Source: Alkalispirochaeta sp. (GTDB lineage Bacteria > Spirochaetota > Spirochaetia > DSM-27196 > Alkalispirochaetaceae). Taken from it: a DNA stretch of 64,000 nt. This document shows positions 1 to 64,000 of the stretch, in pieces. Both the position numbers and the translations under genes were made by a program. Each line of letters begins with the position of its first letter. Within the stretch, counting starts at the first letter, position 1. Below the pieces are notes generated by a model. That model was given only the letters and a program-made list of their open reading frames with translations, was not told where the DNA came from and ran no database searches. Location: NCBI GenBank assembly GCA_965242725.1, contig CBDESZ010000034.1:43195-107194 (forward strand). The letters run 5' to 3'.

Positions 1-1454
1 TCGAGATCTACCAGCAGGGTCATTTCCGTATTTGGCGTGCTCTCAGCCATGATTGCGTCGTGGGGAAAGGAAAAATCGGATGGGGAGAAAACCGCGGACT
101 GACTGTACTGAATGTCCACATTGTCAACTCTGGGAAGGTTGCCCACGCTGCCTGTTATGGCCACGTAGCATTCGTTTTCGATCGCCCGTGACTGGGAGGT
201 ACGACGGACACGGAGATAACCGTTCTTTGTATCGGTCCAGAAGGGAACGAAGAGAATCTCCAGACCGCGATCACTCATTATTCTCGCTGGCTCGGGAAAT
301 TCGACGTCATAACAGATGAGAATTCCCACCTTTCCCGCGTCGGTATCAAAGACTCTCAGGGCGTTCCCTCCTTGAATGCCCCAGCTGATACGCTCCTGAG
401 GAGTGATATGGAGCTTGTACTGCCATTCAATGCGCCCGTCCCGGTGAAAGAGATATGCAACATTATACAGTTCACCGTCGTCCCACACGGGCATACTGCC
501 CCCGACGACGTTGATGTTGTAGGTGACGGCCATGTGAGAAATGGCGTCCCGCAACGCCGGAGTGTACTCCGCGAGGCCGCGCACGGCGGAAATGCTTGTC
601 TCCTGATCCGTCAGTTCCATGAGGGGGGCGTTGAAGAACTCGGGAAAGACACAAAAATCACCCTGGTAGTCCGAAATCGCATCGATGAAAAATTCGACCT
701 GCTCGAGGAGATCCTCCAGGGACGACACCTTTCGCATCTGCCACTGTACGAGTCCGACACGGACATGTCGCTTCGGCGCGGTAACCGCAGACTGCTGCCT
801 TCTCTGGTAGTATATATTCACCCACTCAAGGAGCGTGGCGTTACCACGGGACTTCCGGTCCTCCGGGATGTAATCCTCCAGAACCCGCTTTACCTGAAAA
901 TCGTTGTTCAGCTGAAATGTCAAAATGGGATCGTATATGTCCCGTCGCTTCACCCGCTCGATATACTCGTGAGGCGAAAACTCCGATGCATGCTTGTAAT
1001 AACCTGGTATTCGACCGCCCGCGATAATCGCCCGGAAATTGAGCTCCCGACAGAGTTCTTTTCGGGCGTCATAGAGACGACGACCCAGACGGAAACCGCG
1101 GTATTCGGGATCAACGAAAATGTCCAGACCGTACATGGCGTCCCCGTCGGGGTGGTGTACGACGGCGTCATTGCCTTCCAGCAGTTCGTCATAGGTGTGG
1201 GCATTTGAGAATGCGGCGTAGTCGACTCGCACGGTGAGGGCAACGGCAACGATGACTCCGTTGTCCTCGATACCGAACTGCGCTTCCGGGAAGCGACGCA
1301 GGAGACTTGCAATGACTTTCTTGGGCCACGCGCCGTCAAGGTCCACGTAGACCTTGTCCATGAGCGTCTTGATCTGGGGATAATCCTCCATGTGCAGATT
1401 GCGCAACTGAAGATGGTGGAGATCGTTGGTTCCGTCGTGTGTTTCGTTGTTCAT
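1..1454 (-). CDS. Bifunctional GNAT N-acetyltransferase / carbon-nitrogen hydrolase (nitrilase superfamily); 3' end runs off the window
   Basis: Not in the ORF track because there is no stop codon in the window. Manual translation from ATG 1454: MNNETHDG...LRNLHMEDYPQI...GLDIFVDPEYRGFRLGRRLY (GNAT acetyl-CoA motif), then VRVGLVQWQM...VFPEFF...YKLHITP...ILICYDVEFPE (Glu-Lys-Cys triad). The frame is open to base 1. Confidence 0.92.
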   Translation of the reverse strand, partial: MNNETHDGTNDLHHLQLRNLHMEDYPQIKTLMDKVYVDLDGAWPKKVIASLLRRFPEAQFGIEDNGVIVAVALTVRVDYAAFSNAHTYDELLEGNDAVVHHPDGDAMYGLDIFVDPEYRGFRLGRRLYDARKELCRELNFRAIIAGGRIPGYYKHASEFSPHEYIERVKRRDIYDPILTFQLNNDFQVKRVLEDYIPEDRKSRGNATLLEWVNIYYQRRQQSAVTAPKRHVRVGLVQWQMRKVSSLEDLLEQVEFFIDAISDYQGDFCVFPEFFNAPLMELTDQETSISAVRGLAEYTPALRDAISHMAVTYNINVVGGSMPVWDDGELYNVAYLFHRDGRIEWQYKLHITPQERISWGIQGGNALRVFDTDAGKVGILICYDVEFPEPARIMSDRGLEILFVPFWTDTKNGYLRVRRTSQSRAIENECYVAITGSVGNLPRVDNVDIQYSQSAVFSPSDFSFPHDAIMAESTPNTEMTLLVDL

Positions 1455-1470
1455 ACGGTCTTTGACCGTA
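1454..1470. promoter_or_regulatory. Perfect 7-3-7 palindrome TACGGTC-TTT-GACCGTA in a divergent promoter gap (possible operator)
   Basis: Seen directly; it overlaps a TTGACC -35-like hexamer (1462-1467, + strand) and the start codon of the minus-strand gene. Confidence 0.35.
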
Positions 1471-1502
1471 CCACGTTTTCAAGGGTATCTTACAGAGAAA
1501 CT

Positions 1503-2588
1503 ATGACTATTTCACAAATATTCTTACGCGTCGCCGGTGAGCGGGCCGCGGGAGCCGTGTCCTATTTCGACGGATCAAATCTGCATATTTCCGCCGCCGG
1601 TATCGGTCCGGGAACATATGAGGAACGGGCCTTTGTCACCATGTCCCGGGAACGGCTGGATCACGCCGCCCGCTCCGACGATCCCCTCTCGGAAATCCTG
1701 CACGATCCCGACGGCGGCTCGGGTTTGCTTCCTCCGGGGATAGAGACACTCCTCCATTACCTCATGCCGCAGAGCTACGTCGTCCACGTGCGTTCACCGC
1801 AGATTGCGGGTCTTCTGGCGGGCACGGAGGGGGAGCGCCACGTATCCGCCCTGTTTGGCGGGGACGCTCTCTGGGTCGCGACGACACCGCCCACCAATGA
1901 GCTCTTTCACACCGTCAAAGCGGCGATTTCAGCGTCTGAAAAGACAGACCCGCCGTGCCCGTACCTTTTTATGCAGAATCACGGACTCCTCGTCGGCGCC
2001 GATTCGCCGGAAGGTATCGAAAGAGCGTGCCGGAAGGTGGAGGAAGCCGTTCATGCGGCGATCGGACGTCACCCGCGCCTTTCGCCAATGCGTCGCGACA
2101 CCCATGACCTCATGGAATTCAACGAGGCGGTTCGGCGCGCCTTCGCGGACACCCGTGCCGCCCACGGTTTCGCGTTGAATGCCCCCGTGACGACGGCATG
2201 CGCCAATCCGGAAATTGACCTGCGCGCCGAATCGGAGGAACGTTTTCGCCCCGTTTCACGCGCCCTTCTCGGCAGGTACGCGTCACACCTCGGCCGGGCG
2301 CTCTGTTTTGTCCCCCGGCACAGCGACCTTACATCCCCCCAGGCGCTCCTGGCCGACGTGCTTCACAGCATTCACGATTTTTCAGATTCCCATGACGCTG
2401 CACCGCGGGTCGTCGTCATTCAGGGCGGCGGGGCGGTCATCGTAGGAGACACGGAAGAAGAACTTGCCAAGTTGTGTTCGGCCTTTTCCGCGACGCTGGA
2501 AACGGCGTGTTACGCTGAGAGCTTTGGTGGCGCCGGCGGACTCTCAGATCAGTACTTTGAAGCCCTGATCGAAGCGTCCGGACGATAG
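1503..2588 (+). CDS. Class II aldolase/adducin-fold protein with a degenerate active site
   Basis: PGIETLLH..VVHVRS..MQNHGLLV matches the class II aldolase PSIETxLH..VVHTH..NHG pattern. ATG 1503 chosen to avoid overlap with the divergent gene. Confidence 0.7.
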   Translation: MTISQIFLRVAGERAAGAVSYFDGSNLHISAAGIGPGTYEERAFVTMSRERLDHAARSDDPLSEILHDPDGGSGLLPPGIETLLHYLMPQSYVVHVRSPQIAGLLAGTEGERHVSALFGGDALWVATTPPTNELFHTVKAAISASEKTDPPCPYLFMQNHGLLVGADSPEGIERACRKVEEAVHAAIGRHPRLSPMRRDTHDLMEFNEAVRRAFADTRAAHGFALNAPVTTACANPEIDLRAESEERFRPVSRALLGRYASHLGRALCFVPRHSDLTSPQALLADVLHSIHDFSDSHDAAPRVVVIQGGGAVIVGDTEEELAKLCSAFSATLETACYAESFGGAGGLSDQYFEALIEASGR

Positions 2589-2620
2589 AGCGATTCCCGT
2601 CGATCCAAGATTGCCGGCTA

Positions 2621-3882
2621 TTACGACGAGCGCCTGGTAAGACGCCCCGATCTGATCTGATTTCTTCCGTTTTTCTTGGCGGAGTACAGTGCTTTGTCCG
2701 CGGCCTTGAGAACAGCCTCAAGGGGCTGGCCTGTATCGGTGCGAACGGCAAAGCCGATGCTGCAGGTGACGGGAATGTTTTTCCCCCTGTGAACCACCGG
2801 CTTCTGCTCCAGCCCAGGCGTACCCGTTCCAGAAGAGGACGGGCCCGCTTGTGGTCATAGCGTGGAATGATGACAAAGAGCTCTTCTCCGCCGAAGCGGC
2901 CTACCATTCCGTCGGGTACGATTTTCGCCCTGATGCGCTGCGCCGCGTCCCTGAGCACCGCATCTCCCGCGTCATGACCGTATGTGTCGTTGACCTTCTT
3001 GAAATGGTCAAGATCAATGAGCGCGATGGCGCAGGGCGGTCGGGTATCAAGGGCACTCTGGTCCCGAAGGACACGCTCACACCACTCCCGGTTATAGATC
3101 CGAAGGAGCGGGTCGTAGGAGGCGCGGTTTTCGAGGCGCCGAAACCAGTGAATCAACGTCCCGGCGGCGACGGGAAACGGCAGCGCCGTCATCACGATAC
3201 CGTGAAGGACCGGATCGTTTTCCGCGAGGAGCCACCCCAGGGAGAGAAGCACGACCGAACCGGCGTGAATGCCGCCTATCCCGAGGCTGTGGGACTCCGT
3301 GAAGAGGGAGAGAAATATCACCGCCGCCGCAACACTGCTTAACCCCCAGAACGCCGTCGACTGAAAGTTACCCGCCCGGGCCAGCTGAAGTGCCAGAAAA
3401 CGGCGGAGTACCGGTACGGATATCCCGACGACAAACCATACGACGATGATCCCCACGATTACCACCGTCATTCTCCGGGTGAAATGGTACCCCAGGTATT
3501 CAGGCACGATGACGGTAATGAGAAATACAAAGAGAAAAGAGAGATAGGCAAGCAAGACGGTGGCTGAGAAATACTCCCCGGGATCGCCGGTGCCGATATT
3601 CGGCAACAGCATGAAAAAGATAATCGATACCACGCTCGTTACGGCCACGCCCAACCCCATGGCGTAGACCTTGAAATTGTGGACCCGGGGGTATGACGCG
3701 TATCCGAACCACCCGGCGGACAGCGCGCCGACCGCTCCGACGAGGTAAAAGAGCCGTTCCCTGAGAATCGTCTCGGCGGTGAAATCCATCCTCTGCCGCA
3801 GAGAAATGACGAACACCGTCAAAATCAGCGCAATGACGAATTGCAGGAATCCCCAAGTGTTCCGTTCGTGTTGAAGTGCCAT
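2621..3882 (-). pseudogene. Multi-TM GGDEF diguanylate cyclase with a 1-nt frameshift near 2813-2815
   Basis: About 8 hydrophobic helices, then YDPLLRIYNR..DLDHFKKVNDTYGHDAGD..GRFGGEEL. The conserved C-terminus (VTCSIG..AADKALYSAKKNGRNQI, TAA at 2623-2621) is in another frame. Confidence 0.8.
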
Positions 3883-3904
3883 CACTGTCTCCGCGTTTCG
3901 GCGA

Positions 3905-5200
3905 TCACCCTGCCCGGTGACGCCAGATATTTTTTACCTCGTGGGCGATAATTTCTATGCCCCGTTTTACGTCTTCCGGCTCCTGGCCGTAGTTAATGCG
4001 AATACATTCCCCCTTGTGTCTCCACTGCGCGATTTCTTCATTTCCGAAAAAGAAGTATTCGCCGGGTACGACAAGAACGTCCCGCTTTTTCAGCCGTTCA
4101 TAGAGCTGCACCGTTGGGACGGGAAGATCGGGCATCCACAACCACAGGAAGATGGATCCCTCCAGTCGGTGAATCGAATACGGCACATCATCGCCGAAGG
4201 AGTCGGCGACGTGGCACTGCGCATTGTACGCTCGTTTCCGGTAAAACGGCAGGATCGTATCCCTGGAGAGGCTGATGATCGACCGATCCCTGACCATCGG
4301 CTCGACGATATATTGACCGACCGTCGCATTTGCCAGACTGATCACCGCATTCGCCCTGGACAGGGCGGTGATAATTTCCTCCGAGGCTACAATGATGCCG
4401 GTACGGGTGCCGGGCAATCCGATCTTGGAAAGGCTCATTCCGAGAACGGTGTTCTCGTTCCACATCGGCTGGGCGCCACCCTCCACCACGTCGTCAAAAA
4501 TAATGTGAGGAAATGGCATTCCGTAGGCGTTGTCGATAAGTAACGGCACGTTGTAACGCCGTGCCAGTTGATCGAGCCTGGCGACCTCGTCATCGGTAAG
4601 GACGTTGCCCGACGGGTTTGTCGGTCGGGAGACGCATATCGCGCCTATGCCGGCTCTTCCGTCGCGACCGCTTTCTGCAAGCACCCGTTCCACCGCCTCA
4701 AAATCGACGTGGTATTTGTGGGTATGTTCATCGAGACGTTCGATTCTCGGCTTTACGGCGACCAGAGTGTCCGGATCTATGCCCTGGTCGGCATATCCGA
4801 TGTATTCCGGCAGGAGCGGAAAGAGAATTCTTTCGGGTCCGCTGAACATGTTCAGAAGCATGAAAAAGGCCGTCTGACTGCCGTTGGTAATGGCGATATT
4901 TTCGGGTCCGACGCTCCACTGATACTCACTCTGAAACATATCCGCCAGGGCCGCCAGAAAGCTGGGCTGCCCCTGGGGGGTATCATAGCGACCGAGCATC
5001 TGTTCGATTCCGCGCTCGTCCACCAGAAGATCCTGCAACCGTCTTCGCCACACAGCTTCCATCGCGGGAATCGATGCGGGATTTCCGCCACCGAGCATGT
5101 ATTTTTTTTCGCTCCCCGCCAGGGCGCGTCCCATGTCATCCATGAGATCCATGATTCCCGTATGACCGGAAAACTTCTCGCCGAATCGTGACAGTCGCAT
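3905..5200 (-). CDS. avtA: Valine-pyruvate aminotransferase
   Basis: MRLSRFGEKF..MLGGGNPA..SRPTNPSGNV..IDNAYGMPFP..SLSKIGLPG. Start at ATG 5200; the upstream part of the listed ORF is antisense to serA. Confidence 0.9.
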   Translation of the reverse strand: MRLSRFGEKFSGHTGIMDLMDDMGRALAGSEKKYMLGGGNPASIPAMEAVWRRRLQDLLVDERGIEQMLGRYDTPQGQPSFLAALADMFQSEYQWSVGPENIAITNGSQTAFFMLLNMFSGPERILFPLLPEYIGYADQGIDPDTLVAVKPRIERLDEHTHKYHVDFEAVERVLAESGRDGRAGIGAICVSRPTNPSGNVLTDDEVARLDQLARRYNVPLLIDNAYGMPFPHIIFDDVVEGGAQPMWNENTVLGMSLSKIGLPGTRTGIIVASEEIITALSRANAVISLANATVGQYIVEPMVRDRSIISLSRDTILPFYRKRAYNAQCHVADSFGDDVPYSIHRLEGSIFLWLWMPDLPVPTVQLYERLKKRDVLVVPGEYFFFGNEEIAQWRHKGECIRINYGQEPEDVKRGIEIIAHEVKNIWRHRAG

Positions 5201-5269
5201 ATGTCGTGAGTATATCCGATGAATGACGACGTTGAAACTGCCGTCTGAAGCGGTGTAGCCTGCCCAATC

Positions 5270-6448
5270 ATGGCAAACATCAAAACCTACAACAAGATCG
5301 CCCCCGAAGGGATCGCCATTCTCACCGACCGCGGTCACACAGTCGGCCCTGACGTGGATAATCCGGAGGGCATCCTCGTGCGAAGCGCCTCGCTTCAGGA
5401 TGTACCGTTCTCCTCCCGTCTCGCCGCGATCGCAAGAGCCGGCGCCGGTGTGAACAACATCCCCGTCGAACGTTGTACACAATCGGGTATCGTGGTCTTC
5501 AACACCCCCGGATCCAACGCAAACAGCGTCAAGGAACTGGTCATTGCCGGTTTGATGATATCCAGTCGCAGAATTATCGAAGGGTGCACGTGGGTCGGCG
5601 GCCTCGATCCCCGCTCCGTCGATATCGCGAAAGAGGTGGAACAGAACAAGAATTCCTTTGTCGGTCCCGAACTGGCAGGAAAAAAACTTGGTGTTGTAGG
5701 TTTGGGAAAGATAGGCGTCATGGTTGCCAACGCCGGGGAGGCGCTGGAAATGTCCGTCATGGGTTACGATCCCTACCTCTCCGTTGAAAATGCGTGGGGC
5801 CTCTCCCGTTCGGTGTCCCGTGCGGAAAGCCTGGAACACCTCCTCAATGAAGTTGACTACCTGACGCTCCACGCACCGCTGAACGACGGCACGCGGCACA
5901 TGATCAATAAGAACACTCTCAAACGGGCAAAAACGGGTATCCGTATCCTCAACTTCGCCCGGGGCGCCCTGGTTGATACCGCGGCGGTCGTTGAGGCGCT
6001 GCACGGAGGAAGAGTGAGCCGATATGTGACCGATTTTCCCGAGCCTGAGATCATCGGTGTACCCGGCGTCATCGCCATACCCCATCTCGGTGCGTCCACA
6101 CCCGAGGCGGAAACAAACTCGGCAGTGATGGCGGCTCGACAGCTCGCGAATTACCTCGAGATGGGAGATATCCGCAACTCCGTCAATTATCCCACCTGCG
6201 AAATGAACCTGGAAACGGAATCGCGTCTCCTCGTGTCAAACAGAAACGTTCCCAACATGGTGGGGCAGATTACCACCGTACTCGCAAGCGCCGGCATCAA
6301 CATCGCCGATATGCTCAACCGTCATCGGGGCGACGTGGCATACAACATCATCGATACGGATACCCCCGTTCCCGACGGCGTGATCGACCAACTTCGGGAG
6401 ATAGACGGCATTATCCGTATCAGAACCGTCGAGAGGAAGCGCTCATGA
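5270..6448 (+). CDS. serA: D-3-phosphoglycerate dehydrogenase with C-terminal ACT domain
   Basis: [26 protein letters not shown] Rossmann motif, [13 protein letters not shown] domain [11 protein letters not shown]. Confidence 0.93.
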
Positions 6449-7506
6449 AATTTTCCATCAGGACGGGACTGCGTATCTTCCTTGCCGCGGTTCTCATCAC
6501 GGGAGTGACCTTCATCGCCGTCGGACAGGAATCCTCCGTCACCCCCGACACGCCGGGTTTGTACGCGGAAATAACGACCTCCCGCACCATTTCGGGGGAG
6601 AATACGATACTCCTGCGTCTCTTCTACAAGCGCGCTCCGATGACGGTGATCAATTTCGTCGGTCTTGCAGAGGGGACGATCCAACACAACCGGAGGCCGG
6701 GCACCCCCTTCTACGACGGCCTCACCTTTCACCGCGTCATCGACGACTTCATGATCCAGGGCGGAGATCCCGAGGGGACCGGTCGCGGCGGACCGGGATA
6801 CCGCTTTCCCGATGAAATTCATCCTGAACTGCGCCATGACCGCCCGGGTATACTGTCTATGGCAAATGCCGGGCCCGATACCAACGGCAGCCAGTTTTTT
6901 ATCACCCACGGTCCCACTCCGTGGCTTGACGGGAAACACGCCGTATTCGGCGAGGTTGTTTCCGGACAGGCGGTAGTGAACGCAATTCGACAGGGGGATC
7001 GCATCGAAAGGGTGCGCATTCTTCGCGTCGGTGAGGATGCCCGGGCATTTCAGACTGATCAGGACGCCTTTGAAAGGGCCCGGGTCGCCGCCACCGAGGA
7101 GGCGGCTCGCAGGGACGCGGCACGTCGCGAGGCGGCTGTTGGGCAGATTCGCCGCCAGTTCCCCGACGCCGAACGTGGCGAAACCGGTATCTGGACCCGC
7201 ATCGACAGATCGGGGCGCGGAAGGCGTCCGCGTCCCGGATCCACCGTTACCGTGCACTACACAGGAAAGCTCCTCTCAGGACAGGTGTTCGATTCAAGTC
7301 GGCAGCGGGGACCCTTCTCGTTCCCCCTTGGGGCGGGACGGGTCATACGGGGATGGGATCTCGTTGTTGCGGACATGCGTGAGGGAGAACGGCGGACCGT
7401 CATACTCCCCCCGGAACTTGCCTACGGTGACCGCGGCGCCGGCGGCGTTATTCCCCCGGGAGCGCATCTGATCTTCGAAATCGAGCTGCTGGACGCCGGC
7501 GAGTAG
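6445..7506 (+). CDS. Secreted peptidyl-prolyl isomerase, cyclophilin + FKBP fusion
   Basis: Signal peptide; cyclophilin [58 protein letters not shown]. Confidence 0.92.
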
Positions 7507-7612
7507 GACCGGGCGGCGCTGCATCGCTTACGCGGCGCCGGCCGGGCGACGCCGGCGAGGCAGCTCCAGTTTACCCCGCTTCAGTTTACCCACGCCGGTT
7601 ACGCCGCGCCGG

Positions 7613-8788
7613 TCAGGAGAGCTCGTCCCATGCGGAGCGCAGGTCCTCCAGATAGCGGGAAATCTCCTTGCTCCTGTTGCGCAGCTCTCCGACGGCTTCA
7701 TCGTTACCGGCGGTCTGACTGCTCCTCGTCCGAGCCACATCGATCTTGAGCTGATTGAGCGCCTGCAACGCACCGGCGACGCGGAGACGAAGTATCTCCT
7801 GTTCCGAAGAGAGCTCGTCATGTGATTTCAACTGATGATCGATCTGTTCCATTCGACGCCGATACTCCTCTTTGAGTCGGTCGTCGGTAGCGGAGTTCAG
7901 TTGGCGTTGAAGGTGTAATTGATCCCTTCGTAGTTCCTCCAGAGGAATGGAACGAAGCAGCTCGCCGACCTCTTCATATGTCGTGTTCAGCGATTCAATC
8001 TGGGCGATGTATTGATCCAGTACCGATGTAATGTCGCTCCCGAGGGCGCCGGCGACTTCGGGATACTTCTTCACGTCACCGAGAATCGCAGCCTTGAAGG
8101 AGCGCGCTTCCCGGACGGGGTCGGCACCGGTTGCGACCTTTTCCAGACCGTTCCGCTTCCAGCCGACGGGACCATCCAGATGAAAGCCTGACTCGGCGAG
8201 GCGGGTCGTGAGCTCCCGTTCCTGACTGCGATACCGGCCGAAATGGTGAAAGATGCCGACGGCGATGAACCCGGAAGGGATAAACGCCCAGGGAAAACCT
8301 CCGCCGGTCACGACGTTGGTCATCACCAGGAGGGCAATGACCATTCCGTTGCTGCTCAGATGGCCCCACCACCGGCGGCGTACCTTCCACAACTCCCGAT
8401 GTATACGCAACTGCTGCCGTGTCGGTTTGCGTGCCGCCGTCACTTCCCGGTATTCCGCCTCCCTGACGCGTACGGTTGCGCGGTGGGACACATATCCGAT
8501 GCCCCATCCGAAGAGGGGAAAGAGAAACCACGGAAACCCGGCGCCTGTAATCGCCCAGATACCGGTGATAACCGCATTAACCCCGAGAAATGCCGAGGTA
8601 TGACCCGCCAGTCCGGACCGTTCCGAGGCGATCCGCCGGGAAAAGGCTTCCCGATAGCTGACGGCAAGCTCTTCATCGGTCAGCTCCCGCCGCTGGAGGA
8701 GCTTTTTCAGACCACCGCCGAGGGAGGTGAGCAGATCCTGTGCGCCGTCCCGGAGCTCATGCTCCATCCGGGATTTCCAGTCGTCCAT
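7613..8788 (-). CDS. Membrane protein with two 2TM hairpin domains and a C-terminal coiled coil
   Basis: Repeated H..F..VN..IW..TG.GFPW..P motif occurs twice; helical tail. Start ATG 8788 follows a TTGACC-17-TACAGT promoter. Confidence 0.75.
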   Translation of the reverse strand: MDDWKSRMEHELRDGAQDLLTSLGGGLKKLLQRRELTDEELAVSYREAFSRRIASERSGLAGHTSAFLGVNAVITGIWAITGAGFPWFLFPLFGWGIGYVSHRATVRVREAEYREVTAARKPTRQQLRIHRELWKVRRRWWGHLSSNGMVIALLVMTNVVTGGGFPWAFIPSGFIAVGIFHHFGRYRSQERELTTRLAESGFHLDGPVGWKRNGLEKVATGADPVREARSFKAAILGDVKKYPEVAGALGSDITSVLDQYIAQIESLNTTYEEVGELLRSIPLEELRRDQLHLQRQLNSATDDRLKEEYRRRMEQIDHQLKSHDELSSEQEILRLRVAGALQALNQLKIDVARTRSSQTAGNDEAVGELRNRSKEISRYLEDLRSAWDELS

Positions 8789-8895
8789 ACCGCCACTGTA
8801 GGTATCGTCATCTTCTTGGTCAAGTTGACGCGACAGGGACACGTCCGCGCCCCCGTGTAGCGTAATGTTTCGCCGGCGGCTACACTCATCGGTAC

Positions 8896-10350
8896 ATGGC
8901 AAAGAAACGACGTGTTTTTCAGTGTATCGCCTGCGGACATCAGGAACCGAAATGGCTCGGACAATGCCCCGCATGTGAAGAGTGGAATACCCTTGTGGAA
9001 CGGGAAATCAGGGAAACTCCGCCGTCGGGACGGTCCTCACGAGGGGGCGGTTCCGCCGCAGGTGACGGTCTCCGCAGCGGACAATCCGGCGGCGGCCCCG
9101 GCGCCCCGACGGCCGACAACGACGGAAGGGGAAACGCATTTCTCCACAGCGTTCGCCTCTCGGAGGTTGTCGCCGACCACAGTTCCCGCATATCCACCGG
9201 AATCGGCGAGCTCGACCGCGCCCTCGGGGGAGGGCTTGTCGTCGGCTCCACCGTGCTTGTCGGCGGCGAACCGGGCATCGGAAAGTCGACCCTCATGCTT
9301 CAAATGGCCGGAGAGGTGAGCCGCACCGGAACGGTGCTTTACATAAGCGGCGAGGAAAACATCGCGCAAATACGGCGTCGCGCCGAGCGGCTCAACGTCT
9401 CGGACACGCAGATATCCCTTCTCTGCACGACGTCCATGGATGAAATTCTCGATGAACTGGATGGCCTGCAGCCACGCCTCGTCGTCATCGACAGCGTCCA
9501 GACGATGATTTCCCCCGACGCCGGCACCGTGCCCGGTACGGTCAACCAGATCAAGTACATAACCCATCAGATCGCCGAGTGGGCGCACCGCTCGGGCGGG
9601 ACGGTGATCATGGTCGCTCACGTGACCAAGGAGGGACAGATCGCCGGTCCCAAGGTGGTGGAGCATCTGGTGGACGCGGTCCTCCTCTTTGAGCATTCCG
9701 ACGGGGAACTCCGTTTCCTCAGGGCAACGAAGAACCGCTTCGGCGCCATAGAGGAGTTGGGGATTTTCACGATGGAGTCCAACGGTTTAATTGAACTTCG
9801 TGAACCGGGGCGTCTTTTCCTGGGTACCGCGGAGGGAGAACGGCCCGCGGGGGTTGTGGCGGCGCCGTGCTATGAGGGGTCCCGTGTCCTCCTGGTGGAA
9901 ATCCAGGCGCTCACCGTTGCGGCGAAGGGCGCGGTGTCCCGCTCGTTTTCCGAACGGATCGACACGCGCCGGGTGGGTCGTGTCGCGGCGGTCCTTGAAA
10001 AACACGCCGGCGTCCGATTTTCCGACCAGGACGTCTACGTCAACGTTGCCGGGGGGATGCGCATTCAGGACGTCGCCATCGACCTGCCCCTTGCCCTGGC
10101 GCTCTACTCCGCCCGCACGGGACTGGCCGTACCGGCAGGCATGCTGGCGACGGGGGAGCTGACCCTTGCCGGTGAAGTCCGTCCGGTAACCCACCGGGGT
10201 CAGCGCGAAAAAGCGGCCCTGGACATGGGTTTTACTCGTCTCGTCGGGCCGGAAGGCGCAGCGGGACCGTCAGGTTCGATATGGAGATCCGTGTCGACGA
10301 TTTCAAATGCGATCAAGTCGGTCTTCGGCGCTCCGAAAGGGGTGTCGTGA
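8896..10350 (+). CDS. radA: DNA repair protein RadA/Sms
   Basis: C4 zinc finger (CIAC..CPAC), Walker A GEPGIGKST, KNRFG motif, Lon-like C-terminal domain. Confidence 0.96.
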   Translation: MAKKRRVFQCIACGHQEPKWLGQCPACEEWNTLVEREIRETPPSGRSSRGGGSAAGDGLRSGQSGGGPGAPTADNDGRGNAFLHSVRLSEVVADHSSRISTGIGELDRALGGGLVVGSTVLVGGEPGIGKSTLMLQMAGEVSRTGTVLYISGEENIAQIRRRAERLNVSDTQISLLCTTSMDEILDELDGLQPRLVVIDSVQTMISPDAGTVPGTVNQIKYITHQIAEWAHRSGGTVIMVAHVTKEGQIAGPKVVEHLVDAVLLFEHSDGELRFLRATKNRFGAIEELGIFTMESNGLIELREPGRLFLGTAEGERPAGVVAAPCYEGSRVLLVEIQALTVAAKGAVSRSFSERIDTRRVGRVAAVLEKHAGVRFSDQDVYVNVAGGMRIQDVAIDLPLALALYSARTGLAVPAGMLATGELTLAGEVRPVTHRGQREKAALDMGFTRLVGPEGAAGPSGSIWRSVSTISNAIKSVFGAPKGVS

Positions 10351-10356
10351 CGGTCG

Positions 10357-10488
10357 TATACACAATATTGGTGCACCGTCCCGTCTTCATCACGTCATCA
10401 AAAGGACTCGGATAGTCGCGCCCGAATTACGACGATATTTGGTTATCCCTCCTACGCTTCGGTCCATTTTGCAACACGATGGTGTATA
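10357..10488. mobile_element. Candidate 132-bp MITE with imperfect terminal inverted repeats (TATAC...GTATA ends)
   Basis: GTATACACAATATTGGTGCA (10356-10375) matches the reverse complement of TGCAACACGATGGTGTATAC (10470-10489) at 16/20 positions. Non-coding, between convergent genes; single copy seen. Confidence 0.4.
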
Positions 10489-10511
10489 CAGCCCCCGTAC
10501 ACCGGATGATC

Positions 10512-11738
10512 TCAACCGGGAAAGAGCAGGGGCAGGGCAATAAAGGTACCGACCGCGCTTCCTACCGTTGAAAAGAAGAAGACCAGAAGGATCCGGGTGA
10601 GACGATTGCGGTAAAAGCCGCGAATGCTGGTGATATCGCTGTTCAGGTTTTCGAAATCCCTTACCCGCGGTTTACGCAGAAACGCCTCAAGGAGGCCCGT
10701 CACAAATCCCACGCCGACGGTGGGGTTCATGGAGGTGATCGGTGCGGCCGCGAAGGAGGCTATGATCGTGACCGGGTGGGCGAGGGCCGCGATCGCGCCG
10801 ACGGCGGAAAGGGTGCCGTTGACGAGAATCCACCGGATCAGGGACTGCACTCCCCCTTCCACTCCCCCGCGAAAGAAGCCCCAGATAATGAGGGCCGCCA
10901 CGACCGCAGGGACGACGTAGGGAATAGCCTTCTTGACCGGCCCGGGCGGGGGGATTACCTCGAGAGTCTCCTTATCGACATCGATCGTCCCCCGGGCAAA
11001 GGCCGTCAATTGTCGAACGATTCCCGGCACGTGGCCCGCCCCTACGACGGCGAGGACGCGTTTTCCCTCGGCGTCCCAGATGCTCCGCGCGAGGTACTGA
11101 TCCCGTTCGTCAATGAGCACTTCCTTCACCGACGGAAGGTAGTCTGCAAGATCCTGGAGCATCGTCTCCAGTTCGTTCTGTTCCTTCAGTTTTGCAAGAT
11201 CGTCTTCCGTGATTTTCTCCCGGGAAAAGGCGGCGGCGATCATGCTGGCGAGGAGCTTGTTTTTTCCCCAGAAGCCGGTTTTTGCCCATGCCCGCCGCAG
11301 CGTCGCCTGGACGGGACGGTCGCCGAAGGTGTACGCCACGCCCCGTTTCTGCGACGCCTTTACCGCGGCAATCATCTCTTCGCCGGGGGTCACCCCGGTA
11401 CTCTCCCCCATTCGTCGCTGAAAGGAACTGAGCACAAGGTTGCTCAGGAGGAGAAAGGCCTGCCGCCGGCGAATGATCTGAAAGATGTCGAGCTGGGACC
11501 AGTCCTTTTTCTGGGTCACCGAACGGTACCGGCCGGCGTCAATTTCAATGACCACGTGGTCCACCTCGGCACCGTCTATCGTCGCCTCTACGGCGTGAAC
11601 GCTGTCGCGGGATACGTGGGCCGTCCCGAGGAGGTAAAACTCCCGCTCCCCCAGGGTGATCACCTGCACACCGTGGCGGGCGGGATCGTACGCCGCCGTC
11701 TGTTCGTCGTCCTTGAGCTGCTCGTCGGTATTATTCAT
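10512..11738 (-). CDS. TraB/GumN (pheromone shutdown-like) family membrane protein
   Basis: LLGTAHVS, IEID..R, PGEEM, DRPVQATLRR, LIDERDQY, VVGAGHVPG, C-terminal TM helices. ATG overlaps the upstream stop. Confidence 0.88.
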   Translation of the reverse strand: MNNTDEQLKDDEQTAAYDPARHGVQVITLGEREFYLLGTAHVSRDSVHAVEATIDGAEVDHVVIEIDAGRYRSVTQKKDWSQLDIFQIIRRRQAFLLLSNLVLSSFQRRMGESTGVTPGEEMIAAVKASQKRGVAYTFGDRPVQATLRRAWAKTGFWGKNKLLASMIAAAFSREKITEDDLAKLKEQNELETMLQDLADYLPSVKEVLIDERDQYLARSIWDAEGKRVLAVVGAGHVPGIVRQLTAFARGTIDVDKETLEVIPPPGPVKKAIPYVVPAVVAALIIWGFFRGGVEGGVQSLIRWILVNGTLSAVGAIAALAHPVTIIASFAAAPITSMNPTVGVGFVTGLLEAFLRKPRVRDFENLNSDITSIRGFYRNRLTRILLVFFFSTVGSAVGTFIALPLLFPG

Positions 11739-12705
11739 CTGTCGTTTCCTTGTCGTAGTCGAGTGCGCCGATAAAGCGCTTGCGGAGTCCCTCATCCCCG
11801 GGGTAAAGGTCCCGAGGTATTGAACCACCGCCCATGTGAATATGACCGCCCCCCGATCCGATTCCCTCGAGGGCGCGATAGAGGACCACATCACAGGGAT
11901 AGTCGTTGTCCTCGCTGCGGACGGAAAGACGGTACTCGTCGCGATCGCCGCTTACGACGACGACGAAATGGACTTCCCTGAGGTTGAGAAAAAAGTCCGC
12001 AATGAGCGCCATCACCTCCGCCGTGTATTCGCCCTGAAGAACGATGAAGCTGAAAAACCTGGCAATCACACAGACGTCGATGGCCTGACGGAATGCGGCC
12101 AGATCGCTGAGAGAGAGGGAGTTCTTTAGGAGGCGTGCCGCGAGTTCCCAATTGCCGTGACGGAAGAGGATGTTGAAGGCGTCCAGATCCACCTCCGCCA
12201 CGCCGCGGGTCATGAAGGCGGTATCCATCATGAGGCCCATCAGGAGCGCCGTTGAAACCGCCGGTTCCATCGGTTCACCGGCGTCTCGATAGTACTCATA
12301 GAGAATTGTGGAGCAGGCACCGTAACTCTCCCTGATATCCGCGTATGGACACGTTGCCTCCCAGGGCGGCGGATGGTGGTCTATGACACCGACGATCTCG
12401 CCGGAAGACCCGGACATATTGGTATTACCGGCAAAGCCGTCCACCACAATTACCTGTGTCTCCTCCGTGAGACCAAGCTCCCGTATCGGCTGGATGTCTA
12501 TTTCCAGCGCCTTGATGGCGTCCCGAAGAGAATCGCTTTGGATAAGCCCCCCGTACCCGAGTCCGACTTTGAAGTCGCTCCGTCTGAGGAGACGGGAGAG
12601 GGCAAAGGCGGTACCGACGGCGTCGTGGTCGGGGAAGTCATGGGCCTGGACCACGACGGGACGTCTGGCGTCCAGGTGCTCAATCAATCCTTTTATACCA
12701 TTCAT
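11731..12705 (-). CDS. DHH/DHHA1 family phosphoesterase
   Basis: AHDFPDHDAVG, VVDG, IDHH, MDT, GGGH motifs. Confidence 0.88.
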   Translation of the reverse strand: MNGIKGLIEHLDARRPVVVQAHDFPDHDAVGTAFALSRLLRRSDFKVGLGYGGLIQSDSLRDAIKALEIDIQPIRELGLTEETQVIVVDGFAGNTNMSGSSGEIVGVIDHHPPPWEATCPYADIRESYGACSTILYEYYRDAGEPMEPAVSTALLMGLMMDTAFMTRGVAEVDLDAFNILFRHGNWELAARLLKNSLSLSDLAAFRQAIDVCVIARFFSFIVLQGEYTAEVMALIADFFLNLREVHFVVVVSGDRDEYRLSVRSEDNDYPCDVVLYRALEGIGSGGGHIHMGGGSIPRDLYPGDEGLRKRFIGALDYDKETTDE

Positions 12706-12718
12706 TCCGTTCTCCCTG

Positions 12719-14164
12719 TCAGGGTGCATCGGTAAGGGTGGCGTACCGCCGTCGGGCCGGCAGTTTTTCCGGGGCTCCCCGCAACTCATTGTCCGCCACT
12801 TCGCGGTACAGTGCGCGGGCACTGTGGATTCGGCGGTCCGCCTCGTATTGGCCGGCGAGCAAAAACTTCATGAAAAGCTGCAGACTCCTGTCCTGCTCGT
12901 TTTCAACGGCCCGGAGTATTCTTCCGTCGTCACCCGCCCGGCCCGACGCCGACCGAGTGAAATAGCGCGCCATTTCATAGTATAGAGAATCCTGTGGCAG
13001 GTCACGCGCGTTTTCCTCAAGGACCTCCGCCGCCCGCCCGTCGTCGCCATTGAGTTTCCAGCTGAGTGCGGTCAACAGGATCAGTCGCGGATCGACGGGG
13101 TCCGCCGGAGCGGCGCTGCGTCGGGCGCGGGTGAAGCTTCGCGCCGCCGTGGCAAAATCTCCTGAGGCAAGGGCAAGCATCCCGTAGGGTTCCAGCGCAG
13201 GATGGAAGTCGGGACGCAGGGCAAGGGCCGACTCGTAGTCCTCGATGGCGGCGGGTACGTTTTCAATTGCCATATAGCCCCGGGCGCGGTGAACATAGGC
13301 CATGAAAATATCCGGCCGCACTTCAATGAACGAGGAAAAATCATCCACCGCTCCGGTGAAATCATTTCGTTCCAATCTGACCAGTCCGCGATCATATCGA
13401 TGCCAGGGGTAGTCCGACTCGAGCTCTATGGCCGTGTCGAGGTCTTCTTCCGCCGCCGCGAGTTCATACTGCATAGCCCGAGCGCGGCTGCGGTCGGCAT
13501 AGGCAAAGCTGAACTCCGGTGCGATTTCGATCGCACGGGAAAGCGCCTCTTCCGCCTGTTCAGGTTCCTCGGTTCTCAGTTTCACGTTGCCTAGACCGAT
13601 GAGCGCCACGAAATGGTCGGGATTCGATTCCAGGGCGGTCGTAAATGCATCTTCCGCTGCGTTATACGCTCTCGCTTGTAGATGCATTTCACCCAACGCG
13701 GCGCGAGCGTCGCTGTGTGACGGATCAACCTCGACCACCTGCTCCAGCAGCATCCGCTCCTCCCGTTCCTCACCCCGGGCACCTGCAATGAGGGAGAGAC
13801 CGAAAAGGGCGTCGCCGTTTTCCGGGTCCATCGCGAGGGCGTCGGAAAACGCGTCCTCCGCCGACGCCATGTCACCGGCTGCGAGGTAAAGATTTCCAAG
13901 GAGAACCTGTGTTTCCGGAGAGTCCGGCGCTTCCCGCTCAGCCTCTTCATACGCGGCGATTGCTTCTTCCGGCCGGCCGAGGGAAACTGCGGCGCCGATC
14001 CGCTCGTAAAGCTCTTCCGCAGGATCGAGAACCGGTCGCTGTTGGGTTGGATCTTCCCGTTCAGGAGATTGTCCTCCGGCGCCGTCATCGGTGACGGAAT
14101 CGGGCAATGAGGCACAGCCGTACAATCCAGCGGTTATGACGGCTACGATGACAAGCGATCGCAT
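12719..14164 (-). CDS. Tetratricopeptide-repeat lipoprotein
   Basis: Lipobox-like LYGC after a hydrophobic signal; many 34-aa TPR repeats. Confidence 0.85.
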   Translation of the reverse strand: MRSLVIVAVITAGLYGCASLPDSVTDDGAGGQSPEREDPTQQRPVLDPAEELYERIGAAVSLGRPEEAIAAYEEAEREAPDSPETQVLLGNLYLAAGDMASAEDAFSDALAMDPENGDALFGLSLIAGARGEEREERMLLEQVVEVDPSHSDARAALGEMHLQARAYNAAEDAFTTALESNPDHFVALIGLGNVKLRTEEPEQAEEALSRAIEIAPEFSFAYADRSRARAMQYELAAAEEDLDTAIELESDYPWHRYDRGLVRLERNDFTGAVDDFSSFIEVRPDIFMAYVHRARGYMAIENVPAAIEDYESALALRPDFHPALEPYGMLALASGDFATAARSFTRARRSAAPADPVDPRLILLTALSWKLNGDDGRAAEVLEENARDLPQDSLYYEMARYFTRSASGRAGDDGRILRAVENEQDRSLQLFMKFLLAGQYEADRRIHSARALYREVADNELRGAPEKLPARRRYATLTDAP

Positions 14165-14215
14165 AGCGCGGAAGTATAGCAGATCATTTATTTCAGGGGA
14201 AAGGACGGGGGGCAC

Positions 14216-14248
14216 AAAAAAAAGAGGCCGGAATCAACGTCCGACCTC
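14216..14248 (-). terminator. Intrinsic terminator of dps
   Basis: Minus strand GAGGTCGGA-CGTTGAT-TCCGGCCTC followed by T8. Confidence 0.85.
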
Positions 14249-14262
14249 CTGGGGAAAGGGGA

Positions 14263-14733
14263 TTATCCCGCGAAGGCACTCCACATCCATCGTGCTTTTT
14301 CATATTTCTGCAGCATCTGTACACCGAAATCGGCGGTTGCTTCGTCGTTGTGTTCACCGGCGGTTTCGATCAGCTGTCGTACGGCTTTGACCTGATAGTC
14401 CAAATCCGCAAGAACGAGTTTGACCGTCTCGTCGGTGGTGTACTTGCGGCTCGAAAGCTCGTCTAGCGATGACATTTCAAGGTATTCCTTGAATGTCGTG
14501 ACCGGTCGTCGCCCGAGCATCAGTATCCGTTCCGCAACTTCATCGATATCTTCCGCCACGCCATCGTACATCTTTTCAAGTTCCTCATGGAGTGTGAAAA
14601 AGTTTTTCCCTTCCAGGTTCCAGTGCAGGGCGTGAAGATGGCCATAAATGACGTGGTAGTCCGCGAGCATGACGTTCAGCTTGTCCGTTACTGCGTCTAC
14701 CGCACCTTTTTCCAAATCAGTCTGTGTCATCAT
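14263..14733 (-). CDS. dps: Dps / DNA protection during starvation mini-ferritin
   Basis: HWNLEGKNFFTLHEELE..DEVAERI..EKARWM; AAGGAG RBS. Confidence 0.95.
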   Translation of the reverse strand: MMTQTDLEKGAVDAVTDKLNVMLADYHVIYGHLHALHWNLEGKNFFTLHEELEKMYDGVAEDIDEVAERILMLGRRPVTTFKEYLEMSSLDELSSRKYTTDETVKLVLADLDYQVKAVRQLIETAGEHNDEATADFGVQMLQKYEKARWMWSAFAG

Positions 14734-14764
14734 TGTGAATGCTCCTTGTCGTTCTTATAGCTAT

Positions 14765-14793
14765 ATTGTAATAAAATTCCCCGTCCGGGACAA
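14765..14793 (-). promoter_or_regulatory. Sigma70-type promoter of dps
   Basis: TTGTCC (14793-14788), 17 nt, TACAAT (14770-14765). Confidence 0.7.
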
Positions 14794-14794
14794 C

Positions 14795-14817
14795 TTATTA
14801 AGAATAATTCTTAATAA
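14795..14817. promoter_or_regulatory. Per/Fur-family operator (PerR/BosR-like box)
   Basis: Perfect 11-1-11 palindrome TTATTAAGAAT-A-ATTCTTAATAA upstream of dps; core resembles the 7-1-7 Per box TTATAATnATTATAA. Confidence 0.7.
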
Positions 14818-14863
14818 TATCGGGCCATTGGCGAGGGTCGTCGGGGTGGATATACTCCTCCCA

Positions 14864-16375
14864 ATGCCTGACACTGCCGGCGGCTCCTCTTCATTGTTCA
14901 GACGGTTGCGCGTCCTATCCATACCCATCATGCTCACCAACCTGCTGCAAATGACCTACAATTTGGTGGATGCGTGGTTTCTCGGCCGTCTCGGAGCGGC
15001 CGCCGTCTCCGCGCCGGCGCTCTCGTTCAGCTTTATCATGTTTCTTGCCGTGTTCGGGATGGGGTTTTCCATGGCGGGGACGACCCTTGTTGCCCAGGCT
15101 AAGGGCGCTTCTCGCCCGGATCGCGTCAATTTCTACGCCTCCCAGACGGTATCCATTGTCGGTTTGATTGGACTCATGGCGGGTATTATCGGGGTGTCCC
15201 TGACGACCCCGCTGCTTCATGTGTTGCGCGCTCCCCGGGAGGCGTTCGACTACGCCCAGGTCTACATGCGTATTGTCTTTTCCGGGATACCGGTCATGTT
15301 TTTCTTCTTTATCGTCCAGGCTCTCCTGCACGGAACAGGCGACTCCATGACTCCCCTGCGGATTCAGCTTATTACCGTCGTGATCAACGTAGTTCTGGAT
15401 CCCCTCCTTATTTTCGGTTTCGGTCCCATACCGGCGATGGAGGTTGCCGGTGCGGCGACGGCAACGGTCATCAGCCGATCCGCAGCAGCGATATTTTCGT
15501 TGATGGTTCTCATTCGGGGACGACACGGTGTGCGTATTCTTCCGGTCTACATGCGTCCCCGCCGGGAAGCATTCAGTCAGTTTATGGAAATCGGGCTTCC
15601 CGCCTCCCTGGGACAGGGCGTTTCAGCGCTGGGCTTTACCGTTCTGCAGGGGGTGGTGAACAGCTTCGGCGTCTCGGTGGTTGCCGCATTTGGAATTGCC
15701 AACCGGATAATCGGGCTGTTCAACATGCCCGCCGTCGGTCTGTCCAAGGCCACCGCAGCGATCGTCGGTCAGGAACTGGGCGCCGGACGTCCGGAAATGG
15801 CACGACACGCCGTGCGCCTGAGCGTTCTGTCGATGCTGGCTTTGATTATACCGGGAATGACCTTTACGTTTTTTTTCGGCAACGCTATGGTGCGGTTCTT
15901 TGTGGACGATCCGGAAGTGATCGCCCACGGCGCGCTCCTCTTCCGCATCGTTTCAGTCTCGGTCGTCCCGTTTACCCTCTTTACCGTCATTAACGGCGCC
16001 TTTGAAGGGGGCGGGGTCACCAGGCCGATTATGGTGCTGAGTATTTTCAGGCTCTGGGGTCTCCGCGTTCCCCTGGCGATCATCCTCTCAACCTCCCCCT
16101 TTCTTGGTGCGAACGGAATCTGGATTGCCATGTTCATTTCCAATATCGTCACCGCGACGTGGGGATTTCTCTGGTTACGCAGGGGCAGCTGGTTACGGAG
16201 GATTGAGCTCGTCCCGGGAGACGCCGCAACGGGGAATCGGGCTGACGCGGATTACGGGCCGGCGGATTCTGCAATCCCGAATTCTGCGGTAACTGCTGCC
16301 ACGGCGGTCGCCGCTCCCGTGGTCACGCCCGCTGCAACGCCCTCTACTCCGGCGAAACACCCGCCATCTTCTTGA
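14864..16375 (+). CDS. MATE family efflux transporter
   Basis: IPIMLTNLLQMTYNLVDAWFLGRLG, GTGDSMTP, NVVLDPLLIFG; about 12 TM helices. Confidence 0.92.
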   Translation: MPDTAGGSSSLFRRLRVLSIPIMLTNLLQMTYNLVDAWFLGRLGAAAVSAPALSFSFIMFLAVFGMGFSMAGTTLVAQAKGASRPDRVNFYASQTVSIVGLIGLMAGIIGVSLTTPLLHVLRAPREAFDYAQVYMRIVFSGIPVMFFFFIVQALLHGTGDSMTPLRIQLITVVINVVLDPLLIFGFGPIPAMEVAGAATATVISRSAAAIFSLMVLIRGRHGVRILPVYMRPRREAFSQFMEIGLPASLGQGVSALGFTVLQGVVNSFGVSVVAAFGIANRIIGLFNMPAVGLSKATAAIVGQELGAGRPEMARHAVRLSVLSMLALIIPGMTFTFFFGNAMVRFFVDDPEVIAHGALLFRIVSVSVVPFTLFTVINGAFEGGGVTRPIMVLSIFRLWGLRVPLAIILSTSPFLGANGIWIAMFISNIVTATWGFLWLRRGSWLRRIELVPGDAATGNRADADYGPADSAIPNSAVTAATAVAAPVVTPAATPSTPAKHPPSS

Positions 16376-17210
16376 GGAGCGCAATTTCCTCGGGCCACTT
16401 ATCGGTGTCCGGTGTCTCAAGAATGAAGGGTTTACCGTCCAGACGGGTGTCTTCCATGATGGCACGGAAGCCGTCAAGACTGATGTTGCCTTTTCCGATC
16501 GGCTCGTGGCGGTCCTTGTTGCTTCCCAGCTCACCCTGAGAGTCATTCAGGTGAAGGGCCACAAGCTTTTCCAGTCCCAGCAGTCGATCCACCTCGGTGA
16601 TGAGCTCATCCCACCCCTCGGGCGAGGCAATATCATAACCGGCCGCATAGGCGTGACACGTATCGATACAGATCGCCGTTCGATCCGGATGCCTGACCAG
16701 TTCGATGATCCGGGCGAGTTGCGCAATATTCCGTCCCATCGCAGTACCCTGGCCGGCGGTATTTTCAAGAACCAGCACACCGCCTTCCACCTTTTCCATG
16801 ACGCGATCCATGCCGTCGGCGATGCGGCGCAACGTCTCATCGTCGTCAAGTTCGCCCTTTGAAGTACCGGGGTGAAAGTTGAGCCACCGCAATCCGAGCT
16901 GGACCGTCCGGTCTAGCTCATCGGCAAGACCGGTGATGGACTTGTCCCGCACTTCGTCGCCTGGACTGCCGAGGTTCACCAGGTAACTGGCGTGGGGAAT
17001 CACGTGCTGCCAGGAATAGCCGGAATCGTTCATTGCGCCGTGGAAGGCCTGAATGGTCTCTTCCGTATAGGGCTTGGCGTGCCACTGGCGCTGGTTGCGG
17101 GTAAAAAGGGAAAACGCGGTCGCTCCAATCTCCTTCGCATTGCCCGGGGCGTTGTTCACTCCACCTGCGGCGCTTACATGGGCGCCGACAAAAACTGTTC
17201 GTGTACTCAC
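16344..17210 (-). CDS. nfo: Endonuclease IV (AP endonuclease family 2)
   Basis: GAHVSAAGG, PHASYLVNL, NFHPG, LENTAGQG, CIDTCH, HLNDS..DRHE, ILETP. GTG start estimated. Confidence 0.95.
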   Translation of the reverse strand: MSTRTVFVGAHVSAAGGVNNAPGNAKEIGATAFSLFTRNQRQWHAKPYTEETIQAFHGAMNDSGYSWQHVIPHASYLVNLGSPGDEVRDKSITGLADELDRTVQLGLRWLNFHPGTSKGELDDDETLRRIADGMDRVMEKVEGGVLVLENTAGQGTAMGRNIAQLARIIELVRHPDRTAICIDTCHAYAAGYDIASPEGWDELITEVDRLLGLEKLVALHLNDSQGELGSNKDRHEPIGKGNISLDGFRAIMEDTRLDGKPFILETPDTDKWPEEIALLKKMAGVSPE

Positions 17211-17322
17211 AATTACATTGTGCCCCGTGTTCCCTCTTGTCGCAAGTAAACAGTATTGGAGTTTCCACGCCGAAGTGAGAATATCTATCACATTATTACA
17301 GGAGGTGGTATAATTTCGGCGG

Positions 17323-18753
17323 GTGGGGAACAATTTGGCACGAGATCACACCGATAGTCGCTATGACGTACTCTTTACCGACCCGGACCTCACCTCCGCC
17401 TTGCGTCAGATCGGCGTTTTCGTCTCCAACTACCGCACCGGTGCCAACGTCCCGAGCAACCTCTGGATAGAACAGGGACTGTCGTCGGCGGATACCGGAG
17501 AAAATCTCGCGTGGTTGTCACAGGTTCACATAGACGATTCCCAGCGTGTACGCCGCGCGGTTACCGCCGTCCTGTCCGGTGAAAAAGACTCCTTTGAAGA
17601 GATATTTCGCTTTCGCCGTCCCGACGGATCCTACCGGTGGGTCGTCATTCGCGGTACGGCGATCACCAAGGATGAAAAAGGGCGGGCAGCCTACTTCATC
17701 GGCGTGGATATCGATATCAGCAGCTTCAAATCGGTGGAACAACAGCTTCAGCGACAGAACGACCAGCTGGAGACGCTCCACGATATCGCAACCGTCATCG
17801 GCGCGTCGCTGGATCTTGAGGAGACGGTAAACCGAATTCTTGAGGAAACTCGTCGAATCCTTCCCTATAACACCGCCACCGTCCAGCTTCTCGACGAGGG
17901 AAAGTTACGGGTTATCGGCTGTTACGGTTTTTCCGATCCGGAACGCATTATGAAATTGACCTTTCCCCATCCCGAGCGGGGAAGTCTGAGTACCGTCGCC
18001 ATAGACAGTCGCCGCCCCTGTTATTCCGGCGACGTGGAACGTGATTTTCCCGCCTTTGTCCAACCGATACCGGACCGGCCGGTCCACTCCTGGCTTGGAA
18101 TTCCCCTCATTCGACACGACCAGGTATTTGGCCTCGTCGCGGTGGACAGTTTTGCAAAGGATACCTACACGGAGGAACATGTACGGCTCGCGGCGACGAT
18201 CGGCGACCACATTGCGGTTGCCCTGGAGAACGCCCGCCTCCACGATGAGACGTATCAAATGGCAATGTCCGATTCGTTGACCGGCACGGGGAGTCGACGT
18301 CGCTTTCAGGTGGAAGGACGTCTCCTCTTCGAGACGGCCCAGCGGGAAGGTACGCCCCTCTGCATTCTGATGCTTGATATCGACCACTTCAAGGATGTGA
18401 ACGATCGGTTCGGCCACGCCGTCGGTGACGTGATTCTCAAGCGTATCGCCGATCGGTGCAGGAACGAACTGCGGGGAAGCGACCTCTTTGCCAGATATGG
18501 AGGTGAGGAGTTCGTCATTCTCCTGCCCGGGTCTACAGTCGGCGATGGAAAAACGCTGGCTCAGCGGATCTGTTCCACCCTCAGGAGTATTGATCATCCC
18601 GAAATTGACCGGCCGGTGACAATCAGTATCGGTGTGGCATGCGTGACGCCGAACCGTCGGGGAAAACTTGACGCCCTGGTACAGCGCGCAGATACCGCCA
18701 TGTACCGGGCCAAGACCCGGGGAAGAGACCAGGTCGTCGTCGCCGACCGGTGA
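17323..18753 (+). CDS. PAS-GAF-GGDEF diguanylate cyclase
   Basis: PAS/PAC (FRFRRPDGSYRWV), GAF (SWLGIPL), DIDHFKDVNDRFGH, RGSD I-site, RYGGEEF. Confidence 0.92.
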   Translation: MGNNLARDHTDSRYDVLFTDPDLTSALRQIGVFVSNYRTGANVPSNLWIEQGLSSADTGENLAWLSQVHIDDSQRVRRAVTAVLSGEKDSFEEIFRFRRPDGSYRWVVIRGTAITKDEKGRAAYFIGVDIDISSFKSVEQQLQRQNDQLETLHDIATVIGASLDLEETVNRILEETRRILPYNTATVQLLDEGKLRVIGCYGFSDPERIMKLTFPHPERGSLSTVAIDSRRPCYSGDVERDFPAFVQPIPDRPVHSWLGIPLIRHDQVFGLVAVDSFAKDTYTEEHVRLAATIGDHIAVALENARLHDETYQMAMSDSLTGTGSRRRFQVEGRLLFETAQREGTPLCILMLDIDHFKDVNDRFGHAVGDVILKRIADRCRNELRGSDLFARYGGEEFVILLPGSTVGDGKTLAQRICSTLRSIDHPEIDRPVTISIGVACVTPNRRGKLDALVQRADTAMYRAKTRGRDQVVVADR

Positions 18754-18808
18754 TCTTCAGCGGCCGACGGGTGAGTGTCCCTCTTCCCGGCCGGCCGCCG
18801 CGAAGCGG

Positions 18809-19840
18809 TCAGTCCGTACTTGATGCCGACCAGAGGTTGATATTGCTGTCCACCGCAAAGGAATCTATCCGTTTCAGCTCATCCTCCGTCAGCTCGGGAG
18901 CCTCGGTGGCCGCGACATTTTCTTCAATCTGACGGAGACTGCTCGCACCGATGAGGACGGAGGTGACCTCCTTTCTCCGCAGCACCCACGACAGCGCCAT
19001 TTGAGCAAGACTTTGGCCCCGCTCCCGGGCGATATCGTTGAGTCCGCGAATGCGGTCGAGCCGTTCCTTCGTCAGCATCTTCCTGCTCAATGCAGTGCCT
19101 TCCCGGCCGGCCCTGGAGTTTTCGGGAACGCCGTTGAGATACTTGTCCGTAAGCATTCCCTGGGCCAGCGGAGAAAAGGCTATGCATCCGATACCCTCAT
19201 CGGTCAGCGCATCAAGAAGACCTTCATCTTCAACCCAGCGGTTCAACATGGAGTAGGACGGTTGATGAATAACGACGGGCGTTCCCATTTTCCGCAGGAT
19301 CGCCGATGCCTCCCGCGTCTTTTCCGCTGAATAGGAAGAGATACCTGCGTACAGCGCCTTGCCCTGTCGTACCGCCGTGTCCAGCGCGGACATCGTCTCT
19401 TCAAGCGGTGTGTCCGGGTCGAAACGATGGGAATAAAAGATATCCACATACTCCAGCCCCATGCGCTGCAGACTCTGATCCAGACTGGCCAGGAGATACT
19501 TCCGGGAACCCCATTCGCCGAAGGGTCCGGGCCACATGAGATAGCCCGCCTTGGTTGAAATAATGAGCTCGTCCCGATACGCCTTCAGATCCTGGGCAAA
19601 GATCTTACCGAAGTTCTCTTCCGCAGAACCCGGGGGAGGACCGTAGTTGTTGGCCAGGTCAAAATGGTATATGCCCAGATCAAAGGCACCGCGGATCATC
19701 GTCCGTGCGTTATCAATTCGGTCCTCATCTCCGAAGTTGTGCCACAGCCCGAGGGAAACTTCCGGAAGGATGAGTCCGCTCCGCCCGCTTCTTCGTCGAC
19801 TGCACCGTTCGTATCGTGATTCATTCGCTTTATATTCCAT
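18809..19840 (-). CDS. Aldo/keto reductase, L-glyceraldehyde-3-phosphate reductase (YghZ/Gpr-like)
   Basis: SLGLWHNFG, FDLANNYGPPPGSAE, ISTKAGY, DIFYSHR. Confidence 0.92.
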   Translation of the reverse strand: MEYKANESRYERCSRRRSGRSGLILPEVSLGLWHNFGDEDRIDNARTMIRGAFDLGIYHFDLANNYGPPPGSAEENFGKIFAQDLKAYRDELIISTKAGYLMWPGPFGEWGSRKYLLASLDQSLQRMGLEYVDIFYSHRFDPDTPLEETMSALDTAVRQGKALYAGISSYSAEKTREASAILRKMGTPVVIHQPSYSMLNRWVEDEGLLDALTDEGIGCIAFSPLAQGMLTDKYLNGVPENSRAGREGTALSRKMLTKERLDRIRGLNDIARERGQSLAQMALSWVLRRKEVTSVLIGASSLRQIEENVAATEAPELTEDELKRIDSFAVDSNINLWSASSTD

Positions 19841-19930
19841 TGACTCAGTGTAGCGCCATCATCACGATTCCATCAACGGAGCGTCCCGTCGGCGTTACCT
19901 TCTATCACCGAGGTGTGGTAGAATCGAAAC

Positions 19931-20839
19931 ATGACATCGTGGTTAACCGTAGAATTCTGGCAACCGATTATGCAGAGCGTGGTGGAGTGGTTCGTCCGCG
20001 TCGTACCAGGCATCGCCCTCATTCTCATCATTGCCCTCGTGGCTTCCCGCCTCATGGGGAAGCTGCTGACCCGCATTTCCGCCACAATCACCCACAACCT
20101 GAAGAAATCGGCAACCACCGACCCTGCAGAACTTGACAAGCGGGTGAACACCCTTACGGGAATCCTGCACGCCGCATTCCGTCTGATTTTCTGGCTCATT
20201 GTGGTCATGCTCATACTGCGTCGCCTTGGAATAGACGTCGCCCCGATTATCGCCGGCGCCGGCATTCTGGGTCTCGCCGTTGGTTTCGGTGCCCAGGAGC
20301 TGGTCAGGGACTTCATTTCGGGCTTCTTTATTCTCATGGAGGATCAGATCCGCGTAGGCGACGTGGCGATCGTCAACGGGACGGGCGGCGTTGTAGAGCA
20401 GGTCGGTCTGCGGACGATCGTGCTCCGTGACGTTTCAGGGGTTGTCCACGTCTTTCAGAACGGCAAGGTCAACACGCTGTCCAACATGACCAAGGTGTGG
20501 TCGGCGATGGTCTTTGACATCGGCGTCGCCTACAAGGAAGACACAGACAGGGTCATTGAGACGATGACCTCCGTCGCCGCGGAACTCCGCAAGGACGAGA
20601 CTCTCGGGCCGGACATTCTGGAAGACCTCGAAGTCTTCGGAGTCGACTCCTTCGGCGACAGCGCGGTGGTCATCAAGGCACGGTTAAAGACAAAACCGAT
20701 CCGTCAATGGGCAATCGGACGGGAGTACCGACGTCGCCTGAAATATGCCTTTGATGCGGCAGGTATTGAGATACCGTTTCCCCACCGTACGCTATACTGG
20801 GGTAACGATCAAAACGATCATCAGGAGGAATCCACATGA
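19931..20839 (+). CDS. Small-conductance mechanosensitive channel (MscS family)
   Basis: GAGILGLAVGFGAQELVRDFISG..GIEIPFP. Confidence 0.92.
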   Translation: MTSWLTVEFWQPIMQSVVEWFVRVVPGIALILIIALVASRLMGKLLTRISATITHNLKKSATTDPAELDKRVNTLTGILHAAFRLIFWLIVVMLILRRLGIDVAPIIAGAGILGLAVGFGAQELVRDFISGFFILMEDQIRVGDVAIVNGTGGVVEQVGLRTIVLRDVSGVVHVFQNGKVNTLSNMTKVWSAMVFDIGVAYKEDTDRVIETMTSVAAELRKDETLGPDILEDLEVFGVDSFGDSAVVIKARLKTKPIRQWAIGREYRRRLKYAFDAAGIEIPFPHRTLYWGNDQNDHQEEST

Positions 20840-21570
20840 AGACCAGGGGTAGCTACCGTGTACCGGTTGTCGTCTCCGTTGTCCTGGTACTGTTATTCGC
20901 CGGGGCACTCGCATCAGTTTCCGCACAGGCGGTGGGAGGCGGAATCTCCGTTTTTGTCCCGACCGATATGTTCCAAGGCAAGACGGGAAGCATCTCCTTT
21001 GAAACATCAATGGAAACCGCCCTCGGGCTGGGGGACTACCTGAGTATTCCCGTCGGCGTGGCGTATAACCAGGTCTACGGCTCCGCAGGTACGGGAGAGC
21101 TGGACAACGGTGAGAAAGTACACCCATCGGGACCGTGGTTTTATTCCGACAGTCTTCTCACCTACCTTCTTGCCCAGGTCCACATACCTGTCGGACCGGT
21201 CTACATGGACATCTTCGGCGGAGGCGCAGCCAACTGGAACATTTCCCTCCGGCCTCTCTCGGACCGGATCGCCAGGGATCTGCAGGACGCAGGCGCATTT
21301 GACGCCACAACGTCCGGAACAGTTGCCGTCACCGATCTCAACCTTGAGAGCGGCCTCGGATACGGGTGGGTCGCGGGTGCCTCTCTCGGGGTCCGCATCG
21401 ATATGATCAGCATCGGCGTGACCGCGGCGTATCGCCACGTGCTCCACGACCTGGAAATCTCCGGTACCTATTTTCGCCCCAATGAGGCGGAGGGCGACTT
21501 TACCATCGATGAGCTGCAGGTGCTGATGAGCGGAGTGTCCATCGGCATAAACGGAAGTATAGAGCTTTAG
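20836..21570 (+). CDS. Exported hypothetical protein, possibly an outer-membrane beta-barrel
   Basis: Signal peptide (..SVSAQ); alternating beta-strand pattern; ATGA coupling to the mscS-family gene. Confidence 0.6.
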   Translation: MKTRGSYRVPVVVSVVLVLLFAGALASVSAQAVGGGISVFVPTDMFQGKTGSISFETSMETALGLGDYLSIPVGVAYNQVYGSAGTGELDNGEKVHPSGPWFYSDSLLTYLLAQVHIPVGPVYMDIFGGGAANWNISLRPLSDRIARDLQDAGAFDATTSGTVAVTDLNLESGLGYGWVAGASLGVRIDMISIGVTAAYRHVLHDLEISGTYFRPNEAEGDFTIDELQVLMSGVSIGINGSIEL

Positions 21571-21592
21571 GTTTGCAGGTTATCGAGGGCTG

Positions 21593-22666
21593 ATGCCGTC
21601 CCAGATTACACACGCCATTTGTGCTGAAGACAGTCTGCCAAGGTCGCACCGGTCAATTCTCGATGACCCCGTCCTTCACGGATGGCTCGCCTTCGGGGCA
21701 CAAGGCCCGGACATCTTTTACCACAATCAGCGGCGTACTCCCCGGAGTATTCAGTACGGAACGCTTCTCCACCGTCACGGATACGGATATGTCACCGCCG
21801 CGATGGTTTCCTCCGCGCGGAAGCGCGGAGAGGGAACCGACGGCCCGACGGCGGCGTACATAGCCGGTTTTGTGGGACACGCCATTCTGGACCGGGTGCT
21901 CCATCCCTATATCAACTATCGTGCGGGCCGTCCCGTTTCCGGCCGACCGGAAACGGAAGCCCTGCGTTCAATGCACCCCTTTTTGGAGCGTCTCATTGAC
22001 GTCGCACTGCTGTTGCAACTGCGGGGAATCCATCCCCGGGAGTTCGACTTTTACGGGAAGATCGCGCCTCTTGAAGACACGTCCCGGGAGGCGTGGGTAA
22101 CCTTCATGGGCGAGGCGCTCCTTGACGGCGTTTCCCGTGCCGCGTCGGACGACCGGCTCGTGGAACGGCTGCACAACGCGTGGGCCGACGCCTTCGGGTA
22201 TTACCGGTTTACCGAGCGTGTCGACGAGGTCTACATGGAAGAGGTCCTCGCCCGCGAAGGGGACGGGAAGGTACCGCTCCACTGGCTTACCATCGTTCAT
22301 CCTCCCAACGTTCCCGATGATCTGGATGTATTGAATCTGGATCACCACATCTGGACCCACCCCTGCTCGTCCAAACGGACATCCCGGGAGAGCGTCGTCG
22401 ATATGTACCGGCGCGCCGCGGAAGAGACTCGAAACGTGATCACCCGTATCTTTGACCATTGGAATGACGCCGATCCGGATCAGCCCGACGAGACTGTCGT
22501 TTCCCTCGTTGGGGATTTCAACTTGAGCGACGGACGCCCCCGCAGGCGCCCCTGCAGGCCGCGGCACATGGATCCCCTTCCCCTTCCCCGGCTCCGGGAC
22601 GCCATTATCGCCTCCGTCCGTGCCGGCAGGGGAGGAGTCGTACACACACTGTCGGACCTGCTATAA
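21593..22666 (+). CDS. Zinc-dependent phospholipase C family protein
   Basis: MPSQITH, GAQGPDIFY, LH, GFVGHAILDRVLHPYI, H..LE..ID. Confidence 0.8.
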   Translation: MPSQITHAICAEDSLPRSHRSILDDPVLHGWLAFGAQGPDIFYHNQRRTPRSIQYGTLLHRHGYGYVTAAMVSSARKRGEGTDGPTAAYIAGFVGHAILDRVLHPYINYRAGRPVSGRPETEALRSMHPFLERLIDVALLLQLRGIHPREFDFYGKIAPLEDTSREAWVTFMGEALLDGVSRAASDDRLVERLHNAWADAFGYYRFTERVDEVYMEEVLAREGDGKVPLHWLTIVHPPNVPDDLDVLNLDHHIWTHPCSSKRTSRESVVDMYRRAAEETRNVITRIFDHWNDADPDQPDETVVSLVGDFNLSDGRPRRRPCRPRHMDPLPLPRLRDAIIASVRAGRGGVVHTLSDLL

Positions 22667-22673
22667 TCGGTCG

Positions 22674-23688
22674 ATGCTGTTTCCCGTCAGTGCCGTCGTC
22701 GTCGGTCTGATTCTTCTCGTTTTCAGCGCGGACCACTTTGTCACCGCCTCCGCCGCCCTGGCGCGCCGCCTGGGAATGTCCGCCCTGCTGGTCGGTATGA
22801 TCATCGTCGGATTCGGAACCTCCGCCCCGGAGTTGCTTGTTTCCGCAATGTCTACCCTTCAGGGTGCCTACGGCATCGCCGTAGGCAACGCCTGGGGCTC
22901 CAACATCGCCAATATCGCGCTCATCCTTGGAGTAACTGCCGTAATCTCCCCGATCGCCGTACACTCCCGGGTGATCCGCAGGGAGCTGCCTATCCTCTTT
23001 GTCGTCACCGTGCTTGCCGCTATTCAGGCCTACGACAGCCGCATCGCCCGGTGGGAGGGAGTGGCACTTCTCTTCGTATTTCTCGGTATCCTCGGATGGT
23101 CGATCCGTGAAAACAGGCGGTCAGGGGACGATCCGTTCGCCGCGGAGGTGGAGTTGCTGGTAAACGCCGGGGGAGTCTCGGCACCGCCCGACTCCCCGGG
23201 CACAGGTATGGGCGCCCAATCGTCAACCACGACGACAATTCTCCGGATTATCGTTTCACTCGCGATCCTGGTCGGCGCCTCGCGCCTTCTCGTGTGGGGA
23301 GCGGTTGAAATTGCCCGGGCGATGGGGATCAGCGACCTCATCATCGGCCTCACGGTCATCGCCGTCGGGACATCCCTTCCCGAGCTCGCCTCGTCCATCG
23401 CTGCGGCACGGAAGGGGAGAAAACGATATCGCCCTCGGAAACATCATCGGTTCCAACCTCTTCAATACAACCGTCGTCGTCGGGATTTCCGCCGTTATTA
23501 CGCCGCTCACCTTTGAGCGCGTCGCCCTTGTACGCGACATCCCGCTGATGGTGGTATTGACGGTCGCCCTCTTTGTCGTCGCCGTCGGTATCCGGGGACG
23601 GGCAGGGAGGATCAACCGCCTGGAAGGGGCGCTACTGGTCACGGGATGGGTGACCTATACTGCCTTTCTGGCACTCCAGTCGCTGTAG
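22674..23688 (+). pseudogene. Calcium/sodium antiporter (YrbG/CaCA) with one extra G at 23414-23417
   Basis: Alpha repeats GTSAPE/GSNIAN and GTSLPE; the continuation GENDIALGNIIGSN is in the next frame. Confidence 0.85.
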
Positions 23689-23712
23689 GGCCGCTCCCGG
23701 AGGGATACGCCG

Positions 23713-25041
23713 TTACGCCCCATGTCCACGGTTCCGTCGGAGGAGGAGCCCGCCGACGGCAATCACCGCCGTTATGACGAGAAAATGGACGAACATATCT
23801 TTCTGAATTGCTCCCCAGATGATGTACAACGATCCCGCCCCCGCGAAAAGAGGAGAAACGTACCGGCCGAGGATTCCTCCTTCCCGGTAGGTTTTTATGA
23901 CCCAGTAGTATATGGCGATATAGATGACGTAGAGAAAGGCGATTGGGAGTTCCGAAATATCCATAAATCCACCCCACCAGCCGTTGAAGTTTCCATACCA
24001 CACCACGAGCCACAACGACGACAACAGGAAACCCAGCACCGCGGAGTTGCGGGTGCTGTTTGTCCGTTCGTCGACGACACGGAACATCGCAGCACCGGGC
24101 CCCATGTTGCGGCTGGCAATGGCATACATTCCCCGTGCGGACCCCATCACCAGCCCGTTCAGCGTTCCCAGGCAGGAGATCACCACGAAGACCGTCAGGA
24201 TCGTTCCGCCGAATCTCCCGAATACGATTGAAAGTACCTCAACCGGCGCCGCATCCCCGGCGCGGATCACCTCGGCGTTGGAAAGAACCCCGGCGATACC
24301 GAGATAGTAGGTCATGTATACGATCACCACGACGAGAGTCCCCACAACAAGGGCGCGGGGCAGCGTGCGTTTCGCATCCCGGAGCTCCGCGTTGATCGAT
24401 GTGGCGATGATCCACCCTTCATAGGCGAACGCCGTCGCCAGCGTTGCAACGGCCAATCCGCCGCCCTGGGCAACACCCTCGGCGGCGTGCGCAAAACTTT
24501 CCACGGTCTGGCCGTTTATCAGCCCGGCAACGAGTCCCACCGCCGCAACAAAGGCGAGGGGAATGAGCTTGATAACCGTAGCCGATACCTGCCACTTCCC
24601 CGCAAGGACGGGAGAAAAGATATTGAGGAGAAAAAAGAGGAGGAGATAGGCAAAGGAAATCGCCCACAACCCGCTTTCCAGGCCGAACAATCCGACTGTG
24701 TAATTGGCGGAAACCCAGGAAAGCACGGCAACCAGCGTCGGATAGTAGACGATGGTCATGAACCATGCGACGTGGTACGCCGCCTTCTCACCGTATGCCG
24801 CCTCAAAATAGTCGACGACTCCGTTCACCCGCTCGACACGGGTTGCAATGCGGGAGAATACGTAGGCCGTGACAATCATGATGGCTCCGCCGATTATCCA
24901 TGCAACCATTGCGACGGGAAGGCGCCCCCCCGAAGCAACGAGCACATCGTCGGCCTTGAAGAAAACCCCCGACCCGATGACGATACCGACCACCATCGCC
25001 GTCGCGGTCCAGAATCCATATTTCTTTTGCAGATCTTCCAC
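23713..25041 (-). CDS. APC-family amino acid permease
   Basis: VVGIVIGSGVFF, FAYEGW, about 12 TM helices; AAAGGAG RBS before the GTG. Confidence 0.92.
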   Translation of the reverse strand: MEDLQKKYGFWTATAMVVGIVIGSGVFFKADDVLVASGGRLPVAMVAWIIGGAIMIVTAYVFSRIATRVERVNGVVDYFEAAYGEKAAYHVAWFMTIVYYPTLVAVLSWVSANYTVGLFGLESGLWAISFAYLLLFFLLNIFSPVLAGKWQVSATVIKLIPLAFVAAVGLVAGLINGQTVESFAHAAEGVAQGGGLAVATLATAFAYEGWIIATSINAELRDAKRTLPRALVVGTLVVVIVYMTYYLGIAGVLSNAEVIRAGDAAPVEVLSIVFGRFGGTILTVFVVISCLGTLNGLVMGSARGMYAIASRNMGPGAAMFRVVDERTNSTRNSAVLGFLLSSLWLVVWYGNFNGWWGGFMDISELPIAFLYVIYIAIYYWVIKTYREGGILGRYVSPLFAGAGSLYIIWGAIQKDMFVHFLVITAVIAVGGLLLRRNRGHGA

Positions 25042-25167
25042 GATGCTGTACTCCTTTGAAGATAAACCCGCCGATTCGGGGCGGGGCAGACGATACCACG
25101 GATCGGAGGGAAACGCCAGAATCGTTGGCTGGACGCCCCGGTTCCCGGCGCGCTATTGTTATAGGTG

Positions 25168-26298
25168 ATGCGACTCCCCGAGCTCGATTCCGCGGACATT
25201 CCCTATCGCTTTCTCGGCACGACGGCGCTCGACCGTTTTGTCGGCCTGCCGGCGAGTCCGATACTCTTTGCGGAAGCGGAAACGGACATGGTCAGACTGG
25301 CGACACTCTTTGATCAACCGTCCTTTCCGGGATTGCCGGCGTGGGACTTGCTCGTTCGGTCGGGCGGCCGCGATGTCTTTCTCAGGGGGGATGACGGTTT
25401 TCCCGGCCATTTCAACCCTCTCATGACCTTTTCCTGGGACCCCGTCCGTCGCGCCTTTCAGGACCCTCACGGTCTCTACCCGCTGCTCAAGGATCTGCGT
25501 TCTCACCTCCGGAGCGGTGTCGATCCGCGGGTCGATCCTGTTCACATGGAAGAGTACAAGGATATCCACGACGCCGTCGGACCGCTCGATGCGACCACCG
25601 CCGCGATTATCGCCTCGCGACTGCCGGTATCGATCCCGCGCCGGCACATCCGTCCCTGGGTGAAGAACAGCGCATTCCCGCCCCTCTACTACCGAAACAT
25701 TCTTGTGGAAATTGTAGGTGGACCGTGGCCCGACAGAGGCCTTGAAATCCTCCGGACTTCCGGCTTTCTCGCGGACATCCTTCCCGAGCTCGACGCCCTC
25801 ACCGGTGTGGACCACAGTAAAGAGGGGCATCCCGAAGGAAACGGCTGGCGTCACACCATCGAGACCTTCCGGTACCGAAAGAGCCGTGATATCACCGTCG
25901 GTCTCGCCCTTCTCCTCCACGACTGCGGCAAACCGTTTTCACTTTCCAACGGTGAACGACGATTTGACGGGCATGCGGACATCGGATCCCGACGGGCAAC
26001 GGAAATGCTCCGTCGTCTCGAATTTTCTACCGAAACGATCGAAACGGTACGCTGGCTCGTCAGATTCCACATGATACCCGGTGCACTTCATCGCCTGCCG
26101 GACCACAGGCGTGATCCGATCATGCGTTCTCCCCTCTTTCCGTTGTTGCTGGAGGTGTATCGGTGCGATTTGAGCTCAACCTTTCGCGGTCCGGAAAACT
26201 ACTATCGGGCGTGCACAATTTACCGCCGCTTTCTGAAGTCCCGCCGGCGGGAAGCCGTCATACCGTCCAGGGAAATGATGGCCATGTATATCGAGTGA
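25168..26298 (+). CDS. HD-domain protein related to CCA-adding enzymes, nucleotidyltransferase head degenerate
   Basis: ILPEL..HPEGNGWRHT..LLHDCGKP..GHA..RFHM..CD; no DxD motif in the N-terminus. Confidence 0.75.
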   Translation: MRLPELDSADIPYRFLGTTALDRFVGLPASPILFAEAETDMVRLATLFDQPSFPGLPAWDLLVRSGGRDVFLRGDDGFPGHFNPLMTFSWDPVRRAFQDPHGLYPLLKDLRSHLRSGVDPRVDPVHMEEYKDIHDAVGPLDATTAAIIASRLPVSIPRRHIRPWVKNSAFPPLYYRNILVEIVGGPWPDRGLEILRTSGFLADILPELDALTGVDHSKEGHPEGNGWRHTIETFRYRKSRDITVGLALLLHDCGKPFSLSNGERRFDGHADIGSRRATEMLRRLEFSTETIETVRWLVRFHMIPGALHRLPDHRRDPIMRSPLFPLLLEVYRCDLSSTFRGPENYYRACTIYRRFLKSRRREAVIPSREMMAMYIE

Positions 26299-26314
26299 AT
26301 CTGCCTCTCCGCAC

Positions 26315-27634
26315 TCAGTGCACGAAGCGTTCCATCAGCACTGTCCGCAGACTTTCAACGGTATTGTCAATGATCACCGATTCTTTCCTGAGCTGTAGCA
26401 GCCGTGCAAGGCGCTCCGGAATCTCCGGTTCACTTCCCGTGGCGCGTCGGCAGACCTCGACGAATTTTCCGGGATGGGCGGTCGCAAGGGTTACGATAGT
26501 CGTATCGCTCCCCGGTTCCACGGCGAGACGCTGCCGGGCGGCATAGACGCCCGTTGCCGTATGGGGACAGACAAACTCCCCGGTATCCTCGTATACCTCT
26601 TTCATGACGCGGTAAATTGTGGCGTCGTCTGCGACGACACCCGATAATACGCCGGAAATATCGAGGACACCGCCGGAAAAAATCGCCCGGAGCCGCTCAA
26701 AGTTGCTTGGATCACCGACATCCATGGCGTTCGCTGGTGTGGCGATGGAAGGGCGCGGAGCGTACACGCCCGTCTCGAGATACTCCGGAATGACGTCATT
26801 GGCGTTGGTTGCGGCGATAAAATCAGCCACAGGCATTCCCCACCGCCATGCAAGAACCCCTGCGGTCAGATTTCCAAAGTTACCGCTGGGGACGCAGAAG
26901 ACGAGTTCATCCTGAATCCGCTCCTTCAGCTGGGCAAAGGCCCACAGGTAATAGAAGCTCTGGGGGATGAGACGCCCCACATTGATGCTGTTGGCCGAGG
27001 TGAGGCGCAGGTTTTCCCGGAGAAGGGGATCCACAAACGCCTCCTTGACCATGCGCTGGCAGTCGTCAAAGTTCCCCTGAACTTCCAGGGCGGTCACATT
27101 CCCCCCCAGCGTCGTCAGCTGCTGCTCCTGCAGGGGGCTGACCCTTCCCGAGGGATAGAGGATCACCACATCGATATTTTCCCTTCCGTGAAATGCGTGG
27201 GCGACGGCGCTTCCCGTATCTCCGCTGGTCGCGGTAAGGATGACCGCCCGGTCGTTTTTCCGTGCCAGTTCCCGTTCCATGACGGCGGCCAGAAAGGAAG
27301 CGCCGAAATCCTTGAACGCACAGGACGGACCGTGGAAGAGTTCAAGCAGCACGATACCCGGCTGGAGTCGGGAAAGGCGCGGTTCAAAGGGAAAGGCGTC
27401 AAGAGCAAGCTTCCGGGCGGCGGCAGCGTCATATCTCTCGGGAAAAAGGGCCTGTATCATCGCACCCGCAACATCGACAAATGTCGCATCCGCGCCGATG
27501 CTTCGAATCAGCGCCCGTAAATCCGGTTCCGTCGCCGGATGGAACAGACCACCGTCAGGTGCGAGCCCCTGGAGGACGGCTTCCCCGAAGGACACATGGT
27601 CGCCTCCCGGATTTCTCGTGCTAATGAAATTCAT
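26315..27634 (-). CDS. thrC: Threonine synthase
   Basis: GLAPDGGL, ELFHGPSCAFKDFG, ATSGDTG, SANSIN, VPSGNFGN, TAHPGKF. Confidence 0.95.
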   Translation of the reverse strand: MNFISTRNPGGDHVSFGEAVLQGLAPDGGLFHPATEPDLRALIRSIGADATFVDVAGAMIQALFPERYDAAAARKLALDAFPFEPRLSRLQPGIVLLELFHGPSCAFKDFGASFLAAVMERELARKNDRAVILTATSGDTGSAVAHAFHGRENIDVVILYPSGRVSPLQEQQLTTLGGNVTALEVQGNFDDCQRMVKEAFVDPLLRENLRLTSANSINVGRLIPQSFYYLWAFAQLKERIQDELVFCVPSGNFGNLTAGVLAWRWGMPVADFIAATNANDVIPEYLETGVYAPRPSIATPANAMDVGDPSNFERLRAIFSGGVLDISGVLSGVVADDATIYRVMKEVYEDTGEFVCPHTATGVYAARQRLAVEPGSDTTIVTLATAHPGKFVEVCRRATGSEPEIPERLARLLQLRKESVIIDNTVESLRTVLMERFVH

Positions 27635-27703
27635 CGATCCTCTCCCCTTTTCGTTGAATTACCGTTGTGTTCCACTGTAACCAGACGGTACCATACGCGC
27701 AAC

Positions 27704-28765
27704 ATGGGCAAAAAATGGGCGTATGTCGTATGTGCGCTGTACATTGTTTCTACCGGATGTGTGACGCAGTTGCAACCGCCGATTCAGAAATCCGTCTCGC
27801 CGACCGGGGATGTTCACCGGGAGACGTCCGTTCCTGAAGAGGGGGAGGCGGCGGTACCGGAAGAGGAAACAGCGCCGACCCTCGTCGATTACACCCCTGA
27901 AGAGCTGCAATCGTATATAGAAGGCGATCTCACGTCAGGCTATCGGGTCGTGACGTTTGAGGGAGATCGTCTCGTTCAGATTTCGTCGCCCCCCGGCATG
28001 GAACGGAAAGCACTCATCGCAATTGTTTCAAACGACCGGCAGCTCGCCCTGTATCGGGATTCCCTCACCACTTCGGGCCGTTCCGAAGGCGCACAATCGA
28101 TAGAACCGCTGGCCCTGCAGGTCTCGGTGCTGTCCGCCGACAGCCTGCAAATTGATGGTCGTCGCGGTGACAACTGCCCCAACGGGTTTCACCTCACCGT
28201 CTTTGCGTCCGACCGTGAGGAGGAACTCTTTGTGGTTGTGACCGCCGCGGGAAGTTACGCCGTCAGGACACCCTTTTCAGCGGTGAATCAGACGGTAGTC
28301 CGCGATCTGAACGACGACGGTCTCCGTGAGCTGGTCCAGTATTCCCGCGTATTCGAGGCGGGCGGTCGCAGGGAATTGATCGTCGATGCCTTTGAATGGG
28401 ACGGCAGCGGTTTCATCCATACCGGATCGCTGCCACTCCTTCGCCGCGTCAACTCGCGGCTCAAGGCGCTGAAAGAGCAGCTGGAAGCGGCCGAAGAGGG
28501 AGAAAATCGCTTTGATGCGGCGCTGAAAAGTTATGAGGACGAACGAAAACCTTCAGATTTCTTTCCCGTTTCGAGTGTGAGAGTACCGGAGCTCATGGAG
28601 GTACCCGGCGATCTGGGACGCAGTCACTGGCAACTTGAACACGATATCGCCGTCCTCGGCGGAGATGGTGTGCCCGTTATTTACCGGGTCACCATAGATA
28701 TCCGGGCAAATCCCTTTGCGGCGTTTCCCGTCCGGATCGCACAGCTTGACGACCAGGGAGAATAG
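27704..28765 (+). CDS. Hypothetical lipoprotein
   Basis: MGKKW..VSTGC lipobox-like signal; one DLNDDGLRE (DxDxDG-like) loop; 3 nt from murA. Confidence 0.65.
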   Translation: MGKKWAYVVCALYIVSTGCVTQLQPPIQKSVSPTGDVHRETSVPEEGEAAVPEEETAPTLVDYTPEELQSYIEGDLTSGYRVVTFEGDRLVQISSPPGMERKALIAIVSNDRQLALYRDSLTTSGRSEGAQSIEPLALQVSVLSADSLQIDGRRGDNCPNGFHLTVFASDREEELFVVVTAAGSYAVRTPFSAVNQTVVRDLNDDGLRELVQYSRVFEAGGRRELIVDAFEWDGSGFIHTGSLPLLRRVNSRLKALKEQLEAAEEGENRFDAALKSYEDERKPSDFFPVSSVRVPELMEVPGDLGRSHWQLEHDIAVLGGDGVPVIYRVTIDIRANPFAAFPVRIAQLDDQGE

Positions 28766-28768
28766 CAG

Positions 28769-30055
28769 ATGTACAAATACGTCATAGACGGTGGCCATCC
28801 GATAAAGGGAACGATACAAGCATCGGGAAACAAGAACGCGGCGCTCCCCTGTATCGCGGCCACGCTCCTTACGGAGGAACCGGTCACGCTGTCCAACGTA
28901 CCCGATATCGAAGACGTCCACGTCATGGCGGAAATCCTCTCGAGTCTTGGAGTAACGGCGCGGCAAGAGAAGCCCAATACATGGCATTTCGACGCATCCA
29001 CCCTGCGTACATCGGAGATTACACCGGAAATGGCGCAGAAAATCCGTGCCTCCATTCTCTTTGCGGGCCCCCTTCTTGCGCGTACCGGTTCGGTGATCCT
29101 TCCGCCGCCGGGGGGTGACGTGATCGGACGACGGCGGCTGGATACTCATTTTCTCGCGCTGGAGGGACTGGGAGCGGAGGTTCGTCACAACGGCACATTT
29201 ATGCTGAACGCCCGGGAACTGCGGGGAGACGAGCTCTTCCTGGACGAAGCGTCGGTAACCGCCACGGAAAATGCAGTCATGGCCGCCGCCCTCGCCCGGG
29301 GCAGTACGGTGATAGAGAACGCCGCGAGTGAACCTCACGTCCAGGACCTGTGTCGCATGTTGAATCAAATGGGTGCCAAAATCACGGGAATCGGATCCAA
29401 CATCCTCAGGATCGAGGGGGTTTCCCGACTGGAGGGCACGGAGTTTGAACTGGGTGCAGATTTTATGGAAGTCGGCAGTTTTATCGGGCTGGCTGCCGTA
29501 ACCCGGGGAGATCTTACAATTCAGCGGGCGGGGGTACGAAACCTCAAAATGACGCGAATAGCCTTCAACCGCCTCGGTATACACTGGGATACCGACGGCG
29601 ATACGATCCACGTACCATCCCAGCAGCGACTACAGGTTGAGCCCGACCTGGGGGGTATGGTTCCGAAAATTGACGACAGCCCGTGGCCCGGTTTTCCCGC
29701 CGATCTGACGAGTATCATGACCGTCGTCGCAACGCAGGTGGAAGGTACGATTCTCATCCATGAAAAGATGTTCGAATCGCGAATGTTTTTTGTCGACAAA
29801 CTGATCGGGATGGGCGCGCGCATCGTCCTCTGCGATCCCCACCGTGCGGTGGTGAGCGGTCCGTCCCGCCTGAGCGGCTCTCCGCTGACCTCGCCCGATG
29901 TCCGGGCGGGTATGGCCATGGTCATTGCCGCCCTATGTGCGGAAGGTCGCAGCGTCATACACAACGTCTACCAAATAGAACGGGGATATGAGCATTTGAC
30001 GCGTCGATTACGGTCCCTGGGGGCACAGATCCAGCGGGTTACCGTTTCTGAGTGA
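28769..30055 (+). CDS. murA: UDP-N-acetylglucosamine 1-carboxyvinyltransferase
   Basis: [39 protein letters not shown]. Confidence 0.96.
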
Positions 30056-30470
30056 TTCCCCGCTCCTGATCGGCGAGTTGTGCGTTCAACGTGTCGTAGG
30101 CGTCTTTTATGCGGATAAAGGCCCGTTCTAGCTCCGCGCGCTGATGGTCGTCCAGGGCAAGGCTGGTATCGGGATGCAGATTGGTCGCCAGACGGCGGTA
30201 CACCCGTTTCAGTTCACTTCGGTTGACCGACGGTGCGACGCCCAGGATTCGACAGGAGAGGGGATCCAGAACGGCAGTTCCCCCGCTTCGGCTTTCCGCC
30301 GTGTTTCCCGATTCTCCTGATCGACGGGCGATGCGAAACTGGTCGACCAGCGAGCCCACAAGAAACCCGAAGAGCACTCCGCCTATTCCGGCGGGAATGC
30401 CTATGACGATTCCCAGGATTCTGCCGATGTGGCGTGTTCCGATCGTGGGAAACGGGAAGCGTACCTTCAT
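30039..30470 (-). CDS. Membrane-anchored J-domain protein (short DjlA-like)
   Basis: N-terminal Gly-rich TM segment; [31 protein letters not shown] overlap with the upstream gene. Confidence 0.82.
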
Positions 30471-32221
30471 GGTTCCACCCGACGCTTGGCTAGATACATA
30501 ATCGTCCCGACAAGAACGGCAAAAAAGACGACAAAGATCGCAGTAACGACTCCACCGCCGGAAAGGCGCAGGGACAGTCCATTTACGAGCAGTGAGAGCA
30601 GGAATTTTGGCACGCCCCGGGCCCACCATAAAAGAAACGGAATAAGGGGAATCACTGCGAGGGCAAAAAGTGGGGGCCGCTCCAGGTAGGCGCTCCGATG
30701 ACGCCACGCCAGGGCGACGGAACCGAAGGTCAGGACAAAAAAACCGACCAAAGCCATTATCCGTTGCGCCGCACCGTTGATTGCCGTCGCCTCGGACCGC
30801 CCAAACTCCCGGAAGAGCTCCGGTAATCCCAGGAGATCGGGCAAAGCCACGGTCGGCACGTCATACCCCCCCGTGGACAGAAGGACGATCTCCTCCACCG
30901 TAGGTACGACGGGAATGTATCCGGGTATCTCCCCTTCTCCCCCAAGCAGAACGGGGTTGTGTATGCGCCCCTCATCACTGGATCCGACATTGTCACGTTC
31001 AATGGCACGAAAAAAGAGGTTTCCTTCGATCCACTTCGCGTAGTCGGCGTGAAAATGGAGGGGGCCGTCGCGGGTATTACGATAGACCTCTACATCATAG
31101 AGAAAATCTCCCACCGGTGATTGAACAAGTCGGTCCGCGGCGATGTATTCTGAGATATCCCCACCGTGCCTGTTCTGAAAAAAGATATCGTTTCTGCTTG
31201 TAAAACTCGGAGTGCCGTAGAGCCTGGCATCCTCCACAAAAAAGGAAATCCTGCGGACCTCTTCTTCAGCGGCGGCACTGAACCGCTGAATATCCGGATC
31301 ATTCGGGGCGCGCTGTTGAAGTTCCTGAAACCTGAAAAAGGCGAGAACCAGTGCTTCGGGATTCTCTTCCGGGCTTCCCCGTGTCAGGAGCTGATACGCT
31401 TCGATCTTGTCCCGGAACAGATCGCGGGCGGGATCGTCCTGAATCTCAAAAGACTCACCCTCAATTGCATTGAGAGCCCGTGCCTGAATGACCCGGGCAT
31501 CCCGTCGACCGTCGGACATCTCCACGGCGCGGGTGGCAAAGTAATGGGCGCTGAAATAGTTACCTTCATCGTAATACCGTCGTGCACGATCCAGGAGTTC
31601 AGCGACGCTGAGCGCCCGCACTTCCGGAACACGCTCATTTGCACCGGCAAGACCACGGGCGGAACCGGACTGTCTCATTCGTGCATTGATGGAACGCGTA
31701 CTGAGTTCGCCACGAACGTCATTGAGGAACGCCTGAACTTCATCATCCGGACCCATCACCGAGAGGTAAATTTCCGCGTATCGCTGGGCGGTGTGGAGAT
31801 TTCCCGTATCCCGGGCCTGACGCGCATCATCCCAGGCCGTGCGGGCTACGCGGCTGCGGTAAAGTATCTGTTCTATACGGACATGCTGACGCGGTCCGAT
31901 CACACCGATCCACACCCCGTACAACACTCCCAGAATCAGGATGAAGATAATCACCGGCCGCGCCGCAGAGATGAGCGTACCTTTCACGCGCATGTCGAGA
32001 GGGCCGACGGCGACGGAAAAGGTGACGATCGCCGCGGAGGCGACTACCAGAGGGAAATGGCTGAAAAAGGTGACGAGCCAGGAACTGAGGAGATAGTCCC
32101 GCTCCCACTCTTCCGCAACTTCCACGATCGCCAGTGTTGAGATCGCGTCGTAGACGGCGAATCCCCCGGCAATCAACAATGAGACGACCAGTATGACGGT
32201 AAAACGCGCAGGAACGCTCAT
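30467..32221 (-). CDS. Membrane protein, 3TM + large periplasmic region + 3TM; divergent LptF/LptG-like with TPR-like insertion
   Basis: 584-aa ORF translationally coupled on both sides; the family call is pattern-based inference. Confidence 0.6.
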   Translation of the reverse strand: MSVPARFTVILVVSLLIAGGFAVYDAISTLAIVEVAEEWERDYLLSSWLVTFFSHFPLVVASAAIVTFSVAVGPLDMRVKGTLISAARPVIIFILILGVLYGVWIGVIGPRQHVRIEQILYRSRVARTAWDDARQARDTGNLHTAQRYAEIYLSVMGPDDEVQAFLNDVRGELSTRSINARMRQSGSARGLAGANERVPEVRALSVAELLDRARRYYDEGNYFSAHYFATRAVEMSDGRRDARVIQARALNAIEGESFEIQDDPARDLFRDKIEAYQLLTRGSPEENPEALVLAFFRFQELQQRAPNDPDIQRFSAAAEEEVRRISFFVEDARLYGTPSFTSRNDIFFQNRHGGDISEYIAADRLVQSPVGDFLYDVEVYRNTRDGPLHFHADYAKWIEGNLFFRAIERDNVGSSDEGRIHNPVLLGGEGEIPGYIPVVPTVEEIVLLSTGGYDVPTVALPDLLGLPELFREFGRSEATAINGAAQRIMALVGFFVLTFGSVALAWRHRSAYLERPPLFALAVIPLIPFLLWWARGVPKFLLSLLVNGLSLRLSGGGVVTAIFVVFFAVLVGTIMYLAKRRVEP

Positions 32222-33162
32222 CGAGACCGACCCTCCTCACCTATTTCCCGTTGCCACCGGCCGAGGGGGACTAAAAAGAACGATACAAACAGCAGCAAAA
32301 GGGCGATTCCGGTCCAGAGCAGCGTAAAGGGATAGACATGCAGCGTGGCCGGAAAGAACGCGGGCAGTGAAATTGCCGCCAGAAGTTCCGCGACGATCGT
32401 CTGCTCGGCCGACGAAGGAATCGCCGGAATGAGTCGGAGATATCCCACCGCCACGGCGATGTTGAGAAGTGGCCACCGGAAGAGGCGCGCAGGTGTCCAG
32501 ACTGCGAGGAGGGCCAGAACAAAGGCGCCCCAGAGATAGGACAGCTCCATGAAATCACGCTGGACCATCGAACGGTGAAGCAGCAGAAATAACGCCGTCA
32601 CCTCATTCGCCAATTTTCCGAGAAAGGACGGAACGGAACGCCACCGGAGTTCCGGGAAGTGGTCCGCCGACAGGGATGTGCCGTCGGGGAAAACGATGCG
32701 TGACGCTTCCGCGTTCCACGTACCCTTCTCATGGTGAGTGATCGTCGGGATATCACGATGGGACACGACGAGAATATCCGACAGGGCAACACCGGTGGCG
32801 GCGCCGATGCGAAGAGAATAATCGTCTCCGTTGATTATTACCCCCACGGGTATTCGCCGTTGCAGCCCGCCGTCCGGTACATTCCGGCCGGCCAGGGAAT
32901 GGATTGCAGATATTCCAAAAAGAAGAACTCCAATCGAAACACCCAGGACCAGAAGAAACAACCAGGAGTTCCGGGACGTCCGCACACCCCGGAGGACCGA
33001 GGCAAGGACCGCGGGAAACAGGGCTGCCGTCAGGATCGGTCCGGCCGCGGCCAGGACGCTTGCCGTCGCCGGATCGTAGAGCCATACACCGAAAGCAATA
33101 AGCACCCCAAAGGCGACCATATGGAACAGGAATACGACCGGCACCGTCATGAGGTGTTTCAC
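32218..33162 (-). CDS. Membrane protein, 3TM + beta-rich loop + 3TM; divergent LptF/LptG-like
   Basis: 314-aa hydrophobic ORF; loop GVIING..LRIG..LSDILVV..HEKGTWNAEASRIVFPDG. Confidence 0.6.
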   Translation of the reverse strand: MKHLMTVPVVFLFHMVAFGVLIAFGVWLYDPATASVLAAAGPILTAALFPAVLASVLRGVRTSRNSWLFLLVLGVSIGVLLFGISAIHSLAGRNVPDGGLQRRIPVGVIINGDDYSLRIGAATGVALSDILVVSHRDIPTITHHEKGTWNAEASRIVFPDGTSLSADHFPELRWRSVPSFLGKLANEVTALFLLLHRSMVQRDFMELSYLWGAFVLALLAVWTPARLFRWPLLNIAVAVGYLRLIPAIPSSAEQTIVAELLAAISLPAFFPATLHVYPFTLLWTGIALLLLFVSFFLVPLGRWQREIGEEGRSR

Positions 33163-33182
33163 AGGAGCTCCAGATTAGCACG

Positions 33183-33437
33183 TTGACCACGAGTTTTCCA
33201 CATCTTTTCCACACCCTTCGGCGTCGGATTGGCTACCAAATTGTAATGGCTATGTAGCAAATTGACACAATATTTTCCCGCCATACCTCTTGACAGGAAG
33301 TAAATGCTTATATGGTATAGATTTAAATTCTCGACTCTTCGCCGTACAGGCAGCGTTATGTGGTTTGCATATACGGAAGATCCATGGTAAAGGCTTATAC
33401 CATCAAAAGATCTGGAGTTATCCACTACTTTTCCACA
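33183..33437. other. DnaA-box cluster with AT-rich core (oriC-like, or datA/DARS-like locus)
   Basis: TTGACCACG 33183, TTTTCCACA 33194 and 33205, TTATCCACT 33418, TTTTCCACA 33429; all co-oriented, 11-bp period within each array; 33301-33330 has 6 G+C in 30 nt. Confidence 0.65.
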
Positions 33438-34069
33438 TTCAAATTAGAAATATTTACCGTCTCGGTAACGAGTCGGTATCCCTTGCCCCTGACAGTCTCT
33501 ATCAACCGTCCGTAGGAGCCCAGTACACGCCGCAATCGGGAAATCTGAATGTCAATCGCTCGTGATGATGTGAGTTGTCCGGTTCGTACATTTCCGCTCA
33601 CTTCGGGGTTCATTACAAGTTCAAACAGGCGTTCCCGTTCCACCGCGACGCCGGGGCGTTGAGAAAGGGCATGCCACAGGACGGCGTGAGTACGTGAGAG
33701 AACAAAGCTTTCGTCTCCGATAGTAATTACGTTACCCATAACCTCACGCCGTTTTTGAAGGAGGCGGTAGACCCGGACCGTGAGTTCAATCTCCGTCCAG
33801 GGAGAACACAGGTATTCGTCCGCACCGAGGAGAAATACCCGCTCCATGTCCTCCGGCACTCCGTAACCGCACCTGATTGAGCTTGCAGCCTGATCCCACA
33901 AGTCGGTACCGGCAATTCCGCCGGGTGCAACCACTACATCCGGTTTTCGTTCAACATGGTGTGACGCGAGATGGAGCGGTACGATTATCGTATTGGAGTC
34001 GTTCCGGAGCGCCTTTGCTGCCTTTCGAACTGACGGCGAACCGTCGTCCAGTACCAGCAGAAAGCCCAT
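33425..34069 (-). CDS. OmpR/PhoB-type winged-helix regulator with atypical (pseudo) receiver domain
   Basis: LLVLDD..GADEYL..P; wHTH SRAIDIQISRLRRVL..IETVRGKGYRL. Confidence 0.8.
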   Translation of the reverse strand: MGFLLVLDDGSPSVRKAAKALRNDSNTIIVPLHLASHHVERKPDVVVAPGGIAGTDLWDQAASSIRCGYGVPEDMERVFLLGADEYLCSPWTEIELTVRVYRLLQKRREVMGNVITIGDESFVLSRTHAVLWHALSQRPGVAVERERLFELVMNPEVSGNVRTGQLTSSRAIDIQISRLRRVLGSYGRLIETVRGKGYRLVTETVNISNLNVEK

Positions 34070-34077
34070 CTGCGTCC

Positions 34078-34848
34078 TTAGGAATCACCTTCTCCGGAGT
34101 TCGGAGACTGTTCCTGGTTGATGGATCGTTTCAGTTCTTCCAGCGACCGATCAATATCGTCACCGGCCGTGACCGTCTCACCGGCGTTGATTTTCTTTCT
34201 GAGATCTTCCAGGAGGGCGTCGCCGTCCGGCCGCTCCAGCGCGGCAATCTGGTCTGCAAGACTCTTGTCGCTGTTTCCCTGATCCAGTTCCGCGAGGGTG
34301 TCGCTTTCTATTTCCAGTTGCTCCACCCGTTTTGACATTTCGTCAAAGGCGTCGAAAGCGGAGGTATCACCGAGCCCGTGAATGAGTTCCTGGATCTTCT
34401 TTTGCGCTTCCGCGCGCTTGGCCCGCGCCACGAGAAGGTTCTTTTTGCGTTGCGCTTCTTCAATCCGATCCTGAAGTTCCCGGAGGGACGATTTCAACTG
34501 TTCCACCGCGGCGTGCTGTTTGTCGTACTGACCCGCCAGTTGCTCCGCGTATTCCGATTCACGCTGCTTGCGAACCAGCGCCTCCCGGGCGAGGTCCTCT
34601 TTTCCCGCTTTCAACGCCACCACGGCCCGACCTTCCCATTCCTCGGCCCGTCGGCGCTGCTCCTCGACGTGACGCTGGAGGCGTTTCTCTTCAGTGATCG
34701 CCGTAGCCACATTGCGCTTGGCATCGGTGAGCTGCTTGTTCATATCGAGAATGAGCTGATTGAGCATTTTTTCGGGATTTTCGGCTCTCCGCACGGCGTC
34801 ATTCACGTTGGATCTGAGCAGCCTGCGCAATCGTTCAAACATTCCCAT
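34078..34848 (-). CDS. pspA: PspA/IM30 family protein
   Basis: MGMFERLRRLLRSNVN..AENPEKMLNQ..A..ALKAGKEDLAREAL; coiled coil. Confidence 0.92.
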   Translation of the reverse strand: MGMFERLRRLLRSNVNDAVRRAENPEKMLNQLILDMNKQLTDAKRNVATAITEEKRLQRHVEEQRRRAEEWEGRAVVALKAGKEDLAREALVRKQRESEYAEQLAGQYDKQHAAVEQLKSSLRELQDRIEEAQRKKNLLVARAKRAEAQKKIQELIHGLGDTSAFDAFDEMSKRVEQLEIESDTLAELDQGNSDKSLADQIAALERPDGDALLEDLRKKINAGETVTAGDDIDRSLEELKRSINQEQSPNSGEGDS

Positions 34849-34872
34849 TACCGTTTCTACCGTCTCTCCATA

Positions 34873-35427
34873 TCATCCGAGAAAGACTTGTCCGCTCGCA
34901 TCGATGGCGAGGATCGTCTTGCAGTTTGAACATCGAAATCGTCCCGGTTTGGACGCCTTCAATTTTGTCGAACAAATGGGACATTTAAAAATCTTCGGAA
35001 AGACTTCCGACGACTGCTGGGCCTGGCCACCTTTGGAAAAGTGTTCAACCGCATCGTCCAGGGAGTCCTTGATATGGAAGAATTGCGAAAAACCGAGAAG
35101 CTGAAACACCTCATACACTTTTGGCTGTATTTCCAGAAGGACCAGATCGCCGCCCTTCGGTTTTACCGCTTTGAGGAATGCCGTGAATGAACCGATTCCG
35201 GTACTGGAAACGTAATTCAATCCGCCGCAGTGAAAGATGAGGCGACTGAACCCTGATTCAATTGCCCGATTCACCCGTTTCTGAAAAAAATTGGAGTTGT
35301 AGGTATCAATATATCCGGTGAGATAAAGGACTACACAACCTTCGACGCTGTCGATTTTTTGCAGCCTGATCTTAAGACTTTCATCTTTTTCTTCATCAAA
35401 GCCCGGAACGATGTCGTTATTGTTCAT
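34873..35427 (-). CDS. STAS anti-sigma-factor antagonist with C-terminal zinc ribbon
   Basis: LTGYIDTYN..LNYVSSTGIG..EVFQLLGF; CPIC..CSNC. Confidence 0.88.
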   Translation of the reverse strand: MNNNDIVPGFDEEKDESLKIRLQKIDSVEGCVVLYLTGYIDTYNSNFFQKRVNRAIESGFSRLIFHCGGLNYVSSTGIGSFTAFLKAVKPKGGDLVLLEIQPKVYEVFQLLGFSQFFHIKDSLDDAVEHFSKGGQAQQSSEVFPKIFKCPICSTKLKASKPGRFRCSNCKTILAIDASGQVFLG

Positions 35428-35521
35428 ACTCGTCGCTTCTTCCTGGATTTTTTAATAGTAGAGTGGCGCTCGGAAATTGTCAAACCGCGGCTCTCCCCCC
35501 TGACGCCCCTGGCGCGTTCCA

Positions 35522-36280
35522 TTACAGCAATCCCTGATCGATGGTAATAATCGACCCGTTTATATCCGGTTCTTCGGCAAGTATGAGCTCATTTATTAGC
35601 CGAGCCACACGTTCCGGCTGAATAAGGGACTCCCGCGGCGATTTTCGCCGCGCTTCCTCCCTGTCCGCCTGGGAGAGGTACTCAGTATCCACATATCCCG
35701 GAGATATCAGATTTACCGTTACATTTTTTCCCCGTGTGTCGGCGGCGGCGGATTTGCAGAGGCTTACAACTCCCGCCTTTGCCGCGGCGTACGCCGGAAT
35801 GCCCCGGAAGCCCCGGTGCTGGTCGGCGCGGGGACCGCCGAAAAGGATGATACGCCCCCACTTCCGTTCAACCATTTCCGGCAGATATCGGGAGACAAGA
35901 ATTCCCGGCAGGGTGAGGTTCAATTCTACAACGGTGCTCCATACGTCGGGCGAAGTGGTACCCAGGGAGGAGTACTCGACGGGCCCCATGGCGACGACGA
36001 GAATATCCACAGTTCCAAGGTCATCGAGGACGGGCAGAATATCCTCTCCTCGCGTGAGACGGCGAAACAGGGGAGATGCCGAACCGCCGTGGTCCCGTAT
36101 GTACTGAACGACCCGATCAAGCCGCTGCCGATCGTTCCCTCCATGACAGATGACATGGGCCCCCTGCAATGCGAGGGCAACGGTTACGGCACGACCGATA
36201 CCGCCGCTGCCGCCGATAATCAGAGCACGACGACCGGATAGACGGGAAGTATGATAATCCGCCCTCGTAAGGAGTCCCAT
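35522..36280 (-). CDS. Short-chain dehydrogenase/reductase
   Basis: IGGSGGIG, YAAAK, VNLISPGYVDT. Confidence 0.88.
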   Translation of the reverse strand: MGLLTRADYHTSRLSGRRALIIGGSGGIGRAVTVALALQGAHVICHGGNDRQRLDRVVQYIRDHGGSASPLFRRLTRGEDILPVLDDLGTVDILVVAMGPVEYSSLGTTSPDVWSTVVELNLTLPGILVSRYLPEMVERKWGRIILFGGPRADQHRGFRGIPAYAAAKAGVVSLCKSAAADTRGKNVTVNLISPGYVDTEYLSQADREEARRKSPRESLIQPERVARLINELILAEEPDINGSIITIDQGLL

Positions 36281-36331
36281 GGGCCTTACAATACTGTTGT
36301 CTTCCGCCGATGAGCAACCTATACTGCAGGT

Positions 36332-36850
36332 ATGAGACGGGCGATACTTCTATTGGTTGGAACGGTACTTACCATATCTTCGGCTGGTGCGCAGTCGGTG
36401 CAATCGGAAGGGATCCCGTCGCTCCTGGATTCACCCTCATCATTCAGAAGCGTCGTAGACATGTCGACAACCCTGCAGGATCTCACTCAGGCGCTCGATT
36501 CCGTCTCCCTGCTGGAGGAACTGTCCGGTCGCATTCTCATACTGGATGGAATGGTCAATTCAATCGCCGTCTACTCGGAAGATCCCAACGATTTCTACGT
36601 TGAAATGGAACTCGTATCGGGCCGCTGGGAAGGCGTTGAATCGGTCCATATTTACAAGGCATACGTTTTCTTTGATGATCCGGCGTTTACGGGACGACTT
36701 TCCGAAAGAGCTCCCCGTGAACCCGATCCTTCCCTTACGACGCGAAACGATCGCGTCATCGTCGCCGGCCGCCTCGTCACCGTGGCAGAAGACCCGGAAG
36801 GTCGTCCTGTTCCCGTAATCCGCGCGTTTGAACTTCGACCACTTCGGTAG
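36332..36850 (+). CDS. Exported hypothetical protein
   Basis: Signal peptide ending AGA-Q; preceded by a TTGTCT-17-TATACT promoter. Confidence 0.7.
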   Translation: MRRAILLLVGTVLTISSAGAQSVQSEGIPSLLDSPSSFRSVVDMSTTLQDLTQALDSVSLLEELSGRILILDGMVNSIAVYSEDPNDFYVEMELVSGRWEGVESVHIYKAYVFFDDPAFTGRLSERAPREPDPSLTTRNDRVIVAGRLVTVAEDPEGRPVPVIRAFELRPLR

Positions 36851-38006
36851 GGTTCTCTCCCGGCAAACATACTTCATCATCAAGTTCAATATGCCGCGTC
36901 TCTATCGTATCGCCGTCGGCGTAAACCAGCGCCCGGGCGAGAACACCGGACAGCTCCCGTACGTTTCCCGGCCAGGAGTGCGTATGAAACCACCGTATGA
37001 CGTCGTGAGAGAGCCGTATGTTCCGATGTCCTCCGCGGGCAAGAAGATGATACGCAATCTCATCGACGTCCTCGATGTGGTCCCTGAGCGGCGGGACATC
37101 AATGCGAAGCCCCGCGAGACGATGCCAGAGATCACGGCGAAAGAGGCCCTTCCGCAAGAGACGCTTCATATTCTGATTCGTCGCGGAAATGACACGGACG
37201 GAAACGGGCCGGTCCGCCACACTCCCGACGGGTCTGACCGTTCCCGATTCAATGGCACGAAGGAGTTTGGGCTGGATGGTAACGGAGAGTTCTCCCACTT
37301 CATCAAGGAAGACGCTTCCACCGTGGGCGGAGCCGAAGATACCGGGACTCGTTTCAGAGGCACCGGTGTAGGCACCCTTGTGAACACCAAACATCTCGGA
37401 CTCAAAAAGGGTTTCCGGAACTGCGGCAACGTTGACGACCCGGAGGGGTCCCTCTTTGCGAAGGGAGAGGCGATGGATGCTGTGGGCAACGAGCTCCTTC
37501 CCCACTCCCGTCTCTCCGGTTATCAGGACCGGTTCACTCGCCCGGGCGATCCGCCGGATTCTGTCACGCAGCGCGTTCATGGTGCGGCTGGATCCGACGA
37601 GGTAGGAACGTATCTCGGGAACGTCCCGAACGACGGAACACAGACTCTTGTATCGGGTAAGCGTTTCAAGAAGGGTCTCACGAATCATCCACGGCAGGGC
37701 GGAGTCGGGAAGACAGCGGTCGACTCCGCGGTGTGCCAGATCACCCGCCAGGAGAACGCCGCCCTCGGCGACGACGGCGAACAGGTATGTGTGGCGGCGC
37801 AGGCGTACCGTCAGATCGATCAGTTCCCACAGCGCGTCCGTCGGTGTCCGGCCGTCTATAATGACCGCCGTAACCGGCTCAATGTTCTGACAGACGAGGC
37901 GCCAGCGATACTCCCGAAAGGACTCCACGACGACGGGGACATAAGACAAGAACGCATCCTCAAATCGCCTGGAAATCTGGCGGCAATTTGAAACGACCAC
38001 GAACAT
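36777..38006 (-). CDS. Sigma54-interacting AAA+ activator lacking a C-terminal HTH
   Basis: GETGVGKE, ESEMFGVHKGAYTGA, FLDEVGE, FRRDLWHRL, WPGNVREL. Confidence 0.85.
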   Translation of the reverse strand: MFVVVSNCRQISRRFEDAFLSYVPVVVESFREYRWRLVCQNIEPVTAVIIDGRTPTDALWELIDLTVRLRRHTYLFAVVAEGGVLLAGDLAHRGVDRCLPDSALPWMIRETLLETLTRYKSLCSVVRDVPEIRSYLVGSSRTMNALRDRIRRIARASEPVLITGETGVGKELVAHSIHRLSLRKEGPLRVVNVAAVPETLFESEMFGVHKGAYTGASETSPGIFGSAHGGSVFLDEVGELSVTIQPKLLRAIESGTVRPVGSVADRPVSVRVISATNQNMKRLLRKGLFRRDLWHRLAGLRIDVPPLRDHIEDVDEIAYHLLARGGHRNIRLSHDVIRWFHTHSWPGNVRELSGVLARALVYADGDTIETRHIELDDEVCLPGENPTEVVEVQTRGLREQDDLPGLLPR

Positions 38007-38154
38007 ATTTGTTCCTTTGTCTTCGGAATGGTAATAAATAGTATAAATCACCTTTTTCAAGGACGGTCAAATATTTTGTTGATTTTGCAGGAGTTCGGAG
38101 TCGACTGTCACGGAGTCCTTTCATTCCGTATAATGGAGTGGAAAGGAACGGAAC

Positions 38155-38634
38155 GTGAGCCCCGAATGGTTGTACCTCCTGACGCTGCGCAGTCAATTGA
38201 CCCGGATTTTTTCTCTCCTGAGCGGTCTGGGGGTATTGATCCTTTTTGACGGTCTTATTCTCATCCGCCTCGCCCGGATTACCGGGATATATTACGCCCT
38301 GGCCCTTGAAGGAATCGTCTCGATCGTCGCGGCAGTTGTCCTGGGAAGTACGGCAAACTCACTCATCAGAAAGATCAGGGCCGACGCCGTAAACGGATCG
38401 TGCATAATCTCCCGGTACGCCCGGCTCGCCGCCGTGGTGACGGCGGGTATCCTCCTCTTCATCCCCGGCTTTGCCACCGACGGTATCGGCCTGTTGATCT
38501 ATCTTCCACCGGGAAGAATGCTTTACGCCCTTCTTTTCCGTCGCAGGAATGAAGAAACGGTGAAACGGTCCTATGAGTATCTCACGATGGAGCTGTTTGC
38601 TTCCCCTTCTTCCCGAGGCGAAGACGATGAATGA
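38155..38634 (+). CDS. fxsA: FxsA family membrane protein
   Basis: AGILLFIPGFATDGIGLLIYLP signature. Confidence 0.75.
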   Translation: MSPEWLYLLTLRSQLTRIFSLLSGLGVLILFDGLILIRLARITGIYYALALEGIVSIVAAVVLGSTANSLIRKIRADAVNGSCIISRYARLAAVVTAGILLFIPGFATDGIGLLIYLPPGRMLYALLFRRRNEETVKRSYEYLTMELFASPSSRGEDDE

Positions 38635-39286
38635 ATAAAATCACGGGGAGAAAAAGACGCAAAGGGAAGGTCATGACGCCGACTATTGAGGGCCTTCGGC
38701 GCCGTCCCGCCATACGCTGTACCGCAGCGGGGGCGACGACCGTTGCCGTGGGACCTACCCTGTGGGCGGAAGTGACGACCCACCGCAGGAACGAGCTGGT
38801 TACAACCCCTGAAACGATGAGGCGCGGCGACGCCTTTTTTATTGCCGTCGTCACCGAGGGAATCGTCGTGGGATGAAATACCGCCCGTCCGACGATTCGG
38901 AGTCCCGGGAAGGTTGCGCGTATATTCTGTTCCGTCTTTTGCAGATCCTCGGTGTTTCTCCCGATGAGGTATACCGTCGCCGCCGTCGTCTCGCTGTGGG
39001 CGAGGAGGCGAATAATCGTCTGAAACTCGCGATATGGACCAACCCGGCAACCGGTGGCCATCCGTATCTGTCGGGCCCCGCTCCGGTCCACGGGAATGAC
39101 GTAGCTTCCGCCGCCGCCGAAGAACGACCGAAATGCCCGGTTGCGAATCAGGCGCCACAACAACCCGCGACGTGCACAGAGGAGCACCACCGGATCTGTC
39201 CGTTCACCCGCCCAATGGGGAGACAATTCCGGTCCCTCTTCCGGTATTACATCGATGCCAAAAAATCTGCGTTGTTTACAATTCAT
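38582..39286 (-). CDS. WecB/TagA/CpsF-like protein, degenerate
   Basis: VYLIG..TEQNIRATFPGLRIVG..IKKASPRLIVSG; ATGA overlap with rsmE. Confidence 0.65.
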   Translation of the reverse strand: MNCKQRRFFGIDVIPEEGPELSPHWAGERTDPVVLLCARRGLLWRLIRNRAFRSFFGGGGSYVIPVDRSGARQIRMATGCRVGPYREFQTIIRLLAHSETTAATVYLIGRNTEDLQKTEQNIRATFPGLRIVGRAVFHPTTIPSVTTAIKKASPRLIVSGVVTSSFLRWVVTSAHRVGPTATVVAPAAVQRMAGRRRRPSIVGVMTFPLRLFLPVILFIHRLRLGKKGKQTAPS

Positions 39287-40041
39287 ACTTCTTTCAATCG
39301 GGAGTGTATGCTCTGGCGTATGTAGTGAACAAGAGCACCCGCCGTAACTGCCGCCGTTTCCGACCGGAGGACGGGGAAAGGCATCCGACAGACGGACCAT
39401 CCCAGATCGCGCACCACCTCCACTTCATCCGCGGCAAGTCCTCCCTCGGGTCCCACGAAGTAGCGCCATTCACTCTGCGCCGTGATCCGATCCAGATTTC
39501 CCGGCAACTCGTCCTGCGCCGTTTCGTGAAAGGCATAGGAAACGGCGTTGACTCCGTCGGAGGGAGGAAGTTCGGACAGGGTCAGGGCGTCTTCGATCAT
39601 CGGCACCACCGTCCGCCCGCTTTGCTGGGCCGCCTCAATGGAAATCTGCTGCCACCGTTTCCGTTTCTTCCGGAGCTCCCCTTCCTGGGGACGACTGACG
39701 ACGTGCCTTGTGATGACCGGCCGGATCGCCGTAACACCTTGCTCCGTCGCCTGTCTGACCACGAGGTCAAATTTCTTCCCCTTCAGGAGGGCGAGATAGA
39801 GGGTCACACCGCCGACGTCACGGGGAGCGTGTTCCTCGACATCCGTCACCACCGCGAGGGTCATCGCCTCATCATCGACGGAGGTAATCGTCAGCTCAGC
39901 CGACCTTCCCCGTCCGTCGGTACACCGAAGGGCATCGTCCACGCCAAGGCGGCGTACGTGGCGGAGATAGTGATACCGTTCTCCGGTGATCGTCACCTTC
40001 TCGCCCCGGGGCGGAATATCGTCGATGACGAGATGTTTCAT
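39283..40041 (-). CDS. rsmE: 16S rRNA m3U1498 methyltransferase
   Basis: HYLRHVRRL, ATEQGV, EAAQQSGR, FVGPEGGL, VLRSETAA. Confidence 0.93.
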   Translation of the reverse strand: MKHLVIDDIPPRGEKVTITGERYHYLRHVRRLGVDDALRCTDGRGRSAELTITSVDDEAMTLAVVTDVEEHAPRDVGGVTLYLALLKGKKFDLVVRQATEQGVTAIRPVITRHVVSRPQEGELRKKRKRWQQISIEAAQQSGRTVVPMIEDALTLSELPPSDGVNAVSYAFHETAQDELPGNLDRITAQSEWRYFVGPEGGLAADEVEVVRDLGWSVCRMPFPVLRSETAAVTAGALVHYIRQSIHSRLKEV

Positions 40042-40042
40042 A

Positions 40043-41431
40043 CTACTCCCGCAAAAACTCTACCGCCCGCTGAAGGACCACATCGTATTCCAGATCATAC
40101 ACATCGGTCGTATTGGCCAGCCGATTGACCTCTATTCTGATGAGGCGGCGGACCCACCGGTCGTTCAATACGATGCCGTCAGCCCGCAATTCTTCAATGA
40201 ATGCGGAGATATCCTCTTCCGTCGGCTGCGGCGTCTCCGAGACAAATGAGATGATCCGTTCTTCTTCACGTATGCGGGCGTAGGACTCCCGCTCCTCATC
40301 GGTCAGCTCGGGTTCTTCAACAACGATGTCAGGCTCAATACCGACGCGGTCGATGTTGGTGCCCGCGGGAGTGTAATACCTGGACATGGTCAGCCTGAAT
40401 CCTGAATCACCGATGCTCCGAACCTGTTGGACCGAACCCTTGCCGTAGGTGGTTGATCCGATGAGAGTACCCCGCCCGCGGTCCTTGATCGCAGCGGCCA
40501 GAATCTCCGCGGCAGAGGCCGACCCGCCGTCAATGAGTACGACGATTTCTATATCCTCATCCACCGCAGTGCCCCGGCGTGCGTTATAGTCCCGGTTTTC
40601 GCCGGCAATCCGACCGCGCGTTTCCACGACGAGTCCGCCGTCAAAAAAGAGGCTCGCCACATCAACCACGCCGTCGAGGACTCCTCCGGGGTTGGAGCGC
40701 AGATCGATAATCATGGAGGTGTACCCGGCGGCGGAAAAGTCCTCTATGGCTTCTTCGATGCGCTCGTCCGTGTAGGGGGTAAACTGAATGACCCGCAGGA
40801 AGGCAATCCGGTCGTCTATCATCTCCCATTTCACCGTGGGAACCCTTATGACCGCACGCTCCAGGGAAACGGGAAATTCAAGGGTGTCGTCCCTGAGAAT
40901 CGTGATCTGAACCGATGTGCCCGGTTCACCCCGCAGGAGGTCGACCACGTCGTCCACGGACAGCTCCGCCGTTGATTCTCCCTCAACGGCCTTTATCAGA
41001 TCCCCGGCGCGCAAACCCGCACGATATGCCGGCGTATCCTCGATGGGAGAGACGATTTCCACATAGGGTGTGCCGTTTGACTCATCAATCGGCTTTGATA
41101 TGAACATTCCCACACCGCCGAACTCGCCGCTCGTCGTATCGGTAAGACCACGCATCTCTTCTTCGGAGAGATAGGCGGAGTGCGGATCATCCAGTGCGTC
41201 AAACATGCCTTCCAGAGCACCTTCGATGAGTACATCCGGATCGACTTCATCCACGTAATTTCGTTCTATGAATCTATAGACCTGTTCAAAGAGTCCGAGG
41301 GCGCGCTCTGACGAAGATTGAGACCCCTGGGCGATAACCGCAGGGACGGCCGAAAGGGCAACGAGAATAGCCACAAGTACGGCTGAAACACCGACCCATA
41401 CGACCGATTTCTTTCTGATATCATGGTCCAT
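40043..41431 (-). CDS. ctpA: S41 family carboxy-terminal processing protease
   Basis: LDDPHS, PDZ domain, DLRSNPGG, SASAAEI, TYGKGSVQ; GGAGG RBS. Confidence 0.93.
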   Translation of the reverse strand: MDHDIRKKSVVWVGVSAVLVAILVALSAVPAVIAQGSQSSSERALGLFEQVYRFIERNYVDEVDPDVLIEGALEGMFDALDDPHSAYLSEEEMRGLTDTTSGEFGGVGMFISKPIDESNGTPYVEIVSPIEDTPAYRAGLRAGDLIKAVEGESTAELSVDDVVDLLRGEPGTSVQITILRDDTLEFPVSLERAVIRVPTVKWEMIDDRIAFLRVIQFTPYTDERIEEAIEDFSAAGYTSMIIDLRSNPGGVLDGVVDVASLFFDGGLVVETRGRIAGENRDYNARRGTAVDEDIEIVVLIDGGSASAAEILAAAIKDRGRGTLIGSTTYGKGSVQQVRSIGDSGFRLTMSRYYTPAGTNIDRVGIEPDIVVEEPELTDEERESYARIREEERIISFVSETPQPTEEDISAFIEELRADGIVLNDRWVRRLIRIEVNRLANTTDVYDLEYDVVLQRAVEFLRE

Positions 41432-41544
41432 TGAGACCTCCCGGTGTATTGTACTCACCCCGGTGGTGTACCAGCAAGCTTCACCGGACGATCATTGCGC
41501 GGAAATGCTTGACCCCGCCGGAACGCCCCCGTAGACTTCCAACA

Positions 41545-41928
41545 GTGAAACGCTCCGCGCCTGTGCTCATCCTCATCGGGATATACCAAGCTGTCCGTTT
41601 TGTATCTCTCGGTGCATCGGTCCTCATTCGAACGCCGCTTGTGGAGGATGTGATGCTCCGGCACGGAGTGATCGCCCTCACGGGGGGAGGACTCATCATG
41701 GTCGTCCTCGTCACCCAGTATATTCTGACGCCGCATCCCGTGTTGTTGATGCCCCTTCGTCTGGGAAAGCTCCTTGAGACCCTTTCTGCAGCGCTCCTTT
41801 TTGTCGCCCTTGCTCCCAATGTGAATATCATTACCGAGGATCCCCTCGGTATAATCATCTCGATTCTCCTGTTATCCGATGTAATTGTGTTTCTCTTTTT
41901 GCTACTATTACCGGGAAAGGAACAATGA
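41545..41928 (+). CDS. Small 4-TM hypothetical membrane protein
   Basis: Hydrophobic ORF; GTG after TTGACC-17-TAGACT; ATGA overlap with the next gene. Confidence 0.6.
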   Translation: MKRSAPVLILIGIYQAVRFVSLGASVLIRTPLVEDVMLRHGVIALTGGGLIMVVLVTQYILTPHPVLLMPLRLGKLLETLSAALLFVALAPNVNIITEDPLGIIISILLLSDVIVFLFLLLLPGKEQ

Positions 41929-43079
41929 TGCATATCCTTCCAGTTGCCAGCGGAAAAGGGGGTGTGGGGAAATCGCTTTTTGCCGCCAATATCGCGATCG
42001 CCCTCGCACAGTCCGGTCAGCGCGTCGTCTTGGCGGACCTCGATCTCGGAGGATCCAACCTGCATCTCATCCTCGGAATTCGGGGTTCAACGCCTTCCCT
42101 TGGTACCTTTCTGGGTGACAAGAAACAGAATTTTGAAGCAACGATACACGACACGGATATCCGCAACCTTCGGTTCATTCCCGGAGATGCGGAAATCCCG
42201 GGCCTCGCAAATATCAATGCATCACAGAAACGCAGCCTGATTCGACGGTTATCGAGACTTGCCGATACCGATTATCTTGTCCTCGACCTTGGCGCCGGAA
42301 CGAGTCAGAATATTCTCGACTTCTTCCTGATGTCCTCCCGCGGTGTCGTCGTCACGACGCCGTCTCCGACGGCGACGGTGAACGCCTATCTCTTTCTGAA
42401 AAATTCGATCTTCCGGATTCTGCAGACTTCAATGAAACGGAAATCTCCCGGTGAAGCGTATTTGAACGATCTCCTGAAGCATCGCTCCACCCTCCAGCGG
42501 GTATATATTCCGGAAATCATCGAGCAGCTGGAATCCAGAGATCCCGAGTCCGCGAAAGCGTACAGAGATGCGGTCGCACGGTTTCAGCCTCGCCTCGTGA
42601 TGAACATGATCGAAGACCCCAAGGATGCGGAAACGGTCACCCGCCTGCGGCGCAGCGCAAAACAGTATCTGGATTTGGACATCCTTCACCTCGGTGTCAT
42701 GTATCGGGATGAACTCCAGACGACGGCGCTCAACTCCCGGATCCCCATCGTACGCTACAAACCGAGCGCCCTCCTCTCCCAGGCTATTTATCGCGTCTCC
42801 GAGAAGATCATTCAACTCCAGGACGAAGACACCGGTCAGTTTCTTGACATGGAAGCGCTCAATGACTCCTTCGACTCCGCGGAAGCGGAAGCGGAACAGG
42901 ATTTCGACAGCAAAGTGAGCTATATAGAAGAGTTATTGAATACTGGCGCCCTTTCGATGGGAGACCTGGTGGAAACGGTAAAGAGCCAGCAGTATGAAAT
43001 CACGCAACTCCGCCGACAGAACGATCTCTACAAGGCAAAACTCGTCCGTGCATTGCGTCAGGGTTTCAAGGACATGTGA
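41925..43079 (+). CDS. MinD/FlhG-like ATPase with C-terminal coiled-coil extension
   Basis: Deviant Walker A SGKGGVGKS, DLDLGGSNLH, LDLGAG. Confidence 0.88.
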   Translation: MMHILPVASGKGGVGKSLFAANIAIALAQSGQRVVLADLDLGGSNLHLILGIRGSTPSLGTFLGDKKQNFEATIHDTDIRNLRFIPGDAEIPGLANINASQKRSLIRRLSRLADTDYLVLDLGAGTSQNILDFFLMSSRGVVVTTPSPTATVNAYLFLKNSIFRILQTSMKRKSPGEAYLNDLLKHRSTLQRVYIPEIIEQLESRDPESAKAYRDAVARFQPRLVMNMIEDPKDAETVTRLRRSAKQYLDLDILHLGVMYRDELQTTALNSRIPIVRYKPSALLSQAIYRVSEKIIQLQDEDTGQFLDMEALNDSFDSAEAEAEQDFDSKVSYIEELLNTGALSMGDLVETVKSQQYEITQLRRQNDLYKAKLVRALRQGFKDM

Positions 43080-43085
43080 CATACC

Positions 43086-46070
43086 ATGACGGATGCGGAA
43101 ACGGTGACGGTCACCGGAATTCTCAAGATTGAAATACCAGATCCCGCGATTTCCCTCTTCCTGATTTTTGAACCAAGTGACGACGGCGATCACTGGACGC
43201 CCGGTAAGATAGCCGCCTCCCTGCGGGAACGGGGAATCACCGCCGGATACTCCCAGGAAAAACTCGCGGCCTTTCTCAAAAAGGCGCGCCACGCCCCGGG
43301 GAAACCATTCCGCCACGAACTCATCAAAGGGACCGCCCCCGAGGACCCGCAACCGGATACGGTACACTGGAAACCGCTGCCGGAAGGTCAGGAGCATGGC
43401 GATGTCAAAGAGTCCGTCCTTGCTCAGGCGGGGGCACCCGAACTGTACCGGGAAGTGCGGGAAAAGGTTGAGAAGAAAAAAACAGTTGAAAAGAAGGGAA
43501 ATGCCCCTTTTGGACAGGCCAGGACCGAAACGATCACCGTCACCGAGACGGTCACGAGGAAAGAACCCGCCGATGTAGATCCCCGGGTGCTGCGGAGCGA
43601 GTACGTCCGGGCCGGCTCCGTCCTCGGTACGGTCACCTCCCGACTTGTCGGCCTCCCGGGCACCGATATCTACGGCAACACAATCCCCATCGGGGAGGCG
43701 GGAGACCTCAACTTCTACCATGGTGATCACATCGTCCGACAGGGAAACACCCTGACGGCCGAACGAAGCGGTTTTCTCCGGGTCGGCGCAAACTGGGCCG
43801 ACGTCGTGCCCTTTGAACCGCATCAGTGGTCGATATCGATAAGCCGCGACAAGGCGACGTGTTTCCTCGATTTTACCCCCGGCCATTCAGCGACACCCCT
43901 CCCCGATGTGACGGAGGTTCTTCACGCCGCAAAAGATCATTCCTACCCGGAAGAGCATCTCCTTTCACCGGAGGATGTGACGGTACTCATGGAGAGGCAG
44001 GTCAGAACGGGGGAGCCCGCCCAGATTCCGCTGAGCAAACCCCGGGACGCCGCGATCGAGATCGTCGTGGCTGAAGACAGCCTCTCGGCGCATCTCTCCA
44101 TTCGGAAAGGAACGGGAGCGGGGAAGGCGCTCAAGCTCAAGGAAATCGGGACGGCTATAAAGGAAAGCGGGCTGGCCGGACTGAACCTTCCCAAAATCAA
44201 GGAAGATATCACCACCTTTTTTGAGGGGCCCGACTTTGAGCTGACCGGATATCTCCTGTGCGAGGGTGTGGCCCCTGTTCCCGGAGAGGCGCGGAACGCC
44301 GAGTTTGCGCCTACCTACCATGAAGCACGTAAAACGGAAGAGATCAAAAAGGAGCTCGCCCATACCGTTGCGGAAGGTGCCGACAATCTGGAAGAGTATC
44401 CTTCCCTTTCCGATTTTCCCCCGGATTCCATTACAAAGACTGCCGATGTGGTGGAGGAACAGCTCATATGTTCATTTGACCCACCCACACCGGGCCAACC
44501 GGGACGTGATGTCTACGGAAAAACGATTCAGGCCGAGGCAGGACGGACGCCCGATATCGTCCTCCATGAAAACCTGATTCAGAAGAACAACGTCATCGTC
44601 GGCACCGTTCCCGGTGTCCTGGACTACGGTGAAATCGATGAAACGATCCACCTCCGTGTCCGTGCCCACGTCGACGCGACTATCGCCGTGTCCGTCAGTT
44701 CCGACAGAATGGAGGGTCTTCTCTCGCTGACGGAGGGAATTGGAACGGGATCACGTCTCTCCATGGAAGAGATACGTACCGCTCTGGAAGAAAACGGCGT
44801 GGTCCACGGCGTGGACGACGAACGCATACTAAAAGCGCTGGATACCGCCCGAACCGGAGTTGCGGTGAAGGAGTTCGTCGTCGCCGAAGGTACGCCGGCT
44901 ATCGACCAGAGCGAGAACAGAATCGAGTTCATCGTCGACATCTCCTCCGATCCGGGCGTACGCATCCGTAAAGACGGCAGCGCCGATTTCCGGAACAGAA
45001 ACACGATCACCACCGTGGAAAAGGGTGAACCCATTTGCCGAATCCTTCCGTCACAGCAGGAACCCGTGGACGGGATGGATGTAACCGGCAAGGCGATACC
45101 CGCCCAGAACATTTCTGGGCTGCAACTGGAACTGGGAGAAAACGTCCTGAAGGAAGAGCAGGACGACGGAGAGATCATTATCGTCGCCACCACCGATGGT
45201 GAACTGCTCTACGACTCGAACCGCCTTGCCGTGGAAACGGTTCACACGATCAAGGGCGACGTAAATATGAAGGTGGGAAACGTCAAGTTTCCCGGAACGG
45301 TACTCATTGACGGAACGGTTCGCACCGGTTTCTATGTGATTTCCGGCGGCGACATCAAGATCTCCGGCGGCGTCGAAGGGGCGCTCCTCTCGTCCGACGG
45401 AGATATCCTCATCAAACAGGGTGTAAAGGGCGCCGGAAAAGCGGTATTGCGCAGCAAGAAGGGAATCATGAGTCCCTTCGTGGAGCTGGCGACGCTTCTG
45501 TCCGTCGGAAACGTGACGCTCAAGTCGTCGGTCGTTCGATCCAGAATAAAATGCAACGGACGAATTTCCTTCCAGGGTGACAACGGTCGAATCGTCGGCG
45601 GCCAGATCCGCGCCCGCAACGGCGTGGAAGCGGGTTCCATCGGCACGCCCCGGGGGATAAAGACTGAACTTTCCTTCGGGCAGGACTACCTCATCGCCGA
45701 CCTCATCGAGAAGGAAGAAGAGGAAATCGAAAAGGTAAAAAAACGGATCACCCAGGTTGACCACGCCATGCAGAAGTCGGAAAAGGGACTGAACGGGGAC
45801 AGTCAGCTGCAGACGCTGCGCAAGGAGAAGGTCAACCTTCTCAAGCTTATGGAAAAGCGGGGACTCCGGCTCTTTACCCTCCGGGAGCGGTACGAGCAGC
45901 ATTTTCCGAGCAAGGTCGTCATAAAGGGCGACGTATATGCGGGTACGGTCTTTGAGAGCCACGGGCGGGTCTACGAGATAACGTCTCCCCGGAAAGGCAT
46001 TTCCGTCGAATTCAACCCCCAGACCGGTAACATCGAAATAAGCGAACTAAAAAACGGGAGCGAAGAGTAA
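43086..46070 (+). CDS. FapA/DUF342 family protein (994 aa, repeated N-terminal modules)
   Basis: Repeated G.D+YG..I modules; ADFRNRN; beta-helix GDVNMKVGNVKFPG..GRIVGGQI. Confidence 0.85.
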   Translation: MTDAETVTVTGILKIEIPDPAISLFLIFEPSDDGDHWTPGKIAASLRERGITAGYSQEKLAAFLKKARHAPGKPFRHELIKGTAPEDPQPDTVHWKPLPEGQEHGDVKESVLAQAGAPELYREVREKVEKKKTVEKKGNAPFGQARTETITVTETVTRKEPADVDPRVLRSEYVRAGSVLGTVTSRLVGLPGTDIYGNTIPIGEAGDLNFYHGDHIVRQGNTLTAERSGFLRVGANWADVVPFEPHQWSISISRDKATCFLDFTPGHSATPLPDVTEVLHAAKDHSYPEEHLLSPEDVTVLMERQVRTGEPAQIPLSKPRDAAIEIVVAEDSLSAHLSIRKGTGAGKALKLKEIGTAIKESGLAGLNLPKIKEDITTFFEGPDFELTGYLLCEGVAPVPGEARNAEFAPTYHEARKTEEIKKELAHTVAEGADNLEEYPSLSDFPPDSITKTADVVEEQLICSFDPPTPGQPGRDVYGKTIQAEAGRTPDIVLHENLIQKNNVIVGTVPGVLDYGEIDETIHLRVRAHVDATIAVSVSSDRMEGLLSLTEGIGTGSRLSMEEIRTALEENGVVHGVDDERILKALDTARTGVAVKEFVVAEGTPAIDQSENRIEFIVDISSDPGVRIRKDGSADFRNRNTITTVEKGEPICRILPSQQEPVDGMDVTGKAIPAQNISGLQLELGENVLKEEQDDGEIIIVATTDGELLYDSNRLAVETVHTIKGDVNMKVGNVKFPGTVLIDGTVRTGFYVISGGDIKISGGVEGALLSSDGDILIKQGVKGAGKAVLRSKKGIMSPFVELATLLSVGNVTLKSSVVRSRIKCNGRISFQGDNGRIVGGQIRARNGVEAGSIGTPRGIKTELSFGQDYLIADLIEKEEEEIEKVKKRITQVDHAMQKSEKGLNGDSQLQTLRKEKVNLLKLMEKRGLRLFTLRERYEQHFPSKVVIKGDVYAGTVFESHGRVYEITSPRKGISVEFNPQTGNIEISELKNGSEE

Positions 46071-46072
46071 TT

Positions 46073-47080
46073 ATGGCATTGTATATTCCCTATCCCGAGT
46101 GGATTTCACCGGTGATCATTCCGGGATTGCCGTTCCGATGGTACGGGATGATGTATCTCGTCGCCTTCGGATTCGCCTATCTGTTCACCCGCATTCAACT
46201 GCGGGAGGCGGACAACCCCCTTCACGGCAAGGTCTCCGACGATGAGGTGGTAAACCTCTTTTTCTGGATCATTATCGGCCTCCTTGTGGGTTCCCGAATT
46301 GTCGCCGCCACCATATACGATACGACGGGCACCTATATTCGAAAGCCATGGCTCATGTTCTGGCCCTTTGATGAAGAGATGAATTTTACCGGACTTCAGG
46401 GCATGAGTTTTCACGGGGGGCTCTTCGGCGGAATCATCGGCGGCATGCTGTACTGCCGCATACGGAAAATAGATATTCCCGCCATGGCCGACGTGATCAT
46501 TACCTCCGTACCCTTTGGATATACCTTTGGCCGCATCGGCAACTTCATTAACGGTGAGCTCTACGGCCGCGTCACCGCGTCGTCGTGGGGCATGCTCTTT
46601 CCACAGGCCGAGAGAGTGCCCACGAGTCATCCCGCGGTGAGGGAAATTGCAGCGCAGGTCGGGATCGATATTTCCGGCCAATCGATGGTCAATCTTCCCC
46701 GTCACCCTTCACAGCTCTATGAGGCGGCCCTTGAGGGAATTGTCCTGTGGGCGGTGATGTGGTTTTTCTTCAGACACCGCAAGCCCTTTCGGGGCTTTAT
46801 GATCGGAGTCTACCTCGTCGGCTATTCTATCGCCCGGTTTATTGCCGAGTACTTCCGCCAGCCCGATCGCGGCCTGGATTTCATTATTCAATGGGGGCCA
46901 CAGGACAACCCGCGGTGGCTTCTTCTCTCTCCGTGGAACTTTACCACCGGCCAGGTGTTGAGTCTCATCACCGCCGCAGTGGGGATTGCAGCAATTCTCG
47001 TTCTCAGGGGCATCATCGGTTCCCGGTCAAAGATTGAGACCTATGAACGCTCCGAAGGCCGCCGCAAAAAAAATCGGTAG
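46073..47080 (+). CDS. lgt: Prolipoprotein diacylglyceryl transferase
   Basis: RWYGMMY, GMSFHGG, GRIGNFINGELYGR, RHPSQLYE, RFIAEYFR. Confidence 0.96.
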   Translation: MALYIPYPEWISPVIIPGLPFRWYGMMYLVAFGFAYLFTRIQLREADNPLHGKVSDDEVVNLFFWIIIGLLVGSRIVAATIYDTTGTYIRKPWLMFWPFDEEMNFTGLQGMSFHGGLFGGIIGGMLYCRIRKIDIPAMADVIITSVPFGYTFGRIGNFINGELYGRVTASSWGMLFPQAERVPTSHPAVREIAAQVGIDISGQSMVNLPRHPSQLYEAALEGIVLWAVMWFFFRHRKPFRGFMIGVYLVGYSIARFIAEYFRQPDRGLDFIIQWGPQDNPRWLLLSPWNFTTGQVLSLITAAVGIAAILVLRGIIGSRSKIETYERSEGRRKKNR

Positions 47081-47121
47081 ACGCGGGGAATCATCCGCGG
47101 GTGACGCGCGTCGTCACCGGC

Positions 47122-47856
47122 CTATTTCTCGGTTGCTTCCGCCTGAAGGGCGATCTCCTTCAGTTCGACGAGACGGGTGATCCGGTACGTCGGCAATACG
47201 TCACGGGCAGCGCCGTTTTCACCGTTGCGGTCAAACCAGACCGTATCCATGCCGGCACCATTGCCTCCGGCGATGTCGGAGGTGAGGGAGTCCCCGACCA
47301 TCAGACACTCGGCGGGATCGGGATTGCCGAGTGCATCCAGAACGTGGGTGAAGAACCGGCGGTCCGGTTTGTTGTATCCAACCTCTTCGGAGATAAACAG
47401 CTGTTCCACATATTCCGAGAGGCCGCTGGCGGCAAACCGGGAGCGTTGCACCTCGGCAAAACCGTTGGTCACGACGACAACCGGCGCCAGTTCCCGCAAT
47501 ACCGCCGGGGCGGTGGGGACGACCGCATTGCAGCGACTCAATCGCGCGATGAACTGCCTGTTCAACCGCTCCGGTGCAACGGGACGCGACAATGCGGTGT
47601 AGTTCAGCACCGCCGAGAGACGACGAAACCGCTCGATTTTCAACGCTTCCGCCTCGATCTCTCCCCGCTCAAGGGCACGCCAGAGCGCGCCGTTCATGCG
47701 GCGATACGCCGTGGTCAGATCTTCGCCGTCCAGGGTCTGCACACTGAAACCGTACTCCCGCGCCATGTCTCGGAGTATCCGTTTTTCGCATGCGGAAAAG
47801 TCGAGGATCGTATTGTCTGCGTCAATTAAAATGTGGCGATACCTTCGTCGATTCAT
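47122..47856 (-). CDS. YjjG-family HAD nucleotidase
   Basis: DADNTILDF, TNG, KPD, VGDSLTSDIAG. Confidence 0.88.
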   Translation of the reverse strand: MNRRRYRHILIDADNTILDFSACEKRILRDMAREYGFSVQTLDGEDLTTAYRRMNGALWRALERGEIEAEALKIERFRRLSAVLNYTALSRPVAPERLNRQFIARLSRCNAVVPTAPAVLRELAPVVVVTNGFAEVQRSRFAASGLSEYVEQLFISEEVGYNKPDRRFFTHVLDALGNPDPAECLMVGDSLTSDIAGGNGAGMDTVWFDRNGENGAARDVLPTYRITRLVELKEIALQAEATEK

Positions 47857-47993
47857 GGCATCAGAATATCCCACCTGCAGCATCGCCGTCATCGGGTCCC
47901 GGTTCGTACCGACCGGGGAGAGACCTTCCTCCTTGACCGGGGACAAACCACCTTCTATGCTCAGTTCACTATTCCATGAACCTGGAGCAACCA

Positions 47994-49835
47994 ATGAAAA
48001 ACCAGCTACGTAGCCTTACCAGCACCGCGGGACGGCGCATGGCAGGCGCCCGCAGCCTCTGGCGTGCCAACGGCATGACCGCCAAACAGTTCGGCAAGCC
48101 CATCATCGCGATCGCCAACTCGTTCACCCAGTTTGTGCCCGGACATGTACACCTTCACGACATCGGCCAGCGTGTGAAGGAACGTATCGAGGAGGCAGGA
48201 TGTTTCGCCGCGGAGTTTAATACCATCGCCATCGACGACGGAATCGCCATGGGCCACGACGGCATGCTCTACAGCCTGCCCAGTCGGGAAATAATCGCCG
48301 ACAGTGTGGAATATATGGTAAACGCCCATAAGGCGGACGCCCTCGTTTGCATAAGCAACTGCGACAAGATCACACCGGGCATGATGATCGCAGCCATGCG
48401 CCTCAACATCCCGACAATTTTCGTCTCCGGCGGTCCCATGGAGGCCGGAAACGCCCACGGACGGCACTACGACCTCATTGACGCCATGGTGATGGCAGGC
48501 GATCCCGATGTGGACGACGCCACCCTCGCCGAGGTTGAGGCGGCGGCGTGCCCCACCTGCGGGTCCTGTTCCGGGATGTTTACCGCCAATTCAATGAACT
48601 GCCTCAACGAGGCACTCGGGTTTGCGTTGCCGGGGAACGGCACGATCGTTGCAACCCACCGCCTGCGTACGGAGTTGTTTGACGCCGCCGCCGCGCGCAT
48701 CGTGGAAATGGCATTTTCCTACTATCGTGACGGTGACGACTCCGTCCTCCCCCGCTCCATCGCAACACGGGAGACCTTCCGCAACGCCATGAGTCTGGAC
48801 ATCGCCATGGGAGGCAGTACCAATACGGTGCTTCACATTCTCGCGGTAGCCCGCGCCGGCGAGGTCGATTTCACCATGAAGGATATTGATGAACTGTCCC
48901 GGAAGACTCCCAACCTGTGCAAGGTTGCGCCCTCCAGCCAGTTTCACGTGGAAGACGTGCATCGCGCCGGTGGCATCCTTGGAATCATGGCGGAACTGGA
49001 CCGGCTCGGCCTGCTTGACCGCCGGTCCAACCGCGTGGACGGACTCACCCTCGGTGAGGCGCTTGACCGCTATGACATCATGGGAGGCGGCGAAGGGGGG
49101 CGTCCCGCCGCGGATGTCCGCGCCCTCTTCTCCGCCGCGCCGGGCGGTCGACGGAGCCTCACCATGGGCAGCCAGGACAACAGCTACACCGAACTTGACA
49201 CCGACCGTACCGCCGGATGCATCAGGGAGGGGAAACACGCCTATTACGCGGAAGGCGGGCTGGCGGTCCTCACCGGCAACCTCGCCGAGTCGGGTTGTAT
49301 CGTCAAGACTGCCGGCGTGGATCCTTCGATTCTCGAGTTTACCGGTGTCGCCCGCGTTTTTGAGTCACAGGACGATGCGGTGGAGGGTATTCTCGACGGT
49401 ACCGTCCGGGAAGGAGACGTGGTGGTCATCCGCTACGAAGGACCGAAGGGTGGCCCGGGAATGCAGGAAATGCTCTACCCCACGAGCTACCTCAAGAGCC
49501 GCAAGCTCGACAAGGTGTGCGCACTTCTCACGGACGGTCGTTTCTCCGGAGGAACCAGCGGCCTTTCCATCGGCCACACGTCCCCGGAAGCCGCCGCGGG
49601 GGGACTGATCGCACTGGTGAACGACGGAGACCCGATACGGATCAGTATCCCCGAGCGCTCCATCACACTGGACGTACCGGAAGAGGAGATTGCCCGACGC
49701 CGCACGGCCGAAGAGGCCAGGGGAGACAAGGCGTTTACGCCGCGGTCCCGGGAGCGCCTCGTCTCGGACGCACTGCGTGCCTACGCCTACTTTGCCGAGA
49801 GCGCCGACAAGGGAGCGGTCCGCCGCGTCCCCTGA
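47994..49835 (+). CDS. ilvD: Dihydroxy-acid dehydratase
   Basis: [53 protein letters not shown]. Confidence 0.97.
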
Positions 49836-49853
49836 CGCGCCGATAAGGGTTGT

Positions 49854-50423
49854 ATGAAGATTCGACCGATTCTCGTTCTGTGTGCACTTGTCGTCGTCTC
49901 GGGATGTACCGGCGATCCCGAGCCCCTGCCGGTGGAACCCCCGGCGCCGGCGCGACCGCCGGCGCAACCCCAACCGGTTCCCCAGGTACAGCCGGAACCG
50001 GAGCCGCTCCCGGAAGGGCACGCGCCGCTCGTGGGGACGCGGTGGGACCTGGCGACGCTGTACGGCGATATGCGCACCCTCATTCCCCCGGACGGCCCGG
50101 TGTGGCTTGAGTTTCGTCCCGACGGGACATTTTTCGTTCAGGGCCCGGAAAATACAATTGAGGGTACCTTCACCTACCGGCCGGATGAGGCGTCTCCGAA
50201 AAGCGGATTTGACTTTGAGGAGGGACGCCTTGAGGGGTACGACGTCCTGCGTAACCGTCGCCCCGGCACGTTTTCCGACTTTGAGGACGTCCTTCTGGAA
50301 AACCTCGCCCTGTTGAAAGGCTATTACATACGCGGAGAGACTCACGGGTCGAGCACGCTCACCATTTGGGGCGGGTACCGGTCGGAAGAGGTGCTTCTTC
50401 TGGAACTGGACGCCGCACCCTGA
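49854..50423 (+). CDS. Hypothetical lipoprotein (Pro-rich linker, META-like domain)
   Basis: VVSGC lipobox; LVGTRWDL motif. Confidence 0.65.
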   Translation: MKIRPILVLCALVVVSGCTGDPEPLPVEPPAPARPPAQPQPVPQVQPEPEPLPEGHAPLVGTRWDLATLYGDMRTLIPPDGPVWLEFRPDGTFFVQGPENTIEGTFTYRPDEASPKSGFDFEEGRLEGYDVLRNRRPGTFSDFEDVLLENLALLKGYYIRGETHGSSTLTIWGGYRSEEVLLLELDAAP

Positions 50424-50468
50424 GCGGGTGCACTCAGAACGGGCGCCCCGTCATGGAGCCGGCGCGGC

Positions 50469-51875
50469 TCAGACTGAGTACCGTGCCATCGCCTTGGTGA
50501 CGCGCTTGCGGGACGCCCGGATCTCATCGCCGTAGTCTTCCAGGAGCTTCCGCAGCTGCCGTTCCAGCCGGGAAAGTCCGAACTCCTGCTTCCCCACTTC
50601 AAAATTGTGATCCACCATCTCCTGTCGGCGTGACGGGTTGGTCAGGACCTCATGGATCTGGTCCAGGACGACATCTTCAATCAACAGGCGTCCGTCCCGA
50701 TCGTATGAATCCCGGACCTCGATATTCCGCATACCCGAGACCATGATGTCCGTCTTGTACACCAGGTAGGTCGTCGTCACCACCGGGACGCGCGCTGCAA
50801 CCGCCTCAAGAAGGGCGTTGCCGAAGCCCTCCCAAATGGGAAGGTACGTAACAAGGTCCGCGTTCACCAGGACATCCCGGTTGGTATACAGGCGCTCCCC
50901 CGTCTCGCTTGTCCCGCGGACGCTTTGCACCCGATCGCTGATAATATGGAGGGGAATGTCATACCGCTCGGCTTCACGGGTTATGAGATCGATGTAGTGT
51001 TCATCCGGCTCATCTCCCTGGTAGAGGGAAATGATGTAGTGCAGGCGACTGCGCCACTCGGGAAAGCGCCGCGCAAGGAGACCCACCAGCGCGACGGAGT
51101 CTTCAATCCGTTTTCGGGGCACAATACGCGTCGGTTGAACCACCAGAATATCGTCGTCTGAAAATCCGAAATCCTCCCTGAAACGGCGGTTATATTCATC
51201 GACCATGACGGGACGTTCAAAATCCTCACAGTTGGGAATGATGTGGGGGCTGACCCGTTTCAACGATGAGAGGATATGGGCCGCGTAGGACGATATGACT
51301 ACATGTTCCAGCGCAAGATCCACCGGCGGCATGATCGTCGTGAGAAGAGACTCGATGCGGCTGCCGGAAAACCTGCTCCGCTCCCACCAGAAGTCATGGT
51401 GGTGAAAAATGGTCGCCACCCGCTGAGTCGTGGCGACATAATACATCGCCACGCCGCCGAGGATCGTCATAGGCATGGCGTTTGTATTCTCGGCAATGAG
51501 GACGTCTATCCGGTGCTCCTTCACAATTTCATGGAGGGTTGCTCCCAGCTCCCTCCCCCGCGTCTCAATCTGTTCGATAAGCTGACGCAGTTCCAGGCTT
51601 CCCGGATGGTAGGGAATCGAATTCATATGCGGAAAGACGTGCATTTCAACGCGTCTTTGAAACTCGCTGTCAAAGCGCAGCTCCGGAAGGGTCAACCTCC
51701 GCTCCTCGGGGATCAGTGACGGCGCCTGGGGATAGACACCGGCGATTGTATACACCTCGTGCCCCATCTCGGTAAGGATGGCGATCCACTTGTCCACCTC
51801 CAGGGAGACGCCGTCGACACCGCCAAGCTTTCCGCTCACCACTCCGATTCGAAAAATCCCGTTATCCTCCGACAC
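50469..51875 (-). CDS. GT4 glycosyltransferase, similar to mannosylglucosylglycerate synthase
   Basis: DGVSLEVDKW..MGHEV, HHHDFWWER, QPTRIVPRK, WEGFGNALLEA; GGAGG RBS. Confidence 0.8.
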   Translation of the reverse strand: MSEDNGIFRIGVVSGKLGGVDGVSLEVDKWIAILTEMGHEVYTIAGVYPQAPSLIPEERRLTLPELRFDSEFQRRVEMHVFPHMNSIPYHPGSLELRQLIEQIETRGRELGATLHEIVKEHRIDVLIAENTNAMPMTILGGVAMYYVATTQRVATIFHHHDFWWERSRFSGSRIESLLTTIMPPVDLALEHVVISSYAAHILSSLKRVSPHIIPNCEDFERPVMVDEYNRRFREDFGFSDDDILVVQPTRIVPRKRIEDSVALVGLLARRFPEWRSRLHYIISLYQGDEPDEHYIDLITREAERYDIPLHIISDRVQSVRGTSETGERLYTNRDVLVNADLVTYLPIWEGFGNALLEAVAARVPVVTTTYLVYKTDIMVSGMRNIEVRDSYDRDGRLLIEDVVLDQIHEVLTNPSRRQEMVDHNFEVGKQEFGLSRLERQLRKLLEDYGDEIRASRKRVTKAMARYSV

Positions 51876-53913
51876 CAAGACCTCCCCCTTTACGTCCCGA
51901 GGCGACGTATTGAATCACCGCTGCAATAAGAATGAGAATCGCAAGGATACCCGTGGCGACGGGAAACCAGTCTCCCCATCGTTGATACGGCGTTTCCCGT
52001 TGGCCCCGTGCCGGAACGGCCACGTCGACAACGAGAGCCTCTTCCGCGTACTGCGGAGCCGTAGCGATGATACGCCCCCGCGCATCGATATGACCAGTCC
52101 GTCCGCTCGCCGTAGAGCGGACCATCGGTTTTTCAAGCTCAACGGCCCGAAAAAGGGCGGCGGCAAAGTGCTGTTGCGCCGCCTGTTCACGGAGTGACCA
52201 ATAATCATTAGTGATATTGACGATTACCTCCATGCCGTTCAACGCAAAACGTCGTACCACTCCGGGAAAGACGTCCTCAAAACAGATGGGCGTCGCAAAG
52301 CGGAACTGCGGGTGGTGAAAGACTGTGTATTCCGTTCCGGGCGTCCAGAAGTGGATGTCCACATTCATGAGCATGTCGTACACCCACGGCAGCTGCCGAC
52401 GATACGGGAAGTACTCGGTAAAGGGAACGAGTTTCACCTTATGGTACGTTTCCATGCGCTCTCCCTCCGGCGAGAAGAGGACCGACGCATTGTAGCTGTC
52501 CCGATCGATTTCGTTCCCCTCCTCGTCGAGGATTCGCCGATAGTCGTCATTTCCCGTGAGAAGCCACGTGTCCACGCCTTCAAGGTAGTCGGTAAAACGG
52601 CGTACCAGCCTCGCAAGGGCGAATCGTTCCGGATCCTCCTGGGACCACCGCCGAATATTGGGGACAAAGGCGGTCTCCGACCACACCACCAGGTCGGGAT
52701 TTTCACCGAGCGTTTCGTCGGTGAGAGCCGTGAGGGACTCGAAGGTTCGACTGTAGTTGTGTTTGCGGGGATCGCTGTTCTGCTGAATAAGGGCAAGGCG
52801 GACCGTTCCGTTCGATTCGACCTCATTCTGCAGCATGCCGAACCCAAACAGCCCGTTTCCGACGACGACTGCGGCGGCGGCGACAACCCACAACAGCTTC
52901 CTGCGCAGGACTCCCTCCGCAATCAGAGCGTTCACCGTAAGAACGATGAAACTCACCATCCAGACCCCGCCGTAACGGGCGGTCTGTATCATCCAGGGAG
53001 CCTGATACTGACTGTGCGCCGCCAGCAGCCAGGGATATCCAAGAAACCCGGAACTCCGGGCAAGCTCAAAGGTTGTCCAGGTCAGCGGCAGGATGAGGAC
53101 CATAAAGATCGCGCGCGCCCGAAAACGGTGCATCAGCGCGAGAAGCAATACGACGAGGGGGATATAGAGCAGGTAGAAAAAGAGAAAAATGACCCCCACC
53201 GCCTGAAGACTGATGAGGTTGAATGTGCCCAGCCAGTAGTTCCCTATCAGCGTAAAGAGCACACCGTAGAGAAGTCCGTACCAAATCGCCCTTCCTGGAC
53301 GGCGGGCCGACACCTCCCGCCGGATCAGGACAAAGAGCGGAACCATCCCCACCCACCCGAGGACGGCGATCCCTTCCTTGTGGGCAAAGGAGGGATAGGA
53401 GAGCACCGAGAGGAGAACGGAAAGGACCATCAGCGCCGGTGCAATCGCCCGTTTCCCCCGGCGTTCCCTGAGGATACCGGTGTCCAGCCACAGGAGTGCA
53501 TCCACAAGGATGAGGGGAAGGTAGTGCCCTGCAACGAGGAGACGTTCCGTCGTCGTGTCCGGGGCGAGTTGAATGGTACCGCCCCCGGCGATGAATCGCT
53601 GAACGTAATCCATGCCGGCGTTACTCGCGTAGATGTAGTCAAAAAGGAAGAGAAACACGCCAAAAAAGAAGAGCCCTTCCGCCGCGTTTCCCGTATACCT
53701 TCGATCGGGCAGGTCATTCTGTAGCAGTTGAAGGCCCATCTGGAACGCCCACACAAAGTGAAGCGACAGAAATGCAAGGAGCAGACCGTCGCCCATGCCG
53801 ATGGGAACGACGGAAAACCCGGGAAGAAAAGCAATGATCGTCCCCGAAAGGGTCGCGGCAAAGAGGGCCAGCACCCCCGCCGTACTCCTTCGGTATTCCG
53901 TAATCCGGCTCAT
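51862..53913 (-). CDS. lnt: Apolipoprotein N-acyltransferase
   Basis: GYPW, VWSETA, YHKVKLVPFTEY, ICFED, ITNDYW. Confidence 0.92.
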   Translation of the reverse strand: MSRITEYRRSTAGVLALFAATLSGTIIAFLPGFSVVPIGMGDGLLLAFLSLHFVWAFQMGLQLLQNDLPDRRYTGNAAEGLFFFGVFLFLFDYIYASNAGMDYVQRFIAGGGTIQLAPDTTTERLLVAGHYLPLILVDALLWLDTGILRERRGKRAIAPALMVLSVLLSVLSYPSFAHKEGIAVLGWVGMVPLFVLIRREVSARRPGRAIWYGLLYGVLFTLIGNYWLGTFNLISLQAVGVIFLFFYLLYIPLVVLLLALMHRFRARAIFMVLILPLTWTTFELARSSGFLGYPWLLAAHSQYQAPWMIQTARYGGVWMVSFIVLTVNALIAEGVLRRKLLWVVAAAAVVVGNGLFGFGMLQNEVESNGTVRLALIQQNSDPRKHNYSRTFESLTALTDETLGENPDLVVWSETAFVPNIRRWSQEDPERFALARLVRRFTDYLEGVDTWLLTGNDDYRRILDEEGNEIDRDSYNASVLFSPEGERMETYHKVKLVPFTEYFPYRRQLPWVYDMLMNVDIHFWTPGTEYTVFHHPQFRFATPICFEDVFPGVVRRFALNGMEVIVNITNDYWSLREQAAQQHFAAALFRAVELEKPMVRSTASGRTGHIDARGRIIATAPQYAEEALVVDVAVPARGQRETPYQRWGDWFPVATGILAILILIAAVIQYVASGRKGGGLGVGG

Positions 53914-53967
53914 CCCTCTATACTACTGAAACTTTCGGGTCTGTGTAGAGCGTCGGGAGAGCACATC

Positions 53968-55311
53968 ATGAGCGAAGAAAAAAGGCAGCAGAGAAGACGT
54001 CGTCGCGACATGAGGCGGGCACGGCGCAAAATACGCACGAATCCACATATAAACCGGATCCTGCGATTTCTCACCCGCGCCATTCTCACAACAGTCTTCC
54101 GCGTATCCACGGAAGGCCTCGAAACGGTACACCGTCAGCGGGGGGCCTTCCTGGTGGTCGGCAACCACAGCGCCGTGATAGACCCCTTTCTCGTGGGATG
54201 CTACATGAACCGGCCCATTCACTTTGTCGCGTCTGACTCTCAATTTCGGTCGCCTGTTGTGTCGTTTCTCTTCGGCCTCCTGGGAGTCATACCCAAGACG
54301 AAAGTGATGGCCGACCTGGACACGGTAAAAAAGATCGTCACGGTCAAACAAAACGGGGGGATCATCGGTCTCTTCCCGGAAGGTCAGAGCGGTTGGGACG
54401 GACACAGCCTTCCAATCGTCAAGGCGACGGACAAGCTCGTGAAATCCCTCAAGGTTCCCGTCGTGGCGGCCCAAATACGGGGCGCCTACTTCTCGTGGCC
54501 CCGGTGGGGACGCACCTTCCGGCGCGGTCGGATAACCATACACTTCAAGAAGATCCTCGAGCCGGGAGACCTGCGCTCCCTGACGGTTGACGAAGTGGGG
54601 ACCATCCTGAAGGAGGAACTCACCTTCGACGCCTTTGAATATCAGCGACGAAAACATATACCCTTTTTTGGTGCCCGTCGGGCGGAATACCTCGAGCGGG
54701 CGCTTTTCATCTGTCCCAGGTGCAACGGCGTCGACCTCCTCCATTCCCATGGACAGCAGCTTGGCTGCACCCGATGCGGGTACACAGTCCGTCTCACCCG
54801 GGAGGGCTTCTTTCAGCCCGTAGCCGGTCCCCTCCGTTTCGGCACGATCCGGGAGTGGAATCTCTGGCAAATCGAGGAATTTCACCGCTACATTGACGGA
54901 TTTCTTTCCCGGGGCGGGGAAGGCGCCGCCCGGGGATCCACAGCCGCCGGTTCCGGGGCCGCTCCCGTCAATGATTCCACCCGGAACCCCGCCCACGGAC
55001 TCGACGCCATCCTGAAGGAAGAAGCGGTACTGATCCAGGAGGGCTTCAAAACCCGGCCACTCACGCCGCTGGGAACGGGCGCAATGATCCTCTACCCCGA
55101 CAGGCTGACCATGCGCCCGGGAACGGCGGAATTGAGCGTTCCCATCGGAAAGGTGGAAGGAATCAACGTGCAGAACAACGAGCATCTCGAGTTTTACGTC
55201 GAAGACACCCTGTACAAGATCTCACCGGTCAGCCCCCGGGGTAATACCTACAAATGGGACGTCGCCGTTCGCCATTTGCGAAACCGCCACGCCGCGGCAG
55301 CAGTGGGCTGA
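53968..55311 (+). CDS. PlsC-family acyltransferase with C-terminal zinc ribbon
   Basis: NHSAVID, FPEG, CPRC..CTRC. Confidence 0.85.
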   Translation: MSEEKRQQRRRRRDMRRARRKIRTNPHINRILRFLTRAILTTVFRVSTEGLETVHRQRGAFLVVGNHSAVIDPFLVGCYMNRPIHFVASDSQFRSPVVSFLFGLLGVIPKTKVMADLDTVKKIVTVKQNGGIIGLFPEGQSGWDGHSLPIVKATDKLVKSLKVPVVAAQIRGAYFSWPRWGRTFRRGRITIHFKKILEPGDLRSLTVDEVGTILKEELTFDAFEYQRRKHIPFFGARRAEYLERALFICPRCNGVDLLHSHGQQLGCTRCGYTVRLTREGFFQPVAGPLRFGTIREWNLWQIEEFHRYIDGFLSRGGEGAARGSTAAGSGAAPVNDSTRNPAHGLDAILKEEAVLIQEGFKTRPLTPLGTGAMILYPDRLTMRPGTAELSVPIGKVEGINVQNNEHLEFYVEDTLYKISPVSPRGNTYKWDVAVRHLRNRHAAAAVG

Positions 55312-55389
55312 AGGCACGCCGACGGCGAACCGGCACATACTTGACCGTTCCCGGTCTCTGTGATACACATAGTGCTCCCGAATGAATCG

Positions 55390-55453
55390 TTCCGCATGCC
55401 GCCTTGCGGCGCGGAAATAACGAAAACATCCGGCTCACGCCGACAGTTTTCGT
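55390..55453 (+). promoter_or_regulatory. Two-hairpin 5' leader of rpmG-rpmB
   Basis: TTCCGC..GCCGC-CTT-GCGGC-GCGGAA and ACGAAAAC..CGGC-TCAC-GCCG..GTTTTCGT just upstream of the AGGAG RBS. Confidence 0.5.
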
Positions 55454-55471
55454 AACAGCAGGAGAAAGACA

Positions 55472-55645
55472 GTGGCAAAACCGAAAAAAGGAAATCTGGT
55501 GCGGGTCCGGCTCAAGAGCAGCGAAAGCGGATACTGCTACTATACGGTCAAGAACAAGCGGAACACTCCCAACAAGATGGAGTTTATGAAATACGACCCC
55601 TTCGTCCGCAAACACGTCCTTTTCAAAGAGTCGGGCAAGGTTTAA
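55472..55645 (+). CDS. rpmG: 50S ribosomal protein L33 (no CxxC motifs)
   Basis: Below the ORF track cutoff; GTG start, MAKPKKGNLVRVRLKSSESGYCYYTVKNKRNTPNKMEFMKYDPFVRKHVLFKESGKV. Confidence 0.95.
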   Translation: MAKPKKGNLVRVRLKSSESGYCYYTVKNKRNTPNKMEFMKYDPFVRKHVLFKESGKV

Positions 55646-55661
55646 TCAGAGGAGTACCAGA

Positions 55662-55901
55662 ATGAGTCGCAGATGTGCCATATCCGGCAAAAAACCGATG
55701 GCGGGAAACAACGTATCCCACGCCCACAACAAGACGCGGCGGTGGCAGCTTCCCAACATCCAGACAAAGAATCTTTTCGTTCCTGAACTCAACCGGCACG
55801 TACGTCTGAAGGTCAGCACCCGGGCGTTGCGTACAATCAGCAAGATCGGCCTTCTGCCGTACCTCCGCAAAGAGGGACTGCAGCTCAAGGACGTAACCTG
55901 A
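55662..55901 (+). CDS. rpmB: 50S ribosomal protein L28
   Basis: MSRRCAISGK..GNNVSHAHNKTRR..PNIQ; GAGGAG RBS. Confidence 0.96.
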   Translation: MSRRCAISGKKPMAGNNVSHAHNKTRRWQLPNIQTKNLFVPELNRHVRLKVSTRALRTISKIGLLPYLRKEGLQLKDVT

Positions 55902-55954
55902 GAGCTCCTTCAGGACATGCGCCCGCGGGCGCATCGTAACCGCATCAGCGGAAT

Positions 55955-55998
55955 AAAAAAGCACCGGTCGTCGCATTGACGGCGCGGTGCTTTTTTTT
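55955..55998. terminator. Bidirectional intrinsic terminator
   Basis: A6-GCACCG-GTCGTC-GCATT-GACGGC-G-CGGTGC-T8 between convergent genes. Confidence 0.88.
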
Positions 55999-56042
55999 CT
56001 TCAAAATTTATGTCGAACGCCAGGCGTCACTGCGCCGGCACC

Positions 56043-56747
56043 CTACCTCCGGTTGCCCAAAAAGCGCAGGAGAAAGAGAAACAGGTTAATAAAGTCGAGG
56101 TAAAGCTTCAGCGCTCCCATGATGGAAACGCGCATATAGTCAGCCTCATCGGCACCGTTCCCCAGTTGATCGCTCCACCGCTTGATCATCTGCGTGTCGT
56201 ACGCCGTCAGCCCCATGAAGAGAAAGACCCCGATAAAGGAGACGATGTAATCGAGGGTGGCGCTGCGGAGAAACATATTCACCACCGAGGCGATGATGAT
56301 CCCGATAAGCCCGGCAAAGAGGTACTGCCCCATTCCGCCGAGGTTCCGCTTTGTCGTCACCGCGTAGATGCTCAGCGCTCCAAAGGTGCCTGCCGTTACA
56401 AAAAAGGTCGTCGCGATGCTTACGCCCGTGTAGGCGAGAAAGATGACCGACAAGGTCACGCCGTTGAGGACTGCATATCCCGCGAAGGAGAGCGTCGCCG
56501 CGGTGGGACTCATTCGACCGATGTTTGCGGAAAGTATCCATACCAGTGCCAGCTCACCGATGATCAGCGCAAGAAACACGCCGCTGCCCATGATTGCCCG
56601 TACCAGCTGGGTGTTTCCGGAGACGTACATCGCCACCACACCGGTAATCGCAAGGCCCAGGGCCATCCACGTATATACGTTTCTCAGAATACTCCGTTCC
56701 CGGACTGCGGCACCCTGAAGTGCCTGTGTGTGTTCCTGAAATGCCAT
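56043..56747 (-). CDS. Bax inhibitor-1/YccA family membrane protein
   Basis: VYTWMALGL, LTAYDTQMIK, GALKLYLDFINLFL; GGAGG RBS. Confidence 0.92.
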   Translation of the reverse strand: MAFQEHTQALQGAAVRERSILRNVYTWMALGLAITGVVAMYVSGNTQLVRAIMGSGVFLALIIGELALVWILSANIGRMSPTAATLSFAGYAVLNGVTLSVIFLAYTGVSIATTFFVTAGTFGALSIYAVTTKRNLGGMGQYLFAGLIGIIIASVVNMFLRSATLDYIVSFIGVFLFMGLTAYDTQMIKRWSDQLGNGADEADYMRVSIMGALKLYLDFINLFLFLLRFLGNRR

Positions 56748-56864
56748 TGTTGTTTTTCCTCCATAGCGGCGTTCCGCCGCCTTCAGACAAAAGGTACCAC
56801 CTGGGAAATAAAAGTCAAGCGTCCTGGAAGTCGTGGTATAATAAAAACATAGACGGGTAAGAAT

Positions 56865-57281
56865 ATGGATGGAGACAACGTTGCCACCAAGGGGCTCCAT
56901 GAAGCGGTACTCGATGCACTGAAATCTCCCATCGTCGCAATTGACCGGAAGGGCACGGTGGTGGAGTGGAATCGTGCGGCGGAATTGTGCACCGGTATCA
57001 ACAGACAGGACGCCCTCGGCCGTGAAATATGGGATCTCAACGCCAGAGTCGCCCCGGCGATAGTACCCTATGAAGACGCACTTGTACGCTCCAAAAACCG
57101 ATTTACATCCCTTGTCGCACTGAGCGACCAACGAGAGATGGGCTGGAGGGAGGAGTTCGATTGGGAAATTCTCTCAACCAGCGGTGAGGAACGTCGCTAT
57201 CATACGGAAGCATTCCCCGTCGTCGTAGACCGTGCCGTCGTGATCGTCAGCGTCCTAGAACACGCCCAGAACATTGCGTAG
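56865..57281 (+). CDS. Stand-alone PAS domain protein
   Basis: VLDAL..IVAIDRKGTVVEWNRAAE..G..DALGR; TG-G-TATAAT upstream. Confidence 0.75.
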   Translation: MDGDNVATKGLHEAVLDALKSPIVAIDRKGTVVEWNRAAELCTGINRQDALGREIWDLNARVAPAIVPYEDALVRSKNRFTSLVALSDQREMGWREEFDWEILSTSGEERRYHTEAFPVVVDRAVVIVSVLEHAQNIA

Positions 57282-58490
57282 GCGTTTTCCCGCCGTCGCA
57301 ATCGTCTTTTTGTCGTGCAACCCCGTTATCACAAACCATGGCCCCCTTCCGGGAAAAGCGTCCTCCATACCGTAAAGATAGCCGGGATGGACGAGAACAC
57401 CCGCCCGGTCGATGAGTTGACATGCAATCTGTTCATCATCAACGGTACCGAATCTCCCGGCGGCGGTGACGGGATCGAGTTTCAGGAGGTAATGAATACC
57501 TCCCGGCACGGACGCCCCCCGGTAATGCTCCAGAACGGGAATGGTCCGCAGCATCTCATCCATGGAGCGTCGCCGTTCCAGCACCGCCTGTTGTATGTCG
57601 TCCAGCCCTGCCCGCCCCTCCGGGGTATCCAGAAACACCTGTCCCGCCGCCTCGGCAAAACCTGAAGCGGTCAGGTAGGTGTCGTGAATCGTGTCCAGCG
57701 TCGCTACGGCCGCTTCCCGGGCGGCGGTATCACCTCCCGTCACGGCGATCCACCCCAGCTTGATCTCCGGTGCGGCGGCGAGTTTGGACAGACCGTTGAG
57801 ACGTATCGTCAGGGACCGGAAGGTATACGGGACGGCGGGATTCTCCCGGGGAGCGGCAAACCGGCTGAAGACTTCATCGATGATAAGAAGCGCGCCGTAC
57901 CGGGCGCACAGCTCATCGACGGCCGCGAACATCGCCGGGTCGGTAACAACGCCGGTGGGATTTCCGGGCGAAATGAGAATGACCGCGCCTACGCCGTCCT
58001 GCAACAACGCCTCAATTTCCGCGGGATCCGGTTGAAAGCCGCGTTCGGGGGAGAGGTGATACCATCGGACCCCCATTCCCGCGTCCAGGGCAAGTTCTTC
58101 AAAGAGCGGATACCCCGGCCGTGGGAGGGCGACGAGGGGTTTCCGGTCGCCATGGGTGTCGGACCATCCGGAAGTAGTTCCCGTTCGTCGCATACACTGA
58201 AAGATCAGAAAATAGGAGATACTGGAACCGGAGGTGACGACGATATTGTCGGAGGAAATGGGATTCCCTTCGGCGACAAGGTACCGGTGTATGACCTCCC
58301 TCAGCGCCGGGGCCCCCAGACCGGAGGGCCGATATGCGCCGTCATTCCGCCATCGCGCAAAGGCCGTCCGGTAGAGATCTTCCGACGGATGGATCCCGGC
58401 ACGACGAAAATCGCTGCTCGTCAAGTCAATGAGCGCCGACTCCCCGTGTCGGTGTATATAGTCCCGGCGCGTTTTTTCAAGGAGATTCAT
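57255..58490 (-). CDS. PLP-dependent aminotransferase class I/II
   Basis: PGYPLF, SPGNPTG, IDEVF, NGLSK..KLGW. Confidence 0.85.
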   Translation of the reverse strand: MNLLEKTRRDYIHRHGESALIDLTSSDFRRAGIHPSEDLYRTAFARWRNDGAYRPSGLGAPALREVIHRYLVAEGNPISSDNIVVTSGSSISYFLIFQCMRRTGTTSGWSDTHGDRKPLVALPRPGYPLFEELALDAGMGVRWYHLSPERGFQPDPAEIEALLQDGVGAVILISPGNPTGVVTDPAMFAAVDELCARYGALLIIDEVFSRFAAPRENPAVPYTFRSLTIRLNGLSKLAAAPEIKLGWIAVTGGDTAAREAAVATLDTIHDTYLTASGFAEAAGQVFLDTPEGRAGLDDIQQAVLERRRSMDEMLRTIPVLEHYRGASVPGGIHYLLKLDPVTAAGRFGTVDDEQIACQLIDRAGVLVHPGYLYGMEDAFPGRGPWFVITGLHDKKTIATAGKRLRNVLGVF

Positions 58491-58496
58491 CCCTGG

Positions 58497-58526
58497 ATTG
58501 TCCCGGTGGGACGCAACGATTACAAT
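58497..58526. promoter_or_regulatory. Reciprocal overlapping divergent promoters
   Basis: + strand TTGTCC(58498)-17-TACAAT(58521); - strand TTGTAA(58525)-17-GACAAT(58502); each -10 is 6 nt from its ATG. Confidence 0.55.
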
Positions 58527-58532
58527 AGCGCA

Positions 58533-59270
58533 ATGATTGTCATCCCCGCGATAGATATAATCGGCGGCGCCTGCGTCCGTCTGCGTCAGGGTTCTTATGA
58601 CGACACAACCGTCTACGATGAAGATCCGGTCTCCGTGGCACAGCGCTTCGTCGCCGCCGGCGCGGGACGTATTCACCTTGTCGACCTCGACGCGGCGGCC
58701 GGTCGCGGTGACAATCGCGCGACGATCGTACGCATTCGACGTGCCGTCGCGTGCGTCCTGGAACTGGGCGGCGGCATTCGTTCCCGGGACGCCCTGGAGG
58801 CCGCCCTGGATGCCGGCATGGACTACGCCATCGTCGGGACCGTCCTCGCCCGCGATCCCGATACGGTCGCCCCATGGGCGGCAGAGTACGGAACAAAGAT
58901 GATCGCCTCCATCGACGCACGGGACGGATTTGTGCAGGTGGCGGGATGGCAGGAGGCAACGGAAATCACTGCGTCGCACCTGGCAAAAAAAGCGGGAGAA
59001 ATGGGGTTTGCGGCGGTGCAATACACCAACATTAGCCGCGACGGCACCCTTTCCGGTCCCGATGTCGCCGGAACGGTCGCCATCGCTGAGGCGACCACGA
59101 TACCCGTCATCCTTTCCGGGGGCATATCCACAACGGAAGACGCCGACGCCGTTCGCGTCGAGAGCAACGGAGCGATCGCGGGAGTGATCGTCGGTCGCGC
59201 CCTCTACGAAGGACACTTTGACCTTGCCGAGGCGATCCGCCGCAACGAAACCAGGGGAGTTGGACGATGA
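58533..59270 (+). CDS. hisA: ProFAR isomerase
   Basis: MIVIPAIDIIGGACVRLRQG, HLVDLD, LGGGIRS, SRDGTLSG, IVGRALYEG. Confidence 0.95.
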   Translation: MIVIPAIDIIGGACVRLRQGSYDDTTVYDEDPVSVAQRFVAAGAGRIHLVDLDAAAGRGDNRATIVRIRRAVACVLELGGGIRSRDALEAALDAGMDYAIVGTVLARDPDTVAPWAAEYGTKMIASIDARDGFVQVAGWQEATEITASHLAKKAGEMGFAAVQYTNISRDGTLSGPDVAGTVAIAEATTIPVILSGGISTTEDADAVRVESNGAIAGVIVGRALYEGHFDLAEAIRRNETRGVGR

Positions 59271-59938
59271 AAAAGGCGGGCTTACTCGTAAAGGACGAAT
59301 CCGGCGATCTCATCGCCGTGACACTGTGCAATGAGAAGAGCAGAATCAAGACGCTGGAACGGGGTGAACTGTGGATTCTCGACCCGGCTACGGAGCGTGT
59401 CCTCCCCCTGTACGGCGGCGGAGCGAGAACGACGGGAGCTTTCGTCACCCGGGACCAATGGTTTGAAATAACCGTGTCACCCCCCGCAACGACCGCCCCG
59501 GAGAGCACGACCGCGCCACCGCCGCCCACCACCGCCTCCACGGAAACGCGGAGACGCGAGGCGGGCAGCGACACGGCTACCCCGGCACGCAGCGACGCGG
59601 CCGCGTCCAGGGAAGAGGCGGAGGGTGCCGGTACGGACCTCCCGACAGGCGAGGCCGCACAGCGGACCGGTCTGGTTCTGACACACCTCGCGGAGACGAT
59701 CGCCCAACGGCGCCGCACCATGCCGGAAGGCTCCTATACCACCCACCTCTTCACCAAAGGCAGCGGAAAAATCCGCAAAAAGACGGGAGAAGAGGCGGTG
59801 GAGCTCATCCTTGCGGAAAGCCCGGACGAGCTCCTCTCCGAAGCGGCGGACCTCATATACCACCTCATGGTTCTCCTGGAGGCGGAACAACTCTCCCTGG
59901 GCGACGTCATCGACGTACTGGCGGAGCGCTTTTCCTGA
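59267..59938 (+). CDS. hisE: Phosphoribosyl-ATP pyrophosphatase with degenerate N-terminal HisI-like domain
   Basis: PEGSYTTHLF.KG..KKTGEEAVE..EAADLIYHL. Confidence 0.88.
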   Translation: MKKAGLLVKDESGDLIAVTLCNEKSRIKTLERGELWILDPATERVLPLYGGGARTTGAFVTRDQWFEITVSPPATTAPESTTAPPPPTTASTETRRREAGSDTATPARSDAAASREEAEGAGTDLPTGEAAQRTGLVLTHLAETIAQRRRTMPEGSYTTHLFTKGSGKIRKKTGEEAVELILAESPDELLSEAADLIYHLMVLLEAEQLSLGDVIDVLAERFS

Positions 59939-59978
59939 CGGGATACCGCCCCGCAGGCTGAGCGCCCCGGACGCGCCG

Positions 59979-60746
59979 TCACACCTGATGCTCCCGTAAC
60001 CACCGGGCAAGTATCGCTTCACGCCTGTCGATTTCACCGTTGCCGTCTTCCACCGGTCCGAGGCGCTGTTCCGAGATGAGGCGTCCATCCTTCATGAGGA
60101 GCACCCGGTGCGTCCGTGCGGCGACCCTCACGTCGTGGGTGACAAGTAGCACCGTCGTCCCGGCTTCGTTGATTTCGGTGAGGAGGTCCATGATCTCCGC
60201 CGACGCGGTTGAGTTGAGCGCCCCCGTCGGTTCGTCGCCGAAGATGATCTGTGGTTCATTGATCAATGCCCGACATATCCCGACTCGCTGGAGCTGTCCT
60301 CCCGACGCCTGGGTAATCGAGCGGTCGCCGAGCGAGGTGATCCCGGTACGGCGCAACAGTTTCTCCGCCCGCTCATCGATCGATTTCCGGGAGCTGCGGC
60401 GGCTCAGATAACCGGAAAGGATCACATTGTCCCGGATCGAGAGATTTCGGAGGAGGTGGATATCCTGAAAGACGAATCCCATCTCGTTCAATCTGATCCG
60501 GGCGAGCTCCCGTTCCGGGAGCTCCGACAGTGATCGGTCCTTGAAGAGAACCGTTCCCGACGTAATTCGGTCCATTCCGCAAAGGGCGTAGAGCAGGGTT
60601 GATTTCCCCGATCCCGACGGCCCCATGACCGAAACAAATTCGCCCGATTCAATACGCAGATTGACGTCGTACAGTACCTGTTGTTCATTGTCCGTATCGA
60701 TTTGATACGTCTTATTCAGGTTTTTTGATTCCAGCAGGGTATTCAC
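59979..60746 (-). CDS. ABC transporter ATP-binding protein (LolD/MacB-like)
   Basis: GPSGSGKST, SGGQLQRV, DEPTGAL, VTHD. Confidence 0.93.
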   Translation of the reverse strand: MNTLLESKNLNKTYQIDTDNEQQVLYDVNLRIESGEFVSVMGPSGSGKSTLLYALCGMDRITSGTVLFKDRSLSELPERELARIRLNEMGFVFQDIHLLRNLSIRDNVILSGYLSRRSSRKSIDERAEKLLRRTGITSLGDRSITQASGGQLQRVGICRALINEPQIIFGDEPTGALNSTASAEIMDLLTEINEAGTTVLLVTHDVRVAARTHRVLLMKDGRLISEQRLGPVEDGNGEIDRREAILARWLREHQV

Positions 60747-63091
60747 AGTGTTCCTCCAGATGTGGCTGTTTTTATTCCGGACGCGTTGATCCGGGTTGTT
60801 ACGAGTACCGTCAGAGCAAAGGTGACGGGTAGCGCCAGGTATGCGGTCAACGGGGCAACGACGAAATCAATCCGGGCGGCCCCCATAAAGGACCAGAGAA
60901 AGCTGACCAGTTCCTCTCCGACGGTGTTGGAAAAGAGCGTTCCCAGAGATAACCCGACTCCCAGCACGGCGAGAATGGTGATCTGATATTGGTGCCGAAT
61001 ATCCTTGAGGGAAAATCCAATCCACCGCAAAACTGAATTGCGCGCCACATCCTTCCGTATCAGCATATGAAGAAAGAGTGATGTCACCAGAACGGAGACA
61101 CCGAGACCGACAAAAAGGGCAACTATCGTCACGGTCCGCAGACTGTCGATGGTGGTTCCCAGTGTCTGGCTCATGTACCCTTTCAAGTCGGTCACCCGAG
61201 CCGGGGCAAAGCGGACAGAGTATTCAAGAGATTTTTCGTGAACCTCCGTTTCCGGAACGACATCCAAAGCAAAGGAGTATGAAAGGAGACGTTCAGGATC
61301 GTTGAGAACGAGGGCCTTCGCCGTTCTGCCGCCGTTGGTAACATCCTGATATATGCCGCTTACGGTGAGATCGGTGTGTCGATCATTTATGACGAGCGTG
61401 ACGGTATCGCCGACGTCCCGGTCCATTTCCCGGGCGTTGAGATAGGAGAGGGCGATCTCGTTGCTCCTCCGGGGAGAACCGCCTTTCAGGTAGTCCGGGG
61501 GAAAGAGAGAGATATCTCCCGTTTCAATGGGAAACGACTCCTCCTCACCGGAATCGGTCACGAGGGTATAGAGGGAGGTTACCAGTGAGGCGTATCGAGC
61601 GACCGCCGGATCCTCAGCCAGGATTCGTTCCAGCTCTGCATGGCGTTCCGCCGTCACGTCGCTCCGTCGCAGGTCAATCCGGATGTCGCTGCGGCCGATC
61701 CCCATGTAGGAGACAAAGCTGCGGGCGGTGATGGTGGTAAGAAAGTTGAAGGGAACAATGATAATAAAGGCTGCGAAAAAAAAGATAAAAGCCAGGAGGA
61801 CGTAGAGCCGGGGGCGCTGCATTACGTCGCGAAGACCGAGCGCGGTATTGATGCTCACCCCCCGCCACCTCTGCAGCCGGGGAATACGGCGCTCCCTCGA
61901 CGCTTCAACGCCAAAGGATCGCAGCGCCGCCACGGCGGTTATCTTTCGGAGCCGTCGCAGGATGATCAGGCACGACACGACGACCACCGCAAATACGAGG
62001 ATCGCCGCACAAACCGGCAGTACGATGCCGGTCAATCCCGAGTGAGCCTGACCGAGGGAGCGGGACATCTGTCGCGTAAGCATATCGGTAAGTGGAAATG
62101 ACGCCAGGAAACCCGCGACGCTTGCCAGGAGCGCCACAGCGACGTATTTGGCAACGTAGATCGATCGTATCCTGCCGTCGGGCATACCGATCGCCTTCAT
62201 CACGCCGATTTCGCGGTAGTCTTCTTCAATGGACGCAAGAATGGAAAACCGCAGGCACAAGAGTGCGATCACCATGAGAATCCCGCTGAGGAGAATCACC
62301 ACCGCCGATACGATACCGTCGGAGAGCGCGTTGAGCGTGCGAAAGAGCGTCCGACCCACCATCGGACCGGACTGGGGGAGGCCGGCATCCCGGTATGCGG
62401 CGGTAAACCCGTCGGTCAATGCCGGATCGACGAGACGAAAACTGATGAGGTACTCCGTCTCGGGAAATGCTTCCCTGAGCACGGCGAAATCGTCCTCGTG
62501 TACGACAAAACGCTTGGAGTGCACGATGGCCGGGTTCATCTGGGCATCCCTGATACGGGCCGCCGCGGTGAAGGTTCGCTCAAAATCACCGGTCTCAAGG
62601 GTGACCGTATCGCCGAGGGACAGGCCATCCCGTTCTGCAAAGTAGAATGGTATTCCGATCGTTCCCGGCTCCGGGTAATACGGCCTGTTTTCCTCATCCA
62701 GCAGAAGATCGAAGGATTCGTTCTGCCTGACAAAGCTGATATCCATGACGCTTCCCTCTTCCGACTCACCTCCCTCCGCCAGGTACAGGGCGCTGCCGTC
62801 TATCGATATCATTTCGTCGACCTGGTACTCCTCGACCTCATCCCGTGACGAAACCCAGGCGTCGAGGGCGTCGACATCAATCGTTCCCGAGTGCATCTGT
62901 ACGACGTCGGGAACCCGGGCGGCGTGAAAGAGGGTATCCAGTGCTCCATTGAGGGTAACGATCAGCCCCGTTCCCCCGGCAACGAGCAGCGCTGAAAGGG
63001 TTACGAAGGCAAATACGAGGAGCATCGTCCCCCGGTTCCGACGGAGGTCCCGCGCGAGAATTCGAAATATGATCATTCGGCCCGGCTTCAT
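60743..63091 (-). CDS. FtsX/MacB-like ABC transporter permease (duplicated)
   Basis: REIGVMKAIGM; two periplasmic domains each followed by a TM bundle. Confidence 0.9.
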   Translation of the reverse strand: MKPGRMIIFRILARDLRRNRGTMLLVFAFVTLSALLVAGGTGLIVTLNGALDTLFHAARVPDVVQMHSGTIDVDALDAWVSSRDEVEEYQVDEMISIDGSALYLAEGGESEEGSVMDISFVRQNESFDLLLDEENRPYYPEPGTIGIPFYFAERDGLSLGDTVTLETGDFERTFTAAARIRDAQMNPAIVHSKRFVVHEDDFAVLREAFPETEYLISFRLVDPALTDGFTAAYRDAGLPQSGPMVGRTLFRTLNALSDGIVSAVVILLSGILMVIALLCLRFSILASIEEDYREIGVMKAIGMPDGRIRSIYVAKYVAVALLASVAGFLASFPLTDMLTRQMSRSLGQAHSGLTGIVLPVCAAILVFAVVVVSCLIILRRLRKITAVAALRSFGVEASRERRIPRLQRWRGVSINTALGLRDVMQRPRLYVLLAFIFFFAAFIIIVPFNFLTTITARSFVSYMGIGRSDIRIDLRRSDVTAERHAELERILAEDPAVARYASLVTSLYTLVTDSGEEESFPIETGDISLFPPDYLKGGSPRRSNEIALSYLNAREMDRDVGDTVTLVINDRHTDLTVSGIYQDVTNGGRTAKALVLNDPERLLSYSFALDVVPETEVHEKSLEYSVRFAPARVTDLKGYMSQTLGTTIDSLRTVTIVALFVGLGVSVLVTSLFLHMLIRKDVARNSVLRWIGFSLKDIRHQYQITILAVLGVGLSLGTLFSNTVGEELVSFLWSFMGAARIDFVVAPLTAYLALPVTFALTVLVTTRINASGIKTATSGGTL

Positions 63092-64000
63092 TCGTCACCT
63101 CCGCCGAGTGGAAGAAGAACGTCGATACTGAGATAGAATCCGGTGTTATCGTTTCGTTCGATCTCGTCGTCCAGCCGCTCCCATGAGCTGAAGGCGTACC
63201 CGCCGGTAACGGTGAAGACCGTAAGGTCGACCTTTCCGAATGCGACGTAGGAACCGACGTCCCGGGTCTGCCGTTCCTTCGCGAGATCATAGCTGAAGGT
63301 TGTGTTTGCAATTCCAATGGAAAAGGGTCGGTACGCGACGGACGCCTCAAATATGAGATCCTCCACGCTCCGAAACTGGTCGATCCGGGCGTCGACGGTC
63401 ATATTGAGGTCGTTTTCCGGCGCGATGGTGACGTTCAGATTGGGACCGGTAATGAAGTCGAAGGAGACCGCCAGCGCACGGGAATTGAACGATCCCTCGA
63501 TAAAGGGCACCGGAAGCAGGGGCCACACCTCACCGTCGGCGCTTTCGATTCCGAAATCGGAGAGGGCCAGTCCCGCCCCGACGGTAAGAGTGGTTCGTTC
63601 CGTCTCGACCAGGCGATATCCGTAGACCGACGCGGCCTGAAAGGTGTGCCACCCGCCTGCGACAGGTCGATCGGAACTCGATGAGAATAACGACAGCGTC
63701 CGGTGACGTCCGCGACTGACATCGAGGATCGCGTCAATCGTATGAAAGTGCGTCGGGTCCGTATCGTCGGTATCGACGATATGAGTGGCGTACTGTCCGA
63801 CAAAGAAGTTCTCGTTCTTCAGGACCAGAATGCCGCCGCCGGGGGCGTGTACGGTCGCGTCCGGCAGGGACAGCATCTCATAGTGTCCCAGAGGATAGAC
63901 CGTGAACTCTGATGAACCGGCGACCTCCGTACCGCGCCGCCGCTTCATTTTGCAGCTCCTGGGCGGCAATACCCATGGCGACTATGGCCGCCAGAACCAC
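63088..64000 (-). CDS. Probable outer-membrane beta-barrel-like protein; 5' end outside the window, apparent frameshift near 63935
   Basis: Amphipathic beta-strand body (LLPVPFI..; TGFYLSIDV); a signal-peptide-like VVLAAIVAMGIAAQELQ lies in the adjacent frame at 64000-63950. Confidence 0.6.

Follow-up and report, generated by a model that had tools for sequence, protein, structure and literature searches.

The window, a stretch of 64,000 nucleotides from Alkalispirochaeta sp., carries two adjacent genes, here called A and B, whose products are almost certainly LptF/LptG-fold proteins, paralogous to a canonical lptF-lptG pair that lies elsewhere in the genome. Predicted models, structure searches (Foldseek and VIA) and profile comparisons all point to LptF/G, in agreement with the original prediction of a divergent LptF/G-like pair. 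Our tentative interpretation of the whole mechanism is that A-B is a second, spirochaete-specific pair derived from LptFG that acts as an ATPase-uncoupled loading dock for the Lpt bridge. A and B are followed by a gene for a J-domain protein; all three open reading frames are present, and ATGA overlaps at both the A/B and the B/J junction bear out the translational coupling that had been proposed:

Gene A, 32218..33162 (33162-32218), minus strand: 314 aa, GTG start; the first gene of the pair, which is the lptF position.
Gene B, 30467..32221 (32221-30467), minus strand: 584 aa; an LptG-like permease with a predicted periplasmic TPR insertion.
J gene, 30039..30470, minus strand: 143 aa, start ATG 30470; DjlA-type.

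The sequence motifs quoted in the original prediction are all found in the translations, including HPD at residues 99-101 of the J protein. A 222-aa J frame given by the ORF finder was rejected, since it begins within B and the alignment of relatives puts the start at ATG 30470. No ABC ATPase adjoins A, B or J, as had been noted for this operon. In many relatives, pspA, a response-regulator-like gene and a gene for a STAS protein lie upstream of A-B. A plasmid search gave no match.

Both proteins are predicted to consist of three TM helices, a periplasmic part and three further TM helices, the topology originally suggested, and in both AF2 models (pLDDT 91.2 for A and 91.6 for B) the six helices have the LptF/G arrangement. 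For B, VIA gave Z 17.9 with 8ufg_G (rmsd 5.0, 311/327 aligned), the next unrelated entry having Z 9.9, and hhalign gave 96% to spirochaete LptG. For A, the best 10 Foldseek matches (top E 3.8e-5) and the best 16 VIA entries are all LptF/G, with Z 12.2, rmsd 3.6 and 187 aligned to 8frp_G. In hhalign, A scored 86.5% to the LptG profile and 71.6% to the LptF profile, and in the structural assignment of A to F or G the Z scores were tied. Reversed-sequence controls reached only 0.3% against the LptF/G profiles, and hence the resemblance of A and B to LptF/G is beyond chance; the full A profile scored 72-87% and the leave-out A profile 37-47%. The A and B profiles show no mutual similarity (2.3%). 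In the Pfam check that had been proposed for LptF_LptG, 20/55 relatives of B match PF03739, with E values no higher than 0.1 and 2.6e-13 as the lowest, but A and B themselves have no LptF/G match in Pfam or NCBIfam and do not reach the curated PF03739 cut-off. Likewise, none of the 53 members of the A family matches PF03739 in Pfam. Word-indexed homologue searches returned 9 and 4 proteins only, and comparison of the A alignment with PDB sequences gave nothing relevant (best E 0.048).

The periplasmic parts of the two proteins contain three features:

A beta-taco, 32668..32838, minus strand: periplasmic; residues 109-165, six strands (DSSP on the model); shorter than in canonical LptF/G.
B TPR-like insertion, 31217..31885, minus strand: approximately residues 113-335, ~220 aa, between TM3 and the beta-taco; predicted periplasmic.
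B beta-taco (beta-jellyroll) domain, 30911..31198, minus strand: residues 342-437 (DSSP).

Beta-jellyroll strands, anticipated for both proteins, are seen in the models as the six strands of A and the strand-rich domain of B. The B domain is profile-aligned to the LptG periplasmic domain and has 14 columns conserved at 75% or more. The A beta-taco is reduced and angled differently from that of LptF/G (whole-chain rmsd 7-14), and residues 99-168 gave a weak score with LptC chain 9dor_C (Z 4.3, rmsd 3.5, 69 aligned). A is poorly conserved overall (mean column identity 17%) and, judging from its model, is a reduced member of the LptF/G fold, more so than B. The TPR-like insertion of about 200 aa that had been read into one subunit corresponds to the helical insert of B. 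This insert has structural TPR matches at Z 7-10, and 14/55 B relatives match TPR_2 and TPR_14. The best-conserved columns of B are in the distal half of the insert (residues 201-332 contain 19 that reach 75% or more), and K272 there is 98% conserved. A Hop/Sti1-like identity was rejected as generic (Z 8-9, rmsd 12-20). In the cavity-lining TM1-3 of B, 3/112 columns are conserved at 75% or more, and P110, the Pro ending TM3, is 97% conserved.

Canonical LptB2FG has in both subunits a coupling helix with an invariant Glu (E84/E88). This glutamate has been termed strictly conserved, and an E. coli double Glu-to-Ala mutant is reported to have ~0.15% ATPase activity left and to bind LptB weakly (PMC5082905). 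Moreover, R292 in LptF and R301 in LptG are essential, and the loop-2 Arg of LptG touches the LptB-bound nucleotide (PMC6744409). The cytoplasmic segments of A and B that bear on coupling are as follows:

A TM2-TM3 link, 32965..32979, minus strand: residues 62-66, a 3-residue link with the coupling helix deleted.
A cytoplasmic loop 2 motif W-x3-R-x-T-R-W-P, 32470..32499, minus strand: the best-conserved part of A.
B cytoplasmic loop 1, 31961..32008, minus strand: residues 72-87, a degenerate coupling region of variable length with no conserved Glu.
B motif G/A-W-x-x-R-S in cytoplasmic loop 2, including R509, 30692..30709, minus strand: profile-aligned with LptG, where this loop carries the essential R301.

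The suggestion that the coupling helix is shortened or absent in both proteins is borne out. In the A model, the link is flanked by helices H40-62 and H66-94, hhalign places a gap in A that spans the canonical coupling segment, and the short link is visible in 18 printed rows of the 53-member family. The predicted model of B has no full helix at residues 72-87, where Glu is never the commonest residue (at most 16/150 in the columns shown), and the loop-1 segment has a length of 47-59 relative to an invariant 58 in 35/35 canonical spirochaete LptF/G. These canonical proteins all have the coupling Glu (19/19 LptF and 16/16 LptG), which is not conserved in B; the coupling helix with its invariant Glu in both subunits was not found in A-B. 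It is likely that normal coupling to the LptB ATPase has been lost in this pair.

Compared with LptF/LptG of LptB2FG(C) (PF03739; 8ufg, 6mit, 9doh), A-B share the predicted six-TM bundle and beta-taco, the tandem gene order, the Pro ending TM3 and the loop-2 basic residue. They differ in the missing conserved coupling Glu and the TPR insert of B, in the missing coupling helix and short beta-taco of A, and in their identity to solved chains (7-15%). They also coexist with a canonical pair in a genome (G000, 92% complete) in which LpxC was not found.

A separate canonical lptFG was sought in the genome and found at another locus (C18:279967-282287 of G000), and there is a single lptC-lptA-lptB locus (C17:45509-47341); since these loci are separate, A-B is a second pair. 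B was found in 126/300 sampled spirochaete genomes, including Borrelia, Treponema denticola and Brachyspira. PF03739 matches accompany a strong B match in 125/126 genomes, and among 52 genomes without PF03739, B was found in only one, which is 85% complete (kin are not independent in either count). Across the phylum, A and B each retain the beta-taco domain and the six-TM bundle. Synteny across relatives holds for A with B but not for the J gene: an ORF of 255-362 aa lies upstream of B on the same strand in 56/56 assessable genomes (45 of them profile-detected), and A and B adjoin at 10/15 deeper loci. In Brachyspiraceae, B is alone at 5/5 loci; an A-like gene adjoining ribF is present elsewhere in 3 genomes, and a single-protein query did not detect A in 3/5 Brachyspira genomes.

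By synteny, Borrelia BB0353/BB0354 correspond to B/A, and the Borrelia gene upstream of B matches the leave-out A profile weakly (5.5%, E 0.007, 256 colinear columns). The transposon library of Lin 2012 reportedly has no insertion in BB0353-BB0357, a weak hint of essentiality. No paper on the A-B pair was found in the literature searched, where BB0354/BB0353 were found only as "hypothetical protein" (PMC6711536). Neither PMC4370689 nor PMC6516651 had a match in its supplements, and for the latter this negative is uninformative, as control gene names gave none either. Family f27 (53 genomes), which we infer to be Leptospira-like, yielded one weak match but not the pair, and in G134, G176 and G267 the A/B profiles gave short TPR-type matches or nothing, a non-detection that does not prove absence. 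A weak PF03739 match in G134 (C1:634861), considered as a hidden B, is a LolE/MacB-type permease, and next to the STAS gene of that genome come nusG and ribosomal genes instead of A-B. An A-profile match at G212:C1:1225520 was rejected, as this ORF is unrelated and has a single TM, at its N-terminus.

A and B probably form an inner-membrane heterodimer, as originally suggested. According to the dock model, the dimer would surround a lipid cavity, would place both of its beta-taco domains in the periplasm and would pass acylated cargo, other than the canonical one, to the single LptC-LptA-LptD bridge. The conserved periplasmic TPR of B may bind surface-lipoprotein polypeptide or a periplasmic partner and in this way set the choice of cargo. 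Energy might be provided by the push of canonical LptB2FG on the bridge they share, or by downhill binding. The pair is kept together and is nested in Lpt genomes, its coupling features are lost and its TPR is conserved, all of which counts for an uncoupled dock. The ATPase inventory of the Borrelia-type genome G198 (below), the failure to find LpxC in G000 and reports that Lpt pathways carry surface lipoproteins (10.1101/2022.12.21.521298; 10.64898/2026.10.03.756453; PMC13692018) are also in its favor. On the other hand, lipid extraction from a membrane is uphill and no LptFG is known to work without ATP, which counts against it. So does the failure to find the pair in f27, given that leptospires have surface lipoproteins. 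The weak Borrelia A match, the poor conservation of A and the disputed role of LptD in Borrelia surface lipoproteins, with two studies reported to differ on Lpt cargo (PMC13692018), weigh in the same direction.

A close rival, quite possible if less favored, takes A-B for another ATP-driven extractor, which would borrow the one LptB present via the loop-2 arginines and the remnant loop 1 of B and would have a cargo class different from that of canonical LptFG, e.g., one glycolipid class or lipoproteins. A basic residue is present in cytoplasmic loop 2 of both proteins. At the R509 position of B, R is found in 136/150 and K in 8/150, and retention of this Arg argues for a retained ATPase contact; in A, W230 is kept in 47/53, R226 in 33/53 and R229 in 28/53. 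The equivalence of these residues to R292/R301 is that of a profile alignment, not of a complex structure. Moreover, the canonical loop-2 position is not invariant in spirochaetes (R in 11/19 LptF; K in 11/16 and R in 3/16 LptG), so that W-x-x-R in B may have another role. The nesting of B in canonical Lpt genomes is consistent with borrowing, and so is the ATPase inventory of the Borrelia-type genome G198: one of its 12 ABC-ATPase genes is LptB and the rest are beside their own membrane genes or ABC-F-like, with no dedicated orphan ATPase seen at E 1e-8, a threshold that weaker ATPases could escape. A further point for borrowing, and counted against an uncoupled dock, is Caulobacter LptF2G2, reported as a sphingolipid transporter that pulls down the sole LptB (bioRxiv 10.64898/2026.04.12.717747). 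Like A-B, it is described as a second LptFG pair with no ATPase of its own in a one-LptB genome. Unlike A-B, which have lost the coupling features and have no cargo-defining neighbours, it is reported to model onto LptB2FG at 1.45 A rmsd and to lie within the biosynthesis locus of its cargo, and the accessible part of that source does not mention a TPR insert. The strictly conserved Glu that B lacks, the absent coupling helix of A and the variable loop-1 length of B argue against borrowing.

In a narrower and more doubtful reading, A-B would be the missing inner-membrane entry of the spirochaete surface-lipoprotein pathway, the TPR reading the lipoprotein, its acyl chains being loaded onto the Lpt bridge and canonical LptB2FG taking glycolipid. 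That the pair is kept in Borrelia, despite genome reduction, and was not detected in the 1.14-Mb treponeme genome G134 would fit this reading. The Lpt system described in Borrelia burgdorferi (BB0464-0466, BB0807/0808, BB0838) shares with A-B the phylum, the pathway, an apparently LPS-free context (Borrelia is reported to be without LPS; PMC10353723) and a disputed cargo (PMC10353723; 10.1101/2022.12.21.521298). The LptF/G named there are BB0807/0808, whereas A-B map to BB0354/BB0353.

It is unlikely that A-B is an envelope scaffold or a lipid-state sensor, with no cargo transport or with passive bulk lipid flow and with the TPR recruiting a periplasmic partner. Conservation that sits in the TPR and loop 2 instead of TM1-3, the short A beta-taco, and the pspA, response-regulator-like and STAS genes that A-B follow in many relatives would all suit such a role. 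However, that stress-gene neighbourhood is absent at the Borrelia and Brachyspira loci, and the phylum-wide retention of the beta-taco domains and six-TM bundles, together with the conserved columns of the B beta domain, points away from it.

The original prediction had raised a DnaK-linked extractor as a speculation. We now consider it very unlikely that the J protein is part of a three-part system and recruits DnaK, whether to power the extractor or to assemble it. The protein has a Gly-rich N-terminal TM and a C-terminal J domain (PF00226, E 3.3e-10) with the HPD intact, as had been noted; its best NCBIfam match is DjlA, under the cut-off (43 vs 162 bits). It resembles this TM-TerB-J co-chaperone in these features but has 143 aa instead of ~270 aa and no central TerB-like domain. 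The relatives have 246-297 aa (TerB match in 5/30), and alignment with them suggests that the TerB-like middle (~120 aa), present in 28/29, was deleted in frame here. The ATGA coupling, the loss of normal ATPase coupling in both A and B, a J gene beside the pair in 34/55 assessable genomes and the HPD in 30/30 aligned relatives would favor a DnaK link. Nevertheless, the J gene is absent beside the pair in 21/55 genomes and at 15/15 deeper loci, including 4/4 Borrelia and 6/6 Treponemataceae loci examined. When the J profile was run on 10 outside genomes, it matched mainly the J domain in 9, and a 249-aa ORF in G198 that matches its positions 122-254 is unlinked to A-B. Furthermore, predictions place the J domain in the cytoplasm and the B TPR in the periplasm, across the membrane from DnaK. 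The J protein is a lineage-restricted neighbour or passenger, not a core part.

Least probable of all is that A and B are not mutual partners, B working with canonical LptF or as a homodimer and A being a decaying paralogue, as the solitary B loci and undetected A of Brachyspira and the dissimilar A and B profiles might suggest, because the two adjoin so widely and an A-like gene is kept even where unlinked.

The A-B pair bears on the question of how glycolipids and surface lipoproteins are delivered to the outer membrane in LPS-free spirochaetes. The published models, in their accessible parts, have one LptFG pair; a second pair would permit two cargo streams over one bridge. If the surface-lipoprotein reading is true, A-B would be the first LptFG-fold complex operating without normal ATPase coupling. 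Loss of the strictly conserved coupling Glu would also widen the repertoire of this transporter fold. The pair is kept from Borrelia to Brachyspira, mostly recorded as "hypothetical protein", and BB0353/BB0354, assigned by synteny, are two specific candidate genes in Borrelia.

As judged from predicted models, proteins A and B have the LptF/G fold yet fail the canonical LptB2FG coupling test, and the pair is conserved. The three reading frames, both ATGA overlaps and the motifs quoted in the original prediction were all found in the sequence and its translations. J starts at the ATG at 30470 and is convergent with murA. The features of the region are as follows.

Window 30039-33162, minus strand: overlapping genes A, B and J, which encode 314, 584 and 143 aa.
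Window 30039-30470, minus strand: J, DjlA-type; in this assembly it lacks, in frame, some 120 aa (the TerB-like middle) that 28/29 of the relatives aligned with it possess.
Window 33425-36280, minus strand: upstream neighbours of the three genes, namely an SDR, a STAS plus Zn-ribbon protein, pspA and an OmpR-type regulator (no match to the Pfam receiver domain); many relatives at the order level have the same genes in front of the pair.

In several Treponemataceae, too, the STAS gene lies 5′ of the pair. A homologue named Alkalispirochaeta americana, 34% identical, puts the genome among the spirochaetes.

Neither window protein matches PF03739. Among B relatives, 20/55 match this family and 14/55 match TPR models, and solved LptG chains align with the B profile on either side of the insert (E about 4e-6), in agreement with the TPR-like insertion proposed for B. 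In the ESM Atlas, B adjoins a cluster with 19% PF03739 members. The predicted B model (pLDDT 91.6; 150 sequences) retrieved Lpt permeases throughout the Foldseek top 10, and VIA gave Z 17.9 and rmsd 5.0 over 311/327 residues, with the first unrelated entry at Z 9.9. Forty-six B columns are conserved to at least 75%, 19 of them in the distal half of the TPR. One B gene (L020, G005:C187) is in two frames, with a break near residue 498 (frameshift or sequencing error).

None of 53 A relatives matches PF03739; as a lead only, A adjoins (at 0.86) an ESM Atlas cluster with 27% PF03739 members. The predicted A model (pLDDT 91.2; 53 sequences) likewise found only LptF/G in its Foldseek top 10, and the LptF/G-like fold expected of both proteins was upheld on these models. 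A wide structure search with A placed three LptF entries first (Z 10.8-9.5), with unrelated rows starting at 8.8, and a repeat comparison gave Z 12.2 and rmsd 3.6 with 187 aligned. For a helical protein such a predicted structural margin is modest; profile alignment backs it up [86.5% with spirochaete LptG and 71.6% with LptF; after removal of ten rows 47% and 37%, reversed control 0.3%]. Charge bias places the N-termini and the TM2-3 and TM4-5 loops in the cytoplasm, so that the TPR and beta domains are predicted to be periplasmic.

In all canonical spirochaete proteins compared (19 LptF, 16 LptG), the TM2-TM3 segment measures 58 residues and has an invariant Glu, whereas in B it spans 47-59 residues and the Glu is not conserved (72/150 rows have one somewhere within residues 70-84, at scattered positions), and in the A model the coupling helix is gone. 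The helix had looked shortened or absent in both, and this is borne out, absence applying to A. PMC5082905 describes the coupling glutamates as strictly conserved and reports ~0.15% ATPase activity for a double alanine mutant. As already noted for the operon, the 45 most frequent neighbour clusters across relatives included no recognisable ABC ATPase (judged by the first 70 residues), and a search of the Borrelia-type genome G198 at E 1e-8 turned up no orphan ATPase other than LptB. Together with the retained B residue R509, these losses point either to no ATPase or to an unusual use of LptB. That A-B works without any ATPase is a plausible reading, if somewhat short of an even chance. Use of LptB in an unusual way is a tentative one: R509 is conserved in 136/150 rows and lies in loop 2, the loop of LptG R301, which contacts nucleotide and is essential according to the accessible part of PMC6744409, and this counts against simple uncoupling. 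The data do not firmly separate the two.

Fifty-seven loci were fetched, one interrupted by a contig end, and in all 56 assessable genomes a same-strand ORF of 255-362 aa lies upstream of B; an iterated A profile recovers 45 of them. In 54 genomes the A-B gap measures between -17 and +26 nt, which is not independent evidence of coupling because starts were picked near the upstream stop. Leave-out tests gave 95% for the f26-type group and 91% for L058. The Borrelia upstream gene matched weakly (5.5% at E 0.007 over 256 colinear columns, against 0.12% for the reversed control), so its assignment (BB0354) as A rests on position, size and topology. Of 15 deeper loci, ten have an upstream multi-TM ORF (five score 86% or more against A, one 62%, four 13% or less), and the five Brachyspiraceae loci have none. 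There (L077-L080, L090), B is flanked on one side by the gene for a small putative lipoprotein (139-146 aa) and on the other by an rsmA-like gene. The Brachyspiraceae A-like gene is relocated beside a ribF-like gene; that of L092 scores 93%, L100 and L101 link to it over full length (E 0.02-0.04; <15% against A), and 3/5 genomes gave no match.

Synteny holds for A with B and is patchy for J, which follows B in 34/55 assessable genomes, in 0/4 Borrelia and 0/6 Treponemataceae loci, and in 0/15 deeper loci. Its proposed role as a co-encoded component is not supported, and J is best read as a neighbour whose conservation is largely confined to this order. A TerB match occurs in 5/30 J proteins. 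The deletion in J, a gene outside the reach of public contigs, may be an assembly artefact; a similar short form is found at L062:5535-5957.

The window's genome has, as was to be checked, a separate canonical lptF-lptG (C18), and a single lptC-lptA-lptB locus (C17); a search for LpxC in the assembly, which is 92% complete, gave no match. Just upstream of lptF, L001:11-1447 (plus strand, C18) joins a PNPase-like C-terminal part and dUTPase-like sequence, names judged by appearance, in one open frame, either a fusion or a lost stop. Canonical LptF of L001:1453-2727, L107, L109, L110 and L116 (417-429 aa) has additional helices inserted ahead of TM4, which correspond to the periplasmic "stalk" that has been reported in BB0807.

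B is carried by 39/40 near relatives. Across the phylum, 155/301 genomes match a profile at 1e-5 [f12, including Treponema denticola, 33/34; f15, with Borrelia, 7/7; f26 14/14; f32, with Brachyspira, 35/37; f27 1/53; f30 0/11; f16 0/2]. Strong matches (1.4e-14 or better) occur in 126/300 other genomes; weaker ones were set aside because they are likely TPR or canonical LptG matches. Among these genomes, where kin are not independent, PF03739 also matches in 125/126 strong-B genomes, 123 have canonical LptF/G without strong B, and 51 have neither. PF03739 is unmatched in 52/301 genomes (in f30, 0/11 match), 51 of which also lack strong B. Searches for the pair found nothing in G134, a complete treponeme genome of 1.14 Mb that keeps canonical lptFG and probably belongs to the T. 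pallidum group. One Brachyspira-type genome (G293; 86% complete, 4% contamination) has two full-length B copies, on C199 and C173.

B is named only "hypothetical", "uncharacterized" or "tetratricopeptide repeat" in 6/7 clusters (7/10 queries were present in the collection), and one B, from Gracilinema, bears the automatic name "LptF/LptG family permease". No description of A-B was found in the literature library searched; subscription papers and bioRxiv supplements (e.g., Borrelia proteomics tables) could hold annotation. In all four Borrelia loci (L025-L028), a putative lipoprotein gene (367-378 aa, the BB0352 size) is convergent with B. BB0355 is presumably CarD. In Borrelia, the genes agree in order and size with BB0359, BB0358 ... 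BB0352 in the accessible part of Lin 2012 (PMC3485029), making B BB0353. That part of the source reports no transposon insertion between 362,288 and 366,717 in a library that is not saturating (66% of chromosomal genes without insertions); the sole BB0352 insertion falls 97% of the way along the gene, and its clone was mostly negative in mice (two rows, 1/15 and 0/15 sites). In the papers searched, the sole mention of BB_0353 and BB_0354 is in PMC6711536, under the name of hypothetical proteins.

A and B would dimerise as LptF and LptG do, with their beta-tacos connecting to LptC/LptA and the TPR of B binding a periplasmic protein. Acylated cargo would then pass to the bridge without the normal ABC power stroke. 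The TPR, together with Lpt-dependent surface-lipoprotein export as reported in the accessible parts of 10.1101/2022.12.21.521298, 10.64898/2026.10.03.756453 and PMC13692018, suggests that a lipoprotein may be the cargo.
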